Positions 1-64,000 of a DNA stretch of 64,000 nucleotides are shown here, piece by piece; the first letter of the stretch is position 1; each line of letters starts with the position of its first letter. This DNA comes from Candidatus Saccharimonadota bacterium. Its GTDB lineage: Bacteria > Patescibacteriota > Saccharimonadia > Saccharimonadales > JACDBH01. The stretch lies in the NCBI GenBank assembly GCA_028289135.1, contig JAQGGW010000001.1, forward strand, positions 12,018 through 76,017, written 5' to 3'. The translations under genes and the position numbers were made by a program. The notes beneath the pieces were generated by a model. It saw nothing but the letters and a program-made list of their open reading frames with translations, did not search any database and was not told the DNA's origin.

Positions 1-94
1 AGCCGCCTTTTATCGTCGAGTCTACGTTCGAAGTAGTCCACCTGTCTGCCGGTCCTTTAGTGTTAATTTGTCAGTGGTTTTTGTGTTTTTGTTT

Positions 95-266
95 TATGGA
101 TAAGTCTATTTTTGGCTTACCCACGATTACCCACTAGCGACAGCATACTACCCACACTTACCCACGTGCAAGTATATTATGCTGAGAAATGCCTCAGTTC
201 AATCCACTTATCCACAGTTTTACTGATCACCCTGCATATACACAACCTGTGGTGTATTGTGGGTTA
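95..266. promoter_or_regulatory. cluster of DnaA-box-like 9-mers (candidate oriC fragment or DnaA-regulated region)
   Basis: Read by eye: TTACCCACG 117-125, TTACCCACT 127-135, CTACCCACA 148-156, TTACCCACG 158-166, consensus TTATCCACA 208-216. Inverted copies: TATGGATAA 95-103 and TGTGGGTTA 258-266. T-rich tract at 75-99. No ORF >=60 aa in 1-497. Caveat: no dnaA/dnaN in the window, and genes to the right are on the minus strand. Confidence 0.4.
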
Positions 267-308
267 AACGCTACGCTATGGGCGGTGGTATAAGTATTAG
301 TACTTTTA

Positions 309-447
309 GAGTATTTACTCCCATTGCCCTATGCCTTGGAAGTTTCGGCACATTGATTTAGCCGCTGGAGACAGTTTTACGCTATTAAATCACTGTACTA
401 AAACCTCCCATGAACCCTCACTTTATAGCTAAAAACTCTGTAAAGCT
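309..447. ncRNA. long-hairpin element H1, copy 1 of 2 (homologous to 22394-22535)
   Basis: Hand alignment to 22394-22535. Arms 338-360 and 386-408 form an imperfect 23-bp stem. The 25-nt loop GCCGCTGGAGACAGTTTTACGCTAT is almost identical in the other copy. ORF-free. Confidence 0.45.
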
Positions 448-497
448 TATATTTTAGAAAATTTGTAAAAAACGCACCTTTAGGATAAAGTTAGCTC

Positions 498-908
498 ATG
501 AAAGTTGGAGATTTTGGCGGCGAATGGAAGAGCCAACAGATGGAATGGCCTCTGATTGCATCCCAAATACGTACCGTGCACTTTGAGCCAGCACATACAG
601 GACTTGTAGCCGTGCAAAGTATAGCCGAGGAAGATGGCACGGAATTGTCAATGCATTTGCGTTATGATGAAAATCATATAACTCTTACCGGGACTTGGGG
701 CATAGACCATCCTCCCGCAGAAGGCGCTAGTCATGGTATTTATTCTATCGGAGCATTACATCTTGCAAGAATAGGTTGGGATCAAACTTCGCAAGGTTCA
801 TTCAGTATTTTCGAAGGCATATGGACTGGTTCTATTGATTTTAGGCGCCGCCGGATGGATTCAGGAAGATTTATTCTACGGCAGTTGCCCTACGATATTT
901 CACAGTAA
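498..908 (+). CDS. hypothetical protein (136 aa)
   Basis: ORF track only. No motif recognised. Weak SD. Confidence 0.4.
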   Translation: MKVGDFGGEWKSQQMEWPLIASQIRTVHFEPAHTGLVAVQSIAEEDGTELSMHLRYDENHITLTGTWGIDHPPAEGASHGIYSIGALHLARIGWDQTSQGSFSIFEGIWTGSIDFRRRRMDSGRFILRQLPYDISQ

Positions 909-918
909 GTAAGCCCAT

Positions 919-2187
919 TTACTCCGAAGATTTAAGATGTGCAATTTGTTTAGCCCACCACTTGGCGCTGGGCCTAACGGTGCGTTTCATGTTGTTTTCG
1001 CGGTTCACATGTACCAGTCCAAAGTTTGGCCACCAGCCAAAGGCCCATTCAAAGTTGTCCAGCAGGCTCCAGTGCATGTAGCCAATCAACTTTACGCCTG
1101 CTTTGCGGGCTTTAATCAGCGACAACATCGTCTCTTTTAGCCACCACTGGCGGAACTCGTCTTTACTGTCGGCCACGCCGTTTTCGGTTATCATAATTGG
1201 CTTGTGGTAGCGCATCCATAGTTTGGTTGCTACTTCGCCGATACCGTCCGGTTCCATATAAAATCCCAGGTCACTCTTTGGCTCAAAGGGTTGGCTAATC
1301 TTAAAGCCGTCAAAATAGTTCGTAAAGTAATAATTAAAGCCAATAAAGTCGTTGCGGCGCTTGGTGCGGTCATAAAAGAAATAATTGCCAAACTTGTCGG
1401 CCATTTTTACGGCAATTTTGCTGGTTAGTTTATCTGTTTTGGCGACGTTATTGGCCATTTGGTAGGCGGCGCTTACCTGGATGTCCGGGTTAGCCTTTTT
1501 TATAATCAAATATGTCAGTTTGTGGATTTTAATTAGCACAAAAAACATTCTGAGTCTTTGCCATAGCGGCGCTTGCGGCGGTACTGGCACTCCGGCGTTC
1601 CACTCTGGGTAGGTAATATAGATGTTTGGCTCATTCAGGGTTAAAATAAACTTTACTTCATCCTTAAATTCTTCAGCCACCTTGCTAGCAAACCGCAAAA
1701 AATAGCCCATGTTAGCACTGCGCGCATATGCGCCCTTTTCTTCGAACCAAACCGGGTGCGTCCAGTGCCAAAGGTTCAAAACCGGCTCAATCCCCCGCTT
1801 TTTAAGCTCTGCCACGTAGTTGTGATAATGGTCAAACGCGCCTTTATCCCACACTCCCTCTTCGGGTTCTACCCTGCTCCACTCCAGCGTAAAACGGAAA
1901 GCGTTAAGGCCAAGGTCCTGCATAATGTCAAAGTCTTCGCGGTATTTGTGAAAATGGTCCACGCCCTTGCCGCTAACGTAATTTTCTGGAGTTTTAGCCT
2001 CTGGTGGAATCTTGATCCGTTGCCACTCTGGCAGTTTGGCCATCCGCGCCTCTACGCCGTTAGCCAGCTCCTTAGCATGAGCCAACTCCCAAACAGTCCA
2101 CTGGTCATAATTGCCGCCCTCAACCTGGTGCCCCGCCGTTGAAGCCCCCCACAAAAAATCATCATCGAATAGTTTAGCCATTAGCAC
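919..2187 (-). CDS. glycoside hydrolase family 1 beta-glucosidase
   Basis: GH1 catalytic motifs TLNEPN (acid/base Glu) and ITENG (nucleophile Glu). Full-length, 422 aa. Confidence 0.9.
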   Translation of the reverse strand: MLMAKLFDDDFLWGASTAGHQVEGGNYDQWTVWELAHAKELANGVEARMAKLPEWQRIKIPPEAKTPENYVSGKGVDHFHKYREDFDIMQDLGLNAFRFTLEWSRVEPEEGVWDKGAFDHYHNYVAELKKRGIEPVLNLWHWTHPVWFEEKGAYARSANMGYFLRFASKVAEEFKDEVKFILTLNEPNIYITYPEWNAGVPVPPQAPLWQRLRMFFVLIKIHKLTYLIIKKANPDIQVSAAYQMANNVAKTDKLTSKIAVKMADKFGNYFFYDRTKRRNDFIGFNYYFTNYFDGFKISQPFEPKSDLGFYMEPDGIGEVATKLWMRYHKPIMITENGVADSKDEFRQWWLKETMLSLIKARKAGVKLIGYMHWSLLDNFEWAFGWWPNFGLVHVNRENNMKRTVRPSAKWWAKQIAHLKSSE

Positions 2188-2249
2188 TTATTGTACCAGA
2201 TCAAGCGGTGATTGTTATTTAGTGTGATTAGTTTTATAATATACTAAAT

Positions 2250-2930
2250 ATGATCTCTGTTGAGTGTGGAGAACACGATAGCACTGGTTTTGCTGATTTA
2301 GAAGAAGCCATTTCCCTTGCCAAGGCGCAGGGTATTTCGAATGCAAAAAACGCGATTAGTCCTGATTTGCTGTGGGATCTTCACTCTTTTGCGCAGATGG
2401 TTGCAATGGGAGCTACAGACATACTACCAGGCGTTAGGCCTTCGGTGGCTGGGCTCGCACATTTGGCCGTTCATTCAATCGACCCATCCCAGGTATCGGG
2501 CGGCGTTAGTAAAGTGCTGAAAGGGGCTGAGGCAAAAATACAGCTAGGTGCCGGCGAGAGCCTACCACGATGGCGACCAACTAGCAGCCTTACTGGAGTT
2601 CGTATGGTGGCAATGACAGATGGTGCTAAATTTTACCCCCACACTGATGACTACGAAGGGCTAGTAGCCTCCTTACAGATTGCGGTAGATGACAAAAAGA
2701 TCATGAACGCCAAGGTAAATGGGTCTTGGGAGACTGAACAGATCGTTAAAGGAGACATAACATTTTTTGGTTGTGATACATTCAGTGCACAACCACGCGT
2801 TGAACATGGTTTTACTTTTTCCGGCCTTCTAGCAGTTGCTTTTACCCTGGGTCAAGATCCTTTTTACACCATTTCTGGTAACTATCCGTCTCAAAGAGAA
2901 CACCCTGAGTTCTTCGTAGATATTCAGTAA
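2250..2930 (+). CDS. hypothetical protein (226 aa)
   Basis: ORF track. AT-richer accessory stretch. Convergent with 2932-3249. Confidence 0.45.
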   Translation: MISVECGEHDSTGFADLEEAISLAKAQGISNAKNAISPDLLWDLHSFAQMVAMGATDILPGVRPSVAGLAHLAVHSIDPSQVSGGVSKVLKGAEAKIQLGAGESLPRWRPTSSLTGVRMVAMTDGAKFYPHTDDYEGLVASLQIAVDDKKIMNAKVNGSWETEQIVKGDITFFGCDTFSAQPRVEHGFTFSGLLAVAFTLGQDPFYTISGNYPSQREHPEFFVDIQ

Positions 2931-2931
2931 A

Positions 2932-3249
2932 TTAAACTAATACTAAACGAAAGTTATCAGATGCTACACGCAAACCTGTATCTTTGATATACTCCAGTTT
3001 CTTTTCCGATGACGAATCTCTTAAATCGCGCGGTAGACGTGAATTCAAGTAATAAAATAGGTCTGATACTTCAACTTTACGTTGATTATCTTCAATAGGA
3101 ATAATGCCTACTCTTTGCCAAACATCACTTTCAATATCTTCGTTAAGCTCAAAAACAAACTTACCATTAAAGCTGATGGTTCCGAATTCCTTCTTTAAAG
3201 CATCGTTAACCAACCTAAATTTTACAAGAGTATGAGCTTCCTTATTCAT
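2932..3249 (-). CDS. small protein of HipS-like size (105 aa), third gene of the helicase-kinase unit
   Basis: Starts 7 nt after the kinase stop. LFYYLNSRLPRDLRD loosely resembles the LLP motif of the HipA N-terminal subdomain. Tentative. Confidence 0.45.
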   Translation of the reverse strand: MNKEAHTLVKFRLVNDALKKEFGTISFNGKFVFELNEDIESDVWQRVGIIPIEDNQRKVEVSDLFYYLNSRLPRDLRDSSSEKKLEYIKDTGLRVASDNFRLVLV

Positions 3250-3256
3250 AAGCCAA

Positions 3257-4222
3257 TTATAGCATGCTCAGTAGTTCGTCTCTTCGAATAATAATGGAAC
3301 GTATTAGTAATTCTTTTCTATTAGTTGAATAATCTAACTCTTTCGCGTTCGGCATCTTAGCTATTGCTTTTGCAATCTCCATTAAAGAGGCTTGTCCAAG
3401 AGGTAGAACTGCTTTTTTAAATCGCTTACCCCATTCAGTATTTTCAATGATGTTTTGTCTAATTACCTCAAATACATTGCATTCATTCCCATCCGTATCT
3501 TTCAGGAATGAATAATTAGCACCAAATATATACTTGGATCTAAAGAGGTCTTCATTGGCTAAATATTCCCCGATCTTTCCTTCCGATTTAATTTCAAACA
3601 TCAGACTGCTGCCATGGTCATAAAGTGGTACAAAATGCCGTTTTTCAACAAGAGTGTTCTTCCCAAAAAGTAACTGCTGGCGATACTGCAAGTGCTCAAC
3701 AATCCCCCAGTTCTCATGATGTCGATCCATATTGCCAATGATTGCATCAAATACTATCATTTGAGCAAAACTTTGCAATAAGTCTTCTGGTGCGTAGTAC
3801 TGTTTTCGAATATCTGTTTCTATTTGACTTAGTGTAAGAGCGTCAGATGCAGTTCCGACAATTTTTGCCCCATATACAATTTCTTCATCTTTCAGGAATA
3901 TGTCCCGAGCCAGTGTACCAATTGGTTTCCAGTCACTAGGCAAATACTTACCGTAATTGCCCTTCAGGATCTTTATCATATTAGTTGAGGCTTTTTTAAT
4001 CACTACTTTCTGTATTGGTATACCGAATATCTCGCCCAAATGACTAGCTAAGCATTCTGCCCAGACCTCCCTAGAATTATGAGAGTAAGTCTTAAAAAGA
4101 AATCTTTTTCCTGTAATTGCATGCTCTAGCGTGACCCTTGGCCTACTACCTCCGGATACTTGGATTCTAATTGTGGGTTTGTAACGTGCATGGTCTATTG
4201 TCTCTAAAGTAAAGTGTTTCAT
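3257..4222 (-). CDS. HipA_C / PI3-4-kinase-fold Ser/Thr kinase (HipT-like, 321 aa)
   Basis: Catalytic loop GNMDRHHENWG (DxHxxN) and Mg-site-like LYDHGSS. The start ATG overlaps the helicase stop (ATGA at 4219-4222). Confidence 0.7.
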   Translation of the reverse strand: MKHFTLETIDHARYKPTIRIQVSGGSRPRVTLEHAITGKRFLFKTYSHNSREVWAECLASHLGEIFGIPIQKVVIKKASTNMIKILKGNYGKYLPSDWKPIGTLARDIFLKDEEIVYGAKIVGTASDALTLSQIETDIRKQYYAPEDLLQSFAQMIVFDAIIGNMDRHHENWGIVEHLQYRQQLLFGKNTLVEKRHFVPLYDHGSSLMFEIKSEGKIGEYLANEDLFRSKYIFGANYSFLKDTDGNECNVFEVIRQNIIENTEWGKRFKKAVLPLGQASLMEIAKAIAKMPNAKELDYSTNRKELLIRSIIIRRDELLSML

Positions 4223-5766
4223 GCAATGATCTCTTCGCCGAAGTGTTTTTTGAGGCGGGCGCGGATGGAGCCGGGATGGCGGCCTAATAATTTGCTGAGC
4301 TTTTTAACTTCGGTGATAGAGGCAAAGAGTTTTATTAGTTTTTCGTCTTCGGTTTTGCTCCATGGTTTGTAGGCGTTTGGGTAGTCGGCACGCATTTTGT
4401 CGAGTTTTTCTTGCCAGGCACCGTTTTTTACGGCTTTGGGCTTTTCTTCTGGTTCGGGCTTTAGCTTGCGCTCCGCTTCCCTGGCAGACCAGCTTGCAAT
4501 TACATCTTGATTGTCACGCACGGCGGCTTCGCTTCGGGCACGAAGCTCGGCGTCAATCTCGCGCGCCAGTGGCGAAACACGCAGTGCCATACCGTTAAAA
4601 CCGTCTAAAATCAGGTGTTTTAGACCGCGGACACGGCTTAAAGCCACATAGCCCATGCCCTCGACAAATGCCCGCCTAAGGTCAATCCGGGCTGCATCCA
4701 GCGTCATACCTTGGCTTTTGTGCACGGTAATGGCCCAAGCTAACCGAAGCGGTAACTGCGAAAGCTGTGCCCGCCGGCGCTCACCGTCCACTAGCTCCCA
4801 GGTGTCTGGTTTTATCGTTACTTCACGACCGCTTAGCAGCTGCACAATCGGGTAATCACTGCCGGGCTCAAAGCCCACTACTGTCCCGAGCGAGCCATTT
4901 ACATATTTCTTTTCCTGGCTGTTTTTAATGCACATCACAATCGCGCCTTTTTTTAACCGCAATGTTTCGCTGGCCAAACATGACCGTTTAAGTGTCTCAA
5001 CATATTGTTTGCCTCCGGTTGTTTCCATCGGATACTCATGCTCTTCGCCGTCAAGCTCGGCCAAATGTTCGAGGTTAATAGTGTCCACATCGGCATTGGT
5101 CGTCAGGAGCCGTGTGCGCGGTGTAAAAGGGTCATCCACCGCTTCCCCACGCGCCGTTAGCGCGTTTAGCTGGCTCTGCTTTAAAAATCCTGCCCGGATT
5201 CCGTTTAAAATGTCAGTGTAGGCGGTGTCGTCCACCTGTCGGTATTGCCGTTCCAAATAACAAACCGTAAATGTGCCGCTAATCCAAGCCTGCGAAGCAG
5301 TTACAAAACTTCCTGCCCTGCTGTCGTGCCGGCTAACGGGCGGCAGCTGGAAAAAGTCTCCACAAAGCACCACCTGGATGCCGCCAAAAGGGCGGTCGCC
5401 GCCGCGCACAGTCCGTGCAACTTCCTCCACCATGTCCAGGCGGAAGTCGTGCAGCATGCTAATTTCATCAACTATTAAAACGTCGGTGTTCATAATGGTG
5501 TCGTGCCGCGCCTTGGAGAGTTTTTGGAAAAAACCTCGGCCCAGTTCGTCCCGGACGCCTATCCCGCTCCAGGCGTGAAGCGTGTTGCCGTTTAAGTGCG
5601 TTGCCGCAAGCCCTGTCGTGGCAGTCACGGCAATGCTCTTGCCATCCTTGCGCGCCCGGCGGATAAACTGATTCAAAACAAAGGTTTTACCGGTACCAGC
5701 AGCACCAGTCAGCAAAACTGACTGCCCCGATTCTAATATTGCTAGTGCTTCGTCCTGTGTCATCAA
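4219..5766 (-). CDS. Pif1/RecD-family SF1 DNA helicase with C-terminal HTH-like tail
   Basis: Walker A GAAGTGKTF, motif II VDEISM, GDFFQLPPV, TVHKSQGMT. The basic C-terminal ~60 aa look like a helix-turn-helix. Confidence 0.85.
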   Translation of the reverse strand: MMTQDEALAILESGQSVLLTGAAGTGKTFVLNQFIRRARKDGKSIAVTATTGLAATHLNGNTLHAWSGIGVRDELGRGFFQKLSKARHDTIMNTDVLIVDEISMLHDFRLDMVEEVARTVRGGDRPFGGIQVVLCGDFFQLPPVSRHDSRAGSFVTASQAWISGTFTVCYLERQYRQVDDTAYTDILNGIRAGFLKQSQLNALTARGEAVDDPFTPRTRLLTTNADVDTINLEHLAELDGEEHEYPMETTGGKQYVETLKRSCLASETLRLKKGAIVMCIKNSQEKKYVNGSLGTVVGFEPGSDYPIVQLLSGREVTIKPDTWELVDGERRRAQLSQLPLRLAWAITVHKSQGMTLDAARIDLRRAFVEGMGYVALSRVRGLKHLILDGFNGMALRVSPLAREIDAELRARSEAAVRDNQDVIASWSAREAERKLKPEPEEKPKAVKNGAWQEKLDKMRADYPNAYKPWSKTEDEKLIKLFASITEVKKLSKLLGRHPGSIRARLKKHFGEEIIA

Positions 5767-5834
5767 ATATCCTTTAGTAACAGTATAGAGTAATGCCCCG
5801 CCTGAACTTGGTCAAGAATTAAATCTACAACACA

Positions 5835-6467
5835 CTATTTCTTGGTAGGTTTTTTGTTGAAGCCTTTATAAGCTAGGTCGCGGCGCTTTTCGTCGAGCCG
5901 GATAATGTATTTGTCGAAAGGTTTTAATAGGCTCGAATATTGCCAGTTTGGCGCCAGCAGGCTGTCCAGCTTTTGCTGCTCCACAAGGTATTCAACCAGG
6001 CCAAAGAAGTCCCCGTCCCCTGATACAACGACGGCTTTGTTATAATTTGGCATTTCCTTAACGGCATAGAGCACCAGCTCGGCGTCAACATTGCCCTTTG
6101 TCGCCGGTTTTTTATCTTCGGGCTTTTCGGTATGAGTTTTAATCCGCTCGGCAAGGTCAGCTTTTTCTTGGTCGGTTGACTGTTTGGCAAACATTTCGAG
6201 CGTTGGTTTTAATACAATCAAATAACCAAGGTCATGCATCTGGTCATACAGCTTTTCGTTGTCCGGCAAATAGCCAATAAACATATAGGCTTTCTCGACG
6301 TTGTGAACTTCTTTTAAATACAACCGAAACCGTCGCCAGTCCATTTTCCAACCCATTTTTTGGATTCCAAGGTTCAGGTTTTGGCTGTCAATAAAGGCGT
6401 AGTTGGCTTTAGCGGGCTTGGGTTGCTGCTTATTCTGCGGTTTTTTATTTCGCCGGAACGGTTTCAT
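5835..6467 (-). CDS. NYN/LabA-like domain protein (putative RNase fold)
   Basis: AFIDSQNLNLG near the N-terminus and VVSGDGDF, typical of the NYN (PF01936) family. Confidence 0.75.
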   Translation of the reverse strand: MKPFRRNKKPQNKQQPKPAKANYAFIDSQNLNLGIQKMGWKMDWRRFRLYLKEVHNVEKAYMFIGYLPDNEKLYDQMHDLGYLIVLKPTLEMFAKQSTDQEKADLAERIKTHTEKPEDKKPATKGNVDAELVLYAVKEMPNYNKAVVVSGDGDFFGLVEYLVEQQKLDSLLAPNWQYSSLLKPFDKYIIRLDEKRRDLAYKGFNKKPTKK

Positions 6468-6487
6468 TTGTCTATATCATACCATCT

Positions 6488-6871
6488 TTAGATTTTGCGT
6501 GAATCGTAGGCCCAATGAAGTAGTGCTTGGCGCTGACGACGCCGGCAAGTTAAATCCCCCGGCATACAGTATTTCTTAATCTGGCCTGCGTGCCGGCGGA
6601 TGGCTTTCCAGCGTTTTATTTGGCGCTGATCTTCGGCCGGGATTCTCCGCCCCAAATAATAACGGCAATACCACTGGAACCAGCCGCGCGGATCGTCGTC
6701 GTATATCCAGCCTTTTGCTTGCCAAACACTCAGCGGCTGGCTGGCAGCAACTTCGAAAAAGTTCAGCATTGGGTCGCCGACTGGGCTCAACCTAGCATTT
6801 TTTGTCCACTCGGCCGGAAACTCGTTGTAACTGTCAAAATAATGCCCGTTAAACACACCTAGCTCAAACAT
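6488..6871 (-). CDS. conserved hypothetical protein (127 aa)
   Basis: ORF track. Distinctive GWFQWYCRYYLGRR...QIKRW segment. Family not identified. Confidence 0.55.
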   Translation of the reverse strand: MFELGVFNGHYFDSYNEFPAEWTKNARLSPVGDPMLNFFEVAASQPLSVWQAKGWIYDDDPRGWFQWYCRYYLGRRIPAEDQRQIKRWKAIRRHAGQIKKYCMPGDLTCRRRQRQALLHWAYDSRKI

Positions 6872-6986
6872 CTCCTGAGGTGTTAATTCGGGCTTAAATT
6901 CAGCATTAAAATTTTTGCCTACAGGTTCAACCAGATCATAGGTATAATCCTGGAACCTATCTGTTACGTGTACTTTTTTTATATAC

Positions 6987-7412
6987 CTAGACTCCCATAA
7001 AACCGATGATTAGGGCCATGACAAGCAAAGTTACAAGTTCATGACCGGCATTCACAACAGTTAGCAGCTTACGGCGCTCTTCAAACGTGTCATGCACATA
7101 TAGCCTAGTGGCTGTAAAGCCAAGCCATAACCATGCCGCGGTACTTAGCGCGTCAATAAGGTAGCTATGACCAAAAAACCGGTTACTTAAAAAAGCGACA
7201 TGTGCCAAAATATAAGCCGTAACAAGCGAAGCTACAAAAACTGACCCATACATCCATGCCATTTTGCCAGCGCTAGCGCCTTTGCCCATTTTTGATTTTG
7301 TCATCTTCATCCAGCCATTGCCAAACACCTTAGGCGCGTACCAGATTGACCCTACGACCATACTCGAAACAGCAGCCAGCACCACTGCTAGCCAGTTAAT
7401 TTCAACACTCAT
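6987..7412 (-). CDS. DUF1761-like membrane protein
   Basis: Four hydrophobic spans. N-terminal INWLAVVLAAV...GSIWYAPKVFG is typical of DUF1761. Confidence 0.65.
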   Translation of the reverse strand: MSVEINWLAVVLAAVSSMVVGSIWYAPKVFGNGWMKMTKSKMGKGASAGKMAWMYGSVFVASLVTAYILAHVAFLSNRFFGHSYLIDALSTAAWLWLGFTATRLYVHDTFEERRKLLTVVNAGHELVTLLVMALIIGFMGV

Positions 7413-7508
7413 ACCATTGCCCTCCTTTGAAGAACATTATTATAAGCCTGAGTATGCTCTTAGCTTTTAGTTTTGTCTATATATCATTTCTTAATGCGGT
7501 GGTTCCCT

Positions 7509-8225
7509 TTAGATCGGTAATTCCATGCTCCATATCCTGAAAAAATGAAGCCCTTCGCTGATTCGCGGTGCTTCCGGAGCTGCTATCTCAGTTTGTTCGG
7601 TGCCTTCCTGCGGCTTCCCGGAAATTTCAGCATCTTTGGCCGCTTTCTCGGCCAACTTTGCTGCTAGTTCGGCTGCCTTTTGAGCCTCTGCAATTATGAG
7701 TTCGTGGTCGCCTATTCTCTTCCCGGAAGTTTTGCCTTTTATTTCCAGCGGCTCCCATGGGTATGTCACCCAATTCCCAAAATCTGCTGCATGAAGGTCT
7801 GGACGGCGATAAGGGATGTTAGCCTCATAATGTATTACTGCTGTCGTAACTGTGCGAACGCCCCTTTCAAGAAGCAGAAGCTTTGTCTCAGTCATGGCAA
7901 TACCTGTACGCCAGGCGTCTTTAACAAATAGTGCATTAGCACCTGCATTTTCATCCGCAACTTCTCTCATTCTGTCTTCGTCGTCTTGTTCTGGAAGCAC
8001 ACGAGGAAGACCAAGCCCCAAAACGCTGGCCAACATGTTAGCGGTAAATACAGAACTAAATCTAGGGATTGTTAATACTGTATCAAATCTAAAACCATCT
8101 CCTTGTTGCGCTGCATACTTCTCCGCTTCCTCCCCTAGATGAAGAATTGCATCATGAATACTGAAGTAATTCTCGGTGTATTCTATTCTTTGCTTAGTAG
8201 GAACAGCTTCACCAGGTGCGGCCAT
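7509..8225 (-). CDS. Gpt-like phosphoribosyltransferase-fold protein with degenerate PRPP loop (238 aa)
   Basis: Layout parallels E. coli Gpt: TIPRFSSVFTANMLASVLG vs AVSRGGLVPGALLA, and NWVTYPWEP vs TWIEQPWD. The PRPP motif is FVKDAWRTGIAM instead of VIDDLVDTGGT. Confidence 0.5.
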   Translation of the reverse strand: MAAPGEAVPTKQRIEYTENYFSIHDAILHLGEEAEKYAAQQGDGFRFDTVLTIPRFSSVFTANMLASVLGLGLPRVLPEQDDEDRMREVADENAGANALFVKDAWRTGIAMTETKLLLLERGVRTVTTAVIHYEANIPYRRPDLHAADFGNWVTYPWEPLEIKGKTSGKRIGDHELIIAEAQKAAELAAKLAEKAAKDAEISGKPQEGTEQTEIAAPEAPRISEGLHFFRIWSMELPI

Positions 8226-8276
8226 TGCATTTTTCCCTATTTATAATGTAAGTATAAGCGCTTTAAAGAATTGGTC

Positions 8277-8295
8277 TATTGTGCTTTTGTCTACG
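8277..8295. repeat. 19-nt repeat TATTGTGCTTTTGTCTACG, copy 1 (upstream of 7509-8225)
   Basis: Identical 19-mer at 9213-9231. Each copy lies upstream (minus strand) of one PRTase-like paralog. Both are followed by a similar GCTTATACTT (-10-like) segment. Confidence 0.7.
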
Positions 8296-9154
8296 CCGCA
8301 AATGCAAAGTGCTCATTGCGTGCCTTTATTAGATCATGCCAATGGTCAGGAATAGGTGGAAGTGGCTCCGCTTTACTTCTTTCATTTGCTTCCATATGTT
8401 CAAAATACTTAGGGTGTGTATTAAATAGCTGTCTCATGTACCAAATCCGTTGCTCATCACTTTCCATTTGATTTTCATACCTAACCCACTTATCTGCCAG
8501 CATTCTAAGTACAATCCCACTTACTGGTATCCCGTTTTCCTTTGCATATAATGCAGTCTCAAACCAATTTGCTCCCTCTGGCATATTTGGAACTACGTTT
8601 CCAGATACTGCTCTTACTGCTTTGTCTTTGTCTCTTAGATCATCAGCAAACAGAAAGTTTTTCATTCCTTTCATGTCTGCTTGTTGTGGGGTAGACCAAA
8701 TCTCCACATCAGTTAACGCGTTGTCGAATTCATCATAACCATTCGTTTGAGCGGAATTAATATGTCCAATAACTCTGCCCGTATCGCTTCTGGTGGTAAT
8801 CATATAGCCTGCTTCTTGCCCCAATACTAGACCACCTTTTGCAATCGGTATTACCATGTCTACCGGCGGCAGTAATAGTTTCAGACCTTGCATAAGTAGA
8901 CGTATGTCACGTTCTACGACCCAGTTAGGTGCCAGATATTCAATTTTTCCTTTTTGATTTTCTACAGGGTATAAACCACGTTCAGTGCCTTCGGGATAAG
9001 TTATAAGTCCTTCCGGAAATAAGATAACCCCATCAGCGTACGCAGGAGGCCGCAGGTTTATGGTACTGGTTTGCGGTACTAATAATCTTTGTTCTGAAGT
9101 TTCAAAAGAACTATTACTTAAAGGATTTCCGTTCGCCGCGAGTAATTCAGCCAT
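8291..9154 (-). CDS. Gpt-like phosphoribosyltransferase-fold protein, paralog with degenerate PRPP loop
   Basis: VIPIAKGGLVLGQEAG and FLFADDLRDKDKAV (DD kept, DTGGT lost). I place the start at ATG 9154 (MAELLA...) because of the SD AAGGAAGGG. The ORF track extends to 9208. Confidence 0.5.
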   Translation of the reverse strand: MAELLAANGNPLSNSSFETSEQRLLVPQTSTINLRPPAYADGVILFPEGLITYPEGTERGLYPVENQKGKIEYLAPNWVVERDIRLLMQGLKLLLPPVDMVIPIAKGGLVLGQEAGYMITTRSDTGRVIGHINSAQTNGYDEFDNALTDVEIWSTPQQADMKGMKNFLFADDLRDKDKAVRAVSGNVVPNMPEGANWFETALYAKENGIPVSGIVLRMLADKWVRYENQMESDEQRIWYMRQLFNTHPKYFEHMEANERSKAEPLPPIPDHWHDLIKARNEHFAFAA

Positions 9155-9212
9155 ATATCCCTTCCTTAAAATAGAAGTATAAGCAAAAAGACTGCAAAGC
9201 ATTAACAAAATG

Positions 9213-9231
9213 TATTGTGCTTTTGTCTACG
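9213..9231. repeat. 19-nt repeat TATTGTGCTTTTGTCTACG, copy 2 (upstream of 8291-9154)
   Basis: Identical to 8277-8295. Confidence 0.7.
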
Positions 9232-9262
9232 TGACCTTAAGCACAACGATACTACGATTTTT

Positions 9263-10003
9263 CTATCTGTACTCAGGGTTTGGATCAGCAGCGTTGCCTG
9301 CAAAGCCGCGGTGATTGCCTTTGTCCCACACGCCGCGTTGGTTGCCGTATGCCGGAATTCCGCCGTTATCTTTAAGCATTTTGGCAATGTGCATCAGGTT
9401 CCAGGTCATAAACGTGGTGTTTTTGTTGGTAAAGTCACTTTCCAGCCCGCCTGAGCCTTCGTCCAAATAACTTGGGCCTGGCCCAATGGCGCCAATCCAG
9501 CCGGCATCAGCTTGCGGCGGAATAACGTAACCTAGGTGCTGTAAACTATACAAAATATTCATGGCGCAGTGCTTCACTCCGTCTTCGTTGCCTGTAATCA
9601 AACAGCCGCCAACCTTGCCATAAAACGCATACTGCCCGTCTTTGTTAAGCTCCGAAGAGTTGCCGTACAGCCGCTCAATCACCTTTTTCATAACCGAGCT
9701 GTTGTCACCCAGCCAGATTGGCCCGCAAAGCACCAAGATGTTGGCCGACTGGACCTTTTTATAGATCTCCGGCCATTCGTCTGTATCCCAGCCGTGTTCT
9801 GTCATGTCCGGATAAACCCCGGTTGCAATGTCATGATCGATGGCGCGGATCTGCTCGACCTCTACACCCTGTTTGCGCATAATATCAATACTAATTTTAC
9901 TTAAGCCCTCGGTGTTGCTGACCGCTGGTGATTTTTTGAGCGTGCACTGGATAAAAAGTGCTTTTAGACCCGAAAAATCCCATGTTTGCTGTGCTTCCGC
10001 CAT
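9263..10003 (-). CDS. flavodoxin-like NAD(P)H-dependent FMN reductase family protein
   Basis: Flavodoxin-fold pattern: ALFIQCTLKKSP, ANILVLCGPIWLGDNSSVMKKVIERL. Confidence 0.75.
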   Translation of the reverse strand: MAEAQQTWDFSGLKALFIQCTLKKSPAVSNTEGLSKISIDIMRKQGVEVEQIRAIDHDIATGVYPDMTEHGWDTDEWPEIYKKVQSANILVLCGPIWLGDNSSVMKKVIERLYGNSSELNKDGQYAFYGKVGGCLITGNEDGVKHCAMNILYSLQHLGYVIPPQADAGWIGAIGPGPSYLDEGSGGLESDFTNKNTTFMTWNLMHIAKMLKDNGGIPAYGNQRGVWDKGNHRGFAGNAADPNPEYR

Positions 10004-10063
10004 ATAGTCCCCTTTTTATAAAACTATCATAACACCAGCCCAAGCAACTGCTCGTAAACTAAC

Positions 10064-10966
10064 CTACACAAAATTCAACATAACAATGCCACTCACGATC
10101 AAGCAGCCGGCTACAAACTTGCGGCCCAAAGTTTTTTTGTCGATCTTTTCGTTAATCATATGCGGCAGCAGTTTGGTCAACACAACTCCCAAAATAATTG
10201 CCAAAAATACTTCTGATGCGCCAACCGAGATAACAAGACCGGCGTTAGTGTAGGTAAATGCCTTAAACTGAGACATGATGGCCAGCGTATAAAACACTTC
10301 GCTTAAACCAATCACGATGATCATTCGCGGATGAAAAGGTTTCATATTTTTCATAAAACTTTTTCGTATTTTAGGGTGAAAGACTGTATAAAGCACACCA
10401 AAAACTGCGTAGCTCAGTGTCTCGTAAAATACATAAGCCACGATGTTGTTATGAGACACAACCGACTTTGCAATGATCAAACTCGTCGAAGTTAAAACTG
10501 TAGCGGCAAGCATGATTGGTATAACTTTCGTGCTATGCAAATGAAAGCCCTTGCGTGACCACGCCGAAAGCACCACGCCCGTTAAAATGATAGCCGCAGC
10601 CAAGAGCTGAAGAGGCCCTGCTTTATCCCGCAAAACAACAAAACCAAATATTAAAGTAATTGGCACAATGGCCTGTGTCAGCAAAGTTATAACGCTCGCG
10701 TCCTCAATGTTAAAGGCCTTAAAGTAAAAGGTTGATGCCGCGCAGACAACAAATCCCGAGACAGTAGCTAATAAGATATCTCTATGACTGCTTAGCGTTG
10801 GCATTCTACGCAAGAGCCAGATGAGCGCAATAAATATAATCGCAGTACTTGAGTGTACGGCAACAATCCCGCTTTGGTCACGCACAACCTTGCTTACCGA
10901 AAACTTGGTGACCATTGCCGAAGACGCGTAAAATAACGCCGAAAGCAGCGCCAATAATATCCACAT
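10064..10966 (-). CDS. EamA/DMT-superfamily transporter
   Basis: About 10 hydrophobic spans in two halves, 300 aa, typical DMT architecture. Confidence 0.75.
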   Translation of the reverse strand: MWILLALLSALFYASSAMVTKFSVSKVVRDQSGIVAVHSSTAIIFIALIWLLRRMPTLSSHRDILLATVSGFVVCAASTFYFKAFNIEDASVITLLTQAIVPITLIFGFVVLRDKAGPLQLLAAAIILTGVVLSAWSRKGFHLHSTKVIPIMLAATVLTSTSLIIAKSVVSHNNIVAYVFYETLSYAVFGVLYTVFHPKIRKSFMKNMKPFHPRMIIVIGLSEVFYTLAIMSQFKAFTYTNAGLVISVGASEVFLAIILGVVLTKLLPHMINEKIDKKTLGRKFVAGCLIVSGIVMLNFV

Positions 10967-11395
10967 TTATTTTTTGCCTTTTGCAATAAAGTCCAGCCGG
11001 GCCTGGTTGGCGTATTTGTCGGCCATTTCGTTGCCTGGGTCGTCGTTGTGACCACGAACCCAAACCAAAACAGCTCTGGAGTTGCGGTACAGCGGGCAGA
11101 CTTCCTGCACTATGTCGAGATTTTTTATCGCCCCGCCCTTTTTCTTCCAACCGTTGGCTTCCCAGCCAATAGACCACTTGGTAATGACATTAATCCAAAA
11201 TTCGCTGTCAGTATAAATCTCGCACTCTTCGCCCTTTGAATCTTTGATGGCCGCGATGATTGCTAAGCCTTCCATCCGGATGTTTGTGGTGTTGGCTTCC
11301 CCGCCCATAATCGCAGGTTTCATATCTTTAATTACAGCAAAGCCGCCATTGCCCGGGTTTGGCTCACAACTACCGTCGGTGTAGTACACAATCAT
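10967..11395 (-). CDS. rnhA: ribonuclease HI
   Basis: YTDGSC (Asp), MEGLA (Glu), IYTDSEF (Asp), GHNDDPGNEMADKYA (His/Asp). Abuts its neighbours with 0-nt gaps. Confidence 0.9.
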   Translation of the reverse strand: MIVYYTDGSCEPNPGNGGFAVIKDMKPAIMGGEANTTNIRMEGLAIIAAIKDSKGEECEIYTDSEFWINVITKWSIGWEANGWKKKGGAIKNLDIVQEVCPLYRNSRAVLVWVRGHNDDPGNEMADKYANQARLDFIAKGKK

Positions 11396-11950
11396 TTATT
11401 TTATAAGGTCTTTCAAAAGCTTAAATTCTCTATATGGTTGATTATACGTGCCAGAGCCCATATGCCCTTCACCTTTGGCAAATATAAACTGCGCGCCAAG
11501 CTTTTCTACAATTGGGCGGGCTTGTTTGTCGGTACAGCCCCACGGGTCGTTGTCGGAGTTAATTAGCACAAACTCACTAGCTTTAGTTTTAATAAGATCC
11601 CAGTCAAACTTCTCGGGCAGCATACTGCTTTGGCTATCAGACTGCGCTTCGTAATAGCCCGCCACCAAAATCACTTGCATAACCGGTGTCTCAAAAAACT
11701 CTAACAAATGCAAAACTAATGGGCAGCCCGATGAATGCCCGATAACAATTGTCTCTTCGCTAATTTCGGGCATGTTTTTAAGTACAAAATTGCTGGTTTC
11801 TTCAAGCTGTGGCGCCTCGGTATGAGGTAAAAGCGGCCACCACACACTGTAGTTTTTTGATTCTAAAAACTTCTTGGTGTCTTCAAACCAAAAATAATCC
11901 TTATCGCTGCCACCATGCCCATGCAACATAATTGCCGTTTTCATGAACAC
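11396..11950 (-). CDS. alpha/beta serine hydrolase, YdeN/RBBP9-like
   Basis: GHSSGC nucleophile elbow, NSDNDPW (Asp), GEGHM (His), 184 aa. Confidence 0.7.
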   Translation of the reverse strand: MFMKTAIMLHGHGGSDKDYFWFEDTKKFLESKNYSVWWPLLPHTEAPQLEETSNFVLKNMPEISEETIVIGHSSGCPLVLHLLEFFETPVMQVILVAGYYEAQSDSQSSMLPEKFDWDLIKTKASEFVLINSDNDPWGCTDKQARPIVEKLGAQFIFAKGEGHMGSGTYNQPYREFKLLKDLIK

Positions 11951-11961
11951 ATCATACCAGT

Positions 11962-13035
11962 TTATGGGCGAATCTGGGGAGCTAAAAGCTCTTCGTCATC
12001 TAAAGGTTTTAATGGGCGTTTTTTGAGGATCTCAAAGCGCTCACCAGTCATGGGCGATTCAAAATAATCTTCATTCAGCAGGTTTACAAATCTAGTTAAG
12101 TCACGATCGTCCATAATAATAATCGCGCCGCTGTCGTCGGTCATCAAGCCCACGCCCATTTCGTCCGAATGGTCTATAAGGTCCTGCTGTTTTATCTTGC
12201 CCGGCTCCAGCTTCTGCATTTTTTTGATGGTCGAAGGTTTGCCCTTAATCAAACTCTGCAGACTAATTCCCTCTGCAAAACTAAGCTTAAAGTTTTCTTC
12301 AATTTCTTTAACCTTTTTAATCGCCACGCTCGCGGCCTTGGCGTCATAACCAAACAAAGCTTTCAACTTAGCCTGATTAAACACAAACAAATCCTGCCCC
12401 ACGACCAGCAGCTGATTTTCACCCGGGATCTTTAGCGCGCTCATGCCTTCGAACGGCTTAAATACATTGTCTTTCAAAAGCCACGCTGTATGGCCCTTCA
12501 TAATCTGTGATGTCGGCAAGCTTTTTAGCAAATAAAACGGCTTTGGCATGTCTTTATGCGTGCAGTGTGCAACCACGCCTTTAATGCGCTTTAGGTCATG
12601 CTCTTGTTCGTTAAAGACTTCAATGTTGCCTTGTTCGTGCTTGATCCAGTTCAGTACTTCAACCAATTTGTCGACGTTCTTGACCTGGGTACGCTGCAGA
12701 ACATTGTCTTCTGCTTCGGCCTCTTCAAAATCGCGGACAATTAAGCCTTTTTCTACTCCGCCCAATATAAATTCTAAAATTTCGTCCAAAAACAACGGTC
12801 GCAGCTGCCGTGCCACATCACCACCAAGCTTAGTGCGATACACTGTGTTATTTTTGTTAAAAAAATACAGGTCAATCTTAAGGTCGTCAATATACTGCAC
12901 CAAGTTGTTCGCCCATGCAAAAACATCTATCTCTTCATAGTCCTTGGACCAAGCATCAACCGGCGCTAAAATATCCTGGCCTGCCGCCGCGCTATCTTTT
13001 GTCAGTGCTTCTGTTTGTTTTTCGTCATCCATCAA
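11962..13035 (-). CDS. hypothetical protein (357 aa), possibly DUF4868/KwaB-like
   Basis: ORF track. General resemblance from memory only (LLVVGQDLFVFNQAKLKALFGYD segment). Not verifiable here. Confidence 0.5.
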   Translation of the reverse strand: MMDDEKQTEALTKDSAAAGQDILAPVDAWSKDYEEIDVFAWANNLVQYIDDLKIDLYFFNKNNTVYRTKLGGDVARQLRPLFLDEILEFILGGVEKGLIVRDFEEAEAEDNVLQRTQVKNVDKLVEVLNWIKHEQGNIEVFNEQEHDLKRIKGVVAHCTHKDMPKPFYLLKSLPTSQIMKGHTAWLLKDNVFKPFEGMSALKIPGENQLLVVGQDLFVFNQAKLKALFGYDAKAASVAIKKVKEIEENFKLSFAEGISLQSLIKGKPSTIKKMQKLEPGKIKQQDLIDHSDEMGVGLMTDDSGAIIIMDDRDLTRFVNLLNEDYFESPMTGERFEILKKRPLKPLDDEELLAPQIRP

Positions 13036-13112
13036 CGCTCTATTTTAACGCACGCGCGCCAAATAAAGTGCTGTAAAATGAACTTTATCTTAACCCAGGC
13101 AGAAGCATACGT

Positions 13113-13427
13113 TTATCCTGACAAGTAGGAGGACCATAGCCCCCACGACCTTTTTACGTCAAGTTGATCCGGGGTTAATAGTGCATGCGTACTAAAGCCA
13201 ACTTGTTCTGCGCGTTCTTGTTGTAAAGCCAAGTCATACGCATTTAAAAAAGCTGACCCTAAGATTGTGCTTATATGTACGGCATGGATAATTGCTTCGT
13301 CAGAAACAACATCCACTTCACGCACAGTAGCTGGATCCACACCCACAATTTCATAAAAATTAACTACGCCTTGACTAATTACTACACGGGAGGGCGTATA
13401 AGCATGTTCAGTGAATCCTTCGGCCAT
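13113..13427 (-). CDS. hypothetical protein (104 aa)
   Basis: ORF track only. AT-richer patch. Confidence 0.4.
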   Translation of the reverse strand: MAEGFTEHAYTPSRVVISQGVVNFYEIVGVDPATVREVDVVSDEAIIHAVHISTILGSAFLNAYDLALQQERAEQVGFSTHALLTPDQLDVKRSWGLWSSYLSG

Positions 13428-13530
13428 TTTTATTTCCTATTTTTACGTATACTACTGTAATACGCCTATGCTTATAGAAAATCAAGCAGATTTATAGCCT
13501 AGAACCGCCAACCTGTTTTTATAGAGATCT

Positions 13531-13917
13531 TTAATCTTTTTTGCTGTGCGCCTTAAGCCAGGCCGCAATTGTAGGGACGTCATAGTGCTCAACCGCTACT
13601 GCAACGGCAAAGTCTTCCAGTTCCTTATCCGTTAGTGATGACGTGTCATAGCCATTTAGGTTAAGAAAAACCAGCGCAGCCATGGTTCCCGTTCGTTTGT
13701 TGCCGTCACTAAACGGATGATCGGCAATGATACCCCGCATCAGCACGGCCGCTTTCTCGAAAATAGTCGGATATAAATCCTGGCCAAATACTTCTTGGCG
13801 CATTGAAGCCAGAGCCGACTCAATCCGCTCAGTGTCCCTTATACCCTGCGACCCGCCGCTGGCATCGATTATTTGGATATGGATAATGCCAACATCATCA
13901 AATGTTAAAAACTTCAT
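13531..13917 (-). CDS. doc: Doc (death-on-curing) Fic-family toxin
   Basis: Fic/Doc motif HPFSDGNKRTG. 128 aa. Antitoxin gene immediately upstream. Confidence 0.9.
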   Translation of the reverse strand: MKFLTFDDVGIIHIQIIDASGGSQGIRDTERIESALASMRQEVFGQDLYPTIFEKAAVLMRGIIADHPFSDGNKRTGTMAALVFLNLNGYDTSSLTDKELEDFAVAVAVEHYDVPTIAAWLKAHSKKD

Positions 13918-13925
13918 GCGGCATC

Positions 13926-14162
13926 CTATCGCTGACTGAGGTTTTTTAAGGCTGTCTCGTGGCGCTTAATCAGCTTGCGGGCAATTTCTACAACCTCGGT
14001 CTGATGTGTGTCTTCAGCTACTGGCCGGCTAATAGATACTTCAAGCTCTTCGCCGGCTTTAACATCATAAAAGCGGGCGTCGCGCGCCGGGATAGTAACT
14101 GCCAGGCTGCTGCCAACTTTAATAACCTTTTGGATTGACTTGATTTCCATGTTTTTACTCAT
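13926..14162 (-). CDS. AbrB/MazE/SpoVT-fold antitoxin (Phd-equivalent)
   Basis: VGSSLAVTIPARDARFYDVKAGEELEV swapped-hairpin motif. 78 aa. Upstream of doc. Confidence 0.8.
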   Translation of the reverse strand: MSKNMEIKSIQKVIKVGSSLAVTIPARDARFYDVKAGEELEVSISRPVAEDTHQTEVVEIARKLIKRHETALKNLSQR

Positions 14163-14228
14163 ATGGGCATTATAACAATATTATAATATTATTGCAATAA
14201 TTTTTATGATTTTGAGCGATATACTAGG

Positions 14229-14648
14229 CTAAAGAGCGCCGTAAAAGCACTCATAATCACCGCCCTTTTCCATACCAAGCGCTTGGTAGCGGCTGTTTAG
14301 GTCTTCGCGGGTTGGGTCGGAATAAATCAACACTTCTGGATGTCCACGCTGCTTCAAAACGCCCGATGCTGCTTTGTATAAAGCCTCTGCTGCCCCAAGG
14401 TTATTGTCCTTGGTTACGAACCTATAAAACCACGCCACCCGGCCGTCTTCCACCAAAGAAATCGTACCCAAAATTTCACCGTTTTCCTCGTCGACAATAA
14501 TCGACTGCGGGTCCGCCGTGACCTTATGCAGCATTATCTCTTGGCTGTCACGGTGTTCGTCAAACTTTCCCCCGTACCATTCGGCGTGCTGGTAGAGCGC
14601 CTTAACCTGCTCATAATCGGTGTCCATATATCCTCGTATCATGCACAC
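14229..14648 (-). CDS. GNAT family N-acetyltransferase
   Basis: GNAT-like core: RVAWFYRFVT...LGAAEALYKAASGVLKQRG. True start may be internal. Confidence 0.7.
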   Translation of the reverse strand: MCMIRGYMDTDYEQVKALYQHAEWYGGKFDEHRDSQEIMLHKVTADPQSIIVDEENGEILGTISLVEDGRVAWFYRFVTKDNNLGAAEALYKAASGVLKQRGHPEVLIYSDPTREDLNSRYQALGMEKGGDYECFYGAL

Positions 14649-14722
14649 ATAATAGCATCTTTTTAAGGAGTCATTTCCTAGAATATTTGCTTTTTATATA
14701 ATTTAAAGTTATAATATATTTT

Positions 14723-15571
14723 ATGAGTTTACCAAAAGAAACACTTGATATTCATAGTGTCACTGCTTTTGCGGGCGGTGTAAACACCGAATATAGAGTT
14801 TTATTATTACAGCTTACACCTGCCTTTGGATCCAACTCTTGGGCGAATCCTCTTTATACCCTCTGCAATTTACAAAGCTTCGATACGAGTGGAATCACAA
14901 GCAACTTTAGGCCTGGTTACTTAAAGCAAGATCAGGAACGCATGGTAAATAAAGGATTCCTTGCCGTACGATCAGATGGTACTTACCAGAGAAACCTTGC
15001 GGGAGAAATTGCTCTCGGTTTTGGCGGTCTTCAGCTTGAAACAGGGATAAATACAGGTGTGCCAATAAAAACTCTCGTTGGTGAAGGTGGCCAGGGTCTT
15101 CGGCCCGATGGCACTATACGTGATGGCGTCGAGTCCCGGCTTGCTACTTTACTTGCCTTTTACAACCGTGCGCCAAATAAGTGGTTTCCATTTAAAGAAC
15201 TTGTGTCTGACTTAGAGCCTCTTAAAACAGGTGAAGAAGGCACTCGTCATACACTTAAACGACTAGTTCAAGCTAATTTGGCCGAACAAAGACTTGTCGC
15301 AATTGCCAAGAAGTCTGGCAATCATTCAATGCAAGTACGTATGCGCAAGCGTGAAGGAATAGAATATCGTACTGCTGTTGGCCAGTATCTTGGAAATGTT
15401 ATTAGTCTAGCTACAATGGACGTCGAGAGACTGGCTGCCGGTCAACAGTTTGTTGCTACTACACTTGAGAGCGTAAAAACTGATCCTAAAAAAGTAGATC
15501 TTGTATCTGAGTTATTAGAAAGAACTCAAAGAACTACTCCACGGTTTGGTAAAAGCCCTAAAAAGAAATAA
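14723..15571 (+). CDS. hypothetical protein (282 aa)
   Basis: ORF track. TATAAT at 14710-14715 lies only 7 nt before the ATG and there is no SD, so the mRNA may be leaderless. Confidence 0.5.
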   Translation: MSLPKETLDIHSVTAFAGGVNTEYRVLLLQLTPAFGSNSWANPLYTLCNLQSFDTSGITSNFRPGYLKQDQERMVNKGFLAVRSDGTYQRNLAGEIALGFGGLQLETGINTGVPIKTLVGEGGQGLRPDGTIRDGVESRLATLLAFYNRAPNKWFPFKELVSDLEPLKTGEEGTRHTLKRLVQANLAEQRLVAIAKKSGNHSMQVRMRKREGIEYRTAVGQYLGNVISLATMDVERLAAGQQFVATTLESVKTDPKKVDLVSELLERTQRTTPRFGKSPKKK

Positions 15572-15595
15572 TACTTCATAATTTTCGGTTATAGT

Positions 15596-16042
15596 ATGAG
15601 CATGCAAAGAAGAATTGCCGTGCGCGGGATTGTTGTTTTGGACGGCAAACTTTTATGCTTTCGTCTAAAGCCGTACCGTAATGTTGAGCAGTCTACTCAT
15701 TGGTCGACGCCTGGCGGCGGCATTGACGACGGCGAAGCGATTATCCCTGCCCTTGAACGAGAAATGATTGAAGAAACTGGCATCCCAGCCAATGTAGGCC
15801 GTCTGCTTTATGTGCAGCAATACAACTTTAAAGGCCAAGAAAACTTAGAATTCTTTTTTGAGATCACAAACGCCAAAGATTATTTGAATATCGACCTGAG
15901 CAAAACCACCCACGGCGAAACCGAAATTGCCGAATTCGGATTTATCGATCCATCGGACCAAAAAGTCCTGCCGGAATTTCTGCAAACCGTAAAATTCGAC
16001 GAAGCCAACTTTTCAACCCCGCAAGTTTTTAACTATCTGTAA
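15596..16042 (+). CDS. NUDIX hydrolase
   Basis: Nudix box GGGIDDGEAIIPALEREMIEETGI. Confidence 0.85.
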   Translation: MSMQRRIAVRGIVVLDGKLLCFRLKPYRNVEQSTHWSTPGGGIDDGEAIIPALEREMIEETGIPANVGRLLYVQQYNFKGQENLEFFFEITNAKDYLNIDLSKTTHGETEIAEFGFIDPSDQKVLPEFLQTVKFDEANFSTPQVFNYL

Positions 16043-16545
16043 CCATAGCACCGGTAAGCTGGTTTGGTGTATTGGCGGCTTAGCCGTTTTGCTTCATAAA
16101 TAAGCGCGCAGGCGGCAGGTGTGTAGACGGCAATGATCAAACCTGTTGGTTCATGCAGCCAGTCCAGCCCGCGGCCCACATGCGGCAAAACTTTATAAAC
16201 TTTTCCTATCACTTGGCCCGAAGGAAATGGAAGATCATGCATATCTAACGCATCGCCTTTGGTAATAAGTTTGCCGGTTTGATAATTTATACTAACCAGA
16301 CGGTGTGATACCACCACACGCTGGTCCGCCGGGCTGCGGTAGCTCACAACATCGCCCACGTGCAAGTCTGGCAATAAGATCCAGCGCGTTAACAGCGCGT
16401 CGCCTGGGTTAAAATACGGCACCATACTTCCAGTTTGGACACTTAGGATTTTGTCCCCTTCTGCGTGCCGGTACAGCGCCAGGCCACAACCGCCAAGCAG
16501 TGTTGCCACCAACAAAAATATCATTACTTTTTTAAGAATATGCAT
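16033..16545 (-). CDS. sipW: signal peptidase I, SipW (archaeal/ER) type
   Basis: N-terminal TM span then SVQTGSMVPYFNPGDAL (catalytic Ser box). Adjacent to a TasA-like substrate gene. Confidence 0.8.
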   Translation of the reverse strand: MHILKKVMIFLLVATLLGGCGLALYRHAEGDKILSVQTGSMVPYFNPGDALLTRWILLPDLHVGDVVSYRSPADQRVVVSHRLVSINYQTGKLITKGDALDMHDLPFPSGQVIGKVYKVLPHVGRGLDWLHEPTGLIIAVYTPAACALIYEAKRLSRQYTKPAYRCYGYR

Positions 16546-16562
16546 TGTACAAAAGCTCAGTG

Positions 16563-17135
16563 TTACTGGGCGATGCCGATAAACACAAAGTCTATGTTAC
16601 CCAAAGATGCGCCGCTGCCTGTAAACGCATCCGCCGCCATAGAAATCTGGATTTTATATTGGTAGGCAGTGCTGGCTGGCAAAGTGTCAATTAAAGCCGT
16701 GCCGCCATCAGCGTATGAAGCAAGCAAACTAGCTAGCGTAAACGTCTGTGAAGTTCCGCCCGGTACGTGGGTGATAATCACCGAAACTTTTGCCAGGTCA
16801 ACGCTGCTGAGGTTGGTTGGCGTTGTGCTAATTGCCAGCTTAACCTGGCTGGCGGTTGTGCCGGAGTTCTTAAGATAAAAAGAATTGCCTGCCGCAGGAA
16901 CCGCAGGACCGCCAGGGACAACTCCCGGGAAGTCAAAACCGGTGTGCGAGCTGGTATAGGTTGTGCCGTCGGTGCTTACCTTTAGGTCGGCCGTGGCGCT
17001 TTCGATTGTGTTGCCGCTCAACACCGCCTGCTGGCTTTGCAGTGCCGCAAACGTCACACCGCTGACGATGACCATTATTATTCCCATTACACTAACAGCC
17101 CGCAGGATCGGCTTAAAGTTGCTTTGCTTTTTCAT
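16563..17135 (-). CDS. TasA/camelysin-like secreted protein with SipW-type signal peptide
   Basis: Signal peptide ending VSGVTFAALQSQ resembles the SipW-cognate TFAYF class. Located directly upstream of sipW. Confidence 0.6.
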   Translation of the reverse strand: MKKQSNFKPILRAVSVMGIIMVIVSGVTFAALQSQQAVLSGNTIESATADLKVSTDGTTYTSSHTGFDFPGVVPGGPAVPAAGNSFYLKNSGTTASQVKLAISTTPTNLSSVDLAKVSVIITHVPGGTSQTFTLASLLASYADGGTALIDTLPASTAYQYKIQISMAADAFTGSGASLGNIDFVFIGIAQ

Positions 17136-17247
17136 ACACTGTTTCCTTGATTATTTGGTGCTATATTTGCATCTTAAATAATTCAAGTCAATAGTTTTTT
17201 TATAAAGTCCAATATATTTTAAAGCATAAGTTTTAACAGATACGGCT

Positions 17248-17625
17248 CTAAATAACTTTCTTAACCCATTCGAACTCAGCAAAACCGCCCACCGCTGCGC
17301 CAATTTCGTTCAATTCGCAAACATCCAGAATGTGCACACCCATCTTCCCAAGACGCGGCAATTTAAGCACCATAGATGCCCCAAGCATTCGATTTGGATG
17401 CATATAAGGTATTACACCCACAAGCGGGTACATGCCTAAAGGAACCTTATTCATCCTATCCTTGTTAACGGTTTCACAGATATCAGGCGCTACATCATGT
17501 ACAGACAGATCAGGAATACCACTAAAAGACCACTGTATGGTTTGCAGCTCTCTGTCCCGATCAATTTCCTGTAGTCTATCCCGGATATAAATAATATGTC
17601 CGCGATCCACACCTGGAAGATACAT
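17248..17625 (-). CDS. hypothetical protein (125 aa)
   Basis: ORF track. Starts 1 nt after the glyQS stop. AT-richer. Confidence 0.45.
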   Translation of the reverse strand: MYLPGVDRGHIIYIRDRLQEIDRDRELQTIQWSFSGIPDLSVHDVAPDICETVNKDRMNKVPLGMYPLVGVIPYMHPNRMLGASMVLKLPRLGKMGVHILDVCELNEIGAAVGGFAEFEWVKKVI

Positions 17626-17626
17626 A

Positions 17627-18982
17627 TTAAAGGTCCTTTATAGCCACCCTGGTTTGTTCGGTCGTATCGCGGTCGCGCACGGTCACTGTCCCGTCTTCCA
17701 GCGTGTCAAAATCAATCGTTACGCATTTTGGGGTTCCAATTTCGTCTTGGCGGCGGTAGCGCTTGCCGATGTTGCCATTGTCGTCGTATTCCGTCGCAAA
17801 GTTTTGGCTTAGCATTTCATAGACTTCGCGCGCCTTAGCCACAAGTTCTGGTTTGTTGCGAAGCAGCGGGAAAACAGCATATTTTACGGGCGCTAATGCT
17901 GGCTTAAGTTTAAGAACAGTGCGCTCTTCCCCGTTTGGCAAAGTTTCCACCTTGTAAGCGTCCGAAAATACCGCCAAGAAACAGCGGCCCATACCCATTG
18001 ATGTTTCCAAAACCCACGGGATATATTTTTCGTTGGTGTGCGGGTCGGTGTAGTTAAGATCCGTTCCAGAAAACTTCATGTGCTGAGTCAGGTCGTAGTT
18101 TGTCCGGTCATGAACGCCTTCAATCTCGTCAAAGCCCCAGGTCGGGAAATTGTACTCAACATCCCACGCGTCCTTGGCATAAAACACTAAGTTTTCGTGC
18201 TGCTTCCATTGCAGATTTTTTTCTTCAATCCCAAGACTTAAATACCAATTCCAGCGGTCTTTTTTAATCAGCTCATATGCCTCTTTGTTTTCGTTAGGGC
18301 GGATAAACAGCTGGGTGTCGGCCTGCTCAAGTTCGCGGGTGCGAAACAAGAAATTACGCGGGCTGATTTCGTTACGAAACGCCTTGCCGATCTGGGCAAC
18401 GCCAAATGGAATCTTTACGCGGGTCGTATCGACAATATTTTTAAAGTTCAGATAAATTCCCTGACAAGCCTCACCCGGCAGATAAACAGGATTCTTGCCT
18501 TCGCCGGTAAAGTCACCAAGATTTGATTTAACCAGCAAATTAAACGCGCGCACTGGCGAAAATTCTTTAGCGCCGCAGTTTGGACACTTTATTTTGTCAC
18601 GGTTTTCGTCAAACAGCTTTTGCAGTTCGGCTTCCGACATTTTCTCGTCTGCGGTTACGCCGATTTTTTCTAATTCTTTGTCTACCCGTATGCGCGTATT
18701 GCACTTTTTGCACTCCGCCAAAGGGTCAGAAAACCCAGAGGTGTGGCCAGAAGCCTCCCAGACACGCGGATCCTTAAACATCGCAGAATCGAGCCCAACA
18801 TAATTTTCTTTTAGGCGCACATTGGTCTTCCACCAAGAAGCCTTGATGTTGTTATACAGCTCCACGCCGTACGGGCCAAAGTCATAAAGCCCAGCCATTC
18901 CGCCATAAATCTCACTACCCTGATAGACAAAACCGCGGCGCTTTGCCAAAGAAATAATATCGTCCATTTTTACATCGCTCAT
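17627..18982 (-). CDS. glyQS: glycine--tRNA ligase (homodimeric GlyQS type)
   Basis: N-terminus IISLAKRRGFVYQGSEIYGGMAGLYDFGPYGVELYNNIK and class II core. 451 aa. Confidence 0.95.
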   Translation of the reverse strand: MSDVKMDDIISLAKRRGFVYQGSEIYGGMAGLYDFGPYGVELYNNIKASWWKTNVRLKENYVGLDSAMFKDPRVWEASGHTSGFSDPLAECKKCNTRIRVDKELEKIGVTADEKMSEAELQKLFDENRDKIKCPNCGAKEFSPVRAFNLLVKSNLGDFTGEGKNPVYLPGEACQGIYLNFKNIVDTTRVKIPFGVAQIGKAFRNEISPRNFLFRTRELEQADTQLFIRPNENKEAYELIKKDRWNWYLSLGIEEKNLQWKQHENLVFYAKDAWDVEYNFPTWGFDEIEGVHDRTNYDLTQHMKFSGTDLNYTDPHTNEKYIPWVLETSMGMGRCFLAVFSDAYKVETLPNGEERTVLKLKPALAPVKYAVFPLLRNKPELVAKAREVYEMLSQNFATEYDDNGNIGKRYRRQDEIGTPKCVTIDFDTLEDGTVTVRDRDTTEQTRVAIKDL

Positions 18983-19023
18983 AATTGCTTAAAGTATACG
19001 ATTATCAGGTGTTATCGGCAAGC

Positions 19024-19800
19024 TTAAGCAGCTGGGGCTAAGTTATGAAGCGAGCTCGCCCACTCAATGGGGTCTGGCTTGATTGAAACAAAAGGCCTAA
19101 CCTTGTCATTCGCGCTCATAATAACCATGTCCACTTCACGCAAATGCCGTCCGCCAGCCGCATCTTGATGAACTATCAAGTTATCGTGGTACTCCATAAG
19201 ATCAAAATAAAGCGGATCCTCTTTGTCACTTGCTAACTTCTCGGCCAATTCTTTGAATTCCCCAATTTGGTCTGCCATGTCACCGGCTCTATGGGCGTTA
19301 CCAACAATTTTTATATAAGGCTGACGCATAATTATTAAAGATGGTTCGGTCCTGCCTCTTAATCCACCCAGTTCGTATTCGGTATCAACAACAAACTCGC
19401 CCATTACGCCCTTGGCCTTGTCATATCTGCGTGTCAGCTCGTCTCTCCAGTAGCGAGGATCACCATTTACCTTTGTGGCATATTTGGTAACTTCAGTGGG
19501 GCTTCCACCTCTACCGTCCCTTGCTACAATAGCCTCCAGACCGGCACCAATAATACATCTATTGGCAATCTTACTCGCAGCGCCAAGCGCATGTTCGTAG
19601 CTTGCAGTCGCAGCAGGTCTCACCGCACCAACGCCCACGAGCTTAAGCCACTCAAGTTTATTTTGCCATGACGGCGTATCTTCTCTTCCGATAGCTTGTC
19701 TTTTTAGTGTAAGCAAACGCTCAGGCGAGACCTGTCTGGCTCCAGCTATTGGCCTAATTGCCCTGTGGGCAATAACTATGCCTCTGTCGATTTCAATCAT
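19024..19800 (-). CDS. hypothetical protein (258 aa)
   Basis: ORF track. No motif recognised. Lies between recO and glyQS. Confidence 0.5.
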   Translation of the reverse strand: MIEIDRGIVIAHRAIRPIAGARQVSPERLLTLKRQAIGREDTPSWQNKLEWLKLVGVGAVRPAATASYEHALGAASKIANRCIIGAGLEAIVARDGRGGSPTEVTKYATKVNGDPRYWRDELTRRYDKAKGVMGEFVVDTEYELGGLRGRTEPSLIIMRQPYIKIVGNAHRAGDMADQIGEFKELAEKLASDKEDPLYFDLMEYHDNLIVHQDAAGGRHLREVDMVIMSANDKVRPFVSIKPDPIEWASSLHNLAPAA

Positions 19801-19824
19801 TAGGCAAACTATACCATGTTTTAC

Positions 19825-20517
19825 TTAAAACGGAATAACATACTGCCGGGCCATGTTGCGCACAATTGGGGTAACGTCGGCCAGATATTCTTTCAGACCT
19901 TCCACTTGGCGCAGCATTGCTGGCGGATTATGGCTCAAAAGCCGCAGTAGCTTTATGTGGTTTTGGGTAAAGGGTCCGGTGGGGCTTTCAAAAAATCCCA
20001 TATCGTCGAGGCTGAATTGAAAGTGCCCATTTGGGGTCATTTCTGCGCCCTTTATATCATGGGTAAAGTTGGGTAAATGGCCGAGCAGTCGCATAAGCTG
20101 CAATAAATAAGATGCCTCTGCCAGGTCTTTGGGCATACTCAGGTCGTCCAGCGCCATCAAGCTTTGCACAAGCAAATCATAAAACTCTGGCCCGCCTTCG
20201 TCCTCCAAAACCCTGCTTAAAATCTTTAGCATGTCGTAGCCCAGCATTGTCCGGTCAATGTCTTTTACGATGTCGCCAAAATGCTTGTCCAATCTGGTGG
20301 AAACCAACGTTTTAAGCTCGCTTTTGCCTTCAATGTAGGTAATATCACTAATGCTAAACAGCTCGATTCCGCCGGCCAGCTTGCTCTTGGCTTTGCGCAC
20401 ACCCTTGGCCATGGCGCGCACTTTGCCTTGGTCGGGCGTTAAAAAAGTAATGATCCTATCGGCCTCGCCGTAGTCGGTCCTGGACAAAATTATCGCTTTA
20501 ACCGAGACTTGTTTCAT
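19825..20517 (-). CDS. recO: DNA repair protein RecO
   Basis: N-terminal OB-fold pattern AIILSRTDYGEADRIITFLTPDQGKVRAMAKGVRKAKSK. 230 aa. Confidence 0.85.
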   Translation of the reverse strand: MKQVSVKAIILSRTDYGEADRIITFLTPDQGKVRAMAKGVRKAKSKLAGGIELFSISDITYIEGKSELKTLVSTRLDKHFGDIVKDIDRTMLGYDMLKILSRVLEDEGGPEFYDLLVQSLMALDDLSMPKDLAEASYLLQLMRLLGHLPNFTHDIKGAEMTPNGHFQFSLDDMGFFESPTGPFTQNHIKLLRLLSHNPPAMLRQVEGLKEYLADVTPIVRNMARQYVIPF

Positions 20518-20906
20518 GCGGCTTTTTTAAGTTCTGGCTTTAAGCTTTTGCGCACCAAACGGGCAATTTGCGAAAGCGAAGCTTTCGGCTTGTATAAATA
20601 AGCACCAACGCCAAGCTCTGCCAACGTCGCGTCCGAAACGCCGGAGCTTGCCTGGGTTACACTGCTCAAAATAATAACCGGCAGTTTTAGCCAGTCTACA
20701 TAAGACCTAAATTCATACAAAAACTCCACGCCGCTGTGCCCCGCCAGCAAAAGCTCCAAAATCACGATGTCCGGCTTTAGCTCGTCCGCCGCGGCCACAC
20801 CGTCTTGGGCATTTTCGCACCAGGTTACTTCAAAGCCTTCCCGCTCTAAAAAGCGGCTATATTGCTCCGCCAAGATACGGTTTGGTTCAAGCAGCAAAAT
20901 TTTCAT
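20514..20906 (-). CDS. receiver-domain protein with non-canonical acidic pocket
   Basis: CheY-like fold (ILSS, YLYKP present). Phospho-acceptor position reads DIVILE (Glu for Asp). N-terminal DD position reads EPN. Confidence 0.7.
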   Translation of the reverse strand: MKILLLEPNRILAEQYSRFLEREGFEVTWCENAQDGVAAADELKPDIVILELLLAGHSGVEFLYEFRSYVDWLKLPVIILSSVTQASSGVSDATLAELGVGAYLYKPKASLSQIARLVRKSLKPELKKAA

Positions 20907-21616
20907 ACAAGATTTAGCTGCAAACTAGGTTGCAAATGCGCTGCAAGTCCGAAAAGGTTTTCGAACCGCGCCACCCGCACCGAAGTATCAAAAAAATCAA
21001 ATAAAGCATCGGCTACAAATACACCCGCGCCGCTTCCGGCGCTAAAGTCCCCAAGCGGCTGGCGCGCAACGCCTTTTAATACCCTAGCCTGCTTTAGAAG
21101 CCCGCTATTCAGCTTACTAACATCACTATAAATACCCGTGCTCATGCCGTGCTTAGTACGGCGTACGGCCAAAGTAATCTTCGTCTTGGTGTCAGGCTTG
21201 CTGGCCGCGTCTATAAAACTGTACCCCAAAGATTCAAGCGCCGACTGCACTACATCCCGCCGTGCCATCACAGGGCCAAACTTGCCCATTAGCCGCAGTT
21301 CGATCTCGCAGTCATGCGCCTTGGCATAAGATTCCAAAGATTCTGCCGTGTCATACAAAACTGAGCTAAGAGATACTGGCTCCAAATCCAGGCGCGACTC
21401 TGTCTGGAGCCGCACGCTCAGCAAATAACTATCAATCAGCTTTAAAGCCGAAGAGCTGGTGAGCGCGATAGTCTGCAGCAAGCGCTCCAATTCATCCTTG
21501 TTGGGGTGGGCACGCAAAAGTTCTGCTGCGTGTTTAACGGTTATAAATGGCAGCTTTACCTGCTCGGCTAACGTCGTAAATAATAGCCCCTGAGACTGCG
21601 CGGAATTATCGCTCAT
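20903..21616 (-). CDS. histidine-kinase-like protein, degenerate (no clear H-box His or N-box Asn)
   Basis: HisKA-like helices (LAEQVKLPFITVKHAAELL) and a G-box-like GSGAGVFVADALF. No HELRTP-type motif. 4-nt overlap with the receiver gene. Confidence 0.45.
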   Translation of the reverse strand: MSDNSAQSQGLLFTTLAEQVKLPFITVKHAAELLRAHPNKDELERLLQTIALTSSSALKLIDSYLLSVRLQTESRLDLEPVSLSSVLYDTAESLESYAKAHDCEIELRLMGKFGPVMARRDVVQSALESLGYSFIDAASKPDTKTKITLAVRRTKHGMSTGIYSDVSKLNSGLLKQARVLKGVARQPLGDFSAGSGAGVFVADALFDFFDTSVRVARFENLFGLAAHLQPSLQLNLV

Positions 21617-21680
21617 AAATGTTTACCCTCACTCTGAATAAGCAAAGTCTATTATATCACGCTTAGCATACCCAAATAGA

Positions 21681-22340
21681 CTACGGCGAAAAGGTTATGC
21701 TTGGGAGCACTGTATTCAGGAAGTCGCTGGTATAATTGCTGCCTTCGGTCCAGATAATAATCGTCTTGTCGCGGATTGGCAGAAGCACCAAAGTACCAGG
21801 AGTCGTGCCGTGGATCTGGCCAGTAATTATTGAACCTAGCACACTTGGGACCTTTGGAGCGCGGTAAGCCGTTACAGTTGAAGTGCCAGCCTTTGCTACC
21901 GCGTCATATGCCTTTAACAGCGTCGGATAGGCGGTACCTGAGATCTGCACCCGCAGCGCAAACTGGGCAGTCGAAGAAAGATCAGGAATAAAATCCGGGT
22001 TATAGTAATTATTTACAATCAGGTTAAGGTTGCTTGTGCCAATATATGAGTTCCAGGTTTTTGGAAAGCTATAGGTCAAAGACCCGTAGGTATCTGGGCC
22101 CGTAAAGCTTTTTGTAGGGAACTTTTCAGTTTCCCTAAAAGCCGCATCCTTTTTGATATCCTCAGCAGCCACGGCTTTCTTGGCAGCAACTTCGGCTTTC
22201 GCGTCGCTGTTGTTCTTATAATCCTGGCGGCTCATAAAAGCCCAGGTTCCAAAACCTGCCGCAACCAAAAAGAACAAAGATAAGATGACCAGCGGCAGCA
22301 GCAAAGACCCTGTTTGATTAAGCTTACGCATATTAGTCAT
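21681..22340 (-). CDS. membrane-anchored extracytoplasmic protein (219 aa), unknown function
   Basis: N-terminal TM span LLLPLVILSLFFLVAAGFGTWAF. The rest is hydrophilic. Confidence 0.6.
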   Translation of the reverse strand: MTNMRKLNQTGSLLLPLVILSLFFLVAAGFGTWAFMSRQDYKNNSDAKAEVAAKKAVAAEDIKKDAAFRETEKFPTKSFTGPDTYGSLTYSFPKTWNSYIGTSNLNLIVNNYYNPDFIPDLSSTAQFALRVQISGTAYPTLLKAYDAVAKAGTSTVTAYRAPKVPSVLGSIITGQIHGTTPGTLVLLPIRDKTIIIWTEGSNYTSDFLNTVLPSITFSP

Positions 22341-22393
22341 ATAGTAGCATAAGCCCCTTGCTCCAGTGAAGCCCTTCCAATCGTATCACTGCT

Positions 22394-22535
22394 AAGTCTT
22401 TGCTCCCGTCGTCCCACTCCTTGGAAGTTTAGGCACATTGATTTAGACCGCTCAGAGACAGTTTTACGCTATTAAATCAACGTGCCTAAACTTCCCGTAA
22501 CATTAACCATGTAGCTGAAAGTCTCGTGAAGCCCC
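22394..22535. ncRNA. long-hairpin element H1, copy 2 of 2
   Basis: Arms 22423-22445 and 22473-22495 pair at 22 of 23 positions. The single A.C becomes G.U on the minus strand. The 27-nt loop is conserved with copy 1. ORF-free region. Confidence 0.5.
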
Positions 22536-22562
22536 CGGATGGGGCTTCACCTTTGGTTTGGA
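22526..22562. other. GC-rich hairpin GTGAAGCCCC/GGGGCTTCAC followed by CTTTGGTTTGG
   Basis: 10-bp perfect stem (22526-22535 / 22541-22550) with a 5-nt loop. The U-rich trailer is on the plus strand only. A third GTGAAGCCC copy lies at 22366-22374. Confidence 0.4.
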
Positions 22563-22570
22563 GTTCTTTG

Positions 22571-22815
22571 TGAGAAATAGGTAGCGAATAAGTGACTAGC
22601 GGCCGGAGCCAAAGACCTTAGGGGATGGCAGGCATCGCCCGCAGCCACGGCTAAGACTCGCCAAAGCTACAACAAAATCCAGCCGAGGACTGTTTGACGG
22701 AGCGTTTAGCTCCTAGTTCCGCAGGCTTGTTGTAGGCTTTGGCTGGAGGCTTACCGAGATGTGGGTGGCCTGACGGCGGCTAAGGTCTTTAGCTGAGAAA
22801 GGACGGCTACTTTCC
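22571..22815 (-). ncRNA. rod-shaped structured element R, copy A (homolog of 40244-40490, inverted)
   Basis: Closing helix 22607-22620 / 22781-22794. Apical core 22678-22697 and 22715-22733 is identical to copy B. The 17-nt terminal hairpin covaries. No ORF >=60 aa. Strand is tentative. Confidence 0.55.
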
Positions 22816-23304
22816 TAACGGGTATTTATAAAGCATCAAACCGCCCTTTTTGGCAGCGGGTTTGCGGCCGGGGATTTTAAAGGCGTAGCTCACTAGCTTA
22901 ACTGGGTTAGATAAATCTTTCGTAATTTTTTTATCGAGTCTCGGCATAAATTTGTCTAACAAAAACACATAAATCCCGTCACACTCAGGCAAAGTTACCT
23001 GCCAATAATTGCGGCATTTAAATGTTACCAGCTTGCGGTAGCGCCAGCAGCTAATCTGGCTGTACCAGACCAAAAGCGGGTTCAGCTCGTAACCAATCCC
23101 GCTTATTCCCTGCTTGGCAGCACGCTTTAAAACCCGTCCGTCGCCGCTGCCCAGCTCCAGCAAAATCTGCCCCGGTTTTAGATCCAACAGGTCCAGTGCG
23201 TTTTGTGCCTGCGGCTTAAGTGTTGGCAAATAAGGTGCCCCAAACAAGATAACAAATGAAAAGACGAGGATTAAAAAAACGGCGAAAAGTATAGCAATAT
23301 TCAT
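22807..23304 (-). CDS. class I SAM-dependent methyltransferase with N-terminal TM span
   Basis: SAM motif I LLELGSGDGRVL. 165 aa. Confidence 0.75.
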   Translation of the reverse strand: MNIAILFAVFLILVFSFVILFGAPYLPTLKPQAQNALDLLDLKPGQILLELGSGDGRVLKRAAKQGISGIGYELNPLLVWYSQISCWRYRKLVTFKCRNYWQVTLPECDGIYVFLLDKFMPRLDKKITKDLSNPVKLVSYAFKIPGRKPAAKKGGLMLYKYPLGK

Positions 23305-23356
23305 AAGGTAATTAAGTACTTACAGTATATAGGTAAACCATAAAGATAAAAAAGTG

Positions 23357-23392
23357 TTGACCTAGTATACCTTCGGTAGTATACTGTCGGTA
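23357..23392 (+). promoter_or_regulatory. sigma70-like promoter with embedded direct repeat TAGTATAC (possible PadR operator)
   Basis: TTGACC at 23357-23362, 16-nt spacer, TATACT at 23379-23384. TAGTATAC at 23363-23370 and 23377-23384. SD AAGGAG lies before GTG 23421. Confidence 0.5.
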
Positions 23393-23420
23393 TATTAATA
23401 CTTTTTAAGGAGTAAATGTC

Positions 23421-24329
23421 GTGGAAGAAACTAAAAAATTAAGTCGTTTTCGCAAATCAAAACTGCTTGCAAAAGGTGCGTGGCGCTCACTGATGCTCGA
23501 CAAAGAGCTGCTTACCCTGCCCTTGATTGGTTTTGGCGCTTCAATGCTAGCCATTATTCCAGCTGTTCTGCTATTTGTATTTAACCCGAGCCATCTTTTG
23601 TTTAGCCCACTCCAAGGCAATGGCTGGCAGCTTAACCCTGTTGGTTATGTAGTCGCAATTGTGGCACTCCTGTCACAGGCTATCATTTCAGCAGTAGTTG
23701 CGGGCGCCGTAACCCACGGAGCCATGGAACGCTTCAAAGGCAACGATCCAACCGTTAAAAGCAGCATCCAAGCGGCATTTAAGCGCATTGGCTCACTAAC
23801 AGTCTTTACCATCTTTAGCTTTACGATTGGTTTTCTTATTTCCGAAATCGCCAACCGGATTCCATTCTTAGGCGGCAAAATTGTTCTGTGGCTGGCTGGC
23901 AGCGCCTGGAACATTGCTTCGTTCTTTGCAATCCCGGTCATAGTCACCAGCGATACCGCGCTTGGTCCAATCCGTGCTACCAAAAAGAGTACAGCCGTAA
24001 TCAAGCAAGCCTGGGGCGAGAGCCTTGTGCTGGGCGTAGGTATTGGCCTGATTGCAGTATTTAGCTTCCTTGGCTACATCATGGTCGCTGGCCTTTTGGT
24101 TGGTCTAAGTGCCGGTATTACCGGTTCAGGAATCGTCGCGGGCATTGTCGGCGGCATCGCATTCTTAGGTTTAATGGCTGGCGTCGTCTTAGTGTCCGTG
24201 CTGCAAACATACGTCAAAGCATCGGTGTACTACTACGCCACAACCGGCATTTCTCCGATCGCCTTCGACAGCCAGTTGCTGCGCCAAGCTTTCACCGCCA
24301 AAAAGGCCCGCAAACTGTTTGCACGCTAA
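23421..24329 (+). CDS. polytopic membrane protein, co-operonic with PadR regulator
   Basis: Several hydrophobic spans. GTG start with SD AAGGAG. 302 aa. Confidence 0.6.
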   Translation: MEETKKLSRFRKSKLLAKGAWRSLMLDKELLTLPLIGFGASMLAIIPAVLLFVFNPSHLLFSPLQGNGWQLNPVGYVVAIVALLSQAIISAVVAGAVTHGAMERFKGNDPTVKSSIQAAFKRIGSLTVFTIFSFTIGFLISEIANRIPFLGGKIVLWLAGSAWNIASFFAIPVIVTSDTALGPIRATKKSTAVIKQAWGESLVLGVGIGLIAVFSFLGYIMVAGLLVGLSAGITGSGIVAGIVGGIAFLGLMAGVVLVSVLQTYVKASVYYYATTGISPIAFDSQLLRQAFTAKKARKLFAR

Positions 24330-24335
24330 AGAGGT

Positions 24336-24707
24336 TTGATAATGCTAGATAGCTACGAACAAAAATTACTCGACGGTTGGGAAGATGTCTACAAAAAAGG
24401 CCAGCTCAAGCTTTGGATCTTGCTTGCTCTTAAAGATGGCCCAAAATATATGCCGGCAATCAAAGAATTTATTGCAGAGAGCACCAACGGCATCCTGGAA
24501 GCAGATGACAAAAGCATGTACCGTGCCTTACGCCAATACGATCACGCTGAAATTGTCACTTTCCAGCTTGACGCCAACGACCAAGGCCCCGACCGCAAAC
24601 GCTACGCCCTGACTGAAACCGGCCGCAAGGTTTTAGACGCATTCATCGAACGAAACATCACCGGCATATTTTTTACAGAGCAAACCAAAAAGCTTCTTGG
24701 CTGTTAA
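24336..24707 (+). CDS. PadR family transcriptional regulator
   Basis: Winged-HTH pattern LWILLALKDGPKYMPAIKEFI...DKSMYRALRQ. The true start may be ATG 24342. Confidence 0.8.
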   Translation: MIMLDSYEQKLLDGWEDVYKKGQLKLWILLALKDGPKYMPAIKEFIAESTNGILEADDKSMYRALRQYDHAEIVTFQLDANDQGPDRKRYALTETGRKVLDAFIERNITGIFFTEQTKKLLGC

Positions 24708-24712
24708 AAGCT

Positions 24713-24910
24713 TTAGTCAAACTTGGCCTTTAGTTTTGTAATCTTGTTTTCGGCTTCGTTAAGCGTGGCTTCAAGCAGCTTTACCAGCTCCATACCGCGC
24801 TCGTAGGCCTTTAGCGCATCGTCCACGCTAATGTCGTCTTGCTGCAAGCTGTCCAGCAGTTCATCAAGCTCAAGTTTTAGTTCGGCGTAGTTGGGTTTTT
24901 TATCCGGCAT
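24713..24910 (-). CDS. xseB: exodeoxyribonuclease VII small subunit
   Basis: 65-aa helical protein (ELDELLDSLQQDDISVDDALKAYERG) immediately downstream of xseA. Confidence 0.85.
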   Translation of the reverse strand: MPDKKPNYAELKLELDELLDSLQQDDISVDDALKAYERGMELVKLLEATLNEAENKITKLKAKFD

Positions 24911-24914
24911 AGTT

Positions 24915-26021
24915 TTATTGTACCTCGGCTTTAATATTTCCGTCAGATAGTAAAATGTCTAAACTTTGTCCCGGCTTAAGCTGTGACGACTTCCGGATGA
25001 CTGTTTTGCCCTGCCGTACCACCGCGTAACCGCGTTTTAATATGTTCCTGGGGTTCAGCAGTTCTAAGAGTTTTGAGGCATGCTCTAAAGCCTCGTGTTT
25101 ATGGTTAATAAGCTGGATAACAGATTGTTTTAAAATGTCCGACTGCACTGCCAAGTCTTTTTTGCCGGCCTGGACAGAAGCACTAAGCAGCCGGCCCATT
25201 TCACCGCGCGCGGCAGATAACTCGCGCAAAAGCTGGCTACGATCAGGCACCAAAAGTTCGGCCGCATTGCTTGGTGTGCTAGCCCGCAAATCTGCCGCCA
25301 GTTCCGCCAAAGAAGTATCAATTTCGTGCCCAATCGCCACCAAGGTTGGAATCCGGCTGGCCGCTACTGCCCGGGTTACTGCTTCTGTATTAAAAACCTG
25401 CAGATCGTCAGCACTGCCGCCGCCACGGATCAGCACCAGAACCTCTGGCGGCTCGCCCAGCGCGTTAAAATGCTCAATTGCCCGGACTATCTGCCCCACG
25501 GCCGGCTCGCCCTGCACCTGCACGTCCGCGTGCTCAATGTGGAGGCCTCGGAACCGCGCGTTGATAATCTTTACAAAGTCGGCATAAGCCGCCGATTCAC
25601 CGGACGTAATCAGTCCAATCCGCTGCGGCGGATATGGCAGTGCTCGTTTGCGCTCCGCGTTAAAAAGACCTTCCAGCGTAAGTTTTTGCAGCAGCAGCTC
25701 AAAAGCTTTTTTAATCGTCCCCTCACCCGCCAAAGAAATCGCTTGCACCGTCACCGAAAATCCATACAGGTTATGCAACCGCGGCGTCCCGGTGACCCGC
25801 AGTGTCATCCCCTCCTCGAGCGGCCCCGGCAAATTATAAACAGTGCCAAAAAACTTAACGCTGGAATTTTCGTCTTTTAGATCAAAATAGACCCAGCGGT
25901 TTTTGCTTATTCTAAAATTAGCCAGCTCGCCTTCGATAATCACATTTGGAAACGCGTATTCAAGCGTCTGGTTTAACAGCCCGACAAAATCAGACGGTGT
26001 AAGCGCATCAGAAAAAGGCAT
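24915..26021 (-). CDS. xseA: exodeoxyribonuclease VII large subunit
   Basis: N-terminal OB-fold (VIIEGELANFRISKNRWVYFDLKD) and catalytic core (LIRGGGSADDL). Confidence 0.9.
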   Translation of the reverse strand: MPFSDALTPSDFVGLLNQTLEYAFPNVIIEGELANFRISKNRWVYFDLKDENSSVKFFGTVYNLPGPLEEGMTLRVTGTPRLHNLYGFSVTVQAISLAGEGTIKKAFELLLQKLTLEGLFNAERKRALPYPPQRIGLITSGESAAYADFVKIINARFRGLHIEHADVQVQGEPAVGQIVRAIEHFNALGEPPEVLVLIRGGGSADDLQVFNTEAVTRAVAASRIPTLVAIGHEIDTSLAELAADLRASTPSNAAELLVPDRSQLLRELSAARGEMGRLLSASVQAGKKDLAVQSDILKQSVIQLINHKHEALEHASKLLELLNPRNILKRGYAVVRQGKTVIRKSSQLKPGQSLDILLSDGNIKAEVQ

Positions 26022-26051
26022 TTTTACCGCCTATCCTCGCCCTTAAAGGCT

Positions 26052-26114
26052 AAAATTCCTGAAAAATATATAAGCTTATATCTAGATAGGCTTAGTATAT
26101 TTTTCAGGAATTTT
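26052..26114. terminator. AT-rich perfect 19-bp inverted repeat, probable bidirectional terminator
   Basis: AAAATTCCTGAAAAATATA at 26052-26070 and its exact complement at 26096-26114. The 25-nt spacer is itself near-palindromic. T-runs flank it on both strands. Confidence 0.55.
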
Positions 26115-26156
26115 ATCTCTTTAATCATCGTGGATATTCTGCAAAGATGCCATTTT

Positions 26157-27269
26157 CTAATGCGCTGCAGGAGGGGTTCCATGGTGGTGCTCCTTATGTT
26201 CAATTCTTTGTTCCGAAACTTCAACCGCCCGCGGTACTGGGTTGCTAGAATTTTTTACGGCGCGGTGGTACAAATAATAACCAAGCGGCAAAGCATAGAG
26301 CATGTTAAGAACGCGGTATACAACCGTGGCCGAAAGCGCCAAAGCCTTGTCTACGCCGGCACTTGTCAACGTGGCCGTCATAAGTCCTTCATAAATACCA
26401 ACTCCTCCCGGCAAAATTGCTACCAGCCCCGCAAAGTTTGCCACAGCATAAGCAATAATCAGCGCGCCCGGGTTAACAAACGATCCAAATGCCAGATACA
26501 CAGCATAAATAGTCAAAACGTCTGTTACATTAACCAGCAGCGCCCACAAAAGCGGCTTTTTAAGATTACGCCAGTCCTGGCTCAGCACCATGTAGTCGCG
26601 GTGCAGGTCTTCCATTGTGCTCTCGACCTTAGCAATATTAATCGTGTCGCGGTTGCCGCGGCGGAAAATTCCTATAATTTTGTTAAGAGCCTTTGGCAGC
26701 CAGCCGGTAAATGCCTTGATCCGGTCTTCATCGCTAATAATATAGGTGCCAACAACCGTACCAAATAGCGTCATAAAAGCGATTGTTGAGCTCACCAAAA
26801 TCGTCAGCGGGCTTGTGTGCCTACGCAGCGCCAAAATAAGCATGCCTAAGAACAAAAGCGCTAAGAATGAGATAAAAGTAAGTGCAAAACGAACAATTTG
26901 AGCCAGAGTACTTTTGGCGGTGCTAATCCCCGACTGCTTTAGCCGCAAACTAAGGTAGCTAAAGCCGCTGACGCCCCCGCTCGGGAAAACGTGGTTTACA
27001 AAGTTTAGTTCCATCGTAATCGACAGCATAGTGCTAATCTTGAGGTCTTCGCCCTGGCTCTTAAAATAGTCTTTGTACAGCCGCGCTACGCTGTAGTAAT
27101 TAAGTGTCTGTAGCGGGATCATCAACAGCAGTGCCGAAGCGTTCAACTGCCCCAATTTCTTAAATGCCGCCACAATTGCTGAGCGCGAAATGATCACCAG
27201 CAGCAAAAGCGCCGCAATCGTAAACACGTTTATCCAAAACTTAATATCTTTTTTGATCGGTTTAGCCAT
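26157..27269 (-). CDS. UPF0104 / lysylphosphatidylglycerol-synthase-TM-domain (flippase-like) membrane protein
   Basis: About 8 TM spans, 370 aa, pattern typical of the UPF0104 family. Confidence 0.6.
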   Translation of the reverse strand: MAKPIKKDIKFWINVFTIAALLLLVIISRSAIVAAFKKLGQLNASALLLMIPLQTLNYYSVARLYKDYFKSQGEDLKISTMLSITMELNFVNHVFPSGGVSGFSYLSLRLKQSGISTAKSTLAQIVRFALTFISFLALLFLGMLILALRRHTSPLTILVSSTIAFMTLFGTVVGTYIISDEDRIKAFTGWLPKALNKIIGIFRRGNRDTINIAKVESTMEDLHRDYMVLSQDWRNLKKPLLWALLVNVTDVLTIYAVYLAFGSFVNPGALIIAYAVANFAGLVAILPGGVGIYEGLMTATLTSAGVDKALALSATVVYRVLNMLYALPLGYYLYHRAVKNSSNPVPRAVEVSEQRIEHKEHHHGTPPAAH

Positions 27270-27325
27270 ATATTAAGCTTAAGTATACCCTAAAACGCAC
27301 CCGAAAAAAGCTTCGTCCAAAGAGC

Positions 27326-28510
27326 ATGTATACTATAAACATTATGCAGTCACTATTTATCCTTGGGCGCCAGCCAGCGCTTGGCCTGGCGGAACTCGAA
27401 AGCCTCTACGGCGCCAAAAACCTCCACCCGGCCGGACCGCAGGCTGCCCTGCTGGACGTTGAGCCGCGGCATGTCGACTTTAACCGTCTTGGGGGCTGTA
27501 TTAAGCTGGCCCAGGTCCAAACCGAGCTCCCAACTACCAGCTGGCGCGATATTGAATCCTACCTGCTTAAATCGGTGCCAAATATTCTCGACAGCCTGCC
27601 CGAAGGCAAACTAAAACTTGGCCTCAGCACCTACGGCCTGCGCGCCAGCGCCTCCGAAATCAACGCCAGCGGCCTGCGCATCAAAAAAGTAATCAAAGAA
27701 GCCGGCCGCAGCGTAAGAATCGTCCCCAACAAGTCTGCCTCGCTCAACAGCGCCCAAATCCTCCACAACCAGCTCACCAGCCCGCTTGGCATCGAGATTT
27801 TAGCCTACCGCGAAGGCAGCAAAACCCTCATTTGCCAAACCGTCGCTGAACAAGACATTGAAGCCTATGCCGCCCGCGACCAAAACCGCCCCAAGCGCGA
27901 CGCCAAGGTCGGCATGTTGCCGCCCAAACTAGCCCAAATTATTATTAACCTCACCGCCCCCACCGCCGACGCCACCGTGCTTGACCCGTTTTGCGGCACC
28001 GGCGTCGTCCTGCAAGAATCACTCCTCATGGGCTACAGCGTCTATGGCACCGACCTCGAACCGCGCATGATCGAATATAGCCGCGCCAACCTCGATTGGC
28101 TGCACCAGCGCTACGACGGCAACTTCGGCATCCAGCTTGAACCCGGCGATGCTACAACCCACACCTGGAAACCCGCCCCATCTGTTGTGGCCGGCGAAAC
28201 CTACCTCGGTAAGCCCTTGTCAAAAGAACCCGACGAAACCCTTCTGCACACAATTATGCAAGAATGCGACCGCATCCACCGCGGAGCGCTCAGCAATCTG
28301 CACAAACAGCTCCCCCAAGGCACCCGCCTCTGCCTAGCCGTCCCGGCATGGAAGTACAAAAAAGGTTTCCAACACCTTAAAACGCTTGATTATCTGCGTG
28401 AACTAGGCTATAATCGTATAGAATTTCGGTTTGCGCGAAAAGAGGAACTTATCTACTTCAGAGAAGACCAACTTGTCGCCCGCGAACTCGTTGTATTAGT
28501 AAAGAATTAA
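27326..28510 (+). CDS. SAM-dependent RNA/DNA methylase, UPF0020/Trm11-like
   Basis: Motif I DPFCGTGVVLQESLLMG followed by YGTDLEP. 394 aa. Confidence 0.65.
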   Translation: MYTINIMQSLFILGRQPALGLAELESLYGAKNLHPAGPQAALLDVEPRHVDFNRLGGCIKLAQVQTELPTTSWRDIESYLLKSVPNILDSLPEGKLKLGLSTYGLRASASEINASGLRIKKVIKEAGRSVRIVPNKSASLNSAQILHNQLTSPLGIEILAYREGSKTLICQTVAEQDIEAYAARDQNRPKRDAKVGMLPPKLAQIIINLTAPTADATVLDPFCGTGVVLQESLLMGYSVYGTDLEPRMIEYSRANLDWLHQRYDGNFGIQLEPGDATTHTWKPAPSVVAGETYLGKPLSKEPDETLLHTIMQECDRIHRGALSNLHKQLPQGTRLCLAVPAWKYKKGFQHLKTLDYLRELGYNRIEFRFARKEELIYFREDQLVARELVVLVKN

Positions 28511-28522
28511 GGAAATTGCCCC

Positions 28523-28795
28523 ATGTCACACGTCAAAGCCGGCGGTACCGCCAAAAATATCCACAACAACGCAGGCCAACGCCTAGGCGTTAAGCTCTTT
28601 GGTGGCGAAAAAGTTAAAGTCGGCCAGATCATCGTCCGCCAAGTCGGCGCAACCAAGCGCGGCGGCGAAGGCACCAAAATGGCTGCCAACTACAGCATCC
28701 ACGCCGCAAAAGACGGCATAGTTAACTTCTCCCAGCGCAAAGTCCGCACCTTCACCGGCAAAAGCGTCTTCCGCACCGAAGTCACCGTCAAATAA
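28523..28795 (+). CDS. rpmA: 50S ribosomal protein L27
   Basis: MSHVKAGGTAKN...GQRLGVKLFGGEKVKVGQIIVRQVG is typical of L27. Confidence 0.95.
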   Translation: MSHVKAGGTAKNIHNNAGQRLGVKLFGGEKVKVGQIIVRQVGATKRGGEGTKMAANYSIHAAKDGIVNFSQRKVRTFTGKSVFRTEVTVK

Positions 28796-28808
28796 TCCCC
28801 CTAGTATT

Positions 28809-28839
28809 AAAAAAGCCCTCCACCAAAGAGGGCTTTTTT
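28809..28839. terminator. bidirectional rho-independent terminator
   Basis: AAAAAA-GCCCTC-CACCAAA-GAGGGC-TTTTTT. Confidence 0.8.
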
Positions 28840-30676
28840 ATTTTCGCAGCAAGATTTCGTCTACTTCTGTCTGAGTAAGTTGACCGTTGTGAACACTTAT
28901 CTGCAAAGCCTTAATATCGTGCCGTCCTGAGCTGTCCGTATCTGTACCCGTAAACTTAACACCCATTTCCGTACGTTCCATCTGCATATTTTCCTGTGCA
29001 CCGTATATATCTATGTCCGATTCTATGCCCAAATTAATTAAATCTTTCGCCAGCTGGCTAATTACTGACTCCATTCCTATTTGAACTTTTTCTCCACCTA
29101 TATCTAAGCCGCTTGCTTTGGTAGGGGTAGCGATTTTGCAGGCCTGGAAAACTATTTTTTTACGCCCAGTATCCGCGGATGCGTCGTCGATACCTTTGCT
29201 TGGAGCCATAAACTTGTCGACTAACCGTGCCATACCTTTCATTCCATGCATCGAATAACCTTTGTTGCCGGATGCTTTGATGTCTTGGTCTTCGTTCATT
29301 TTTGCCAAGAATTCTCTGTCACTAACTGCGGCGATCCTATGTTTTGGACTACTTGTATCACGCAAATCAGAAACCGCAAATTCACCGGGTGAAGTGTGCG
29401 CGCCCAAAACAAGTGTCGAAGGCTTAATCCCATGTTTAGCTAACCGCGTCATATAACGGTATATATCTCCAAGCTCAGTAATTTCAAAGAATAAATCACG
29501 CCCTGTCCCATCTTCTACATCTTCCGCCATGTGCCGCATGACCGTACCATAATCTCCTACTCTATTAATAAGTGTCACCGTAACATCATGTTCTTGTAGT
29601 TCTCTTGCAACTTCTGTTGGATTAACAGCAAATCTTTCCATTCTTTCTAGCTGTTCAATGCTATAGTCTTCGAGGCCTAATATACCAGTTGCTTCCGTAA
29701 TGGTTCGAATTCTATCAGCTCCAAAGTGATTAACTGCGGCAACGACTTTATCAATATCTTCTTGCGAAAATCCTCTACTTGCAGAAAATGCGTAGTTCTC
29801 GGCCTCAGTAACATCCATGCCACTTATGTTGCTTATTACTTCGGCTATCCATCGACGATTTGCTTTCTGATCTTCTTTAAAAGGCCTACCTGGTACATCT
29901 ATATTATCTACATTTTTAATCCAACGTAACCCATTTGAACTCTGAAGCAGCGGACGCATAAAGTCAGAAAATGTATCACCGCGCATACCAAGTAGCTGTG
30001 TCGCAGATTCTAAACCATATGCATTTTTTAGTGTTCTTAACTCACCGTCAATACTATCTTTGATTGTATTTGCATGGGCTACATTTTCTAGTAAGGCGCC
30101 ATGCAAAATGCCATCAGTTGATTCTCTTGCAAAAGCTTTACATACGGTTTCTTCACCTAAAACATTAATAATGCTGTTAAATACAGTCGTATCCAAATCT
30201 TTACCGCGTATAGCAGCTTCTAGCCGTCTCTCTTGGCTTAACAGTGTAAAATACTCTGCTACACTGTCATAATCATCTTTTTCTGCAATCTGGCGTGATA
30301 GAACACTGTTAAATACTCTTGGCTCATCATCGTACCACTGCGGCCTTTCGTTCGTACCCATATGTTGATTTATTTCAGCTTCTAATCGATCTAACCGTGA
30401 ATGCCACGAACTAAAACTTTCCTCAAGGGTAGGTATCTTTTCACCTGCTTTTAGACCAGTTTTAGTTATGATAACTTCTTCTTCAATCATGCTTTGGGCT
30501 ACTTCGGCTGGTGAGGATTCAAACCCTAGTGCAAAATGTTCATTTTCGACTGGTACCACAACAACACCATCGACAGGTTCTAACAGCGGTTTTACGGACT
30601 CTGGTGGTGGCATGCCAAGAATTGGCTGCTGTTCTTCTGGCGCAGGAAAATCAGAAAATGAGATATGTTCGGTCAT
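28838..30676 (-). CDS. large orphan protein (612 aa) with possible clan-CD-like His/Cys dyad in its C-terminal part
   Basis: ORF track. LVLGAHTSPGEF and KIVFQACKIATP resemble the strand-His-Gly / strand-Ala-Cys signatures of caspase-fold proteases (inference). AT-richer. Confidence 0.55.
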   Translation of the reverse strand: MTEHISFSDFPAPEEQQPILGMPPPESVKPLLEPVDGVVVVPVENEHFALGFESSPAEVAQSMIEEEVIITKTGLKAGEKIPTLEESFSSWHSRLDRLEAEINQHMGTNERPQWYDDEPRVFNSVLSRQIAEKDDYDSVAEYFTLLSQERRLEAAIRGKDLDTTVFNSIINVLGEETVCKAFARESTDGILHGALLENVAHANTIKDSIDGELRTLKNAYGLESATQLLGMRGDTFSDFMRPLLQSSNGLRWIKNVDNIDVPGRPFKEDQKANRRWIAEVISNISGMDVTEAENYAFSASRGFSQEDIDKVVAAVNHFGADRIRTITEATGILGLEDYSIEQLERMERFAVNPTEVARELQEHDVTVTLINRVGDYGTVMRHMAEDVEDGTGRDLFFEITELGDIYRYMTRLAKHGIKPSTLVLGAHTSPGEFAVSDLRDTSSPKHRIAAVSDREFLAKMNEDQDIKASGNKGYSMHGMKGMARLVDKFMAPSKGIDDASADTGRKKIVFQACKIATPTKASGLDIGGEKVQIGMESVISQLAKDLINLGIESDIDIYGAQENMQMERTEMGVKFTGTDTDSSGRHDIKALQISVHNGQLTQTEVDEILLRK

Positions 30677-30745
30677 GTTTTTATTTTATGGTTTTACTCT
30701 TTAAAAATACCATAAACACACTAGAATGTCGATGTAATCTTTATG

Positions 30746-31552
30746 TTAACCTAGTTCTGGACGTGGAGCGGCTGTATCCCAAAGATATGACTCTTGCTGT
30801 AGTTTGTTTAGTACATCATTTAGTATCGCATAGCCCTTTTTACCGAGCAGCGAAGGGTCGGTTGCAGCGTTTGCGTCAAATACATTAATGTCTTGCTTGC
30901 CGCTATAGACCGCAAGCTCGCCTGCAGGGCCAAAGAATACACTAGCGGCCAAATCCGCCATTCTAGTATCCTGTTCACGTTTGTGATTGACGCTGGTGTC
31001 GTTAGGGTCAGGAGTAAGTAAGCCAAGAGCATTGCCAAGTCCGAAACGTACACCACGGGGGTCAACAGGTGTGTCTATACGAAAAGATGGGACTACCTCT
31101 AGCGAACGGTCGTTTACGCTACGGCCTGCATCAGAAAGACGCGAGCCAAATGGAAGTAGCAAAACCTGAGCTACATTACGTTCACGAGCGACGGCAAACA
31201 TGCTGCCAGAACCCCGAGGAACAAACAGGTGCGTAATTCCCTTTTGACCGTTCATTACTAGAGGGTGACGCTCGGCAACTGTACCTTCGTAAGGCTTACC
31301 TGGACGTGCGATATTTTGTTCTGAACCTGATTTTTCCAAAGCTTTATTGAGGTCTTTTAGGTCTTTTGCAGAACCAACCATGTCTCTTGTTAGAGCATCG
31401 GCAGTCCATACGTTAAAATCGCGACGACCTTTGTGCTCTTGTCTGACTAGCGCTGGACCAGCGTTTCTGGCAGCATCCTCAATACGCTTCGCCCGATCTA
31501 CTGATTCGGGTGATTTTTTGGTTGATGTATTTTCGCGGTGTAATAGTTTCAT
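30746..31552 (-). CDS. orphan hypothetical protein (268 aa)
   Basis: ORF track. No motif, TM span or signal peptide recognised. Confidence 0.5.
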   Translation of the reverse strand: MKLLHRENTSTKKSPESVDRAKRIEDAARNAGPALVRQEHKGRRDFNVWTADALTRDMVGSAKDLKDLNKALEKSGSEQNIARPGKPYEGTVAERHPLVMNGQKGITHLFVPRGSGSMFAVARERNVAQVLLLPFGSRLSDAGRSVNDRSLEVVPSFRIDTPVDPRGVRFGLGNALGLLTPDPNDTSVNHKREQDTRMADLAASVFFGPAGELAVYSGKQDINVFDANAATDPSLLGKKGYAILNDVLNKLQQESYLWDTAAPRPELG

Positions 31553-31695
31553 AACTGTTATGTTTTACTTAAGTTGTTATGTTTACATAATAGCATAAGC
31601 ATGATAGATTGTCAATATCATGATACTTTAATACTACTACGCCACCTTTGTTATGTATATAAAATAATTTACCTACTGATTGTTTGTTTTCAATC

Positions 31696-31723
31696 AAAAA
31701 ACGCCCCTTCCGGAGCGTTTTTT
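31696..31723. terminator. bidirectional rho-independent terminator (twin of 32545-32572)
   Basis: AAAAAACGCCCC-TTCC-GGAGCGTTTTTT. Confidence 0.75.
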
Positions 31724-31757
31724 AACTTAAGTATCAATAAAGATAGAAATTATATGC

Positions 31758-32489
31758 TTAGCGTTTGCCGTACGAACGGTTTACGAGTTTATTAGTAAGC
31801 TTCCCTGCCACGTGCGCAAGTCTTTTACTAACAGGTTTGCGAGCCGATTCAATTTCGTTTGCCCATTTTTCGCCTAAAACTTCTTCGTGCTCTCTAGTTG
31901 CCGTAACGCGAACCTTAACATCTGCAGCTTCTCCAAGTGCGCTGAGCGTGATGCTGCCACCACGGTTGCGCTCTACATGAAGAAACTTTTCGGGGATATT
32001 ATCGGGTAGCGTAACAGGATTACGTGGCTGGTCGGTACGCATTACGCTATCGCCCCAGGCATAAAAAGCTGTTCCCTGTTTACCACCTTTAATATCATCA
32101 GCTGCTCTACTGCGTGAACCTGCTAATGCGATCACATCTGTATAACGGGTTGTACTATGGTCTTTGCTTACCCATACACCCATTGCGCTGTTTTTTGCAA
32201 GAGTATTGATATACGTTTCAACTGGTATTTGGCCATTCCAGCGTTCTGAAAAATTCGGGTCGTCGATATCAATCTTAACAATATGCAAGCTTCCGGCTTC
32301 ACCAAGATCCACCGTAGCCATAACTGGTGCGCCACCAATGACATTTCCTTTAAGTGGATCGGTCGCTGTAATGGATTCGCCCGGATTTAAAACCGCGTCA
32401 ACAACAGTGGCATCGGCATATTCACTGCCGGCAATTCGACCATCGAAGTTATTTTGTTGATCTTGATTTATGGTATTTGGTGTACTCAT
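31758..32489 (-). CDS. orphan hypothetical protein (243 aa)
   Basis: ORF track. Bracketed by two near-identical terminators. Confidence 0.5.
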   Translation of the reverse strand: MSTPNTINQDQQNNFDGRIAGSEYADATVVDAVLNPGESITATDPLKGNVIGGAPVMATVDLGEAGSLHIVKIDIDDPNFSERWNGQIPVETYINTLAKNSAMGVWVSKDHSTTRYTDVIALAGSRSRAADDIKGGKQGTAFYAWGDSVMRTDQPRNPVTLPDNIPEKFLHVERNRGGSITLSALGEAADVKVRVTATREHEEVLGEKWANEIESARKPVSKRLAHVAGKLTNKLVNRSYGKR

Positions 32490-32544
32490 CCCAACATTTT
32501 AGCATAAGCTTTGTATTTTGTCAATTAGGTGGTGACTTCAAACT

Positions 32545-32572
32545 AAAAAACGCTCCTTTCGGAGCGTTTTTT
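32545..32572. terminator. bidirectional rho-independent terminator (twin of 31696-31723)
   Basis: AAAAAACGCTCC-TTTC-GGAGCGTTTTTT, perfect stem. Confidence 0.8.
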
Positions 32573-32594
32573 GGCGATTTGTTATGAATACTTG

Positions 32595-32996
32595 TTAGGC
32601 GAGGCCGAGGTGGTGCTTGATCTTTTCAATCACGTCGGCGATTACGACTTGGGATTTGACTAAATAGTCGTCGGCACCGAGGGATTCGGCCTTTTGGCGG
32701 TCGCTTTCCTGGCTAAGGGCTGTGAGCATAATGATCTTGATGTTGGTGGTTTCTGGGGTGTTGCGCAGAATGTCGAGCACGTCAAAGCCGTTTACCTGAG
32801 GCATCATGGCGTCAAGCAGGATTAGGTCTGGCTTGAATGCGAGAGCTGTCGCCAGGGCGTCTTCGCCGTTTGGTACGCGTTTGACTTCAAAACCTTCGGC
32901 GTCGAGCCGGGTAAGATAAACTTCCGCGAGTCCGTCGTCGTCCTCCACGTATAGAATTTTTTTCATTGGGCCTTGGGGGGTATTTTGATTGTCCAT
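32595..32996 (-). CDS. stand-alone response regulator receiver (CheY-like)
   Basis: Canonical residues: VEDDD, LILLDAMMP, MLTA, YLVKS. Confidence 0.85.
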   Translation of the reverse strand: MDNQNTPQGPMKKILYVEDDDGLAEVYLTRLDAEGFEVKRVPNGEDALATALAFKPDLILLDAMMPQVNGFDVLDILRNTPETTNIKIIMLTALSQESDRQKAESLGADDYLVKSQVVIADVIEKIKHHLGLA

Positions 32997-33019
32997 AGAG
33001 CTTATGCTACGCTATTTTA

Positions 33020-34645
33020 CTACTTTTTGCCAGCGAGGTATTCAATAAAACCATTGAACATCGGATGCGGGCGATTTGGACGGCTTTTGAATTCAGGGTG
33101 GAACTGGCTTGATAGGAAGTAAGGATGATCAATGCCCTCGATAATCTCAACCAAATGGTTGTCCGGTGATGTGCCGCTGGCGCGGATGCCCCAAGATTCG
33201 TATTGGTCGCGGTAGTCGTTGTTGCATTCGTAGCGGTGGCGGTGGCGTTCGACGATTTTGTCGGCTTTATAAACTTTTTGGGCCAGGCTGCCGGCTGCGA
33301 GGTTGCAGTCATAATTGCCAAGGCGCATCGTGCCGCCGGTGTTTTCTTTGCCCTCTTGGCCTTCCATGGTGGTGATTACAAGGTCTTTAGCGGCAGGATT
33401 TAACTCTTTGGTGGAAGCGTCAGTAAGACCGGCATTGCGGGCAGCGGCGATGACTGCCATCTGGAGGCCGAGGCACAAACCAAGGTATGGCAGCTTGTTT
33501 TTAAGCGCGTATTGGGCGGCGGTAATCTTGCCTTCCAGGCCGCGGGTTCCAAAACCGCCAGGCACAACTATGCCGTCGCAGCCTTTGAGCATCTCGGCAA
33601 CGTCATTTTTCTCGATTTTTTCAGCGTCAACCCATTTTAGTTCGATGTCGGTGTCGTTCCAAAGCGCGGCTGATTTTAATGCTTCAAACACTGACATGTA
33701 GGTGTCTTGGTTGTCCATGTATTTGGCGACGATGCCGACTGTTACTTTGCGACTGTGCTTGGTTTGGGCGCGCTTTACAACTTCGCGCCAGGCTTTGAGG
33801 TCGGGCTTTTTAACTTTTAGGTCAAGCTGTTCGGTAATAACATCGGCAATGTCTGTGTCTTCTAGCGTGAGCGGGACTTCGTAGATGCTTGAAGCATTTG
33901 GCAGCATGGCGATGGCGCGCGGCGCGACACCACAGAACAAACTCAACTTCTCACGGACGCTTTCGACCGGCATTTCTTCACTCCGTGCAACCAAGATGTC
34001 TGGTGAGATCCCAAGGCCGCGGAGTTCACGGACGGAGTTCTGGGCAGGTTTTGTCTTGGTTTCTTTGCTGGTGCCGAGGAATGGCAAATAGACAACGTGG
34101 ACGTAGAGGCAGTTTTCGCGGCCGACACGGATGCCAAGTTCGCGGATGGCTTCAATAAAACTTAAGCTTTCGTAGTCGCCCACTGTTCCGCCGATTTCGA
34201 CGATGTGCACGTCAAAACCTTCGCCGGCGTTGATGATGTAGTCCTGGATGGCAGCGGTGAGGTGCGGGATAATTTGGACGTCTTCGCCTTTGTAGAGCCC
34301 TGCGCGTTCGTCTTGGATAACTTTTAGCAATACACGGCCGCTCATGAGCGAGCTGGAGCTAGTGAGTTCCTGGTCCAAGAATCTTTCATAGTGGCCAAGG
34401 TCAAGGTCAGTCTCGGCGCCGTCTTTGGTCACAAAGCATTCGCCGTGTTCACGCGGGTTAAGCGTGCCGGCATCGACGTTGAGGTATGGGTCGCACTTTT
34501 GGAGGTTAACTGACAGCCCGCGGGCTTTTAGAATGTTTCCGATGGAGGCGGCAGTGATACCCTTTCCTACTCCGGAAAGAACACCACCTGTAACAAACAC
34601 GAACTTAGTCGGTCGCTTCATTCTTGTCGCCGCATCACCTCTCAC
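33020..34645 (-). CDS. pyrG: CTP synthase
   Basis: KFVFVTGGVLSGVGKG and GATase Cys box GLCLGLQ. Likely real start is ATG 34621 (MKRPTKFVFVTGG, SD GAGAGGTGA). The ORF track starts at GTG 34645. Confidence 0.95.
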   Translation of the reverse strand: MRGDAATRMKRPTKFVFVTGGVLSGVGKGITAASIGNILKARGLSVNLQKCDPYLNVDAGTLNPREHGECFVTKDGAETDLDLGHYERFLDQELTSSSSLMSGRVLLKVIQDERAGLYKGEDVQIIPHLTAAIQDYIINAGEGFDVHIVEIGGTVGDYESLSFIEAIRELGIRVGRENCLYVHVVYLPFLGTSKETKTKPAQNSVRELRGLGISPDILVARSEEMPVESVREKLSLFCGVAPRAIAMLPNASSIYEVPLTLEDTDIADVITEQLDLKVKKPDLKAWREVVKRAQTKHSRKVTVGIVAKYMDNQDTYMSVFEALKSAALWNDTDIELKWVDAEKIEKNDVAEMLKGCDGIVVPGGFGTRGLEGKITAAQYALKNKLPYLGLCLGLQMAVIAAARNAGLTDASTKELNPAAKDLVITTMEGQEGKENTGGTMRLGNYDCNLAAGSLAQKVYKADKIVERHRHRYECNNDYRDQYESWGIRASGTSPDNHLVEIIEGIDHPYFLSSQFHPEFKSRPNRPHPMFNGFIEYLAGKK

Positions 34646-34719
34646 ATTAAACTTATGCTACCAAGAGTACCATGCCTGTACTAATCTGAGCAAGCATAAG
34701 AGTATTGTGTTTATTACTC

Positions 34720-35940
34720 TTAGCTTTTTACTGCGGTAAGGGCCGCATTGAGTTGTGGGTCATTGCCGGCTTTGATGTCGTCATCGCTGATTTTAACTTC
34801 GGTGTCGGGCTTGATTCCTTCTTTGTCGATGTTCTTGCCGGCCGGGGTGTACCAGCGCGCAATGGTAACTTTAAGCAAGCTGCCGTCTTTGAAGTCGATT
34901 GGCTGCTGGACACTTCCCTTGCCGTAGCTCTTAAGTCCCATAAGCGTAGCGGCTTTATTGTCGTGCAGCGCTCCGGCGGTAATTTCGGACGCGCTGGCGC
35001 TGCCGCCGTCGATTAACACAACTGTTTTGACGCCGTTTAAGGTTGCCGTGCCTTCGGATGGATAGGTCTGGATAATTTTGCCGTCGCGGCGCTCTGTTAG
35101 CACCGTTTTATTCTGCAGCCAAAGGCTGGAAACTCCGACAGCAGCCGTCAGGAGGCCGCCCGGATCGCCGCGCAGGTCAAGCACTACGCCTGTCACGTTT
35201 TTACTCTTAAAGTCTTCTGCAGCAGCCGTAGCAAGCTTGACGGTGTCGTCGCCAAAGCGGCTAATGGTTAAAATCCCAACGCCGTCTTTTACTTCGCTTT
35301 TAACGCTTGGAATCTGGATAGATTCGCGGACAATGCTAATGTCCTGCGGGGTGCCGTCGCGGACAACTGTGAGCTTAACGGTTGTTCCGGCTTTGCCGCG
35401 GATTAGCTTAACGGTGTCATCGATCGAAAGGCCGCTGGTGCTTTTGCCGTCGACGCTGGCGATAATGTCTTTTGGCTTAATGCCGGCTTTTTCGGCTGGG
35501 TAGCCCGCAAGCGGCGCAATGATGTCGATGTTGCCATCGGCATCTTTGCCAAGTTCGGCGCCAATTCCTTCAAATGTCCCGTCAAGCTGGCCGTAGAAGT
35601 CCTTAGCGTCAGAGGTGCTGAAATATTCGGTGTATGGGTCGCCTGCGGCGTTGGCAAGGCCGGTTTTGATGCCGTCGAGCAGTTTGGTTTCGTCTAGTTT
35701 GCCGTCGTAGTTGTCTCTGATTGAGTTATAAATCAGGTCCACGGACGAATAGTCGAGCTTGGCCGGCAAACCATTGTTGGCTTTAACTGGTTTAACTTGC
35801 CCAATGCTTATTTTGCCCGCACCGGTTGCCCAACCAACATAAAATACAATCAATGCACTTAAAAAAAGCGCCGCGAGATTTTTAAACTTAAAAGATTTAC
35901 GTTTTTTAGGCATTGGCGTAGCATCATCTGTTGGTTTCAA
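34720..35940 (-). CDS. S41 carboxy-terminal processing protease with PDZ domain
   Basis: GGSASASEI (Ser nucleophile) and YGKGSVQ (Lys). N-terminal TM anchor. Confidence 0.9.
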   Translation of the reverse strand: MKPTDDATPMPKKRKSFKFKNLAALFLSALIVFYVGWATGAGKISIGQVKPVKANNGLPAKLDYSSVDLIYNSIRDNYDGKLDETKLLDGIKTGLANAAGDPYTEYFSTSDAKDFYGQLDGTFEGIGAELGKDADGNIDIIAPLAGYPAEKAGIKPKDIIASVDGKSTSGLSIDDTVKLIRGKAGTTVKLTVVRDGTPQDISIVRESIQIPSVKSEVKDGVGILTISRFGDDTVKLATAAAEDFKSKNVTGVVLDLRGDPGGLLTAAVGVSSLWLQNKTVLTERRDGKIIQTYPSEGTATLNGVKTVVLIDGGSASASEITAGALHDNKAATLMGLKSYGKGSVQQPIDFKDGSLLKVTIARWYTPAGKNIDKEGIKPDTEVKISDDDIKAGNDPQLNAALTAVKS

Positions 35941-36029
35941 AGTATCTAATTCCCCTTATGTAGTAGCACTATTGTAGCAGAAGAATAATCCTGCGTCCTG
36001 AGGCTTTTAAAATTAAGCTTAAGGGTAAC

Positions 36030-37259
36030 TTAGTTAAAATGAATGAATTCAACGCCCGAAGTGACGTAAAGGTCAAGTTCGCTGTAATATCCGCCGATTG
36101 GCCAGTTCATTTGGCTAACGTGTATCGTACCGTCGTCGTTAACGTGCTCAACAATTCCTACGTGCCCTGGGTATGCGAGCGGCATGTAAACAACATCACC
36201 GTGCTGCGGGTTGGAAGTTATAGAGCCATAACTGCCGTCTGGGTGGTTTTTGGCATTTTGCGGCCACTGGTTCGCGTTGCCGCGACCCGCAAGATTAGGC
36301 ACGTTTTTGCCTTCACGGGTTAGGTAGTCGGCAACATAGTGCACGCACTGGCGTGACCATTCAAGCCCCCAGGTGTTTAAGGTTTCAGTTAGGTACTGGT
36401 TGTAATAGGTCCAGCAGTAGCTATACCCGCCACCGCAACTCATTCCGCCTGTGTAATTTTTGTATTTTACAGGTGAGCCGGTTGCGCTTTGGCCGTTCGA
36501 ACCCATAACGGCTGCCAGCGCAGCTGCACGGGCAGCCTCAAGCTGGGCTAAGGCAGATGCGTTTGCTCTAATCTGAGTATCGAGGGCTGCTTGGTCACTC
36601 TGGTTTTGGCCTAATATCCTAGCTTGTTCGGCCCTTTGCTGAGTTTGCTGGTTTTGTAGTTCTGTTTCTTGCTTAATAAGATCAGCCAGCTGTGTTTGCT
36701 GGTCTTTAAGCTGGGCCTTAAGAGATGTAACCCTGGCAAGCGTATCGGTTATTTTATTTTTAACCGTATTGCGGTACTGCTGCTTGTCAAAATATGCGCT
36801 GAGGTCTTTGCTGGTAGCCAGCATTTCTATGGTGCTTATGTCGCCTTCCAGGTACATTGACTTAATGTTTTCACCGAGTATCTTTTTTTGCTGGTCTAGT
36901 TCGGCTTGGGCGGCGACAATCTGGGTCTGTAAGTCATTGCTTTTGGCGGTATTGGCGTCAATCTGTGACTGGGATTCGTTAATTTGCTGCTGGATAGCAT
37001 CAATAGTTGCCTGTAGGCTGTTGGCGTTTACCTGCAATACCTTAATTTGATTTTTTTTCTGGCTATTGTCGGCTTGGATTTGATTAATTTTATCTGTGTA
37101 GTTGTCGGCACGAGCTATTGGGACAGAGACGGCGGTTCCGAGGACAAGCATAATAGAGGCAAACAAAGCTGTCTGTCTCGTGAAGTGTTGGGCTAGATTG
37201 ATTTTGAAATTTTTATTTCGCATGGTTTTGACCTGTTTGCGACTTCTCAATAATACCAC
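36030..37259 (-). CDS. PcsB-like peptidoglycan hydrolase (coiled-coil + C-terminal CHAP domain)
   Basis: Long Q/A-rich coiled coil, then CHAP Cys (RQCVHYVADYL) and His (GHVGIVEH). Immediately downstream of ftsEX. The start may be MRNKNF at 37223. Confidence 0.8.
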   Translation of the reverse strand: MVLLRSRKQVKTMRNKNFKINLAQHFTRQTALFASIMLVLGTAVSVPIARADNYTDKINQIQADNSQKKNQIKVLQVNANSLQATIDAIQQQINESQSQIDANTAKSNDLQTQIVAAQAELDQQKKILGENIKSMYLEGDISTIEMLATSKDLSAYFDKQQYRNTVKNKITDTLARVTSLKAQLKDQQTQLADLIKQETELQNQQTQQRAEQARILGQNQSDQAALDTQIRANASALAQLEAARAAALAAVMGSNGQSATGSPVKYKNYTGGMSCGGGYSYCWTYYNQYLTETLNTWGLEWSRQCVHYVADYLTREGKNVPNLAGRGNANQWPQNAKNHPDGSYGSITSNPQHGDVVYMPLAYPGHVGIVEHVNDDGTIHVSQMNWPIGGYYSELDLYVTSGVEFIHFN

Positions 37260-37432
37260 GGATTCTCCTGTTTGGCAAGATACTTATGGTTACCCTGCTG
37301 GACTATTTACTATAGCACACCACCAATATTATAAACTGAGAGACCCCACAAGGGAACCTTGCGGGGACCCCATATGATAGTTAATTTTAATTTGTAAGCT
37401 ACACACTCCAGTTACAGTCTCTTTCGCTTCAG

Positions 37433-37461
37433 CAAAAAGGCAGGCATAGCCTGACCTTTTT
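37433..37461 (-). terminator. rho-independent terminator after ftsX
   Basis: AAAAAGG(T)CAGGC-TAT-GCCTGCCTTTTT read on the minus strand. Confidence 0.65.
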
Positions 37462-37496
37462 GGTTAAGACAAGATTCCCCATTTTATCGGGTATGG

Positions 37497-38438
37497 TTAT
37501 TTTCGTTTCATGCGGAGGTAGCGTTGGGTCGCTACAAATGACGAGCCGACGCCGATGATGATACCAAGCAAAAGCTGGGCACCGACGATGTTCCAAAAGT
37601 GCATGGCGAAATATTTGCTGGCGTAGGTTATGTCGAGCAAGCCAAAGCTGCTGGCATTGAGTGTGCTGTTGGCGACCGAGAAAACAGCGTTACACATGAC
37701 AATAGAAACGACTGCGGACGAGACGCCGATGAGGAAACTCTCGACCAAAAACGGCCCGCGGATATACCACTTGCCCGCGCCAAGCAGACGCATAATGCTG
37801 AGTTCGTCACGGCGGTTGAAGATTGCCATTTGGATTGTATTAAAGATAATTAAGACTGATATAAACGCGAAGATTATGACTCCAACAATGCCGGCTTTGC
37901 GTATAAAGCTGGTGGCCTTGGCGATTTTGTCGATGGCTTCTTTGCGGTCGCCAGAATAAGACGTCTCATCGGACTGAAGGGCTTTAATTTCAGGCTTTTC
38001 GAGATAAGTTTTAATTGATTCAATATGGTCTGGATCATTAAGCTTGATCTGTAAACTTGCTGGAAGTGGGTTGTCAGTTTGATTAATGGCGACCTGGAGG
38101 TCGACGTTGTCTTTGTTGATATTAATATAATTTTTGAGCGCCTGGTCTTTGCTAATGTAGCTTATTGCTCTGACGTTTTGGATTTTTTTGAGGTCGGTGA
38201 TAAGTCCATTGCGGCGGGTGTCGGTAACGTCGTCTTTTAGGTAGACCGAGATGTCGATTTTGTCGCGGATGGTTTGGACGGTGTAGCTAAATGTGGCGTT
38301 GGCGATAACGGAAAAAAGCACGATGGTGAGCGTAATTATCATAACGGCCATTGCGGCCGCGCTGAGCCAGGCGTTGCGGACAAAGTTGTTCGTGCCGCCT
38401 AAGAAAATTCGCCAAAGTGTGGTAAGTTTGCGCCTCAT
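37497..38438 (-). CDS. ftsX: cell division permease-like protein FtsX
   Basis: Four TM spans, a large first extracytoplasmic loop, 313 aa, downstream of ftsE. Confidence 0.9.
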   Translation of the reverse strand: MRRKLTTLWRIFLGGTNNFVRNAWLSAAAMAVMIITLTIVLFSVIANATFSYTVQTIRDKIDISVYLKDDVTDTRRNGLITDLKKIQNVRAISYISKDQALKNYININKDNVDLQVAINQTDNPLPASLQIKLNDPDHIESIKTYLEKPEIKALQSDETSYSGDRKEAIDKIAKATSFIRKAGIVGVIIFAFISVLIIFNTIQMAIFNRRDELSIMRLLGAGKWYIRGPFLVESFLIGVSSAVVSIVMCNAVFSVANSTLNASSFGLLDITYASKYFAMHFWNIVGAQLLLGIIIGVGSSFVATQRYLRMKRK

Positions 38439-38457
38439 GATGCAGCATGCCGCCTTT

Positions 38458-38591
38458 CTCCCGTTTTAAAGCTCATAGCTTCACTGAGTGAGGCTGAGAC
38501 GAACATCAGGCGCGAAGGCGTATTTTTGGAATACGTCGACAAGCGGTATGTTTGGCTCAGGCCGCTCATGAAGTTAGGAGCTAAACGGGAG
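38458..38591. other. ~135-nt imperfect long hairpin filling the ftsE-ftsX intergenic gap
   Basis: Nested pairings: CTCCCGTTT 38458-66 / AAACGGGAG 38583-91, AGCTC 38470-74 / GAGCT 38578-82, CTGAG..GGCTGAG / GGCTCAGGCC..CTCATGAAG. Apex is CGTATT-TTTGG-AATACG at 38519-38535. Confidence 0.5.
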
Positions 38592-38598
38592 GAATGCG

Positions 38599-39288
38599 TC
38601 ATGCTCTGTACGTCCCGCCGGAATGGTCGCTGGTTACTTTGCCGCCTTCTATCGTGATGACACGGCGCTTAAGCTTGTTGACTATGTCTTGGTTGTGGGT
38701 GGTCAAAAGGACAGTGGTGCCGAAGCGGTTAATTTTTTCGAGTACGCGGATAACGTCCCATGCGTGTTTTGGATCGAGGTTGCCTGTTGGCTCGTCCGCA
38801 ATCAAAATTTTGGGTTGGCGGACGATGGCACGGGCGATTGCCACACGCTGACGTTCACCACCGCTTAGCTCCATGGGCATTGATTTTTCTTTTCCTTTAA
38901 GGCCGACGATGTCGAGTACGCGCGGGACTGTGTGTTTAATTTCTTTTGTGCTGATACCGATAATTTCGAGCGCGAATGCCACGTTTTCAAAAACGGTTTT
39001 GTTGGGCAAAAGTTTAAAGTCCTGGAACACTACGCCAATTCTCCGGCGGAGTCTTGGGACGTCTTTGTCCTTGAGATGTTCGTAGTCAATGCCACCGACA
39101 ATAATTTTGCCAGTGGTTGGCTTTTCTTCACGGGTTAAAAGCTTTAGAAGCGTAGATTTGCCTGCTCCGCTGGGCCCGACTATAATTACAAATTCTTTGG
39201 GTTCAATGTGCAGAGAGATGCGCTCCAGCGCGGTGGAATCGCTTTTTTTGCTGTAACTCTTGCTGACACGGTCTAGTAATATCATCAA
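38599..39288 (-). CDS. ftsE: cell division ATP-binding protein FtsE
   Basis: Walker A GPSGAGKST, signature LSGGERQR, Walker B ILIADEPTG. Confidence 0.95.
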   Translation of the reverse strand: MMILLDRVSKSYSKKSDSTALERISLHIEPKEFVIIVGPSGAGKSTLLKLLTREEKPTTGKIIVGGIDYEHLKDKDVPRLRRRIGVVFQDFKLLPNKTVFENVAFALEIIGISTKEIKHTVPRVLDIVGLKGKEKSMPMELSGGERQRVAIARAIVRQPKILIADEPTGNLDPKHAWDVIRVLEKINRFGTTVLLTTHNQDIVNKLKRRVITIEGGKVTSDHSGGTYRA

Positions 39289-39325
39289 CTGTTAGTATAG
39301 CAAACCGCTCACGCTCGTACGACCC

Positions 39326-40210
39326 CTAAAAGCCTTTGAACTCCAATAAGCGTTTTTGCAAACGAATGTGACGCACTATTAATAAGGTGGCCAAAATAAG
39401 CAGCAACCCGCCGATTACAGAGCTTATCGTTACCGCAGTACCTTGGTTTAAGCGCGCCCACCGGGTAAGCGGCGACAAAGCGCCTTCAGGGTTTTGTACT
39501 GTTATGGTTGTAGCTTCGTTGATGGTTGTGCCGTTGGTCCGTGAAATTTGCATGGCAATTTGGTGGCTGCCGTTGCTGAGCAGTGTGGTGTCGAGCATGT
39601 AGCTTTTTGTGGTTGGGATTGGCTTGCCGTCGGCTGAATAGACAACTTTTAAAACTGCCTCTTCGTTTTGGCTGATGGTTGGGCTTGGAATAATGAGACC
39701 GCTTACGGGACCTGTACTTGGCGATGGAATTTGGGTCGCGCCGCTTATGTCTACGGCGCTTGCGGCTACGCTGTCGGACTGGCAGTTGCTGCCGTCACCT
39801 GCCGGCACGCAGTCGGTTTTTACTAGTAACAGGCGATCTATTTTTACGTCTTTTTCGGTTCCAATAAGCCTAGCCGTGTTTTTGTCAGTGCTGTCGAAAT
39901 TAAAATGGACTTTTGAGCTTAGATCACCGTCCTGGAACGAAACCCACGTCCACTGCCCTGGCGTAATGCTGCTCCCGCCTACTGCAAAACAACTGCCGCC
40001 ATTAATTTCAAGATTGTATTGGTTATGCTCAGTGTCTGGGGTTTGCATACGCGTCCATAGGTTATAGATGCCGCTGCTTGGAAGCGTTGGGATTCTAACC
40101 GTAACAGCGCCAAAGCTGGAGACGTTTTCGCAGGCAGCAATTGCGCGGCTATGGCTTGATGCCACCATAATTAGACTCAGAATCCCTAAGAAAAACGCGC
40201 GCTTCTTCAT
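39326..40210 (-). CDS. secreted protein with C-terminal TM anchor (294 aa), unknown function
   Basis: Signal peptide MKKRAFFLGILSLIMVASSHSRAIA. C-terminal span VIGGLLLILATLLIV followed by basic residues. No SD before the ATG. Confidence 0.6.
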   Translation of the reverse strand: MKKRAFFLGILSLIMVASSHSRAIAACENVSSFGAVTVRIPTLPSSGIYNLWTRMQTPDTEHNQYNLEINGGSCFAVGGSSITPGQWTWVSFQDGDLSSKVHFNFDSTDKNTARLIGTEKDVKIDRLLLVKTDCVPAGDGSNCQSDSVAASAVDISGATQIPSPSTGPVSGLIIPSPTISQNEEAVLKVVYSADGKPIPTTKSYMLDTTLLSNGSHQIAMQISRTNGTTINEATTITVQNPEGALSPLTRWARLNQGTAVTISSVIGGLLLILATLLIVRHIRLQKRLLEFKGF

Positions 40211-40243
40211 GCTTGTGTTTAATTATAACATCTTGGCCCAGTA

Positions 40244-40490
40244 CTGAAGTCTCCCTTTCTTAGCTAAACCCCTTCCATCCTGGCATGCCGCACCCACCTT
40301 TAGGTAAGCTCCCGGTCAAGAGACACAACAAGCCTGCGGAACTTGATGCTATACGCATCTTCAAACAGTCCTCGGCTGGAATTTGTTGTGTCCTTGACGG
40401 AGCTTAGCCTCAAAAAGTGTGTGAGCATGCCAGGCTGTAAGGTGTTTAGCTTGCGGACGCTTAACACTTTTTTGCTACTCATTTCTCATA
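40244..40490 (+). ncRNA. rod-shaped structured element R, copy B (inverted relative to copy A)
   Basis: Closing helix 40262-40274 / 40439-40451. Apical core 40325-40343 and 40361-40380 is identical to the reverse complement of copy A. Terminator-like GTGTTTAGC-N8-GCTTAACAC-TTTTTT at 40442-40473 on the plus strand. Strand is tentative. Confidence 0.55.
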
Positions 40491-40518
40491 ATACTTTAGA
40501 AACACACATATCGTACGG

Positions 40519-40669
40519 AGGACTATTCCCCCAATACTCTCAAAGGTACTAAAGAACCCTGAGAGGAGCCGGGAAATGGCAGATGAGACCAGGCTATTTT
40601 ATATATAGGCTCATCTGCCATTTCACCGCGCGTGAACGGTACCTTTGAGAGTATTGGGGGAATAGTCCT
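40519..40669. repeat. 150-nt near-perfect palindromic element (MITE-like or structured RNA)
   Basis: Perfect 30-bp outer arms at 40520-40549 / 40639-40668. Perfect 15-bp inner arms at 40573-40587 / 40610-40624. AT-rich apex. Confidence 0.6.
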
Positions 40670-40699
40670 GGCAAAAAATAACGTAGGGAGCAGAGGGTT

Positions 40700-41785
40700 T
40701 TAAGCTTCGATGGTGGAGTTGGCGTAGGCGTCAATGAAAGGGTCTAGGCCACCTGCCAGTACGCCTTCGGTGTCGCTGGTTTCGTGGAGGGTGCGGAGGT
40801 CTTTGACCATTTTATAGGGGTGTAGAACATAGCTGCGGATTTGGTTGCCCCATTCAGCGGATTGGTTGACGCCTTTAAGGTCAGCGAGTTTTTCGAGGTG
40901 CTGTTCCATTTGGAGCTGCACTAAGCGGGAGCGAATGATCGTCATGGCGGTTTCGCGGTTTTGGAGCTGTGAGCGTTCGTTTTGGATGGCTACGGTTATG
41001 CCGGTTGGGACATGGGTAATACGAACGGCGGAATCTGTTGTGTTAACGCTTTGCCCGCCTTTGCCGCCGCTTCTATATACATCGATCTTGAGGTCTTTTT
41101 CGTCAATTTCTAGCGCATCCGGCTGATCAATTTTAGGTACCACTTCGACTTTGGCAAATGATGTTTGTCGGAGGCTGTCGGAATTGAATGGACTTAATCT
41201 GACGAGACGGTGGACACCATGCTCCCCTTTTAATTTGCCGTACGCCAGAGGTCCGTCGATTTCCATGGTTACACTTTTTAGTCCCGCTTCTTCGCCTGCC
41301 GACTCGGCAATGGTTGTGACTGTAAAACCGTGAGCTTCGGCCCATCGTACATACATGCGTAGCAGCATTTGCGCCCAATCTTGGGCGTCAGTGCCGCCAG
41401 CACCGGCGTAAATACTCATAATGACGTTGCCTTCGTCGTGCGGTTGGTTGTAGCGGAGTTCGCCTTTGAGCGCGTCGAACTTTTTGCTGAGGTTTTCTAG
41501 CTGCTGCTCAAGTTCTTTTTGCATTGAAGCGTCATTAAGTTCCGCAAGTTCTTTTAAATATGTAGCTTCGGTTATAAGTTCTTGCCAGGGGTCAATCCTG
41601 GATTTTAGTGCAGATTGTTCCTTCATAATCCCGCCAGCTTTTTGTGTGTCTTGCCAAAAATCTGGATTTGTTGTTTGGTCAGCAAGAGTCTTTAGTTGAG
41701 TTTCAAGTTCGGCAAGTTTAATCCGCTCGCAGGCATCAAAAATAACCTGAGCCTGCTCGTTAATCTGTTTTTGTAATGGTTCCAT
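40700..41785 (-). CDS. prfB: peptide chain release factor 2 (single uninterrupted ORF)
   Basis: SPF tripeptide (RLSPFNS) and GGQ (SGGKGGQSVN). 361 aa with an intact N-terminus, so no +1 frameshift site. Confidence 0.95.
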   Translation of the reverse strand: MEPLQKQINEQAQVIFDACERIKLAELETQLKTLADQTTNPDFWQDTQKAGGIMKEQSALKSRIDPWQELITEATYLKELAELNDASMQKELEQQLENLSKKFDALKGELRYNQPHDEGNVIMSIYAGAGGTDAQDWAQMLLRMYVRWAEAHGFTVTTIAESAGEEAGLKSVTMEIDGPLAYGKLKGEHGVHRLVRLSPFNSDSLRQTSFAKVEVVPKIDQPDALEIDEKDLKIDVYRSGGKGGQSVNTTDSAVRITHVPTGITVAIQNERSQLQNRETAMTIIRSRLVQLQMEQHLEKLADLKGVNQSAEWGNQIRSYVLHPYKMVKDLRTLHETSDTEGVLAGGLDPFIDAYANSTIEA

Positions 41786-41826
41786 TGGTGTTAGTATAGC
41801 CTAACTTTATTGAAGTTATTGATGCT

Positions 41827-43119
41827 TCAGTCTTTGTTTTGCCAGAGTTGGGCAATTTGTTCGTGGAGTTCATCGGCCATGGGTTTGCCAGCGCTGCCTA
41901 AGAAGCCGATGGCCCAGGTTTTGTCTTGGAACATTAGCTCGGTAGTTTTGATAATCTTGGTCTTAGTTACGGCTTTAATGCGTTCTGGAAGTGCGTAGTA
42001 GTCATCAATTTCGTCTTCAAAATAAAAACGGTTTGTATAGCCAGCTGCCGTTCCACCGATGGTTTGGCCACTGCGTTGGTAGCGCCCTAGCATGTATTGT
42101 TTGGCGGCTTCGATGTCAGCTTCAACTATTTCGCCTTCGCGTACGGCGTTAAGTTCGCGGACGATAATATCGAATAATGGCTTGGCATTTTGGGGCATAA
42201 TCTGGGCGCCAAACCACCATGATACGTTGCTGGTCATTTGGTTAAAGCCGGAACTCATAGAATAGACCAAGCCTTTTTCGCGTGCGGAACCAAGAATCCG
42301 GGAATAAAGCGTTTCGGTAAGCATCGTGTTGATCAGCTGGCCGGCGTCCCATTCATCTTCGTTGAGCTTTTCTAGATGGAAAGTGTCCATAATAAAATAG
42401 AGGTTTTTGACACTTTGGTTGCGTAGATAAAGCGGCTTAGTACGAGCAATTGGCTCTTCGAGCGGCAACGGAATGCGGCCCTTGCCTTTGGCAAGCTCCA
42501 TTTCCTCAAGCATGCGGATAATTGTCGCCTTGTGACCCTTGATGCTGCCGGCGAAAACAAAGCGCATGTTGCTGGTGGTATGGGTTCGTTTGTAGTGGGC
42601 TTCGATATCTTTTTTGGTGTTGTTTTGCAGGATCTTAAGCCGTTCGCGGTCGGTCATGCCTTGGTAGCCGCAGTATTTGCGCATCGCCAGGCTGAGGTGC
42701 CTAAAGTGGTTATTGGCGCGGCCGTTTAGCTCTTCGCGGACATTGCCCATTTCGGCTTCAAATTCTTCGTCCAGGAACAGAGGCTGGCTGATCGATAGCA
42801 GCATGAGCTCCAAAATCCGTTCCCACTCAAATGCCGCGCATTCTGCTTCGTAGGTAATGTCATAAACACCGGTGCTGGCGTTGTTGTAGGCGCCATTTTT
42901 TTCGAATTCGGCCTGGAAAATCCGGGCTTTTGGATGCAGTTTATTGGCGCCCAGCAAAATGTGTTCCATGAGGTGCGGGGTTTCCCACTTGGCAGGATCA
43001 ACTAGGTATTCGCCGGCACGAAAGTTGAACTCAAAAGTCATCACTTGGGCATCGGCCACGTCAATCAACAGGCCCTCTGCCCCATTTGCAAGCTTTATTC
43101 GTTCAACGATATGCTTCAC
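41827..43119 (-). CDS. M16 (pitrilysin/insulinase) family zinc peptidase
   Basis: HxxEH motif HLMEH. The ORF track extends to 43278 but that would overlap secA by 158 nt. In-frame GTG at 43119 sits 1 nt after the secA stop. Confidence 0.8.
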   Translation of the reverse strand: MKHIVERIKLANGAEGLLIDVADAQVMTFEFNFRAGEYLVDPAKWETPHLMEHILLGANKLHPKARIFQAEFEKNGAYNNASTGVYDITYEAECAAFEWERILELMLLSISQPLFLDEEFEAEMGNVREELNGRANNHFRHLSLAMRKYCGYQGMTDRERLKILQNNTKKDIEAHYKRTHTTSNMRFVFAGSIKGHKATIIRMLEEMELAKGKGRIPLPLEEPIARTKPLYLRNQSVKNLYFIMDTFHLEKLNEDEWDAGQLINTMLTETLYSRILGSAREKGLVYSMSSGFNQMTSNVSWWFGAQIMPQNAKPLFDIIVRELNAVREGEIVEADIEAAKQYMLGRYQRSGQTIGGTAAGYTNRFYFEDEIDDYYALPERIKAVTKTKIIKTTELMFQDKTWAIGFLGSAGKPMADELHEQIAQLWQNKD

Positions 43120-43120
43120 G

Positions 43121-45718
43121 CTATTTTTTGCGCTTTTTAGCTTTAGACTTGTTAGTGCGTTCTGCCTTGCGCGCTTTTTGCTTTTTAACTTTGGTTGATG
43201 CGGCTTTAGTTGCCTTTTTAGCATTTGGGTTAAAATCGGCTTCGTCAAACTCTTCGACATTAAGGATTTTGTCGGCATTATCTACAGATCCGCGGGCAGC
43301 ACGGGTTAGCTCTGTTTCTGTTGGCTGGTCAATGTCGGTTGGTTCGGCGTTAAATAGTGTGCGCAAAACGTCGTGGCGCAAAACTTCCTGCATAGCCGCG
43401 AACAAAACTTGTGACTGACGGCGGTATTCTACCAATGGGTCACGCTGTCCAACGCTGAGCCAGTGAATGCCTTCACGGAGGTGATCCATGTTCTCAAGGT
43501 GCTGCATCCATAGGTTGTCGAGGACCTGGAGGTAAACATCGCGCTCAACTTTGCGCATAATTTCCTCAGAAAATGCTTCTTCGCGGGCATCATATAGTTC
43601 TTCAACGGCGTCTTTTAGTACATCCGCGAACTTGCTTGGCTCGGCGTCAAAAACACGGTCCAGCACAGCTTCGTCAAACGGGAATACTTCGCGCAGGATT
43701 GATTCAAACTTGTCGGTTGTTGAGTCGGGTGAAGCGACTAAAGCGGCAATTTCTTCTTTGATGAACTCTTTGATCCGGACTTTGATGGTTGCCTGCAGCA
43801 AAATTTCGCGGCGCATGGCATAGATTGCTTTGCGGTGGCGGTTCATGACGTCGTCATACTGGACGACGTTTTTACGCTGGTCAAAGTTAAATCCTTCGAC
43901 TTTTTTCTGGGCGGCTTCGAGGCTCTTACTAATAATACGGTTTTGGATAGGGGTTGAGTCGTCGACCTTGAGGCGCTCCATAATGGAGCCGATGCGGTCA
44001 CCGCCGAAAATACGCATTAGTTCGTCTTCGGTACTAACAAAAAACTGTGTCTCGCCTGGGTCGCCCTGGCGTCCCGAACGTCCGCGGAGCTGGTTGTCGA
44101 TACGGCGGGATTCGTGTCGCTCGCTTCCTAGCACAAACAAACCGCCTAATTCTTTAACGTCTTCATCTAGCACAATGTCGGTTCCACGTCCGGCAATGTT
44201 AGTTGCAAGAGTAACAGCACCCTTTTGACCGGCTTTGGCGACAATTGCGGCTTCGCGTTCGTTGTTTTTGGCGTTTAAAACTTGGTGCGGGATGTTGGCC
44301 TTTTTAAGCATGCTGCCCAGTTCTTCGTTCTTTTCAATAGAAACAGTACCGATCAGCACTGGTTGGCCCTTGGTATGAAGCTTTTTAACTTCGCTGACAA
44401 TGGCTTTAAACTTGCCTTTTTCGGTCTTATAAATCCGGTCAGGATCGTCTTTGCGGGCCAGTTTGCGGTTGGATGGGATCTCGACAACTTCAAGCTTATA
44501 GATCTGGTGGAATTCTTCGGCTTCTGTAAGAGCAGTACCGGTCATACCGCCAAGCTTTTCGTACAAACGGAAGTAGTTTTGGAATGAGATGGTCGCCAGC
44601 GTCATGGATTCTTCTTGGACTTCTACGCCTTCTTTAGCTTCAATGGCCTGGTGAAGTCCTTCATTATAGCGGCGTCCTGCCAGCATACGGCCGGTAAATT
44701 CGTCGACAATTACCACTTCGCCGTCATTACTAACCACGTAATCCTTGTCACGCTTAAAGAGCAGTTCTGCCTTTAGGGCTTGTTCTAGGTGATAGATATT
44801 GCGGATGTTTTCGGTTGAATAAAGACTTTTAAGGTTCAGGATTTTTTCGATTTTTTCGACGCCTTCGTCGTTTAGGATAACGGTGCGGCGCTTTTCGTCG
44901 ATTTCGTACATACTAGGCTTTAGCTGTTTAACAACTTTACTGAATTGGCCGTAGCTAGCGCCGGATGCGACCGCTGGAGCGGAGATAATAAGCGGAGTGC
45001 GGGCTTCGTCGATTAGGATGGAATCAACTTCGTCGACAATCGCATAATGCAAGTCGCGTTGGCGGAGCTGGTCGGTTTCGCGCACCATGTTGTCTCGGAG
45101 GTAGTCAAAGCCGAGTTCGTTGTTGGTGCTGTAGGTAATGTCGGCCTGGTAGGCTTCTTGGCGGGTTGAAGGCTTGAGGTGCTGAAAGCGCTTATCGTCA
45201 TGGGAATTGTCGGTAAAGTCTGGGTCATACAAATATGATTGGTCGGGGATAATAACACCGGTAGTGAGGCCTAGGAAATGATAAACGGGAGCCATCCAGC
45301 CGGCACCAATGCGTGCCAGGTATTCGTTAACGGTAACAAGATGTGCGCCCTTGCCTGTTAGAGCGTTTAAGAAAAGCGGCAAAGTAGCGACCAGAGTCTT
45401 TCCTTCACCAGTCTTCATTTCGCCAACGTTGCCTTCGTGGAGGACCATGCCGCCGATGAGCTGGACATCAAAGTGGCGCTGACCGAGGGTTCTGAAGGCC
45501 GCTTCACGGACAAGCGCGAACGCATCCGGCAAAATTGCATCAAGTGATTCTTTTTCAAGGCGCTTTTTTAGAACAGCTGTTTGTTCTTTTAGTTTGGCAT
45601 CCGAAAGCTTCTTGTACTTTGGCTCAAGCTTGTTAACTTCCACGACTCTTTTGCGGAGGCGTTTAATGGTTTTGGCTTGTGGATCACCGAGCACACGCTT
45701 TAACAATCTATTGTTCAT
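43121..45718 (-). CDS. secA: preprotein translocase ATPase SecA
   Basis: MKTGEGKTL, DEVDSILIDEARTPLIIS. The Lys-rich C-terminal tail lacks the usual Zn-binding Cys motif. Confidence 0.97.
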   Translation of the reverse strand: MNNRLLKRVLGDPQAKTIKRLRKRVVEVNKLEPKYKKLSDAKLKEQTAVLKKRLEKESLDAILPDAFALVREAAFRTLGQRHFDVQLIGGMVLHEGNVGEMKTGEGKTLVATLPLFLNALTGKGAHLVTVNEYLARIGAGWMAPVYHFLGLTTGVIIPDQSYLYDPDFTDNSHDDKRFQHLKPSTRQEAYQADITYSTNNELGFDYLRDNMVRETDQLRQRDLHYAIVDEVDSILIDEARTPLIISAPAVASGASYGQFSKVVKQLKPSMYEIDEKRRTVILNDEGVEKIEKILNLKSLYSTENIRNIYHLEQALKAELLFKRDKDYVVSNDGEVVIVDEFTGRMLAGRRYNEGLHQAIEAKEGVEVQEESMTLATISFQNYFRLYEKLGGMTGTALTEAEEFHQIYKLEVVEIPSNRKLARKDDPDRIYKTEKGKFKAIVSEVKKLHTKGQPVLIGTVSIEKNEELGSMLKKANIPHQVLNAKNNEREAAIVAKAGQKGAVTLATNIAGRGTDIVLDEDVKELGGLFVLGSERHESRRIDNQLRGRSGRQGDPGETQFFVSTEDELMRIFGGDRIGSIMERLKVDDSTPIQNRIISKSLEAAQKKVEGFNFDQRKNVVQYDDVMNRHRKAIYAMRREILLQATIKVRIKEFIKEEIAALVASPDSTTDKFESILREVFPFDEAVLDRVFDAEPSKFADVLKDAVEELYDAREEAFSEEIMRKVERDVYLQVLDNLWMQHLENMDHLREGIHWLSVGQRDPLVEYRRQSQVLFAAMQEVLRHDVLRTLFNAEPTDIDQPTETELTRAARGSVDNADKILNVEEFDEADFNPNAKKATKAASTKVKKQKARKAERTNKSKAKKRKK

Positions 45719-45798
45719 AAGGTCAGTCTATCTCCCTGTAAATTCAGTACCCCCATTGTACCCGAAACTTAGACTGATTGACAGATGTAATTTTGACT

Positions 45799-46161
45799 TT
45801 AGGCTGTTCGGCGGCGGAGTCGGCCGGTCATGCGTCGCAAAAGGTGCGGATTGGTGTGGGTTTCTTTATATTTTTTGAGCTGGTTAACCAATTTCGCCTC
45901 GACAATATCAACAGCCGCAAACATATTTACGGTTGATTCTTTGGCAGTTAATGTCTCGTGCGGCATATAAACAACGAGTTCGGCGGTACACTTTTTGTTG
46001 CTTTGAGCTTTGTTTTCTTTAAGTTTTACTTCGACATGCGCGCTTTCACGAGCCTTTTTTGGCATATAGCGCTCCAGTTTGGCTACGCTTTTGGCAATGT
46101 ATTTTTTAAGCTTGTCATCGGTATCTTCGTGCACGCCTTTTACTTCGTATTTTTGAATCAT
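45799..46161 (-). CDS. hpf: ribosome hibernation promoting factor / RaiA family (short form)
   Basis: 120 aa. The pattern KLKKYIAKSVAKLERY...VEVKL...AELVVYMP...FAAVDIVEAKLVNQLKKYKE is typical. Confidence 0.85.
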   Translation of the reverse strand: MIQKYEVKGVHEDTDDKLKKYIAKSVAKLERYMPKKARESAHVEVKLKENKAQSNKKCTAELVVYMPHETLTAKESTVNMFAAVDIVEAKLVNQLKKYKETHTNPHLLRRMTGRLRRRTA

Positions 46162-46188
46162 AAAACAAGCTCCTTTTTATGTTGATGT

Positions 46189-47451
46189 TTACAGTATAGC
46201 CCGGCCGCCCATGTATGGCTGTAAGACTTCAGGCACGCGCAAGCTGCCGTCTTCATTTTGGTAGTGCTCGATTATTGCCACCAATGAGCGCGCAAGCGAC
46301 ACCGCCGTGCCGTTTAAAGAGTGCATCATCTCAACCGTACCATCTTTTCGGCGGACACGAATATTGAGATTGCGTGTCTGGAAGTCAGTACAGTTACTAC
46401 AGCTGGTGAGCTCACGGTACGCCTCGTCTACAGGCGACCAGTATTCTATGTCGTACTTCTTAGCAGCCGGCGCGCCTAGATCACCGCTAGCAATGTTGAT
46501 AATGTGGTATGGAATGCCAATTGCCTGCCAGATCTCTTCTTCGATTGCCAATATTTTTTCGTGCATTTCACGACTGTTTTCGGGCAAAGTAAAAGCGTAC
46601 ATTTCCAGCTTGTTAAACTGATGTACGCGGAACAATCCTCGCGTATGCTTGCCGTATGTGCCGGCTTCTTTGCGATAGCAGGGGCTAAGACCAGCGTAAA
46701 GCAGCGGCGTATCTTTCTCGTCAATTATTTCGTCGGCATGATAACCAGTTATCGGCATTTCCGATGTTGCAATAAGCGAAAGATCTTCGCCTTCGATAAA
46801 ATATTCGTCACTTTGTTCACTACTTCGCGGAGCAAAGCCTGCCCCTGTTGCCGTACGACTGTTTACCATGTTTGGCACAATCATAAAGATAAAGCCTTTT
46901 TTGGTCACAAAATCGAGAGCAAATTGAGTAATTGCATTTTCTAGCAGGGCTAGATCGCCTTTTAGAAAGTAGAATTTTGCACTGGCTACCTTGGCGCCGC
47001 GTTCAAAATCTACCCAACCGCGCTTGGTCGCAAAGTCGAGATGGTCGGTTGCGCCTTTTGTTTGTTCGCCAAATTTTTTAATTTCAACACCGGCGCTTTC
47101 ATCCCCCACTGGCACGTCGTCAAACGTAATATTCGGAATACTCTGCAAAGATGCTTTGTGCTTTTCTTCAATATCGCCTAGGCCAGATTCTAGTTCTGTA
47201 AGATCGGTTTTGATCTGTTTGCCTTCATCTATTTGGGCCTGGTCAGGTTTGCCGCCCCCTTGCATTTTGGCGGCGTTTTCGTTTTTACGTTGGCGCAAGG
47301 CTTCAACTTTATTAAGCAATTCGCGGCGTTCTGTATCCAGTTTTAATAAAGCCGGAATGTCTACCGTGTAGCCCTTTTGTTTGGACTTTTCGGCGACAAG
47401 TTCGGGGTTCTCCCTGATAAATTGAATATCTAGCATGGCAACAGTATACAT
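46189..47451 (-). CDS. serS: serine--tRNA ligase
   Basis: N-terminal coiled-coil arm (MLDIQFIRENPELV) and class II core. 420 aa. Confidence 0.95.
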   Translation of the reverse strand: MYTVAMLDIQFIRENPELVAEKSKQKGYTVDIPALLKLDTERRELLNKVEALRQRKNENAAKMQGGGKPDQAQIDEGKQIKTDLTELESGLGDIEEKHKASLQSIPNITFDDVPVGDESAGVEIKKFGEQTKGATDHLDFATKRGWVDFERGAKVASAKFYFLKGDLALLENAITQFALDFVTKKGFIFMIVPNMVNSRTATGAGFAPRSSEQSDEYFIEGEDLSLIATSEMPITGYHADEIIDEKDTPLLYAGLSPCYRKEAGTYGKHTRGLFRVHQFNKLEMYAFTLPENSREMHEKILAIEEEIWQAIGIPYHIINIASGDLGAPAAKKYDIEYWSPVDEAYRELTSCSNCTDFQTRNLNIRVRRKDGTVEMMHSLNGTAVSLARSLVAIIEHYQNEDGSLRVPEVLQPYMGGRAIL

Positions 47452-47531
47452 CTGAGACGCTTCAGATTACAGGTTTAAGTGGTATATTCGGTTTTTTTGT
47501 TTGTAAAACCTTACTTCTCGGATATGCTTTA

Positions 47532-48485
47532 ATGAACATCAATAAGGTAAAAACTATGGATTCTAAGCAAGACAATTCACAAGCCGACCACCCTGTGCCA
47601 CAAACCGGCCCCATCCCTGCACCGACCGCTCCAACACCGTCAGATACGGCTCCATGGCTCCAAAGTTTTACTACGCCTAAGTCCGCACAAACTCCTGAGG
47701 CTTCAACTCCAACAGTTGCACCTGCAGAATCAATCACGGATTTAAGTGCTCTGGCTATTGCTGAAAGCCAACCTTCGGTTCCGCTAGAAATTTCACCCCC
47801 TGCCGCTCAGCCGCACACAAACGATCCGGCTCCAGATGACAAGCCAGCTCCGCCAGCTCCACCCACCCCAATGAAGCAGCCGGATAAGCACCCATCTTCT
47901 GCCAGCCACAAGACGCCGCCGCACCACTCTTCTAGTTCAAAAGCACCAATGATAATTATCATCATCCTAATATTGATTGTCGGAAGTGTCGCCATGGCAA
48001 TTGCCTTTCATAAAAAAGCCCCGGCAAAAACAACCACGGCCACAAAGACTAAAGAAACGGTTGCAACACCTATAAAACCAGACGCCGTTGCCCCGACAAT
48101 TACCGCTACGCCGCAGGAGTTGGCTACAGAGTTTATTAGAGCAAACCAAAACGGCAATAAAACGCTGGCCGACAATCTAATGTCAGCCAAAATGAAGGCT
48201 GGTTTAAAAGAGGCGACTAAATCTGAAAGTTATTACGATTACTGTAAAAATGACCAGTTTTGCGGCTCACTCAAATGGGTAAAAATAGACAACTCAATAA
48301 TTGTTGTTTCGGATGATAAACTCCCTGATGGCTCCGCGGTAAAAGTGGTCAAATACGACATTGCGACAACCACAAACAATACGAAAAGTACTAACACCAT
48401 CAGAATAAGCGTCTCCGCCAATGGAACATCCTGGCAAGTTGAAGATGTTGAGCAATCTTTTAGCGGCGCATTTAGCAACAAATAA
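47532..48485 (+). CDS. Pro-rich membrane-anchored protein (317 aa), unknown function
   Basis: Low-complexity P/A/T N-terminal region, one TM span (MIIIIILILIVGSVAMAIAF), then a globular C-terminal part. Confidence 0.6.
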   Translation: MNINKVKTMDSKQDNSQADHPVPQTGPIPAPTAPTPSDTAPWLQSFTTPKSAQTPEASTPTVAPAESITDLSALAIAESQPSVPLEISPPAAQPHTNDPAPDDKPAPPAPPTPMKQPDKHPSSASHKTPPHHSSSSKAPMIIIIILILIVGSVAMAIAFHKKAPAKTTTATKTKETVATPIKPDAVAPTITATPQELATEFIRANQNGNKTLADNLMSAKMKAGLKEATKSESYYDYCKNDQFCGSLKWVKIDNSIIVVSDDKLPDGSAVKVVKYDIATTTNNTKSTNTIRISVSANGTSWQVEDVEQSFSGAFSNK

Positions 48486-48487
48486 TA

Positions 48488-49267
48488 TTATTTTTTCTTG
48501 AGGGCTTTTAGGGTAAGTTCGGTGCGGGCTTTGGCATACATACAGTAGTCGCATTCCCCGCCCATGGCAGCCGTACCAACTGCCGGCATTTCACCGTCCA
48601 TACAGGATTTCATTTTAATAATTGTCGGCTCGACCCAATCGGCATTGCCGGTGTACGGGATAACTTTGGTGCGGAATTCTATCCGGTTATTAAAGCCTTC
48701 CATGTCCAAGCGGCCGTTCGCATAGACAAAATAGCCAGTGTCATTAACTTTTAGGCCGTTTTGGCGGAGCAGCCATTGGTAGACCTCCATTTGGCGCTTA
48801 TAGCTTATCTGCCAGTCCGAACTTATGTCCACGTCTCTTGCCTTCGAAGTGGCCTTGTAGTCCACCACAATCACGTTCCCGGCAGGATCAACCCACAGGT
48901 CGTCTACCGCTCCAAAAATATGCAGGTTTGTGGCCTGATGGACGGCTACTACGCCGACAAAGTTTTCGCGCCATTGGTTTAGGCTGTCATGTTCAAACGG
49001 GATGGCGTCAACGCCAAATTCGACCATCAAAGGATGCGGTTGTTTTTTGCTACGGTAGCCGTCAAATTCTTTTTTAAAAAGTTCATCGATGGTTTTGTTG
49101 ATGTTAAACGGCGGCGTGTTTGGGCGGGTAATTTTGAGCCGGGCGTCCAGCCAAAAACACCTTGGACACTGCATATATAGCTCAATTTTAGAACGCGAAA
49201 TCTTATAGGCCGTGGTCTGCCCCGGCTTATACGGCTGCGATCGTTCCCTCCAGTAGTTGTTGGCCAT
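48488..49267 (-). CDS. Cas4/RecB-like PD-(D/E)XK nuclease with Cys cluster
   Basis: VVDYK (D/ExK), QMEVY (QxxxY), N-terminal CPRC, and C-terminal C-x17-C-x2-C. Confidence 0.7.
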   Translation of the reverse strand: MANNYWRERSQPYKPGQTTAYKISRSKIELYMQCPRCFWLDARLKITRPNTPPFNINKTIDELFKKEFDGYRSKKQPHPLMVEFGVDAIPFEHDSLNQWRENFVGVVAVHQATNLHIFGAVDDLWVDPAGNVIVVDYKATSKARDVDISSDWQISYKRQMEVYQWLLRQNGLKVNDTGYFVYANGRLDMEGFNNRIEFRTKVIPYTGNADWVEPTIIKMKSCMDGEMPAVGTAAMGGECDYCMYAKARTELTLKALKKK

Positions 49268-49273
49268 GCCTAA

Positions 49274-49966
49274 CTATTGTATCAGCTTTGTCGTGGCAGC
49301 AATGGCGGCGGTTTCGGCGCGGAGGATTAGGTTGCCAAGGTTTAGGCTGCCTAATGAATTTTCTTTAAATAATGCCAGTTCGGCTTCGGTCCAGCCGCCT
49401 TCTGGTCCGATGAAGATTCCTGTGGGTTTGTCACTTTCTCCAAGGGATGTTTCGGATGGTTCGTCACAAACTAGCAGTGTTACTTTGTCTTGATACTCAT
49501 GAACTGCTTCTTCAAGTGTTAACGGTTCCCGGACATGAGGAATGTCGCTCCGTCCGCACTGCTCTGCTGCTTCAATGGCGATTTTTTCAGCTCGTTCGAC
49601 ATTAAACCCAAGTTTTTCACTGCGCTCAGCGATGATTGGCACAAAGTTACTTATACCAAGTTCGGTACATTTTTGGATTACCCACTCGGTTTTGTCTTTT
49701 TTAAGCAGCGACCAAAACAGATAAACATGTTTAGCGGGCAGTTTGCGCTCAAATTCGGTAATTAGCTGCAGCTCGACAGCATCAGGCTCAATACGGCTAA
49801 TTTTGTAAAGCCGCTCAACCGCCACACCGTCAAAAAGCACCACTTCATCGCCAACGCGATAGCGGAAAACTTTAAGCCACTGGTTGCGAAGTTCAGGCGA
49901 CTTAATCCACATGCTTTGTTCAAGCTTGATGTCATCCGGCGCTACATAAAAACGGTGTACTCGCAT
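49274..49966 (-). CDS. rsmE: 16S rRNA (uracil1498-N3)-methyltransferase RsmE
   Basis: MRVHRFYV start, PUA-like N-terminus, SPOUT C-terminus (GPEGGWTEAE). Confidence 0.85.
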   Translation of the reverse strand: MRVHRFYVAPDDIKLEQSMWIKSPELRNQWLKVFRYRVGDEVVLFDGVAVERLYKISRIEPDAVELQLITEFERKLPAKHVYLFWSLLKKDKTEWVIQKCTELGISNFVPIIAERSEKLGFNVERAEKIAIEAAEQCGRSDIPHVREPLTLEEAVHEYQDKVTLLVCDEPSETSLGESDKPTGIFIGPEGGWTEAELALFKENSLGSLNLGNLILRAETAAIAATTKLIQ

Positions 49967-50138
49967 TAAAGCGCCTCGCCGATGATATTTCGATGATATA
50001 TGGGTGCCAAGCAGCGGTGCCAGGCAAGGCTAATATACCGCAGGCGTACAGTAAAAGTACGTCGAGGATATATTAGACATGGTTGGTGCTGCTGTTTGGT
50101 ATCCAGATACATCGTAAATATTGTTGGTGAGGTGCTCT

Positions 50139-50735
50139 CTATTGTACCGTAGTTTTTGGAGCTGGTGTGACCGGGTCGCAATATTGTTTGTAGGTACTGT
50201 AATATTTCCCTGCTGGGTCGCAGTATTCGTCAATGCCTGTGCTAGAGCCCGAACCATTATCAATTAAACTATTGTAGCCGCTGAGGTATGGCTTAACTTT
50301 CTGGCAATCTTCGCCTTTTTTGTGGGTGTAGCCAATGTAGAGCGTGCTTTCTTCGTAGGTTGACGATGAAGAGCCAGAATATGCGCTTCCGTATGCCCGG
50401 GTCATCGCCGCGCTAGTTAGCGCTGAAGATATATCGCTGCTGCCGTAGCCCTTTGCGGCTTTGTAGGTCACGCAAAACTTATATTCTTCGTCAGAAATCT
50501 TGCTGTAGGAAATAGTTTTTGGAGCATCTTTTACGCCAGCGGCAGACAGGCTGCTTGGAATTTCTTGTTTGTTTTCAACATATTTATTGAGCTTGTCGGC
50601 AATATCCTGGGCACTTTTTTCGGTTTTAACGTCTTGGCTAGACTGCACGCCGAGCACAATTACATACACCATGAGGCCAAATGTCAGCAAGCCTAGGACC
50701 ATGAGCCCTATGTAGTATTTTTTCATATCTTTCAC
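50139..50735 (-). CDS. membrane-anchored hypothetical protein (198 aa)
   Basis: N-terminal TM span YYIGLMVLGLLTFGLMVYVIVLG. Confidence 0.55.
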   Translation of the reverse strand: MKDMKKYYIGLMVLGLLTFGLMVYVIVLGVQSSQDVKTEKSAQDIADKLNKYVENKQEIPSSLSAAGVKDAPKTISYSKISDEEYKFCVTYKAAKGYGSSDISSALTSAAMTRAYGSAYSGSSSSTYEESTLYIGYTHKKGEDCQKVKPYLSGYNSLIDNGSGSSTGIDEYCDPAGKYYSTYKQYCDPVTPAPKTTVQ

Positions 50736-50739
50736 GGGT

Positions 50740-51468
50740 TTATCTCCTGACGAGCTTATGTTCGTCGATCCAGTAGTAGGCTAAGATTCCGCCCGCAACA
50801 AGCAGAACGGCCGCGGTTGAACCAATGAATTTAGGTATCGAGACGCTGCTGCCGCCACCGATCTTTTCCATAATTACAGCGATGAGCGCTACGATGTTTG
50901 AGAAACAGACTAAAAAAGCCAGTATCTGGGTAATCTGGGAAAATCGGCGCTTTGAGGCTTCGAGGCGGAGTGATGGATCGCTGAGCTCGGCACGACGCAA
51001 ACGAATGTAGAAAAACGCAAAAACCGGTACGGCTACAATGAGAAGTGAAACTGGGAAAGATAGCACCGAAAATGATGCACCGCCGTTGATGAGCGTAACC
51101 AAAATGCCAATAAGTGAAGCGCTCCAGATCCAGAGCATGATAGACATCATCGCGTATTCGATGCCGCGGACGCTCAAGACCCTAACTACAGGCACTGGGC
51201 GGTCGTCCATTGGCATGCTCAGGCTTGGGCTGGCAGTAGCCGGTTCGCTGTTCCACGAGGCTGCTGGTTTTGGCTGTTCTGGGATATAAATTGGCTGCGG
51301 CGCTGGCGGTTGGTAGGCAGGTGCCGGCGGCTGCATTGGTGCGGCAGGAGCTGGGTCTGGTGAGCCGTGCTCTGGGATTTGATGCGCGTATGGAGTGTAG
51401 CTCTCGGGCGCGGGGCTAGGCTCTGGTGGGTTTGGCTGCCATGAATTTTGACCGTTGTTATTGTCCAT
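50740..51468 (-). CDS. membrane protein with Pro-rich N-terminus (242 aa)
   Basis: PAPxxQPPAP repeats followed by about 4 TM spans. Confidence 0.55.
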   Translation of the reverse strand: MDNNNGQNSWQPNPPEPSPAPESYTPYAHQIPEHGSPDPAPAAPMQPPAPAYQPPAPQPIYIPEQPKPAASWNSEPATASPSLSMPMDDRPVPVVRVLSVRGIEYAMMSIMLWIWSASLIGILVTLINGGASFSVLSFPVSLLIVAVPVFAFFYIRLRRAELSDPSLRLEASKRRFSQITQILAFLVCFSNIVALIAVIMEKIGGGSSVSIPKFIGSTAAVLLVAGGILAYYWIDEHKLVRR

Positions 51469-51548
51469 GCTGGAGGTTTCCTGTTTATGCTTTTAAGGTA
51501 AGTATACGACCAAGCCTGAGAAAATACTATTACCCTTATTAATCTTAT

Positions 51549-52166
51549 TTAAAGACGAATATTAAGCAGCTCTTTGGGCTTGTCGATTATAAAACTTGGA
51601 TGCTGTTTGCTTAAAATTTCACGGGTATTAAAACCCCAGGTAACAGACACGCCCTTGATAAAAGCCAGCCGTGCCGCCTGGATGTCGCGTGTTTCGTCAC
51701 CAATGTAAACAGTGTGTTTGCGCGGCATATGATGCTTTTTCATAATTTTACGGATATGTTTGGCTTTTTTGAACAGCCCAGCGCCTGATTCTATGTCGGC
51801 AAAATAGTCGGGTACTTTGTTGAGGTTTAGAAATTTATCAACGCTGTCGCGGGTGTTAGACGTAACAATATAGAGCTTATCCCCCCTTTCGTGAAGTGTT
51901 TTAAGAGTCTCTGGAAGCCCCGGGAAGCTAGTAAGCGTTGGGATAAGCGCCTTAAAATCTGGCAGCCCGCTTAAAAGCAGCTTGGGCAGCTGCCACCAGT
52001 GAACCCCAAGGCTGCGGATTGCGCGGCGGGACGTCATCCCCCGCAACGCCTGGATTTCATCGGCGCTTAAAGGGTTATCGTTATTGCGGATGTTTTTGTT
52101 ATAAATGGCAACCATAGCCACAAAACTGTCAGCAATGGTCCCGTCAAAGTCAAAGATATAGTTCAC
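51549..52166 (-). CDS. HAD-superfamily hydrolase (phosphoglycolate phosphatase-like)
   Basis: Motif I FDFDGTIADS. Motif IV GDETRD. Confidence 0.8.
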   Translation of the reverse strand: MNYIFDFDGTIADSFVAMVAIYNKNIRNNDNPLSADEIQALRGMTSRRAIRSLGVHWWQLPKLLLSGLPDFKALIPTLTSFPGLPETLKTLHERGDKLYIVTSNTRDSVDKFLNLNKVPDYFADIESGAGLFKKAKHIRKIMKKHHMPRKHTVYIGDETRDIQAARLAFIKGVSVTWGFNTREILSKQHPSFIIDKPKELLNIRL

Positions 52167-52182
52167 AATTTAATTATACAGG

Positions 52183-52665
52183 CTATGCTACTGCTTCGTA
52201 AGGAATATGGCACATGCCTCTGCCTGTACGCTCGGCAAATTTTTGATGGTAATCTTCGGCTGGCCAAAATTCTGATGCTTGAGTTATCTCCGTCACAATT
52301 GGTTCGTTAAAGTTGCTTTGCGCTTCTTTTTTAGCTGCTTCGGCCTGCTCTTTTTGCTCTTCGCTGGTATAGAAAATGGCGGTTCGGTAGCTGTCGCCCA
52401 CATCTGGGCCTTGGCGGTTCATTTGGGTTGGGTCGTGCATTTTAAAAAACTGCTTTAGCAAAGTTTTATAGCTTACAACGCTTGGATCAAATTCGATTTT
52501 TAATGCCTCGGCGTGCCCTGTTGTATGTGTGCAAACATCTTCGTAACTTGGGTGGCTAGTGTGGCCGCCTGTATAGCCAACAACCGTTTCTTTTACCCCC
52601 GGTACTTGGTCAAAATAAAACTGTACTCCCCAAAAACATCCTGCTGCAAATATTGCTGTCTCCAT
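52183..52665 (-). CDS. msrA: peptide-methionine (S)-S-oxide reductase
   Basis: Active-site GCFWG. Confidence 0.95.
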   Translation of the reverse strand: METAIFAAGCFWGVQFYFDQVPGVKETVVGYTGGHTSHPSYEDVCTHTTGHAEALKIEFDPSVVSYKTLLKQFFKMHDPTQMNRQGPDVGDSYRTAIFYTSEEQKEQAEAAKKEAQSNFNEPIVTEITQASEFWPAEDYHQKFAERTGRGMCHIPYEAVA

Positions 52666-52967
52666 TATTCACTAACCTGTATATCCCGCCAGAAAGCTAT
52701 GTAGTTGGCGAAGTCTTTTTTGACGATGGCGATGGCACCTGGTTTTGGTTCTGGGTAACTAAATGCCGAGTCTTTGCTGACTGTGTCGCCGGCATGTACA
52801 TCAAAATATTGGCAGACGCCTTTCCATGGGCAGGTGTACGGTGTGTCAGACTTGGTTAACATTTCGGCTTTGACTGAGCTTGGCGGAAAGTACCAGTTGC
52901 CTTCAATATAAATTAAATCTGCCTTGTCGGCTTCGGCGATAACTTGGTCGTTTAACAATGCTTTCAT
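52665..52967 (-). CDS. DUF427 domain protein
   Basis: YTCPWKGVCQYFDV matches the TxCPWKGxAxYY signature. Confidence 0.75.
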   Translation of the reverse strand: MKALLNDQVIAEADKADLIYIEGNWYFPPSSVKAEMLTKSDTPYTCPWKGVCQYFDVHAGDTVSKDSAFSYPEPKPGAIAIVKKDFANYIAFWRDIQVSE

Positions 52968-53308
52968 AGTTTAATCCTTACATAAATCATCTCGTGTTCT
53001 TCTTGAGAATCATTGGTTATTTTATGTTGTGTACTAGCCGGAAAAATAAATACATCGCCTGGAGCGTATTCATATTCCCCATCCTCGTCGGACACCTTTC
53101 CTTCCCCTTTTAAGACAACCATAATTTCTTCAACGCCTTCGTGATCATGCCAGTCAAAACTATTTCCAGCCGGCAAAAATCCGTGGGTCATGGCTTCAAG
53201 ATTAGTACTTTTTAAAAATTCAGGCGATGCAAAAACCTTGCGCGACCCTGTGCCGCCATGGGCTTCTTCTTTGGGAATATCTGCAGCTGCCCGTTTGATT
53301 ATCTTCAC
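52964..53308 (-). CDS. cupin domain protein
   Basis: Cupin motifs WHDHEGVEEIMVVLKGEG and GDVFIFPASTQH. Confidence 0.75.
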   Translation of the reverse strand: MKIIKRAAADIPKEEAHGGTGSRKVFASPEFLKSTNLEAMTHGFLPAGNSFDWHDHEGVEEIMVVLKGEGKVSDEDGEYEYAPGDVFIFPASTQHKITNDSQEEHEMIYVRIKL

Positions 53309-53330
53309 ACTTTTAGTTTAGCAGATAAAT

Positions 53331-54713
53331 CTATTCGGTTCTTAATGCTTCTATTGGATCTAGCTTTGCGGCTTTGCGTGCTGGAAGCAGGCCTGCGATT
53401 GTCGCGACCAACATTAGGGCTGCAATAAGTAAAGCCATCTGCAGCGGACGATATATCAAAAGACTGTTACCCGCTCCAAGATCAAGCTTTTTGGTGAGAT
53501 ATGGATTTAACGCAATTCCTGTTACAATGCCAGCAATCGATCCCAATGCTCCGCCCAATAGGCCGATCCAAGTTGCCTCAATCATGAAAAGCTGGCTAAT
53601 TTCACCGCGCGCCATGCCAAGAGCTTTCATAAGCCCGATTTCGCGGGTGCGCTCCAGCACACTTATATACTGCGTGTTCACAATGCCAAAAACAGACGCG
53701 ATTACGGTAATAAACCCAAAGACGCCAACCATAATTGTCAAAATGTTCACGAACTGCGTAATGGTTTTCTGCAGGTCCTTACTACTTTGCACATAAAAAC
53801 CTTCACTCCGTAGATTGTCTTCGGCGGCATTTAGTTTTGCCGCGTCAGCCCCGTCCTTTACCTGCACCGAAACAAAAAGATATTTATTATAGTCGGTAGT
53901 CCCCTTGGCGCTAAAATCATAAACTTCACGCGCGTCAGTGCTGCTTATACGAATCGGCTCAACACCAATTGCAAGGCTCGTAGCGGTTTTTTTGGTTACA
54001 GCGGCAATGGTATAGCTAAATACTTGGTCTTTTGCTTTGACGGCTTCGCTATTTGCAAGCTGTGCTGCGGTTTGGTTGCTTGTTAATAAAGCCTTGAGGC
54101 TCTCGGTAGAAAAAGGCTGCTGGATATCAACTTGTATGGTTTTGCCGATTGCGTCTTGGTCATTTTGAAAGCCCAGTAATTTTACATACACCTCTGGCAA
54201 CAAGACGCTGCCTGTTTTTATGTCACCGCCTGAAGGCACTGCGCCAGCACCCAGCTCTGGTTTTTGCGAAGGGTTATACGGCTCGGCACCGCCCGTATAT
54301 TTTTTTTGGCCCTCACGCGTTATATAGCGGATAGTAATCTGAAAGTTTTCGCGTACTTTTTCTACGTATGGCTTTTGCCTGAGTCCTTCGGCTTCTGCCT
54401 CGGTAATCCGCTTAACTTGGACGCTGGATTTGGCACCAACAGAAACAGTGGAGATAGAGTCGTCATACTCTTGCGGGTCGCTGCCGGCCGCGCTGCCAGA
54501 GCCAATGGTTTTGTCACGGCCAACAATTAGCTCGCTCGGGTCAAAGTTGTTGCTAATTAGTTTGCCAGTATAGTCATGCAGGCCGTTACTGGCCGCGAGT
54601 GTTAATGACAAGACAAACGCACCGACGGCAATGGCAAGGGCGGTTAAAAGTGTGCGGAGTTTTGAGGCACGCAGACTTCTACTTCCCCTTTTGACGACAT
54701 CTCTAAAATACAT
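53331..54713 (-). CDS. ABC transporter permease, MacB/FtsX-like
   Basis: N-terminal TM span, a large periplasmic domain, and a C-terminal FtsX-type 3-TM bundle. Confidence 0.8.
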   Translation of the reverse strand: MYFRDVVKRGSRSLRASKLRTLLTALAIAVGAFVLSLTLAASNGLHDYTGKLISNNFDPSELIVGRDKTIGSGSAAGSDPQEYDDSISTVSVGAKSSVQVKRITEAEAEGLRQKPYVEKVRENFQITIRYITREGQKKYTGGAEPYNPSQKPELGAGAVPSGGDIKTGSVLLPEVYVKLLGFQNDQDAIGKTIQVDIQQPFSTESLKALLTSNQTAAQLANSEAVKAKDQVFSYTIAAVTKKTATSLAIGVEPIRISSTDAREVYDFSAKGTTDYNKYLFVSVQVKDGADAAKLNAAEDNLRSEGFYVQSSKDLQKTITQFVNILTIMVGVFGFITVIASVFGIVNTQYISVLERTREIGLMKALGMARGEISQLFMIEATWIGLLGGALGSIAGIVTGIALNPYLTKKLDLGAGNSLLIYRPLQMALLIAALMLVATIAGLLPARKAAKLDPIEALRTE

Positions 54714-55393
54714 TATTTAAAGCCTTTCATAGACTCAATTTTGCCGTCTTTAATCCGTACCTGCATTTTGCATCGTGCGGCAAGGTCGTGGTCGTGCGTA
54801 ACTATAATAAGCGTGCTTCCAAGTGTTTTGTTTAGCTCAAAAAGCAGATCCATAATTTTGTCGCCCGTAGCGCTGTCCAGGTTCCCGGTTGGTTCGTCGG
54901 CAAAAATAAGACTCGGCTTGTTTACGATGGCGCGTGCAATTGCCAGGCGCTGCTTTTGCCCGCCAGACAGTTTGCTGGCATCAGTGTCAATTTTGCTTTC
55001 CAGCTCAACATCCAAAAGCGCGTCCTTGACCATTTCCCGGCGTTTTTTACGCGGAACTTGGGCAATCTCGAGCGGCAGCATAACGTTTTGGTAGCAACTT
55101 TGGTTTGGCTCAATAAAAAAAGACTGGAAAATAAAACTCATTTCGGTTGCGCGGAAACGGTCCATGGCTTTTGGCTTTAGCTTTGCCAGCTCTTTGCCAT
55201 CAATAATTATGCTGCCCGCGGTAATGTGGTCGAGCCCGCTCATGACGTGCATAAGCGTCGACTTGCCCGAGCCGCTTTTGCCCACAATGGCGAGCGTCGC
55301 CCCATCCGGAATAGTCAGGTTAATGTTTTCGAGAGCCGTAAACATGCCCTCTTTTTTGCCATACACCTTAGAGACATCTTTAACCTTAATCAT
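54713..55393 (-). CDS. ABC transporter ATP-binding protein (MacB/LolD-like)
   Basis: GKSGSGKST, LSGGQKQR, LIFADEPTG. Confidence 0.9.
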   Translation of the reverse strand: MIKVKDVSKVYGKKEGMFTALENINLTIPDGATLAIVGKSGSGKSTLMHVMSGLDHITAGSIIIDGKELAKLKPKAMDRFRATEMSFIFQSFFIEPNQSCYQNVMLPLEIAQVPRKKRREMVKDALLDVELESKIDTDASKLSGGQKQRLAIARAIVNKPSLIFADEPTGNLDSATGDKIMDLLFELNKTLGSTLIIVTHDHDLAARCKMQVRIKDGKIESMKGFK

Positions 55394-55453
55394 TATTATG
55401 AGTATAGCGCATCGTTCACCCGAGTGTAAGACAGTACTAATTATCCCTGTTAA

Positions 55454-57127
55454 ATGCTATACTTGGGTCTTATGCTCCTCCGTGTTGATATCGAAGATAA
55501 GCTTATGGGAAATAAGCACCTGCTGCACAACCTGCAGTTTTTTGTTGATGATGGCGAAAAAGTCGGCGTTGTCGGCCGTAACGGCGTTGGCAAGACGACA
55601 TTATTCAATGTACTAGCCGGACTGGACACTGAATTTGAAGGACAAATTGACCTTAAAAAAGGCCTGAGGATGATCGCGACCGCTCAGGAGCACCACAACA
55701 TTGGTGATGTGTCGGCGCTGCAGTATATTTTGGACCGCTTGCCAGACTATAAAAGGCTTAAAAACATTATTGATACCTACCCCGAAACCATGGGCGATAA
55801 TATGCGCAAAATCCATGAGTATTCCGAAGCGTTGGAGCTGTTTGGCCATAAGAATTATTACGATGTCGAAGATAGATTGATGCAAAACTTGGCCAAATAC
55901 CAGATTGATGAGAAAAAGGCATTAATGCCAATGACGGGCTTGAGCGGCGGTCAAAAACGTTTTGTTGAACTTATTTTGGTGCAGTTTTCCGAACCGGATT
56001 TGGCACTCATCGACGAGCCAACCAACCACATGGACTACATCGCCAAAAAAGCTTTTATCGAATGGCTGGAAGCCGCCAAACACGCTTGTCTTATCATTAC
56101 CCACGACCGTGACGTGCTCGAAAAAGTGGACCGGATAATAGACCTTAAAGATAAAAAAGCCTTTCCGTACAAGGGCAATTACAGCGCATATCTTAAGCAA
56201 AACACGACTAACACAACCAACCAGCTGCAAAGCTATGAGATTGCCCAAAAAACTATGGCTAACCTACGCAGCCAGATTGCTTACGCCATTGCCCGCGCGC
56301 CTGGCTATGCCGGCAAATCTGCCAACAACCCGTTTATTGTTATGCGCGACCGCTTGCGCAAAGAGCTGGCTGAGTTAGAAGCCGCTAACCCCAAGCCGAG
56401 CTTTTGGATTGACCAAGAATCGGCCGCGGCCCTTAACCCTAAAACCACTGCGAATTATGAGAAGTTTAAGGCTAAAAATATCAAGATAGACAAACAAACC
56501 GAGGGCGAACGCGCCACTACCCTTTTGACGCTAAATGGCGTCCAGCTGGGCTACGATGCAAATCCACTGTTTGCCCCTGCTAGCTTTGCATTGCAATCAG
56601 CTGAGCGCCTGCACATAATTGGCCGCAACGGCGCAGGTAAAACTACTTTGGTACGTGCCATTGCAAATGGTGTGCGCGGTGAAAAAATCCCTACGCTAAT
56701 TAAGGGCACGATTACACCCGGCCATCACATCCGCCTCAATATGTATGAACAGGAAATGGACGATAAGTTATTAGAATTAACACTTTATGAAGCCATCGAA
56801 AGCATCTACCGCGACTTTGACCTAGCCATTAACCCCCAGAACATTATGCGCAGCATGGGCGATTATTTGTTTGAGCCGGCCGTTGATTCGCAGATTTTGG
56901 TCAAGAACCTAAGCGGTGGCCAAAAAGCCCGGCTGCAGCTAATTAGAATGCTGATCAACAAACCAAACCTGCTAATTTTAGATGAGCCAACCAACCACCT
57001 TGACCTGCCGAGTATCGAAGAGCTAGAAAACGCCCTAAAGCCATACCACGGTGCCATAATCTACATTTCACACGACAGCTACTTTGCCCGCAATCTTGGC
57101 GGTAAAGAACTCAAGATCAGTAAATAG
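55454..57127 (+). CDS. ABC-F family ATPase (translation/antibiotic-resistance type)
   Basis: Two NBDs (GRNGVGKTT / GRNGAGKTT, LSGGQKRF / LSGGQKAR) with a linker and no TM span. The true start may be internal. Confidence 0.9.
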   Translation: MLYLGLMLLRVDIEDKLMGNKHLLHNLQFFVDDGEKVGVVGRNGVGKTTLFNVLAGLDTEFEGQIDLKKGLRMIATAQEHHNIGDVSALQYILDRLPDYKRLKNIIDTYPETMGDNMRKIHEYSEALELFGHKNYYDVEDRLMQNLAKYQIDEKKALMPMTGLSGGQKRFVELILVQFSEPDLALIDEPTNHMDYIAKKAFIEWLEAAKHACLIITHDRDVLEKVDRIIDLKDKKAFPYKGNYSAYLKQNTTNTTNQLQSYEIAQKTMANLRSQIAYAIARAPGYAGKSANNPFIVMRDRLRKELAELEAANPKPSFWIDQESAAALNPKTTANYEKFKAKNIKIDKQTEGERATTLLTLNGVQLGYDANPLFAPASFALQSAERLHIIGRNGAGKTTLVRAIANGVRGEKIPTLIKGTITPGHHIRLNMYEQEMDDKLLELTLYEAIESIYRDFDLAINPQNIMRSMGDYLFEPAVDSQILVKNLSGGQKARLQLIRMLINKPNLLILDEPTNHLDLPSIEELENALKPYHGAIIYISHDSYFARNLGGKELKISK

Positions 57128-57547
57128 TTAGCTATTTTCTGAGTTATTTACGGATGTTTGATTGAGCGTGTCGCCGGGTTCTGGGGTTGAGTGATTTTTC
57201 TTAACTACGTTGTATGTGTTTTCGGATTTAATAACAACTTCAATGTCTGTAACCTGATGGTTTGGTTTTACGATAAAACAGTTTCTGTCTTCATGGATCG
57301 TTCTGTAAATGCTTAGACGCACCGGAATCCGCGCTTCGCAGTTTTCGTCCGAACATTCGCACTTAAATTCGAGCCGCAAATCGTCATTACGCACAAGATG
57401 CGGGTTGCCGTCTTTAACGTGCATTGCATCGAGCTTATCCAGGCCCCTGCCAACTTTTTCGTTGACGCGCCGGAAAATCATTTCATTCTCGATTTGTTTG
57501 CGTTCCTCAACCGGTAACTTCATGCTTAAAATATACCAGCCAGCCAA
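57128..57547 (-). CDS. hypothetical protein (139 aa)
   Basis: ORF track. CECSDENCEARI segment. Family unknown. Confidence 0.45.
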   Translation of the reverse strand: MAGWYILSMKLPVEERKQIENEMIFRRVNEKVGRGLDKLDAMHVKDGNPHLVRNDDLRLEFKCECSDENCEARIPVRLSIYRTIHEDRNCFIVKPNHQVTDIEVVIKSENTYNVVKKNHSTPEPGDTLNQTSVNNSENS

Positions 57548-57576
57548 AAATATGTCACTAGGTTAAGTTAATTTTG

Positions 57577-59541
57577 TTATTTCCAGAGTTGGAAGTTTTT
57601 GGTTAATTCTTTGGCCTGTTCATTGTCCGCAAAGAAGCTGACACCGAAGAATTCAGTTTCGGAAGCTGTCTTGTTCTTAAGGCTTTCTACAATTTCGGCG
57701 TCATTGGTAGTATCCTGCATTTCCTTGATAAACACATGATATATAAGCCCGAGTTCTTGGGCTTTTCGCTGGAGCTTATGCAAGTCTTTTTCGTCGCCGC
57801 GCATGATGATTATTGGATACTGGCTGTTACGCGGCAGTTCAACACCGTCGCTCCCGACGAAGTAATCACCACTTGTTAAAGACTGCTTTGGAATTTTGCT
57901 GCCAATGATCGCTTCCATATGCGCGACCGCATTAACAACGCGCCATGGCTCGAGGTCTTTGCGCACAACTGCGATAATCTTTTTGCTAAAGTCTTGTTTG
58001 CGCTCTTTTACGCTTGCAGTGGCTTCTTCTTTGCCGTCTGCAAATACTTCCGGATAAATGGCTTTGGTAACGTTGTCATATTCTGTCTTAAGCTGTGGGA
58101 ATGGAACGCCTTCACGCGCCGTTACACCTTCAAAAATCCAAAATACCCGCTCGCTAAAGCCTAGGCCGCAGGTTGGCGGCATGCCGTATTCCAGCATTTC
58201 GACATAATCAATATCAAGCATCATGGCTTCGTCATCGCCGGCGTCACGCATGTTTTGCTGTTCTTGGAATCTGTTGAGTTGGTCGACTGGGTCGTTCAGC
58301 TCGCTAAATAAATTGCACAGTTCGCTTCCGGCAATCACAGCCTGGGCGCGTTGGGTAAAATTAGGATCTTCGTCGTTTGATTTGCTTAGCGGCGATATAA
58401 AAGCTGGTGTGTTAATAAGCCACACTGGCCCCACCACGTCTTTGCGGATGTTTTTCCAAAGTTTATCGATCCCGCGCGGAATATTTTCGGCCTTTTCGAC
58501 TTCTAGTTTGTGCTTTTTAAGCTCAGCCTGGATCTGCTCGATTGTGCAGTTAAAAATATCAATGCCATAGTTGTCTTTGATAACCGTGGCATAGTCCCAC
58601 TGCTCCCACTTTTTGGTCATATCAACTTCTTTGCCGCCGACTTTAAAATGCAGCGTGCCAAATGTTTTTTCTAAAATTGTGCGGAACATGTCTTCCATCA
58701 GCGCCATACCATCTTGCCAGTCGGCATAGGCCCAGTACCACTCCATAGCCACGTGCTCTGGCAAGTGTTCGTCGGAGTAATTTTCGTTCCTAAAGCGCGG
58801 GCCAACATCGTAGACCTTTTCAAACCCTGCGCCGATAAGTCTTTTGAGCGGTAATTCATGCGAAATACGAAGGTAAAAATCTTGATCCAGCGCGTCCATG
58901 TGCGTAACAAATGGGTTGGCGTCTGCTCCGCCGGTTGTGTGTTCTAAAACAGGGATATTAACTTCCAAAAAGCCGTTGTCGTTCATAAAATCACGCGTGG
59001 CCTGCCAAAACTTCGTACGGCGCACAAAACGCTGCCTTACGCCTGGATTTACATTCATGTCGACATAACGCCGGCGCATACGCTGCTCAATATCTGTAAA
59101 GCCGTCGATCGCACTCGGCATTGGCCGGAGTGATTTAGTGAGTAACCGCATTTTTTCGACATCAACCGAAATTTCACCGGTTTTTGTCTTGATGACCTTG
59201 CCCTTGCATTCTACAAAATCGCCGGTGTCCAAAAGCGCGATGTTTTCTATGCTAACTTCGCTATTTTTAACATCTGGTTTGCTTTCGGCGGTCCGCCAAA
59301 ACAGCTGCACGTCGGCGCCATCATCACGGATAACCACAAATGCCAGTTTGCCAAATTTACGGATTGAAACGATGCGCCCCACCACGCTGACCTGCTTGTT
59401 TTCAAGCTCATCAAAATCGGCAATAATCTGCGCGTTTTTATGTGTGCGCGTACTCTTGGCCGGGTATGGATTTAGCCCTAGTTTTTTAAGCTCTTCGAGC
59501 TTGCGCAAGCGTTCGTTCCTAAAGTCTTGAAGTGTAGCCAT
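57577..59541 (-). CDS. lysS: lysine--tRNA ligase (class II) fused to a C-terminal ~150-aa DUF2000-like domain
   Basis: OB-fold N-terminus and class II core (GPRFRNE, ...). The extra C-terminal region (KIIAVVRKDLEPWRVVNAVAHM...FFGVSFFADNEQAKELTKNFQLWK) resembles DUF2000 from memory. Confidence 0.9.
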   Translation of the reverse strand: MATLQDFRNERLRKLEELKKLGLNPYPAKSTRTHKNAQIIADFDELENKQVSVVGRIVSIRKFGKLAFVVIRDDGADVQLFWRTAESKPDVKNSEVSIENIALLDTGDFVECKGKVIKTKTGEISVDVEKMRLLTKSLRPMPSAIDGFTDIEQRMRRRYVDMNVNPGVRQRFVRRTKFWQATRDFMNDNGFLEVNIPVLEHTTGGADANPFVTHMDALDQDFYLRISHELPLKRLIGAGFEKVYDVGPRFRNENYSDEHLPEHVAMEWYWAYADWQDGMALMEDMFRTILEKTFGTLHFKVGGKEVDMTKKWEQWDYATVIKDNYGIDIFNCTIEQIQAELKKHKLEVEKAENIPRGIDKLWKNIRKDVVGPVWLINTPAFISPLSKSNDEDPNFTQRAQAVIAGSELCNLFSELNDPVDQLNRFQEQQNMRDAGDDEAMMLDIDYVEMLEYGMPPTCGLGFSERVFWIFEGVTAREGVPFPQLKTEYDNVTKAIYPEVFADGKEEATASVKERKQDFSKKIIAVVRKDLEPWRVVNAVAHMEAIIGSKIPKQSLTSGDYFVGSDGVELPRNSQYPIIIMRGDEKDLHKLQRKAQELGLIYHVFIKEMQDTTNDAEIVESLKNKTASETEFFGVSFFADNEQAKELTKNFQLWK

Positions 59542-59609
59542 GATTTCCCTTAAGTTTACAGTATTTCGTCGCTATAGCGAAGGCCTGCTTGAGCAGGGCT
59601 TTTGCTTCC

Positions 59610-59843
59610 TTAGCGCAGCAGTTGAGTTGGTGACGGGTGATAGCTTGGGGGCAGCGGCCCAATGAATAGCCAGGCGGGCAGCGTCCTACCCCCTACCTCT
59701 GGGGCTTCCGGTTTAAAATAAGTTAGTCCTTGGCAAACTATTCCCCCCACTGCTGCTGCAGTACTTTCAATTTTACTACTAGCTTCTGCTGCGATTTCTA
59801 TACCACCTTCTTGTTGCTGAATTTGTTCTTGTACTGCACTCAT
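59610..59843 (-). CDS. small ORF (77 aa) with good SD, unknown function
   Basis: AAAGGAG lies 7 nt before the ATG. Acidic N-terminal half ending AAVGG, then a Cys-containing, Pro-rich tail. Confidence 0.4.
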   Translation of the reverse strand: MSAVQEQIQQQEGGIEIAAEASSKIESTAAAVGGIVCQGLTYFKPEAPEVGGRTLPAWLFIGPLPPSYHPSPTQLLR

Positions 59844-59871
59844 TTTCTTGTCTCCTTTAAAATATTGTTTG

Positions 59872-59904
59872 AAAAATAAAAATCCCCCGGACGACTGCCG
59901 GGGG
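59872..59904 (-). terminator. rho-independent terminator after the TrmB-like gene
   Basis: CCCCCGG-N7-CCGGGGG followed on the minus strand by ATTTTTATTTTT. Confidence 0.7.
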
Positions 59905-60045
59905 TGTAATTTCTTTTTTGGTAAATAAAAATACGCTAGGCAGCCGCCGAGAGATTGGTATCCTTATTATTCTTGGTTGTTTGTGCAAAATATTTCATAA
60001 CCATGGGTATTCTAGCACTACATTTTTAAAAATCAAATATTATTT

Positions 60046-60795
60046 TTACTGAATTTCGCGCGCCCCGCCCCAAATTGTCTGGAACTGGGCCATAAACAGA
60101 TTAACGGCCGTCTTGTTGTCGGTGACAATACTTATCCTGTTTTCGGTGTTTTCGGGATCACTAAAGGATAACAATAAGATTTTGCGGTCAAAGATCATCA
60201 AGTGAAACCCACGTTCACTGGGCGCGTGCCGCACTTTTACGCCCGCGTGTTGCCATTTGTTAATGATGTAGTAATTTTCGGCCTTAAACTGCTGGACGGC
60301 GTGACGGATAGAAACCCCGCGCTTGATGGCTGCTTTCTGCGTGGCATAAAGCGACTTGCTGAACGCGATGCCGATGGCATACAGCACAATTTCCTGCTTA
60401 GCTTGTGCGGCTAGCTCTTCATAGCGGGTATACATTTCCTGGCGTCCGACAACCAGCTCAATGTGTTCGCCTGGTTGCTGAGAGGTAGTCAGTGTCCCGA
60501 CAAGCTCCTGCAAAGATTTCTGATGCAGGTTAAGCGATGATTTTATACCAAGCGGCAAAGGATAAGCTTCATAGCGCATCGGTCGCCCGCTCAACTTATG
60601 AATTAAACCCAAGTCCTCCAGCTCATACGCCAAGCGGTAGTTGGCCGATGGAAAGTTTTGCAGCTTGTCGGCCAGCTGGCTCATGGTTTGCGGTTTTGAT
60701 TTAAGCAAGTGCTGGTACATCTCGGCTGCGTCATTGCTAACGCCAATGGACTTTAGATATTTCTCAACGTGCTTCGTTTCATTACTTTCAATCAC
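60046..60795 (-). CDS. TrmB-family transcriptional regulator
   Basis: N-terminal winged HTH (MSQLADKLQNFPSANYRLAYELEDLGLIHK) plus a C-terminal domain of TrmB size. Confidence 0.6.
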   Translation of the reverse strand: MIESNETKHVEKYLKSIGVSNDAAEMYQHLLKSKPQTMSQLADKLQNFPSANYRLAYELEDLGLIHKLSGRPMRYEAYPLPLGIKSSLNLHQKSLQELVGTLTTSQQPGEHIELVVGRQEMYTRYEELAAQAKQEIVLYAIGIAFSKSLYATQKAAIKRGVSIRHAVQQFKAENYYIINKWQHAGVKVRHAPSERGFHLMIFDRKILLLSFSDPENTENRISIVTDNKTAVNLFMAQFQTIWGGAREIQ

Positions 60796-60908
60796 ACCCC
60801 CATTTTAACATTATTTTGTTAAAAGATACAATAAAACTATTTATGTTTATTTGCAATACTCTTATGATTAATGGTGGCAATCAGTTGAGGTTGCAATAAG
60901 GAGTTATT

Positions 60909-61295
60909 GTGAGTAGATATGAATCACCGCTCCCCTTTGGGCGCGTTAAGGACCAAAATATACAGTTAATGGAGTTCTGCCCGGACCCCGATGGATCAGT
61001 CTATAGGTGGTTTCGATCGACCAACTTAACTATACCTTTGCAAGGTCTTGTGCAAGTTGGAGAAGTTACCCGCCAAACAAACGGATCTTGTTATAAGGTC
61101 GGTGAATTTTATAGTCCCTTTGCAGATATGCTGTTTGACGCACTTAGGGAAGCACCTGGAAACGCTACTCTTGCTGCATTTAAAAGAGGCGGCGGCGTAG
61201 GGACAAGAACCTTTACTGAGATTGCTATCGCAAGCTTTTACGCTCCTGCGACCACATTAACTACAGCCCAAGCAACGGAGTCTTTAAATGAGTAG
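60909..61295 (+). CDS. hypothetical protein, paralog 1 of a tandem pair (128 aa)
   Basis: GTG start with SD AAGGAG. MSRYESPLPFG... aligns with MSRLDVSIPFG... of the next ORF. Confidence 0.55.
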   Translation: MSRYESPLPFGRVKDQNIQLMEFCPDPDGSVYRWFRSTNLTIPLQGLVQVGEVTRQTNGSCYKVGEFYSPFADMLFDALREAPGNATLAAFKRGGGVGTRTFTEIAIASFYAPATTLTTAQATESLNE

Positions 61296-61653
61296 ATTAG
61301 ATGTTTCTATCCCTTTTGGAATAATAGAGGAAGATAGGATAGACCTTTTCGAGTTTTTTACGGAAAGTACCGATATTGGCAACGGCAAAAAGTTTTATCG
61401 CCCTTGGTTCAGACCCAACGGTGAAAGTTTATTCTTACAAGAGCTAGAACTCGTACCCATTAGACAAGAAACCCGGACAAGTGGCGGTTGGTCTGTTTTG
61501 GGAAGCGGTACATTTAGGGACTTGCATGACATGTTAGAACATCCCACTCCTGGCAGCGAATTAGCAACATTTGCTACACATAATGAATACGTCGGTAAGT
61601 TCGTGATTGAGGCTGTGAACGTGTTGTATTTTGGTAAACCAACAAACAACTAG
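61288..61653 (+). CDS. hypothetical protein, paralog 2 of a tandem pair (121 aa)
   Basis: 8-nt overlap with paralog 1. Shared motifs: PFG, I-L-EF, ATFA/AAFK. Confidence 0.55.
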   Translation: MSRLDVSIPFGIIEEDRIDLFEFFTESTDIGNGKKFYRPWFRPNGESLFLQELELVPIRQETRTSGGWSVLGSGTFRDLHDMLEHPTPGSELATFATHNEYVGKFVIEAVNVLYFGKPTNN

Positions 61654-62111
61654 CTAATGTCGACGATTTTGTAAGTGGTGGTGTCGGCTGGCGTGTGGAT
61701 TTCGACTTCTTCGCCTTCTTTTTTGCCAAGCAAGGCTTTGCCGATTGGTGATTCGTCGGAGATCTTGTGGTTTAGTGGGTCGGCTTCAACAGTTCCAACT
61801 ACTTGGAATTCTTTGGTCGCGCCGTCGGCGCTTTTTAGCTTAACGGTGGAGCCGAGCTGGACTTTGCTGTCGCCTTTTGGCGCTTTGATGATTTCGGAGT
61901 TTTGCAGTATGTTTTCGATTTCTTCGATGCGAGATTCTTGGCGGCCCTGCTCTTCTTTGGCTTCGTGGTATTCGGCGTTTTCGGCCAAGTCACCCTGAGA
62001 GCGGGCGGTGGCAATGGCTTCGGCAAGTTCGGTACGGCGGCCTATTAGCGCGGCTAGTTCAGCCTCTAATTCTGCGTGCCCCTCTTTGGTCAAATGAAAT
62101 TGTTTCTTCAT
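61650..62111 (-). CDS. greA: transcription elongation factor GreA
   Basis: LTKEGHAELEAELAAL coiled-coil N-terminus and an FKBP-like C-terminus. 153 aa. Confidence 0.95.
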   Translation of the reverse strand: MKKQFHLTKEGHAELEAELAALIGRRTELAEAIATARSQGDLAENAEYHEAKEEQGRQESRIEEIENILQNSEIIKAPKGDSKVQLGSTVKLKSADGATKEFQVVGTVEADPLNHKISDESPIGKALLGKKEGEEVEIHTPADTTTYKIVDIS

Positions 62112-62194
62112 GTTTATCCCCTTATATACCTATCAAAAGACTGAAAAAAAATACTGGCTCATTAGTGATTGCCAGATTAATTACAGTATACCAA

Positions 62195-63454
62195 CTAAAC
62201 TGCTGAATCCTGCAATAGTTTTTTAAAATCCTCTGTTGTAATTAAATCTGTCTCTGATGCGGTGCGGCCTTTTACCTCTATTTTTCCCTGTTCCAGCGTC
62301 TTGTTGCTGACCACAATCCTGTATGGCATACCAAGCAGGTCGGCATCGGCAAACTTCTCGCCCGGGCGGACATCACGGTCATCATAAAGCACGCTTATGC
62401 CACTTGTCTGTAAGTCTTCGTACAAATCATTAGCGGCCTTAACAACAGCTTCGTCTTGGCCCAAAACAGCTAGATAGACTTTGTACGGCGCGATATTTAC
62501 TGGCCAGACAAGGCCTTTTTCGTCACCCAAAAGTTCGGTAATAACGCCGACCAGACGGGATGGCCCAATGCCGTAGCAACCCATCAAGACATTTTGGTCT
62601 TTGTCGTTTTCGTCTACGAATGTTAAGCCGAGTGGCTTAGAATATTTATCCTTTAGAGTGAAGATGTTCCCCACTTCAGCGGCTTTGACTTCTTCGAGAT
62701 CTTCCCGTTTGATGTTAAGGCTTTTTAATACCTCGTCGTCGAGAACCTCTTCGTTTACGGCAATCTTCTGCTTACGGTCGAGGTAAATTATATCTTCGCC
62801 GGCATCACAAACCGTTTGGAATTCGTGACTGTATTTGCTGAACATACCACCGCTCGCGAAGGTAATGAAAGTTTGATCGCCAATTCCCAGGCGCGTGTAG
62901 ACCTTAAAATAGGCCTGCTTGATCTTTTCGTAAAGCTCTTCGTGCTCGGCTTCGGTTCGGGCAAAACTGTAAAGGTCTTTCATCAAAAACTCACGCCCGC
63001 GCATTACGCCGCTCTTAGCACGGACTTCATTCCTAAACTTAGTCTGGATTTGGTACGCCAGGAATGGCAAATCTTTGTATGAGTTTACATATGGCTTAAC
63101 AGCGCGCACCAAAGGCTCTTCATGGGTTGGAGCCAAGCCAAGTTCGGTGTCATTTTTTAGCTTTGTCTTGAACCAAACATCGACTTTTTCGTCGTCCCAG
63201 CGGTCCGTAGCTTTCCAAATTTCGGCATCCTGAAGCGCTGTGAGTTTCATTTCCTGGCCGCCAATGGCATTCATTTCTTCGCGGATTACCTGGTTAATGT
63301 TCTCAAGTACTTTTAGTCCTAGTGGCAGAAAAGTATAAACACCGGCCATTTCTTTATGTACATAACCCGCTCTAATTAGGAGCTGGGCGTTCTTGCTCAC
63401 TTCGTCGGCTGGGGCTTCTTTCTGGGTTTTGGTAAAAAGTTGTGAAGCTTTCAT
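62195..63454 (-). CDS. proS: proline--tRNA ligase, short form lacking the INS editing domain
   Basis: Bacterial-type N-terminus (MKASQLFTKTQKEAP) and motif 2 FRNEVRAKSGVMRGREF. Only 419 aa. Confidence 0.93.
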   Translation of the reverse strand: MKASQLFTKTQKEAPADEVSKNAQLLIRAGYVHKEMAGVYTFLPLGLKVLENINQVIREEMNAIGGQEMKLTALQDAEIWKATDRWDDEKVDVWFKTKLKNDTELGLAPTHEEPLVRAVKPYVNSYKDLPFLAYQIQTKFRNEVRAKSGVMRGREFLMKDLYSFARTEAEHEELYEKIKQAYFKVYTRLGIGDQTFITFASGGMFSKYSHEFQTVCDAGEDIIYLDRKQKIAVNEEVLDDEVLKSLNIKREDLEEVKAAEVGNIFTLKDKYSKPLGLTFVDENDKDQNVLMGCYGIGPSRLVGVITELLGDEKGLVWPVNIAPYKVYLAVLGQDEAVVKAANDLYEDLQTSGISVLYDDRDVRPGEKFADADLLGMPYRIVVSNKTLEQGKIEVKGRTASETDLITTEDFKKLLQDSAV

Positions 63455-63611
63455 AATTTGTCTCGTTTCTATCTATTAAATCGTATTGTTATGCATAACG
63501 TGAAAAGTGCGTGAAAAGTATAAATTACCGCACGGGCGGCATAGTTTGCACAACAAAACGTATCGTATTCATGCGGCTATTGTACCCTGCTTGGCCTTCT
63601 CTGTAAAACCC

Positions 63612-64000
63612 CTAAAAACGAGTGTGAAACAAAGCCACGAAGGCGACGCCGTTTTTTAGCGCGTGCAGGTAGATCCCGGGCCAGAGGCTGCCGGACTTTT
63701 CGCGCAGCGTACACAGCACGCATGATAGCGTAAAGGTGTCGAGCGCGGCGACCCAGAGCAAAGGCGCCCCACTGCCAAACTGAAGGTGCGCGATGCCAAA
63801 CAAAATACTGGTTAAAATGACAGCGTAGCGGAGGCGGAACTTTTGGCGGAAGGAAGTAAATAAATATCCTCTAAACATTATCTCCTCGGCAATCGGCGGG
63901 AGGATGACAAGAGACGCAAAAACGTAGTAAAGCTGCTTGCCGCTTGCACCGTCGAAGCCAATCTTTTGTGATTGGTCGACGTTGAGCGCCGTAAAATGGC
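63612..64000 (-). CDS. CPBP family intramembrane glutamic endopeptidase (5' end beyond window)
   Basis: My own translation upstream of the track ORF stays open to the window edge. It gives PPIAEEIMFRGYLF (EExxxR motif 1) and FGIAHL (motif 2). Confidence 0.75.
   Translation of the reverse strand, partial: HFTALNVDQSQKIGFDGASGKQLYYVFASLVILPPIAEEIMFRGYLFTSFRQKFRLRYAVILTSILFGIAHLQFGSGAPLLWVAALDTFTLSCVLCTLREKSGSLWPGIYLHALKNGVAFVALFHTRF

Follow-up and report, generated by a model that had tools for sequence, protein, structure and literature searches.

Repeated hairpins between bacterial genes have been described in several forms. REP/BIME repeats are intergenic hairpins that follow genes and precede the next promoter, are found in both orientations and form mosaics; they are about 35-40 nt long with short loops, are present in hundreds of copies and are mobilised by RAYT, and the roles proposed for them are stabilisation or termination of transcript 3' ends and protein docking. 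Correia repeat-enclosed elements (CREE) and MITEs of the ERIC/RUP type are units of 100-150 nt whose transcripts fold into a long hairpin; they are found near promoters and influence neighbouring genes, and CREE have terminal inverted repeats, a TA target duplication and ~100 or more copies. CREE are reported to be binding sites for IHF and to be bound or cleaved by RNase III (PMC2649163). Intrinsic terminators, including the "I-shaped" hairpins that lack a U-tract, are stable hairpins between transcription units. Conserved non-coding features also occur at the head of the dcw cluster, among them the mraW RNA motif of Actinobacteria (RF01746), which is situated in the mRNA leader, after mraZ and ahead of mraW, and the MraZ boxes, which contain GTGGG in E. 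coli. Single-stranded DNA hairpin sites, such as integron attC and the ends of IS200/IS605, are strand-specific hairpins in which both pairing and some of the sequence are constrained.

The element described here, H1, occurs twice in the window, by which we mean the whole 64,000-nt (64-kb) stretch of Candidatus Saccharimonadota DNA that was analysed. As with REP/BIME repeats, it lies between genes and ahead of the next promoter, is found in either orientation and takes part in mosaic clusters, here with the elements S, T and X. It differs from them in its unit of ~140 nt, built around a 73-nt hairpin with a 23-bp stem and a 25-27-nt loop, and in having two copies per 64 kb; of the 28 window proteins put through a Pfam scan, a minority of the window's ORFs, none matched a RAYT or transposase family. 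The unit length, the long hairpin and the nearness to promoters are shared with CREE and the ERIC/RUP-type MITEs, but H1 has no terminal repeats or target duplication, is low-copy in the window and holds the same orthologous position in several genomes. Like an intrinsic terminator it is a stable hairpin between transcription units, but its stem is AU-rich and 23 bp long, its 25-27-nt loop is conserved in sequence and no U-tract follows on the favoured strand; scans found no intrinsic terminator at H1 on either strand (~41-42% G+C, 3' flank CCAAGG...). It lies upstream of the mraZ promoter, unlike the mraW motif, and is separate from the MraZ boxes, ~150 nt further upstream. Like the single-stranded DNA sites, H1 favours one strand and is constrained both in pairing and in parts of its sequence. 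The attC core GTTRRRY/RYYYAAC is unmatched in H1, which has GTTTAGG/CCTAAAC, and there was no integrase or TnpA among the Pfam-scanned window proteins. H1 belongs to the broad kind of bacterial intergenic palindromic or hairpin modules; it resembles REP/BIME and Correia/ERIC elements in behaviour and departs from them in size, terminal repeats, target duplication and, within the 64 kb, copy number. Our conclusion, drawn from sequence comparison, is that H1 is a discrete, conserved, low-copy intergenic hairpin with covariation support, tied neither to a replication origin nor to secretion, and that, with two copies in 64 kb, it does not appear to be a high-copy MITE.

An initial annotation of the window had aligned two regions over about 140 nt, and blastn bore this out, with 77.9% identity over 140 nt between 310-446 and 22395-22532 in direct orientation (E = 2e-23). 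The same pairing, of 310-447 with 22395-22535, was given by MAFFT and by a repeat finder (families D1/D2). The copies have in common a 24-mer and a 28-mer found nowhere else in the window, where shuffles gave an expectation of 0. Covariance-model hits on copy 1 scored 165 and 105 bits, and a search with the model's filters off found no third copy in the 64 kb. The arms of copy 2 were 96% complementary with 27 nt between them in an inverted-repeat search, in agreement with the 22 of 23 paired positions reported earlier; the stem has 22 Watson-Crick pairs and one A.C on the plus strand, which is a G.U on the minus strand. Copy 1 is less regular, with 18 Watson-Crick pairs, three G.U, one A.C and one G.A on the minus strand. 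Its five non-Watson-Crick positions comprise three that are G.U on the minus strand only, one that is G.U on the plus strand only and one mismatched on both, and the earlier count of three against one matches this recount. Another hairpin, at 26051-26115, has the same geometry and gave weak matches to the model, and was rejected as a further H1; its sequence is unrelated. Coordinates are collected in Table 1.

Table 1. Positions of H1, its orthologs and the neighbouring features (window coordinates unless a contig is named)
Feature	Position	Strand	Contig	Remarks
H1 copy 1, entire unit	310..447	-		Paralog alignment, covariance model, orthologs at same place in L018/L019/L026
H1 copy 1 stem, sense-strand 5' arm	386..408	-		GGAGGTTTTAGTACAGTGATTTA on minus strand; ancestral type A
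H1 copy 1 loop, 25 nt	361..385	-		Minus strand ATAGCGTAAAACTGTCTCCAGCGGC; 2-3 differences vs copy 2 and L018
H1 copy 1 stem, sense-strand 3' arm	338..360	-		Copy-2-like (type B'); stem mispaired
H1 copy 2, entire unit	22395..22535	-		Paralog peculiar to this genome; alignment and covariance model
H1 copy 2 hairpin	22423..22495	-		Arms 22423-22445 / 22473-22495, loop 22446-22472
H1 ortholog L018	15224-15372		JGI Ga0500643_000011	NYN identity to window 96%; mraZ orientation
H1 ortholog L019	14105-14260		GCA_043743105.1	NYN identity to window 92%; mraZ orientation
H1 ortholog L026	9996-10138		GCA_043745485.1	NYN identity to window 77%; inverted relative to mraZ
S element, rod-like structured	22570..22800	-		Directly 5' of copy 2, same strand; ~190-nt rod, asymmetric apical domain
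Conserved promoter of 219-aa gene	22341..22370	-		TTCACT 22370-22365, 18 nt, TACTAT 22346-22341
Canonical intrinsic terminator	22526..22550	+		10 pairs, 7 G-C, tail CTTTGGTTTG; between S and copy 2
mraZ start	1..41	-		GTG at 41-39, VDYFERRLDDKRR...; gene runs off window
Four direct GTGGGTAR boxes	117..165	-		Spacing 10/21/10 nt; putative MraZ operator

Orthologs were reached by walking along syntenic genes of related contigs, starting at the NYN-domain protein (5835-6467); the gene order in them was constant: NYN, Pif1 helicase, GH1, a spacer of ~260-860 nt, mraZ, rsmH, a small unnamed ORF, PBP and mraY. Three relatives carried H1 in the GH1-mraZ spacer, and in one of these, L026, it was inverted relative to both flanking genes. 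H1 was missing from the same spacer in four related genomes (L021/L022, L023/L024, L025 and L027), where we found other long palindromes or nothing in its place. Its presence is patchy with respect to NYN identity, being found at 96, 92 and 77% and absent at 79, 75 and 73%. Each relative locus set held one copy, and none lay outside the mraZ spacer in ~180 kb of the relatives' loci. Judged by synteny, copy 1 is the ancestral H1 copy, and its home is the GH1-mraZ spacer, upstream of the mraZ promoter.

The loop motifs AGCGTAAAA, GTCTC and AGCGG were invariant in all five H1 sequences, and the sense-strand 5' arm was identical in copy 1, L018 and L026. Conservation takes in the 23-bp stem, the 25-27-nt loop and ~25-30 nt of flank on each side. 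The hairpin core was 90-100% identical between genomes, and the four-fold degenerate sites of the neighbouring genes were 29-56% identical. Because those sites are almost saturated, the core is under purifying selection, or else has been exchanged recently. Similarity decays gradually into the flanks, without sharp ends, a pattern that fits selection better than a recently moved block. The initial annotation had named, among findings that would count against it, a loop that was not conserved in relatives and high-copy dispersal as a MITE with target-site duplications; the loop was kept in L018, L019 and L026, and the copy numbers in the window and in the relatives' loci, and the flanks, were not those of such a MITE.

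The same distribution leaves room for another origin, in which H1 is a non-autonomous mobile or selfish palindromic repeat (REP/BIME, ERIC or MITE-like) that spread and was homogenised at the DNA level, by way of a single-stranded DNA hairpin and a trans-acting enzyme, in permissive spacers that it would share with other palindromic modules (S, T and X). The occurrence of both orientations in the same spacer would be expected of such a repeat, as would the patchiness among close relatives and a core that is nearly identical across genomes with saturated synonymous sites. It would sit poorly, however, with the low copy number and confinement to the mraZ spacer among relatives, with the gradual fading of similarity into the flanks, with terminal inverted repeats of at most 7 of 9 nt (AGTNTTT), the central stem being the sole strong inverted repeat, and with the lack of any common duplicated motif flanking 310/447 and 22395/22535. 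Nor was the exact core found in wider collections. Scans of species-representative genomes with GAGACAGTTTTACGCTAT, of JGI metagenomes with GACAGTTTTACGCTATTAA and of IMG/VR gave only chance matches without a stem; such exact-pattern scans missed the relatives because these differ by one or two loop bases. A blastn comparison of S and H1 with phage genomes gave no match, and the window proteins scanned against Pfam, a minority of its ORFs, matched no transposase or RAYT family. We regard a mobile repeat as possible and somewhat doubtful.

Rfam 15 at gathering scores gave no match anywhere in the window, and at permissive thresholds over 22300-22900 the only matches, to miRNA and snoRNA families, were spurious and scored far below threshold. 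In L027, a loop-like match at 6019-6053 (E 0.7-0.8) does not fold as a hairpin; we rejected it as a decayed H1 and left it uncounted. The heptamer TAGCGTA is present in the H1 loop, in the block upstream of mraZ and in the promoter region of L009; as a candidate transcription-factor site it was set aside, with 11 occurrences in the window against 6.7 expected.

The irregular stem of copy 1 had been ascribed to drift of one arm. On the minus strand, its 5' arm matches L018 at all 24 positions and departs from copy 2 at 6 of 24, and its 3' arm departs from L018 at 5 of 24 and from copy 2 at only 1 of 23. Copy 1 is a mosaic rather than a drifted copy; the divergent arm is that of L018 and the other is copy-2-like. 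A nearly identical and a divergent pair of arms do exist as the annotation described them if the arms are named on the minus strand, but on the plus strand, on which it wrote them, the comparison is reversed: the 5' arms (338-360 and 22423-22445) differ at one position and the 3' arms (386-408 and 22473-22495) at six. The five imperfect pairs of copy 1 arise because an ancestral A arm pairs with an arm of the B' type. To judge from these matches, one arm of copy 1 was probably overwritten by copy 2 through gene conversion, with the boundary in or near the loop. Two independent short-read contigs (SRR13312994) end inside the loop, one at each copy, which would fit heterogeneity of the population at the junction and would equally fit an assembly problem caused by the hairpin. 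The exchange of sequence between the window copies, and these contig breaks in the loop at both copies, would also favour a mobile repeat.

The suggestion that H1 is more than a chance hairpin gained support from the five-sequence alignment. In its stem, 95.6% of cells pair and six pairs are changed on both sides; one of 500 shuffles reached the observed pairing and double changes, and partner columns slid out of register paired at 30-47%. Most of the covariation comes from copy 2, whose B/B' stem differs from the A/A' stem at six positions, all compensated. In L019, mid-stem pairing is lost and the loop is kept. Non-Watson-Crick positions that form a G.U on a single strand favour the window's minus strand by five to one, with the inverted L026 copy included. 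Without the chimeric copy 1 the asymmetry is four distinct positions against none, which represents few independent events (p of about 0.06). Minimum free energy favoured the window's minus strand in all five copies (minus/plus: -34.2/-25.7, -46.7/-37.1, -40.7/-33.9, -36.9/-29.5 and -27.3/-25.7 kcal/mol, the second pair being copy 2, z of about -3.8). The earlier hint of a minus-strand RNA, made from copy 1, thus receives weak support across genomes. By these comparisons the hairpin structure is selected, with a strand preference, the G.U asymmetry being only suggestive.

Several further features of the element were considered and discarded. An outer helix joining the two flanks was suggested by the two window copies and was lost with four sequences. 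Small ORFs and Shine-Dalgarno-like motifs (GGGAGG, AAGGAG) in or after the stem had no conserved start codon or frame. Local alignments of the H1 loop with the apical domain of S were no better than those of shuffles, which removed the proposed homology, and complementarity of the loop to the ribosome-binding region of mraZ (AGACAG) was confined to this genome and absent from L018 and L019.

A strand preference is also what an independent small-RNA gene on the minus strand would produce, its 25-nt loop serving for base pairing or protein docking and the two copies being paralogous sRNAs. The asymmetry follows the element and not the neighbouring genes, as L026 shows; a nearly invariant loop stands beside covariation in the copy 2 stem; and conservation extends ~25-30 nt into each flank. 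However, crude consensus scans found no -35/-10 pair common to the five 5' flanks, in a phylum whose promoters are poorly known, no terminator follows on the favoured strand, the nearby canonical one being on the opposite strand and present at copy 2 only, the flank-to-flank helix did not survive the added sequences, and Rfam holds nothing similar. An sRNA gene of this kind seems to us unlikely.

Copy 2 has a neighbour on the same strand, the rod-like element S. The window S was 92% identical to L018 15028-15232, and L018 keeps the order S then H1 upstream of mraZ. Because S lies directly 5' of H1 at both sites and is 92% identical to that of L018, the arrangement suggests that S and H1 were copied together to the site of copy 2. 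At the mraZ locus of this genome, the position that S occupies in L018 holds an orphan ORF, for which a set of 5.8 billion proteins contained no homolog. S folds at -92 kcal/mol (z -3.7), and folds of single sequences gave z-scores of -3.7 and -5.8. Of its 68 consensus pairs, 18 show compensatory changes. It has no Rfam match, and its orientation with respect to adjacent features varies. A long hairpin stands on the 3' side of each of the four S copies: H1 in the window at 22 kb and in L018, T at 40519-40669 in the window and X in L007. By fold and covariation, S is a stronger candidate than H1 for a new structured RNA. Across genomes the combinations S+H1, T+H1, S+T and S+X occur in the same spacers, and all but one of the seven long inverted repeats in the window lie between genes. 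Such mosaic clusters of H1 with other long-hairpin families in shared spacers are a further point for a mobile repeat.

The spacer that holds copy 2 lies upstream of an operon of a membrane protein and a two-component system, with a response-regulator gene in the operon. The 219-aa membrane protein (gene 21681-22340) corresponds to JWO47_41 and ORF 498-908 to JWO47_12, both of a Candidatus Saccharibacteria MAG. In relatives, the corresponding orthologous spacer, which separates a methyltransferase-like gene from that for the 219-aa protein, measures ~45-155 nt in L009, L011, L021, L023 and L025 and ~590 nt in L007, where other elements occupy it; H1 was missing from it in all six relatives. 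Copy 2 is, on this comparison, specific to this genome, and an extra copy at a site empty in six relatives would again be natural for a mobile repeat. The island-like alternative, in which the two copies are attL and attR of an integrated island, was rejected; the 22-kb interval contains RecO, GlyRS and other genes and is syntenic with relatives on both sides of copy 2.

The initial annotation had placed copy 2 just before the membrane-protein gene and had thought of exported-protein genes in general. The placement holds, at 55-90 nt upstream, but a role in the leader does not, given that a conserved promoter intervenes. This promoter lies ~10 nt before the conserved ATG at 22331, the likely start codon, and would make the gene near-leaderless; the TTCACT/TACTAT/ATG arrangement recurs in L007/L008 and L009/L010, and of it the -10 and the ATG persist in L011-L013. 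A predicted promoter between copy 2 and the gene therefore places the hairpin outside the leader. The association with exported or membrane proteins fell away as well, with six relatives carrying the orthologous gene and no H1 there. The remark that no U-tract follows the hairpin is true on the minus strand, but a plus-strand intrinsic terminator stands 31 nt after copy 2. It has no counterpart at copy 1 or in L018, L019 or L026 and is part of the context, outside the conserved module.

At the other end of the window, copy 1 had been placed beside a cluster of DnaA boxes, which would point to an origin. The start of the window matches the beginnings of the PF02381 MraZ genes called in L018, L019, L021, L023, L025, L026 and L027. 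The four direct GTGGGTAR boxes overlap the TTGCAC...TATGCT promoter of mraZ and are kept in every relative, and the promoter lies ~140 nt downstream of copy 1. Near the boxes, TTATCCACA was matched only at 208-216 (perfectly) and 95-103 (with one mismatch), and the window as a whole held 15 matches against 12.6 expected; the candidate window ORFs that were compared with Pfam included neither dnaA nor dnaN. MraZ binds direct repeats upstream of its own gene (PMC8475190). The boxes fit a putative MraZ operator ahead of the dcw cluster, not an origin, and the supposed DnaA-box cluster dissolves into these direct repeats with only two sites within one mismatch. On the other strand the operator repeats (GTGGGTAA) resemble DnaA boxes, an annotation trap that can lead to a mistaken origin.

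We hold it very improbable, then, that H1 is a cis-acting leader or regulatory RNA for exported-protein genes, or an origin-tied element, as the annotation had proposed. The closeness of copy 2 to the membrane-anchored protein gene and of copy 1 to box-like repeats was its starting point. Against it stand the intervening promoter, the six relatives with the gene and without H1, the nature of the boxes at the mraZ promoter and the lack of dnaA and dnaN among the Pfam-scanned ORFs; the gene downstream of the conserved copy, moreover, is mraZ and not one for an exported protein, contrary to the expectation that homologs always precede the latter.

The position of both copies upstream of promoters would also suit a site in double-stranded DNA, an inverted-repeat operator or cruciform for a regulator or nucleoid protein bound ahead of the mraZ promoter and of that of the two-component operon. 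Conservation across genomes extends beyond pairing to the sequence of both arms, and a response regulator is encoded in the operon downstream of copy 2. Independent half-sites, however, would not need the six coordinated two-sided changes of copy 2; a conserved spacer of 25-27 nt between half-sites of 23 bp would be atypical, and a G.U/A.C asymmetry is unexpected for duplex DNA. The distance to the promoter varies (~25 against ~140 nt), the orientation flips in L026, and the loop heptamer is not enriched. We think a duplex site decidedly improbable.

Our preferred reading, held tentatively and at less than even odds, is that H1, an intergenic hairpin module under selection, serves to mark transcript boundaries or to guide processing. 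Its working form would be the window's minus strand, folded as a single strand and most likely RNA, produced when transcription runs on from the upstream gene or from S. The hairpin would mark a transcript boundary just ahead of the next promoter and would serve as a 3'-end, processing or stabilising hairpin without a U-tract. A 23-bp double-stranded stem would be long enough for an RNase III substrate, and by analogy the H1 stem may be comparable to CREE in this respect. The sequence-constrained loop, together with the stem, would be read by a specific partner. The second copy sits directly after a copy of S, and in this account later gene conversion of one arm of copy 1 would explain the mismatches. 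That H1 is transcribed, which strand matters and its boundary or processing role are points that we infer.

In favour of a boundary hairpin, H1 always occupies a spacer that follows an upstream unit (the GH1 gene, S or T) and leads to the next promoter region, four of the five copies are co-oriented with the downstream gene, and the order S then H1 occurs twice. The long hairpin 3' of every S copy and the intergenic place of most long inverted repeats in the window point the same way, as do the selection on structure and sequence and the strand preference. Canonical U-tract terminators were no commoner in the window sequence than in shuffles, and because they are not enriched, hairpins without a U-tract could plausibly serve as terminators. 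Other findings weigh against it. In L026 the read-through RNA would carry the weaker, antisense hairpin, and the mid-stem of L019 is unpaired. Both arms are identical across genomes (24 of 24 nt), beyond what a purely structural terminator needs, and a partner that binds double-stranded or single-stranded DNA explains this identity equally well. Because four related genomes lack H1 upstream of mraZ, the element is dispensable. The inverted copy in L026, the patchiness and the conservation of arm sequence keep the mobile-element and protein-site readings alive beside the boundary hairpin.

A further reading, which we consider quite unlikely, would make H1 a cassette of an undescribed system of Saccharibacteria (CPR) in which a structured S is followed by an interchangeable hairpin, with the invariant H1 loop as a specific docking or kissing site coupling expression of the dcw cluster to that of the two-component operon. 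If true, H1 would be a trans-acting or protein-recruiting regulatory RNA module and not a passive spacer structure.

As far as these sequences show, H1 is lineage-restricted, to a small clade of soil Saccharibacteria, low-copy and dispensable, and its general interest is modest. Saccharibacteria have genomes of ~1 Mb with little spare DNA, and very little non-coding regulation has been described in this uncultured group. The two copies provide a small, clean case of compensatory stem evolution (A versus B) followed by gene conversion that would have broken a stem. That a hairpin of ~100 nt has stayed nearly unchanged at the head of the cell-division cluster, despite saturated synonymous sites around it, argues for a function.

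Element S, which adjoins the H1 hairpin module at two of its four sites, is about 190-230 nt long and folds into a rod-like structure whose apical domain is asymmetric and conserved. The consensus comprises 68 base pairs, 18 of which show compensatory double changes between copies, and two subtypes can be distinguished. Element S had no match in Rfam, and we regard it as a candidate new structured RNA. Its orientation relative to its neighbors is not fixed, with both arrangements being found, and in all four copies a long hairpin belonging to H1 or to one of two other families, T or X, lies 3' of the element.

Element T is palindromic and about 150 nt long. Its outer arms, of 31 nt, are perfect and flank an inner hairpin of 20 bp, and its copies in different genomes have the motif CCGTTCACGCGCGGT in common. 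The copy in the window adjoins element S downstream of the release-factor gene; that in the related locus L019 adjoins H1. The coordinates of all features are collected in the table.

Coordinates of the elements and regions described in the text (window positions unless a related locus, L, is named)
Feature	Position	Strand	Description
mraZ control region	117-165	-	
mraZ control region	208-216	+	
mraZ control region	~236-251		
ORF JWO47_12	498-908	+	136 aa
219-aa gene start/promoter region	22329-22370	-	
Intrinsic terminator	22526-22550	+	canonical, strong; 10-bp stem, 7 G-C pairs, tail CTTTGGTTTG
Element S	22570-22800	-	
Element S	40254-40491	+	
Element S, relatives	L018 15028-15232; L007 9637-9931		
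Element T	40519-40669		
Element T, relatives	L019 13926-14081; L023/L024 14748-14875; L026 ~9985-10012		L026, fragment
AT-rich hairpin	26051-26115		
AT-rich hairpin, relative	L009 6584-6676		weak match
Other long-palindrome families	L027 5848-5965, 6120-6235; L007 ~9470-9580		
mraZ-rsmH spacer	L018 15968-16310; L021 16568-17101; L023 15540-15907		

Between H1 copy 2 and element S lies a plus-strand terminator with no plus-strand gene upstream of it, and one of its arms forms the end of the H1 unit. On the other side of this H1 copy, translation of the 219-aa membrane protein probably begins with the ATG at 22331 rather than at 22340. A conserved -10 sequence, TACTAT (22346-22341, minus strand), is located only about 10 nt 5' of this ATG, so that the mRNA would be leaderless or nearly so, and the same arrangement recurs in relatives. 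Two independent short-read Logan contigs of SRR13312994, each carrying the gene that adjoins one H1 copy, both stop within the H1 loop, at positions equivalent to approximately 22461 and 363 of the window. The longest exact stretch common to the H1 copies is only 25 nt. That both contigs end there could be due to heterogeneity among strains, to recombinant junctions or to coverage being lost at the hairpin.

Near H1 copy 1, the mraZ promoter is overlapped by four direct GTGGGTAR boxes with spacings of 10, 21 and 10, upstream of which are a perfect DnaA box, TTATCCACA, and a palindrome, ACACCACAGGTTGTGT. Both the GTGGGTAR boxes and the DnaA-like box were retained in seven of seven related genomes, the latter exactly in most of them, and the palindrome was recognizable in most of the seven. 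MraZ-type boxes read on the plus strand are mimics of DnaA boxes. The mraZ-rsmH spacer is unusually long (340-530 nt) in three relatives, L018, L021 and L023, and could be the site of another non-coding element. JWO47_12 occupies the place that element S holds in L018, the closest relative; no homolog of its product was found among ~5.8 billion proteins, and the ORF is possibly a gene restricted to this lineage, possibly no gene at all.

Immediately upstream of xseA is an AT-rich hairpin with a perfect 20-bp stem and a 25-nt loop, which resembles H1 in geometry but is unrelated to it in sequence. The weak match in a related genome has the same geometry and is likewise upstream of xseA. The two spacers that carry H1 in the window, GH1-mraZ and that upstream of the 219-aa gene, are occupied in other genomes (L027 and L007, respectively) by different long-palindrome families, accompanied in L027 by a short tandem repeat with two to three units of GGTAATTCTGG. 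Across the clade, both spacers appear to be hot spots for hairpin elements.

What the first reader, a model, noticed from the sequence alone, without database searches (positions are those of the whole stretch)
22571..22815. Two-copy ~245-nt rod-shaped structured-RNA candidate with compensatory base changes (copy A)
The 466-nt gap 22341-22806 has no ORF >=60 aa in any frame, in a genome where most gaps are under 100 nt. Its right part aligns by hand with the reverse complement of 40244-40490. Conservation follows the pattern expected of a functional RNA rather than a decaying repeat. The apical core TCCAGCCGAGGACTGTTTGA (22678-22697) and AGTTCCGCAGGCTTGTTGT (22715-22733) is identical in both copies. 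The 17 nt between them form a 5-bp hairpin that differs by two double substitutions (GGAGC/GCTCC vs GATGC/GCATC). The adjacent 9-bp stem section (GCCAAAGCT/AGGCTTTGGC vs GTCAAGGAC/GTCTCTTGAC) carries four more compensatory pairs. The closing helix (AGCCAAAGACCTTA/TAAGGTCTTTAGCT vs AGCTAAACACCTTA/AAGGGGTTTAGCT) carries one, and the GGCTAAG/CTTACC helix one. The same bulged C is kept in both copies. Single-stranded flanks are also conserved (GAGAAAT.GGTAGC, CCTTTCT.AGCTAAA). I found no RNase P (GGAAAGUCCGGGC), tmRNA, SRP (GGAA tetraloop region) or T-box hallmarks.
Basis: seen in the sequence. Interest (0 to 1): 0.85.

Follow-up and report, generated by a model that had tools for sequence, protein, structure and literature searches.

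The report
Widespread mobile rod-hairpin element family
The two ~240-nt "rod RNAs" are real and keep their base pairing, but they are two copies of a very widespread, apparently uncatalogued intergenic hairpin element that moves between sites in related genomes and carries an almost invariant ~23-nt core in at least ten bacterial phyla.

Summary
Copy A (22571-22806, +) and copy B (40254-40484, -) align at ~72% identity. Both fold as long rods. With their closest relatives, 20 of 64 pairs carry compensatory double changes.

They are not a private two-copy sRNA. The hits cover Saccharibacteria and other Patescibacteria, Beta- and Gammaproteobacteria, Coriobacteriia, Lachnospiraceae, Bacteroidales, Gastranaerophilales, Spirochaetota, Myxococcota and others, often several per genome. 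P2 and P3 covary strongly. Most members also have a U-run plus an A/U hairpin about 65 nt downstream.

Rfam 15 has no match, no neighbouring gene recurs, and orientation is independent of the flanking genes. In the closest relatives the orthologous sites are empty or hold the other copy type, in the other orientation. One such copy is broken by a nested insertion.

Best reading: a non-autonomous, single-strand-folded mobile repeat whose invariant core is the functional module. Whether it acts as RNA or ssDNA, and its partner, are unknown.

The parts
22571..22806 (+). Copy A: the whole stretch that aligns with copy B (5' flank GAGAAAUAGGUAGC, the rod, and the 3' CUUUAGCUGAGAAAGG mini-hairpin remnant)
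   Evidence: Alignment with copy B. The A-type homologue in L242 matches window 22398-22794 at 79%.
22607..22794 (+). Copy A rod: paired arms from the closing helix AGCCAAAGACCUUA / UAAGGUCUUUAGCU up to the apex
   Evidence: Inverted repeat I4, MFE fold, alifold pair table.
22681..22727 (+). Copy A conserved core. P2 AGCC (22681-22684); 5' strand GAGGACUGUUUGA (22685-22697); P3 hairpin region (22698-22714); 3' strand AGUUCCGCA (22715-22723); P2' GGCU (22724-22727).
   Evidence: Exact-core searches. CM R1 hit 22677-22731, 48.3 bits, E = 1.6e-12.
40254..40484 (-). Copy B unit (B-type). Its limits are set by where similarity ends to the B-type copy that sits at a different site in L247.
   Evidence: blastn against L247: 86-88% identity over window 40484-40337 and 40336-40254. 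Fold. Inverted repeat I2.
40331..40377 (-). Copy B conserved core (P2, GAGGACUGUUUGA, P3 GAUGC/GCAUC, AGUUCCGCA, P2')
   Evidence: CM R1 hit 40327-40381, 47.4 bits.
22398..22560 (+). Companion of copy A: a separate palindromic repeat ('H1', 23-bp stem at 22423-22495) followed by a GC hairpin with a U-rich tail (22526-22560). It lies next to the A-type rod in L242 as well.
   Evidence: Inverted repeat I3. Terminator-like site. 79% identity over 398 nt to the L242 ftsX|CHAP gap. H1 alone also occurs at window 334-453 and in L242, L245 and L246.
40222..40227 (-). Context: TATAAT -10 element, extended by TG at 40230-40229, for the 294-aa gene. It lies downstream of copy B and is conserved in all relatives.
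   Evidence: Alignment of the prfB|294-aa intergenic regions of the window and four relatives.

Best explanation
Copies A and B are two diverged members (A-type and B-type) of a widespread, non-autonomous intergenic repeat.

Anatomy. One strand (+ for A, - for B) folds into a long hairpin. The arm sequences are free to change as long as they pair. The apical part carries a nearly invariant asymmetric core: P2 (3-4 bp), a GA/GCA loop, a 3-bp helix GGA/UCC, a CUGUUUGA/(G)AGU loop, and a variable hairpin P3. In most family members a U-run and an A/U-rich hairpin follow about 65 nt downstream of the core. The window copies keep only a short remnant of this.

Shown:
- the structure and its covariation;
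- the cross-phylum distribution and the multi-copy state;
- no linked gene;
- orientation independent of the neighbouring genes;
- gain, loss and relocation between close relatives, and decay.

Inferred: the core is the recognition or active module for a factor encoded elsewhere, either a highly conserved host machine or a widely transferred enzyme. That factor would act on the folded single strand, and this interaction would underlie the element's spread or retention. The rod presents the core. In this window the copies are passengers in two intergenic hot spots, not regulators of the adjacent genes.

Whether the active species is RNA or ssDNA is unresolved. I lean slightly towards RNA.
For: Family and structure:
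- The pattern AGGACTGTTTGA-N10-30-AGTTCCGCA gave at least 120 loci in GTDB species representatives, against about 6 expected by my own estimate. A P2-specific variant gave at least 120 in metagenomes.
- P2 and P3 covary: 232 cells changed on both sides, covariation score 0.644 against 0.13 or less for slid partners, 0 of 500 shuffles as high.
- The core double variant GAGCAC.../...GUUGCGCA occurs in L024 and L060. L242 shows G-C to A-U at another pair of the same 3-bp helix (GGA/UCC). Both support that inner helix.
- The arms are paired, with a median of 36 Watson-Crick pairs, in 115 elements whose arm sequences are unrelated.

Strand specificity:
- G.U outnumbers A.C: 110 vs 84 in the arms, 35 vs 17 in P2/P3, and 16 vs 4 for isolated non-WC pairs in P3.
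- Purine-purine mismatches number 217 against 108 pyrimidine-pyrimidine.

3' module:
- 118 of 185 unique elements have the hairpin 60-78 nt downstream of the core, against 16 with one upstream.

Mobility:
- The prfB|294-aa gap lacks the element in L242-L245, whose prfB is 84-92% identical to the window's.
- Site A is a 99-nt empty gap in L248.
- In L247, site A holds a B-type copy in gene-sense orientation, split by a 63-nt palindromic insertion inside the core.
- An A-type copy sits in the ftsX|CHAP gap of L242.
- More distant syntenic loci (L054, L184, L097, L174) carry elements in yet other gaps.
- Myxococcota copies include truncated ones.

No cis partner and no cis role:
- No recurrent diverse neighbour protein among 685 and then 1141 neighbours.
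- Flanking-gene orientations are 35 (+,+), 44 (-,-), 33 convergent and 21 divergent.
- The conserved -10 of the downstream gene lies after copy B.
Against: - No transposase, TIRs or unambiguous target-site duplication were identified. The ~7-nt A-rich direct repeats at the ends can also be read as repeated 3'-module remnants.
- Conservation sits at the apex rather than at the ends. This is the reverse of classical MITEs, so the mobility mechanism is unknown.
- The relocations are inferred from only two or three related genomes.
- Both A-type and B-type lineages persist in two genomes whose proteins are 82-92% identical. That could reflect retention for a host function.
- Near-invariance of 23 nt across phyla is hard to explain by a horizontally moving, lineage-specific enzyme. 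It fits a universal host partner or catalysis better, which is closer to the sRNA or ribozyme rivals.
- Compensatory changes in long palindromes can arise from template-switch repair without selection.
- No expression data exist.
Confidence: 0.55

Rival explanations
1. A stand-alone trans-acting small RNA gene family, with A and B as paralogues. The rod RNA would be transcribed from its own promoter and bind a universally conserved partner through the GA-rich core, the way 6S RNA or Y RNAs bind theirs.
For: - Core invariance across at least ten phyla.
- G.U outnumbers A.C, and tandem G.A-type loops are typical of RNA-protein sites.
- In Gallionella-type copies a GC hairpin with a U-run follows on the same strand.
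- The module of a U-rich single strand followed by a hairpin resembles Sm/Hfq-type sites (the resemblance is from my own knowledge).
- Both A-type and B-type lineages are kept in two related genomes.
Against: - No promoter-like site at either window copy.
- No conserved upstream sequence in betaproteobacterial or gut-family alignments.
- Sites are not syntenic among close relatives, and one copy is interrupted.
- Many copies per genome, some truncated.
- The Dechloromonas-type units lack a U-run terminator.
Confidence: 0.22
2. A cis-acting transcript element of the neighbouring genes: a terminator, a 3'-UTR stabiliser or insulator, or a riboswitch-like leader.
For: - Copy B is co-oriented with prfB and directly downstream of it.
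- Mild enrichment between convergent genes: 25% against a 17% background.
- Stable hairpins can block 3' exonucleases (general knowledge).
Against: - Orientation relative to tandem genes is random: 35 sense against 44 antisense.
- Copy A is antisense to both of its neighbours.
- The conserved -10 of the 294-aa gene lies downstream of copy B, so B is not its leader.
- No U-tract follows the rod.
- Close relatives lack the element at the same sites while keeping the same genes.
- A structural barrier would not need a conserved asymmetric core.
Confidence: 0.08
3. The core is catalytic: a small self-cleaving or otherwise reactive ribozyme carried by a selfish repeat, as hammerhead, twister and HDV-like ribozymes are carried by repeats.
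For: - Invariant nucleotides are concentrated in internal loops flanked by freely covarying helices.
- Multi-copy, patchy, cross-phylum distribution.
- Independence from any linked protein gene.
Against: - No similarity to any ribozyme family in Rfam at E <= 5-10.
- The two loops are separated by only 3 bp, so loop-loop docking as in hairpin or twister-sister ribozymes is not possible. No pseudoknot partner was found.
- Transcription is not shown.
Confidence: 0.08
4. A chance or decaying segmental duplication, with a palindrome maintained only by mutational mechanisms and no function of any kind.
For: Template-switch repair can homogenise palindrome arms (general knowledge). Some relatives' copies are disrupted.
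Against: More than 240 independent loci share the same 23-nt core while their arms are unrelated. Covariation is far above the controls.
Confidence: 0.02

Closest known systems
ERIC / IRU elements of Enterobacteria (and YPAL-type relatives)
   Same: Intergenic imperfect palindromes of about 100-250 nt that fold as long hairpins. They are multi-copy, occur in either orientation, are present or absent between related strains, and carry no coding capacity. RNA-level constraint has been proposed for them (from my own knowledge; reviews PMC3184786 and PMC2229807 came up but I did not read them).
   Different: No sequence similarity. ERIC is confined to Enterobacteria and Vibrio, whereas this family spans at least ten phyla. 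Here the arms vary freely and only an asymmetric apical core, plus a 3' A/U hairpin, is conserved.
REP / REPIN elements mobilised by RAYT (IS200-like HUH) transposases; IS200/IS605 end hairpins; integron attC sites
   Same: The substrates are folded single strands. Recognition depends on hairpin shape with mismatched or extrahelical bases. There are no classical TIRs or TSDs. Inverted pairs are common, as seen here in L174, L080 and betaproteobacteria. Orientation is biased with respect to replication: flank GC skew is 66 negative against 34 positive.
   Different: REPs are 20-40 nt, species-specific, and begin with GTAG. attC sites conserve the base of the stem, not the apex. No RAYT, TnpA or integrase gene recurs near the elements. 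The folded strand lies preferentially on the C-rich strand, which is opposite to what I recall for IS608-type elements.
Classical bacterial MITEs (Correia/NEMIS, RUP, BOX, IS630-derived)
   Same: Non-autonomous and intergenic, they fold as rods because of inverted ends, and they accumulate in hot spots together with other small palindromic repeats. Here these are the H1 repeat and the 63-nt nested insertion. The Myxococcota copies end in TAGTT...AACTA next to TA.
   Different: MITEs conserve their terminal inverted repeats, which match a parent IS, and vary in the centre. This family does the reverse, and no parent IS is known. The window copies are only ~72% identical.
6S RNA / Ms1 (rod-shaped RNA-polymerase-binding sRNAs)
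   Same: A rod-like fold of about 200 nt, and two paralogues are possible.
   Different: No large central bubble. No Rfam 6S hit. Multi-copy, not syntenic, with identical core sequence across phyla.
Kink-turn-like GA motifs
   Same: Tandem G.A/A.G next to a regular helix (UGA-[P3]-GAG), with a C-G pair closing the other helix. A second GA/GCA loop is present.
   Different: The bulge would be 5 nt, not 3. In the window copies the second G.A is replaced: A.U in copy A and A.A in copy B.

Membership tests
Any Rfam 15 family | cmscan score at or above the family's gathering threshold, or at least a suggestive E-value | tested here: not met
   No gathering-level hits in the window or in 28 related loci (the only hits were one tmRNA and one tRNA elsewhere). 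E-value mode on 22300-22950 and on 4 loci gave only miRNA/snoRNA-like noise outside the element.
6S RNA | Rod with a large central bubble; essentially single-copy and vertically inherited | tested here: not met
   The folds show only small internal loops. The family is multi-copy and non-syntenic.
SRP RNA (4.5S / 6S) | Domain IV with a GNAR tetraloop and symmetric/asymmetric loops; a hit to the Rfam SRP models | tested here: not met
   No SRP model hit even at E <= 10. The apical hairpin P3 is variable in sequence and length.
Classical MITE | Conserved terminal inverted repeats matching an IS family | tested here: not met
   The ends differ between lineages. Conservation is apical.
Classical MITE | Target-site duplications flanking each copy | tested here: inconclusive
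   Direct repeats of about 7 nt occur at the ends: TGAGAAA/TGAGAAA in copy A, GAGAAAT/AAGAAAG in copy B, ACTAAAA/ACTAAAA in the L247 copy. They may instead be repeated 3'-module remnants. The empty sites are too diverged to align.
Classical MITE | Several near-identical copies within one genome | tested here: inconclusive
   Met in Myxococcota Prado146, Marinobacterium, Gallionella and a gut organism. Not met in this window: two copies at ~72% identity.
REP/REPIN-RAYT | 20-40-nt palindromes with a 5' GTAG, and a cognate RAYT gene flanked by REPs | tested here: not met
   The unit is about 190-300 nt. No recurrent neighbouring gene was found. Whole genomes could not be searched for a RAYT gene.
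Guide or partner RNAs of mobile-element enzymes (TnpB/IscB omegaRNA, IS110 bridge RNA, retron msr-msd) | Encoded immediately next to the cognate nuclease, recombinase or reverse transcriptase in at least part of the copies | tested here: not met
   All-vs-all clustering of 685 and 1141 neighbouring ORFs found only housekeeping genes and strain-level synteny.
Riboswitch / cis-regulatory leader | Consistent sense orientation upstream of a recurrent gene class | tested here: not met
   Orientation is random: 35 against 44 in tandem settings. The -10 of the downstream gene lies after copy B.
Intrinsic terminator | GC-rich hairpin immediately followed by a U-tract | tested here: not met
   The scan finds none at the rod ends. 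The only terminator-like site (22526-22560) belongs to the upstream companion.
Kink-turn | Canonical helix, 3-nt bulge, tandem sheared G.A/A.G, non-canonical helix | tested here: inconclusive
   Judged by sequence only. The family consensus fits with a 5-nt bulge. The window copies lose the second G.A. No 3-D test was possible.
Phage-borne element | Presence in viral contigs | tested here: not met
   No exact-pattern matches in IMG/VR.

The most novel reading that the evidence does not exclude
The invariant GA-rich core, with its 3' U-run/A-U hairpin, is a new kind of functional nucleic-acid module. It would be either a small catalytic RNA or ssDNA, or a mimic that recruits a universally conserved host machine. 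Such a module would let a gene-less, hairpin-shaped element persist and spread across essentially all bacterial phyla, including genome-reduced Patescibacteria. That would make it a new class of selfish structured element, defined by its apex rather than by its ends.
Probability: 0.15. Interest if true: 0.9.

Novelty: new variant of a known kind. Interest (0 to 1): 0.68.

Why it matters
Small palindromic intergenic repeats are normally lineage-specific and are defined by their ends. Here a 23-nt asymmetric core is kept letter-for-letter from Saccharibacteria to Betaproteobacteria, Coriobacteriia and gut Firmicutes, while everything around it covaries. No linked gene exists, and I found no entry in Rfam 15 or in the searchable literature.

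That pattern points to one of two things: an unrecognised interaction with a very conserved partner, or a new mobility or catalytic mechanism.

For annotating this genome, the result means that the two long "empty" gaps are repeat-insertion hot spots, not regulatory regions of prfB, ftsEX or the neighbouring genes.

Tried and rejected
- **Rfam.** Gathering and E-value modes on the window and on 32 related loci gave nothing.
- **ARAGORN.** No tRNA or tmRNA.
- **Coding potential.** The core has a stop in one frame, and the P3 length varies over 10-30 nt with no 3-nt periodicity. No ORF of 40 aa or more lies in the copy A gap.
- **Phage origin.** No hits in IMG/VR.
- **First metagenome pattern.** CCAGCC...GGC was too strict and found nothing.
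- **Linked protein.** Two rounds of neighbour clustering plus Pfam found only housekeeping genes.
- **Plasmid collection BLAST** of a Dechloromonas unit. Only the A/U-hairpin piece matched unannotated DNA.
- **Literature.** Searches with the core strings and with descriptive terms, plus a term search (no hits) inside the 2024 conserved-MITE survey, turned up no description.
- **SRP, 6S, riboswitch, terminator, omegaRNA, bridge RNA and retron readings.** Rejected as set out in the membership table.
- **Inversion between the two inverted copies.** Considered, but gene order is collinear with the relatives.
- **Copy A's upstream hairpin H1 as a degenerate inverted partner.** Considered, but H1 proved to be a separate repeat family.

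Full report
**1. The observation**

The region 22571-22806 (+) aligns with the reverse complement of about 40250-40490.

Each copy folds into a long rod:
- Copy A: -102.6 kcal/mol, z = -3.7.
- Copy B: -108.1 kcal/mol, z = -7.6.
- The complementary strands fold 8-10 kcal/mol less well.

A covariance model built later finds only these two copies in the 64 kb, at 48.3 and 47.4 bits; the next hit scores 11 bits. The gap holds no ORF of 40 aa or more. The window has no tRNA, tmRNA or Rfam hit.

I ran RNAalifold on copy A, copy B and the closest relative of each. It gave 64 pairs, 20 of them with double changes that keep the pair, and the bulged C in GGCUAAG/CUUACC is kept in all four sequences.

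**2. It is a member of a very large family**

I scanned one genome per GTDB species for AGGACTGTTTGA-N10-30-AGTTCCGCA. The record titles name:
- Saccharibacteria and other Patescibacteria (Parcubacteria, Magasanik-, Falkow-, Kaiserbacteria, Gracilibacteria);
- Betaproteobacteria (Gallionella, Methylotenera, Dechloromonas and others);
- Gammaproteobacteria (Marinobacterium, Zhongshania and others);
- Coriobacteriia and Eggerthellaceae;
- Lachnospiraceae;
- Bacteroidales;
- Gastranaerophilales;
- Spirochaetota and Leptospirales;
- Myxococcota;
- Desulfobulbaceae;
- Campylobacteraceae.

Several are isolate genomes, and many assemblies contribute several loci. A P2-specific variant of the pattern gave another 120 or more metagenome loci, including a multi-copy family in a human-gut organism and about 20 Saccharibacteria-type relatives of the window copies. 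IMG/VR viral contigs gave none.

**3. Anatomy of the family**

From the base of the hairpin to its tip:
- P1 is a long stem of unrelated sequence between lineages, with a median of 36 Watson-Crick pairs per element and up to more than 80.
- A 5' internal loop of 0-8 nt follows.
- P2 is 3-4 bp. Its sequence varies between elements but the two sides stay complementary: GGC/GCC 48 times, GCC/GGC 9, AGC/GCU 8, and also CGC/GCG, GAC/GUC, AUC/GAU, CCU/AGG and others.
- The 5' strand of the core is GAGGACUGUUUGA.
- P3 is a variable hairpin of 10-30 nt.
- The 3' strand of the core is (G)AGUUCCGCA, followed by P2' and P1'.

On 89 diverse sequences, P2 and P3 are 81% paired, against 25-39% when the 3' partners are slid. 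The covariation score is 0.644 against 0.13 or less, and 0 of 500 shuffles reach it.

Relaxed matching shows a common U-to-C variant, GAGGACUGUCUGA. It also shows a double variant, GAGCAC.../...GUUGCGCA, in two loci. The A-type copy in L242 has G-C changed to A-U at another pair of the same 3-bp helix. These variants support a 3-bp inner helix GGA/UCC. That helix sits between two purine-rich loops, GA/GCA and CUGUUUGA/GAGU.

In 118 of 185 unique elements, a hairpin with a U-rich 5' arm lies 60-78 nt downstream of the core. Its consensus is UUUUGG-UUACUUUCUUUUG-loop-CAAAAGAAAGUAA. Only 16 elements have such a hairpin upstream. The window copies keep only a short remnant, CUUU-AGCUGAG-AAAG.

Non-canonical pairs are strand-asymmetric:
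- G.U against A.C is 110:84 in the arms, 35:17 in P2/P3, and 16:4 for isolated positions in P3.
- Purine-purine mismatches outnumber pyrimidine-pyrimidine mismatches 217:108.

So one particular strand is the folded, constrained one.

**4. What it is not**
- *A known RNA family.* No Rfam 15 family matches, at gathering thresholds or at E <= 5-10, in the window or in 32 related loci.
- *An RNA tied to a neighbouring gene.* No protein family recurs next to it. The neighbours are ordinary housekeeping genes. The only large clusters are strain-level synteny or spurious ORFs across GC-rich elements.
- *A cis-regulator.* Orientation relative to flanking genes is random: 35 co-oriented, 44 anti-oriented, 33 convergent and 21 divergent settings. 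Convergent gaps are only mildly enriched, 25% against a 17% background.
- *A transcription unit with a recognisable promoter.* No sigma-70-like promoter is found at either window copy. Alignments of betaproteobacterial and gut-family copies show no conserved upstream sequence.
- *A leader of the downstream gene.* A conserved TGnTATAAT lies 14 nt before the ATG of the 294-aa gene, downstream of copy B.

**5. Mobility**

The window comes from a Candidatus Saccharibacteria MAG; its prfB is 100% identical to P0001. I fetched the orthologous regions from relatives whose prfB is 84-92% identical. Gene order is collinear.

| Site | Window | Relatives |
|---|---|---|
| prfB\|294-aa gap | B-type copy, gene-sense | No element in L242, L243, L244 or L245. 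Two of these gaps are only 105-145 nt; the others hold unrelated palindromic DNA. |
| 165-aa\|219-aa gap (site A) | A-type copy, antisense to both genes | 99 nt and empty in L248. In L247 it holds a B-type copy, 86-88% identical to window copy B, in gene-sense orientation and split inside the core by a 63-nt palindromic insertion. |
| ftsX\|CHAP gap | No element | In L242 (same genome as L247) it holds an A-type copy, 79% identical over 398 nt. |

More distant syntenic loci (L054, L184, L097, L174) carry elements in still other gaps. Truncated copies occur in Myxococcota. Inverted, divergently arranged pairs occur in L174, L080 and many betaproteobacteria.

The arms travel with the core: the same B-type arms are found at two different sites. 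They are therefore part of the element, not copied host flank.

**6. Further clues**

Read on the element's strand, the GC skew of the flanking DNA is negative in 66 loci and positive in 34, among loci with significant skew (p = 0.002). Some of these loci are not independent. Both window copies follow this rule, on either side of a skew switch near 32 kb. This bias fits a process coupled to replication or to the strand bias of host transcription, but it does not decide between RNA and ssDNA.

**7. Interpretation**

Best supported: a non-autonomous mobile repeat that folds as a single strand, with its functional module at the apex.

The cross-phylum invariance of the core, without any linked gene, is the unusual feature. 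It argues for one of three things: a very conserved partner, a widely transferred enzyme encoded elsewhere, or intrinsic catalysis. I could not discriminate among these.

The closest known analogues in behaviour are ERIC/IRU, REP/REPIN and MITE-type repeats. The element fails the defining features of each, as the membership table shows. A stand-alone sRNA gene family remains a serious rival at about 0.2.

One caveat applies to the structural evidence: compensatory changes in long palindromes can arise by template-switch repair, so they do not by themselves prove RNA function.

**8. Verdict**

As far as Rfam 15 and the searchable literature show, the family is undescribed. My literature search cannot exclude a description in subscription journals.

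Noticed in passing
window 22398-22529 and 334-453; also L242 11363-11491 (reverse) and 14067-14219, L245 about 11201-11271, L246 11201-11277: The long hairpin upstream of copy A ('H1', 23-bp stem at 22423-22495) is a separate repeat family. A second copy lies at window 334-453, and there are copies in the prfB and ftsX gaps of relatives, at 75-91% identity. It sits beside the A-type rod in two genomes.
   Followed up: partly
window 40519-40669: A nested, perfect palindrome lies directly upstream of copy B: 31-bp outer arms at 100% complementarity and a 20-bp inner hairpin. It is not part of the B-type unit, and it has no copy in the fetched relatives apart from the same strain. The same gap in relatives holds other, unrelated palindromes, so this intergenic site appears to be an insertion hot spot.
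   Followed up: partly
L247 12058-12120: A 63-nt hairpin-forming insertion (-30 kcal/mol) interrupts the core of the B-type copy between AGUUCCG and CAGGC. This is a nested mini-palindrome, possibly another small mobile element.
   Followed up: partly
window about 31000-32500: GC skew changes sign here: negative over 1-32 kb and positive over 32-46 kb, with the cumulative minimum near 31-32 kb. Most genes stay on the minus strand on both sides, and no dnaA is present; the neighbours are CTP synthase, a response regulator and hypothetical proteins. The cause is unexplained.
   Followed up: partly
window 40222-40230 (-) and 22342-22347 (-): Conserved -10 elements (TGnTATAAT and TACTAT) lie only about 10-14 nt upstream of the start codons of the 294-aa and 219-aa genes in the window and its relatives. 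This suggests very short or absent 5' leaders. It also suggests that the 219-aa gene starts at 22331 (MRKL...), not at 22340.
   Followed up: partly
window 26051-26115: A perfect 20-bp inverted repeat, TAAAATTCCTGAAAAATATA / TATATTTTTCAGGAATTTTA, with a 25-nt spacer, lies in the gap between xseA and the LPG-synthase-like gene.
   Followed up: no
L054 (titled Chloroflexi bacterium PMG_070), 2852-7183: This contig is syntenic with window 19.8-26 kb (xseA, the 165-aa and 219-aa genes, a histidine-kinase-like gene, a response regulator, RecO) at 26-44% amino-acid identity (six genes). The synteny suggests it is probably a Patescibacteria/Saccharibacteria contig mis-binned as Chloroflexi.
   Followed up: no
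L001, L011, L017, L042, L060, L062, L065, L069, L080, L174: Elements often occur as divergently oriented inverted pairs about 100-250 nt apart. In such a pair the A/U hairpins become outer inverted ends. The pair may be the real mobile unit in some lineages.
   Followed up: partly
betaproteobacterial units, e.g. L009, L011, L047 (about 110 nt either side of the core): The motif CGAG-NNNN-GCAG, which is the 3' strand of the core, recurs twice more at the base of the rod (CGAGUAGCGCAGG on the 5' side, CGAGCAACGCAGGG on the 3' side). This suggests an internally repeated binding module.
   Followed up: no

Follow-up and report, generated by a model that had tools for sequence, protein, structure and literature searches.

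Copy B, an imperfect rod of 190 nt in the spacer downstream of prfB, belongs to a family of structured repeats that recurs in many copies per genome and across phyla, and we lean towards reading it as a single insertion of a non-autonomous, interspersed, hairpin-forming repeat that is a passenger at this locus. The first-pass annotation of the 64-kb window (the whole stretch of DNA analyzed here) had described a non-coding rod, inverted relative to a copy A, whose closing helix shares a strand with a small hairpin, and had read the latter as either the terminator of a stand-alone RNA or part of a riboswitch-like arrangement. The rod, its inversion and the hairpin overlap stand; the terminator and the riboswitch are not supported.

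Fold and parts of copy B

The rod folds at -102 kcal/mol on the plus strand and -109.2 kcal/mol on the minus strand, with z = -7.3 on either strand and none of 200 shuffles folding as well, and it is far beyond chance. Its inversion relative to copy A is borne out (72% identity by BLAST), as are the 489-nt gap, which runs from the prfB stop (40700) to the start of a 294-aa gene (40210), and every coordinate that had been given for the closing strand, the hairpin and the T-run of copy B (Table 1). A covariance-model (CM) scan of the window recovers both copies, one on each strand, and no third one within the 64 kb, the next match reaching only 9.1 bits. Read on the minus strand, the apex core of copy B is GCCGAGGACUGUUUGA-(AGAUGC GUAUA GCAUCA)-AGUUCCGCAGGC, for which the core pairs given by RNAalifold are GCC/GGC and GGACU/AG(U)UCC.

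Two short open reading frames within the copy, 40300-40482 (minus) and 40343-40552 (plus), had been taken as probably not coding, and they are indeed not genes: a Pfam search of the two gives no match and the frames are lost in copy A, where no ORF of at least 60 aa overlaps the element, the start codon is gone and the alignment with copy B shows frame-disrupting indels. The lengths of the apical hairpin across the family are also not multiples of 3.

Table 1. Positions of copy B, its parts and related features in the window
Feature	Positions	Strand	Remarks
Copy B rod, closing helix to closing helix	40262-40451	- (weakly favoured family 'sense' strand, putative)	folds; CM 52.9 bits
Apex core, invariant	40332-40376	-	same core in at least 119 genome and 28 metagenome loci
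Apical hairpin, variable	40345-40359	-	GATGC-TATAC-GCATC on plus strand; length and sequence lineage-specific, pairing constant
Closing helix, left arm	40262-40274		AGCTAAACCCCTT on plus strand
Closing helix, right (3') arm	40439-40451		AAGGTGTTTAGCT on plus strand
Hairpin (9/8/9, stem with one U.U) and T6	40442-40473	+	weak, not conserved
Flank common to copies A and B only	40465-40491		CACTT.TT.GCTAC..ATTTCTCA.AA on plus strand; missing from L122 and other homologs
Copy A, inverted homolog	22568-22802	+	apex core 22682-22726; CM 51.1 bits
TATAAT, -10 box of the 294-aa gene	40222-40227	-	11 nt before ATG 40210; downstream of copy B, outside the element

A family of rods with a common apex

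The apex GCCGAGGACUGUYUGA-(variable hairpin)-AGUUCCGCAGGC recurs at the loci counted in Table 1, which span about a dozen phyla and include Saccharibacteria, Parcubacteria, Proteobacteria, Spirochaetes, Nitrospira and Elusimicrobia, and many of the carriers hold 6 to 12 or more copies per genome. On the strand that is minus at copy B the tip motif reads GCC-GA-GGAC-UGUYU-GA-(variable hairpin)-NA-G-U-UCC-GCA-GGC and is asymmetric and almost invariant, an apparent invariance that is in part imposed because the homolog search pattern demanded the exact apex; diverged copies found with the covariance model show apex variation. The apical hairpin differs from lineage to lineage yet pairs in every case. 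In the rod, 89% of cells are paired, as against 36-47% with the partners slid, and double changes occur in 23 of 36 pairs, a level that none of 500 shuffles matches; the secondary structure of the rod is conserved and covaries strongly above both the slid and the shuffled controls.

The family appears to be uncatalogued. Rfam 15 gives no match anywhere in the window with cmscan at the gathering threshold, only miRNA-like noise at E up to 10 between 39900 and 40900, and, on 18 homolog loci, nothing that falls on the element; the families covered include 6S, SRP, the HEARO/IscB and TnpB omega RNAs and the known ribozymes and riboswitches. ARAGORN likewise finds nothing. A search of the open-access literature on the core sequences and concepts returned no relevant paper, which argues weakly for an undescribed family. 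There are no apex matches in viral contigs, INPHARED phages or E. coli genomes, so that a phage or enterobacterial element can be discounted. A metagenome pattern specific to the lineage of copies A and B also had no matches. Several carriers are cultured (Thauera, Niveibacterium, Halopseudomonas, Neiella and, with a short-apex variant, Ralstonia solanacearum), which makes experiments feasible. Ralstonia, Pasteurella and the loci L030, L040 and L072 have inverted dimers whose end modules face outward, and it is only in dimers that the end modules are paired in inverted form.

Gene context and turnover at the locus

The family lacks a common gene context. The 150 neighbouring ORFs match 173 Pfam families, each found in at most three ORFs, and neither clustering of the neighbour proteins nor the Pfam scan of these ORFs yields a recurrent neighbour family. 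Transposases, reverse transcriptases and integrases are not enriched among the 150 ORFs, and Y1_Tnp is absent from the 25 most frequent Pfam families of these neighbours (windows of up to 8 kb). The elements are intergenic, lying between convergent (23), tandem (28) or divergent (8) genes, with an orientation relative to the neighbouring genes that is close to random. A riboswitch requires a constant gene context; thus, the random orientation and the lack of a recurrent Pfam neighbour leave the element without a regulated gene. Across the family one encounters neither a constant orientation upstream of coherent genes, as in riboswitches and leaders, nor a conserved expression platform in the form of a terminator overlapping P1. 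At copy B itself, as had been noted, no plus-strand gene follows.

The gene order secA-M16-prfB-294aa-ftsE-ftsX is kept in relatives with an 84-92% identical prfB, and in these relatives the element is missing from the site downstream of prfB, the spacer there being only 105 and 145 nt in two relatives. The 92% relative, L122, has a decayed copy-A-like element elsewhere, between ftsX and a CHAP gene. A Logan contig with this prfB stops about 60 nt beyond the gene, and the same proteins, sought in other assemblies, lie only on short contigs that break at repeats. The prfB-downstream spacer of relatives was also seen to accumulate other palindromes.

Between copy B and the ATG of the 294-aa gene sits a TATAAT (40227->40222), which is kept as TATAAT in L122, L124 and L125 and as TATACT in L126/L127. 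The possibility, raised in the first-pass annotation, that copy B is a minus-strand 5' UTR of 39326-40210 is excluded because this conserved box separates the element from the ATG. A sigma-70 promoter scan of both strands of copies A and B called none, and a conserved promoter for the family was found on neither strand. A TATTAT box (40493->40488, minus) and a motif common to the two copies, TGAGAAAT..GTAGC, were rejected as promoters because they are lost in L122 and other homologs. TATAA-like boxes lie about 30 nt upstream of copies A and B in the orientation that is plus at copy B.

No transposase, terminal inverted repeats or target-site duplication was identified for the element, and comparison of copy boundaries within Parcubacteria and Spirochaetes genomes showed no clear target-site duplication; it is therefore only the distribution of the copies that suggests mobility.

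The terminal hairpin, the strand and the pseudoknot module

The 3' strand of the closing helix of copy B doubles, as claimed, as the 5' arm of a hairpin, with 9 nt shared: the arms GTGTTTAGC (40442-40450) and GCTTAACAC (40459-40467) enclose a loop of 8 nt, and TTTTTT (40468-40473) follows. This hairpin is only marginal (-10.7 kcal/mol, z = -1.73, 14 of 200 shuffles folding as well), its stem is A/U-rich and broken by a U.U mismatch, and the terminator scan of copy B does not report it (40442-40467). Its counterpart in copy A is degenerate, as had been remarked, folding like shuffles (z = -0.58) and having no T-run, and the segment is wholly deleted in the copy-A-like element of L122. The overlap of P1 and hairpin is seen in copy B only; one homolog clade has instead a separate GC stem linked via ATCCATGG. 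A crude scan shows 10 of 34 homologs, in one clade, to bear at this end and on this strand a hairpin that leads into an A/T-rich tail. The plus-strand minimum-free-energy (MFE) structure of copy B retains P1, not the small hairpin. The plus-strand hairpin with its T-tract is probably a lineage-specific end feature, not an expression platform. Given its marginal z, the silent scan and the degenerate or deleted segment in homologs, a rho-independent terminator ending a stand-alone RNA of about 230 nt is unsupported, and so is a riboswitch-like switch between P1 and the terminator, the overlap not being conserved and the element being multi-copy and devoid of gene context.

Plus-strand transcription had been suggested for copy B; the asymmetry across the family weakly favours the minus strand. 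The orientation that is minus at copy B folds better in 82 of 107 homologs, and the mismatches of the de-duplicated family run 56:31 for G.U versus A.C and 51:22 for A.G versus C.U. The Saccharibacteria-type subfamily has no such wobble asymmetry (G.U 52 vs A.C 46), and the single wobble in the closing helix of copy A is, as claimed, a G.U in the plus-at-B orientation. Candidate tandem G.A pairs flank the apical hairpin on the minus-at-B strand only. The RNA model would place the transcript on the GCCGAGGACUG strand.

Most homologs carry, to judge from their sequences, a pseudoknot with a probable triple helix, a module that is absent altogether from copies A and B of the window. The complementarity of its loop to the upstream segment has a mean of 5.09 as against 4.59 when shuffled (none of 500 shuffled means being as high), and of the informative cases, 10 have a U-tract that mirrors the Watson-Crick pyrimidine arm and one a direct repeat. 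This mirror-versus-direct test was used in place of a run-length test of parallel versus antiparallel triplex pairing, which ended in a tie (11:10:13). The 10:1 proportion fits a parallel U.A-U / C+.G-C triplex, which would be possible on the minus-at-B strand only, and the C position of the putative triplex covaries in homologs. Covarying loop pairing and a mirrored third strand, the marks of a pseudoknot with a triple helix, are thus both found, in homologs only. In Pasteurella and Ilyobacter, the pseudoknot module occurs without the rod.

Alternative explanations

The insertion of a passenger repeat, towards which the balance of the evidence tips, accounts for the number of loci, the many copies per genome and the spread across phyla; for an invariant apex around an apical hairpin that varies and still pairs, on a rod that covaries; for intergenic sites in near-random orientation with no gene context and no Rfam family; and for turnover, with relatives lacking the element here and L122 holding a decayed copy at another site. 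Better folding and the purine-rich mismatches would place its functional strand on the minus strand at copy B. The arms of such a rod may drift and yet remain complementary, with the tip almost invariant, and the rod would then be retained solely for presenting the apex. Folded as a single strand, be it RNA or ssDNA, it could display the apex to a factor acting in trans on which the spread or upkeep of the element would depend; in the minus-strand reading of copy B, the apex is a candidate kink-turn or loop-E-type protein-binding site. Copy B would have landed in the stretch that separates prfB from the promoter of the gene after it, at a site best read as an insertion hot spot; if it is transcribed, prfB read-through on the minus strand would be the likeliest route. 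Against the passenger repeat speak the lack of an identified transposase, terminal inverted repeats and target-site duplication, the lack of a conserved promoter on either strand and the exact-apex search, which partly imposes the invariance; as to its strand, the balanced wobbles of the subfamily and the copy A wobble on the other strand run counter. Moreover, the conservation of the apex across phyla could also be the mark of an RNA that benefits its host, instead of a selfish repeat. An alternative, possible but clearly the less probable, would make the family a structured RNA that functions in trans and is made from the minus strand at copy B, either as paralogous RNA genes or as a SINE-like retro-mobile RNA, with an architecture that might tentatively be drawn as a 5' hairpin, the rod, a kink-turn-like protein-binding apex and, mostly, a 3' pseudoknot triplex protecting the 3' end. 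The family-wide strand asymmetry, the one-stranded G.A candidates and the pseudoknot complementarity with its mirrored U-tracts are in keeping with it, as is an A/T-rich, often TATAAT-like stretch that one clade has just upstream of the 5' GC hairpin; the failure to find a conserved promoter or terminator, the random orientation versus genes, the decayed copies, the missing pseudoknot module in copies A and B and the lack of wobble asymmetry in their closest subfamily are not.

The tolerance of G.U and A.C alike in that subfamily, together with the random orientation, would also suit an element that acts as DNA with no RNA involved, as a cruciform or ssDNA fold whose apex would serve a recombinase, HUH nuclease, gyrase or replication protein as its site. 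The inverted dimers with outward end modules resemble REPIN doublets, and conserved asymmetric bulges are also typical of attC or IS200/IS605 ends. We nevertheless regard this as unlikely, since the purine-rich mismatch asymmetry and the mirror-repeat triplex indicate one functional strand, no enzyme gene was found beside any of about 150 copies, and the apex is unlike the attC R-box or dif consensus, as judged by eye from the sequence. Slightly more doubtful still is the reading of copy B as a plus-strand RNA of about 230 nt that stands alone and ends at an intrinsic terminator at 40442-40473: the hairpin and the T6 are there, TATAA-like boxes lie upstream of both copies, in one homolog clade the corresponding end and strand bear a covarying GC hairpin that runs into an A/T-rich tail, and the closing-helix wobble of copy A is a G.U on this strand, but the hairpin is weak and uncalled, its counterpart is shuffle-like in copy A and deleted in L122, homolog tails often start with A's and can be read equally as -10 boxes on the opposite strand, the family asymmetry prefers that other strand, and no sigma-70-type promoter is called. 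A riboswitch with mutually exclusive P1 and terminator, or a minus-strand 5' UTR controlling 39326-40210, could draw on the 9 nt shared by hairpin and closing helix and on the minus-strand position of the element ahead of the 294-aa gene. This reading is already contradicted by the comparative data and highly improbable: no plus-strand gene follows, the overlap is not conserved, the plus-strand MFE structure retains P1 instead of the hairpin, the element is multi-copy without gene context, and relatives keep the 294-aa gene without the element at the locus, while the conserved -10 box of that gene, 11 nt before its ATG, lies beyond the element.

Integron attC and dif/Xer sites, hammerhead and HDV-like ribozymes, SRP domain IV, the sarcin-ricin loop, box C/D and type I toxin-antitoxin systems were rejected as leads, since none of them fitted when the sequence was compared by eye with their consensus.

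Comparison with known systems

Intrinsic terminators and riboswitch platforms share with copy B a hairpin that is followed by a T6 and overlaps an upstream helix; they differ from it in that the stem here is A/U-rich with a U.U mismatch, uncalled and not conserved, and has no downstream gene. The apex has some likeness to a kink-turn: in the minus-strand reading it has a C-stem GGAC/G(U)UCC, a bulge, and candidate G.A/A.G pairs by the variable stem, with C-G at -1b/-1n. The G and A on the bulged strand and the A at 1n are conserved at 90% or more. The apex is unlike a kink-turn in its bulge of 5 nt rather than 3 and in its 2n position, which varies between G, A and U (A in copy B, U in copy A). 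We know of no binding protein for this kink-turn-like apex.

The end module of the homologs can be likened to H-type triplex pseudoknots, such as those of telomerase RNA, SAM-II and preQ1-II, and functionally to ENE/MALAT1, in having a U-rich loop 1 before an A-U-rich stem, a stem loop that would pair upstream and, in most homologs, a U-tract that mirrors the pyrimidine arm; it differs in its place at a repeat end, outside any riboswitch or telomerase RNA, and in being deduced from sequence. Provided that the triplex pseudoknot is genuine and works at the RNA level, it would stabilize bacterial RNA 3' ends in an uncommon way; to our knowledge, bacterial 3'-end triplex caps have not been described. 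With rod, kink-turn-like tip and 3'-terminal triplex pseudoknot taken together, the cross-phylum structured RNA might itself, with a modest likelihood, be the mobile or functional unit. It could conceivably be the bacterial counterpart of a stable RNP RNA, or of an RNA that is SINE-like or viroid-like, spreading among Saccharibacteria, Parcubacteria, Proteobacteria, Spirochaetes and others via a conserved host factor. A model of the family would strip many false 'sRNA', 'riboswitch' and 'small ORF' calls from MAGs and account for assembly breaks.

A parallel can be drawn with REP/REPIN elements, which are mobilized by RAYT, a Y1 HUH transposase. They, too, are non-coding and occur in many intergenic copies, with an enrichment at gene 3' ends, differences between relatives and compensatory changes that keep their hairpins; the rod family, like them, has multi-copy compensated hairpins in the form of singlets and inverted doublets. 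REP elements, however, are species- or genus-specific units of about 20-40 nt with a GTAG-type motif, whereas the rods measure 110-250 nt, share an asymmetric cross-phylum apex of about 45 nt and, in windows of up to 8 kb, showed no RAYT-like gene beside any copy. ERIC/IRU, Correia (CREE) elements and MITEs are similar as imperfect palindromes that measure 100-250 bp, the centre being conserved in the case of ERIC, and as transcribed intergenic DNA of variable presence whose effect is chiefly on the processing or stability of RNA. The ERIC and Correia families each stay within a single bacterial family or genus, while the rod family conserves its tip and not its ends, and what defines a MITE is its terminal inverted repeats and target-site duplication, neither of which is demonstrated for the rods. 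Interspersed palindromic repeats of the REP, ERIC and Correia type are normally lineage-specific. In the rod family, a tip of about 45 nt is common to CPR and other phyla, and this points therefore to a widely conserved partner or to frequent movement across phyla.

A dispersed family of rod-shaped elements

Copy B, the rod-shaped element in the spacer downstream of prfB, matches the window sequence exactly at the coordinates assigned to it in the first-pass annotation, and its description there as an inverted copy of copy A holds: BLAST aligns the two in opposite orientation at 72% identity, with identical apices and with stem differences that compensate each other. A covariance model of the apex, i.e., the rod tip with two near-invariant blocks around a variable apical hairpin, finds these as the sole copies in the 64 kb. 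Folding of both strands, a check proposed earlier, gave minimum free energies of -102 and -109.2 kcal/mol for the copy B rod, far more stable than shuffled sequences (z = -7.3 each). The two short ORFs over copy B, already judged probably non-coding, lack any Pfam match, and copy A does not preserve them.

Genomes, one per species, were scanned with the pattern GCCTGCGGAAC-N(12-42)-CAGTCCTCGGC, whose blocks were chosen as identical between copies A and B; this recovered at least 119 loci, about three of the matches being due to chance (inside ORFs and without the flanking signature), and a second, subfamily-specific scan of metagenomes added 28. Carriers among the matches listed include Saccharibacteria, Parcubacteria, Uhrbacteria, Gracilibacteria, Burkholderiales, Rhodocyclaceae (Thauera, Niveibacterium and Uliginosibacterium), several Gammaproteobacteria (with Halopseudomonas, Neiella, Oleiphilaceae and Cellvibrionaceae), Epsilon- and Deltaproteobacteria, Myxococcota, Spirochaetes, Nitrospira, Elusimicrobia, Omnitrophica and Bacteroidia. 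Many genomes hold multiple copies, with at least 12 in one Parcubacteria MAG and at least six each in one spirochaete and one betaproteobacterium. An apical hairpin lies between the two apex blocks in every case, its length and sequence differing by lineage. Neither 2.9 million viral contigs nor the INPHARED phages and E. coli genomes yielded a family match. In Rfam 15 nothing matches the window copies or any of 18 homolog loci, leaving the family uncatalogued there, and a search of the open-access literature with the core sequences found no paper describing it.

When 29 distinct Saccharibacteria-type members were aligned on a curated structure, 89% of the cells were paired as against 36–47% with the 3' partners slid by 1–3 columns; both sides had changed in 23 of 36 rod pairs, compensatory cells numbered 119 (22–55 in the slid controls), and none of 500 shuffles reached the observed pairing values. 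The rod is thus under selection for pairing. In the RNAalifold structure, GCC/GGC and GGACU/AG(U)UCC form the apex core, surrounded by unpaired nucleotides that are conserved; these pairs are invariant among the pattern-found copies, and since that invariance is partly imposed by the search pattern they speak neither for nor against structure. Copies found by the covariance model rather than the pattern vary in the core, e.g., the decayed copy GCCGAAGCTGT...AGTTCTGCAGGC in L122 (L-numbers denote homolog loci or contigs from other genomes or metagenomes).

Many proteobacterial homologs (e.g., L075, L114, L090 and L044) carry CGAGUARCGCAGGG as a direct repeat on both rod arms, so that the two copies lie opposite one another in a symmetric internal loop. 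The apex has a similar sequence in its 3' half (CGAGUUCCGCAGGC), and three copies in one element may point to a binding site that is repeated. At one genomic site seen in different samples (L130/L148 versus L141), clearly different variants share the upstream flank and differ in apical hairpins and rod sequences, a pattern more suggestive of gene conversion or replacement among copies than of simple divergence.

A predicted pseudoknot/triplex module in homologs

On the strand reading GCCGAGGACUG...GUUCCGCAGGC (hereafter rev; minus at copy B, plus at copy A), about half of the matches listed in genomes and nearly all subfamily members carry a further module 3' of the rod, e.g., UGCCC-UUUUCUUUGG-UUACUUUCUUUUG-GGCAAG-CAAAAGAAAGUAA. 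Its hairpin loop can pair with the stretch immediately 5' of the U-tract, and this pairing covaries (GGCAG/CUGCC, GGUGG/CCAUC, UCGG/CCGA, UGCC/GGCA), with a mean loop complementarity of 5.09 versus 4.59 in shuffles, none of 500 shuffled means being as high; an H-type pseudoknot is predicted from this. Of the informative cases, 10 show the U-tract as a mirror image of the Watson-Crick pyrimidine arm and one shows a direct repeat, and an interrupting C shifts in step (e.g., UCUUU/UUUCU, UUCUUUU/UUUUCUU, UUUUCUUU/UUUCUUUU). Such mirroring is what a putative parallel U.A-U / C+.G-C major-groove triplex would require; an earlier run-length test on the triplex was uninformative either way. In copies A and B the rod is instead lengthened by a AGCUAAAC/GUUUAGCU helix, and a search of the window for the module found none.

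The module is found apart from the long-apex rod as well. In Ralstonia solanacearum it accompanies a shorter apex (CUGUYUGAG-CGAAG-CGAGUU) in an inverted dimer whose modules point outward; on the megaplasmid (L158, 220-270 and 600-650) this dimer, with the short apex CUGUCUGAGCGAAGCGAGUU, lies between cobalamin-pathway genes, and Variovorax has the module with the same short apex. In Ilyobacter polytropus (L128, 1500-1555) its companion is an apex-like motif, degenerate and on the opposite strand, and in Pasteurella multocida (L129, 1130-1175 and 1490-1545) two inverted modules surround an unrelated palindrome. The module is thus combinatorial, and the modules appear to recombine.

The prfB locus and its relatives

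Coordinates of the features around copies A and B
Feature	Position	Strand	Remarks
Copy B rod	40262-40451		
Closing helix, left arm	40262-40274		AGCTAAAC(C)CCTT; pairs with 40439-40451
Closing helix, right arm	40439-40451		AAGG(T)GTTTAGCT
Small hairpin	40442-40450 and 40459-40467		arms GTGTTTAGC and GCTTAACAC; 8-nt loop
T-tract	40468-40473		TTTTTT
prfB	40700-41785	minus	PCRF and RF-1 domains
294-aa ORF	39326-40210	minus	no Pfam match
-10 box, 294-aa gene	40227->40222	minus	TATAAT; 11 nt before ATG at 40210
151-nt palindrome	40519-40669		outer arms 31 nt, 100% complementary (AGGACTATTCCCCCAATACTCTCAAAGGTAC)
Inner arms of the same	40568-40587 and 40610-40629		20 nt, 90% complementary
Copy A	22568-22802		
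GC-rich hairpin	22526-22550	plus	GTGAAGCCCC-CGGAT-GGGGCTTCAC, then CTTTGGTTTG
~72-nt repeats	~22423-22496 and ~340-410	minus	apex 22455-22470 and 368-383

Copy B lies within the 489-nt spacer between prfB and the 294-aa ORF, with ftsE and ftsX next. Many bacterial prfB genes carry a +1 programmed frameshift; it appears to be absent here, a single unbroken 361-aa ORF spanning both release-factor domains. The order secA-M16 peptidase-prfB-294aa-ftsE-ftsX is kept in contigs with prfB 84–92% identical, where the spacer measures 424 nt (L122), 344 nt (L126/L127), 145 nt (L124) and 105 nt (L125); none of these spacers contains the rod element. L122 has a mutated copy-A-like rod elsewhere, between ftsX and a CHAP-domain gene, in the same block order as around copy A (72-nt palindrome, GC terminator-like hairpin, rod). 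Taken together, these comparisons indicate that the presence and position of the element change between close relatives.

The prfB-294aa spacer gathers other palindromes. That of 151 nt, directly after the prfB stop, is distinct from copy B, and BLAST found no further copy of it in the window; a Logan contig with this prfB stops approximately 60 nt past the gene, where the palindrome probably broke the assembly. A second repeat family, of ~72-nt palindromes, follows the same plan, with arms that vary and a tip that is conserved (AGCGTAAAACTGTCTC; ACCGCT..GAGACAGTTTTACGCT across it); one member adjoins copy A, and in relatives others fill the prfB spacer (L122, also in its ftsX spacer, and L126, with two copies). 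Between copy A and its neighbouring 72-nt palindrome lies the GC-rich terminator-like hairpin, in plus orientation although both flanking genes are on the minus strand; its counterpart in L122 lies at ~7690-7715, in the three-part block downstream of ftsX in this 92% relative. The block may have moved or been inherited as a unit.

Repeat, RNA or regulator

A modestly probable reading of the family is as a non-autonomous interspersed structured repeat with the conserved tip as a putative functional recognition site, copy B being a passenger that would have inserted into a spacer tolerant of such insertions; the rating is no higher since both the partner and the mechanism of mobility are inferences. 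Across the family, convergent genes flank the element in 23 cases, tandem genes in 28 and divergent genes in 8, and in tandem contexts the subfamily is co-directional in 8 and anti-directional in 10, a pattern that suits an interspersed repeat tolerated at gene ends and is at odds with a cis-regulator. When ORFs within 2.5 kb were clustered all against all, only housekeeping families and spurious element-spanning ORFs emerged; in the 150 nearest ORFs a Pfam scan detected 173 families, each in at most three ORFs, and the 25 most frequent include no transposase, integrase or reverse transcriptase.

The main rival, that the family is a functional or retro-mobile RNA from the rev strand, is possible though doubtful. 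The rev strand folds better in 82 of 107 homologs (mean advantage 7.5 kcal/mol; Wilcoxon p = 9e-10), and isolated mismatches in arm-against-arm alignments, de-duplicated to 74 clusters, favour on it G.U over A.C (56 vs 31, p ~0.01) and A.G over C.U (51 vs 22, p ~0.001). Tandem G.A candidates beside the apical hairpin occur on rev only, where the apex resembles a kink-turn (C-stem GGAC/G(U)UCC, 5-nt bulge, GA opposite NA). In the Saccharibacteria-type subfamily the wobble is symmetric (G.U to A.C 52:46 in the curated alignment, 29:30 in arm alignments) and the A.G excess stays (24:6). At copy B the family evidence thus leans weakly towards the minus strand, and the active molecule may be RNA or single-stranded DNA; a purely DNA-level role is unlikely. 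The first-pass annotation had considered plus-strand transcription at copy B, against which this asymmetry weakly points; the only wobble in the copy A closing helix is G.U on the strand opposite rev, as noted then.

A stand-alone plus-strand small RNA ending at the hairpin and T-tract seems improbable at copy B. The hairpin is marginal (-10.7 kcal/mol, z = -1.73, 14 of 200 shuffles equally stable) and was not called in a terminator scan; copy A has, as reported earlier, only a degenerate version (z = -0.58, no T-run). The feature has counterparts by position in homologs: at the same element end, one clade (L031, L102, L130-L135, L144-L146, L149 and others) has a covarying GC hairpin (e.g., GCCCGC/GCGGGC, GCGCC/GGCGC, AGCC/GGCT), joined to the rod via ATCCATGG and followed by an A/T-rich tail on the strand equivalent to copy B plus, and in a crude terminator scan 10 of the 34 members score. 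Three points weaken the terminator reading: this hairpin does not overlap the closing helix, many tails start with A's and are equally readable as TATAAT-like -10 boxes on the opposite strand, and hairpin and tail are absent from other clades, copy A and L122, where the segment is deleted. Since the overlap is not shared by homologs, a mutually exclusive closing helix (P1) and terminator would be peculiar to copy B, not a family trait. A -10 box (TATAAT; TATACT in L126/L127) directly upstream of the 294-aa ATG in all these relatives places the promoter beyond the element, and copy B is therefore not the 5' UTR of that gene; with the box so close to the ATG, the mRNA would have almost no leader or none at all. 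Effectively, this excludes the 5'-UTR reading, and the riboswitch reading is excluded likewise. All these readings overlap, and their probabilities are not meant to total one.

The terminator or riboswitch idea itself rates low, and it is the family behind copy B that merits follow-up. In kind it is a bacterial interspersed palindromic repeat, an already known category, within which it is unusual in its asymmetric apex conserved across phyla, its presence in CPR genomes and the predicted pseudoknot/triplex module of most members.
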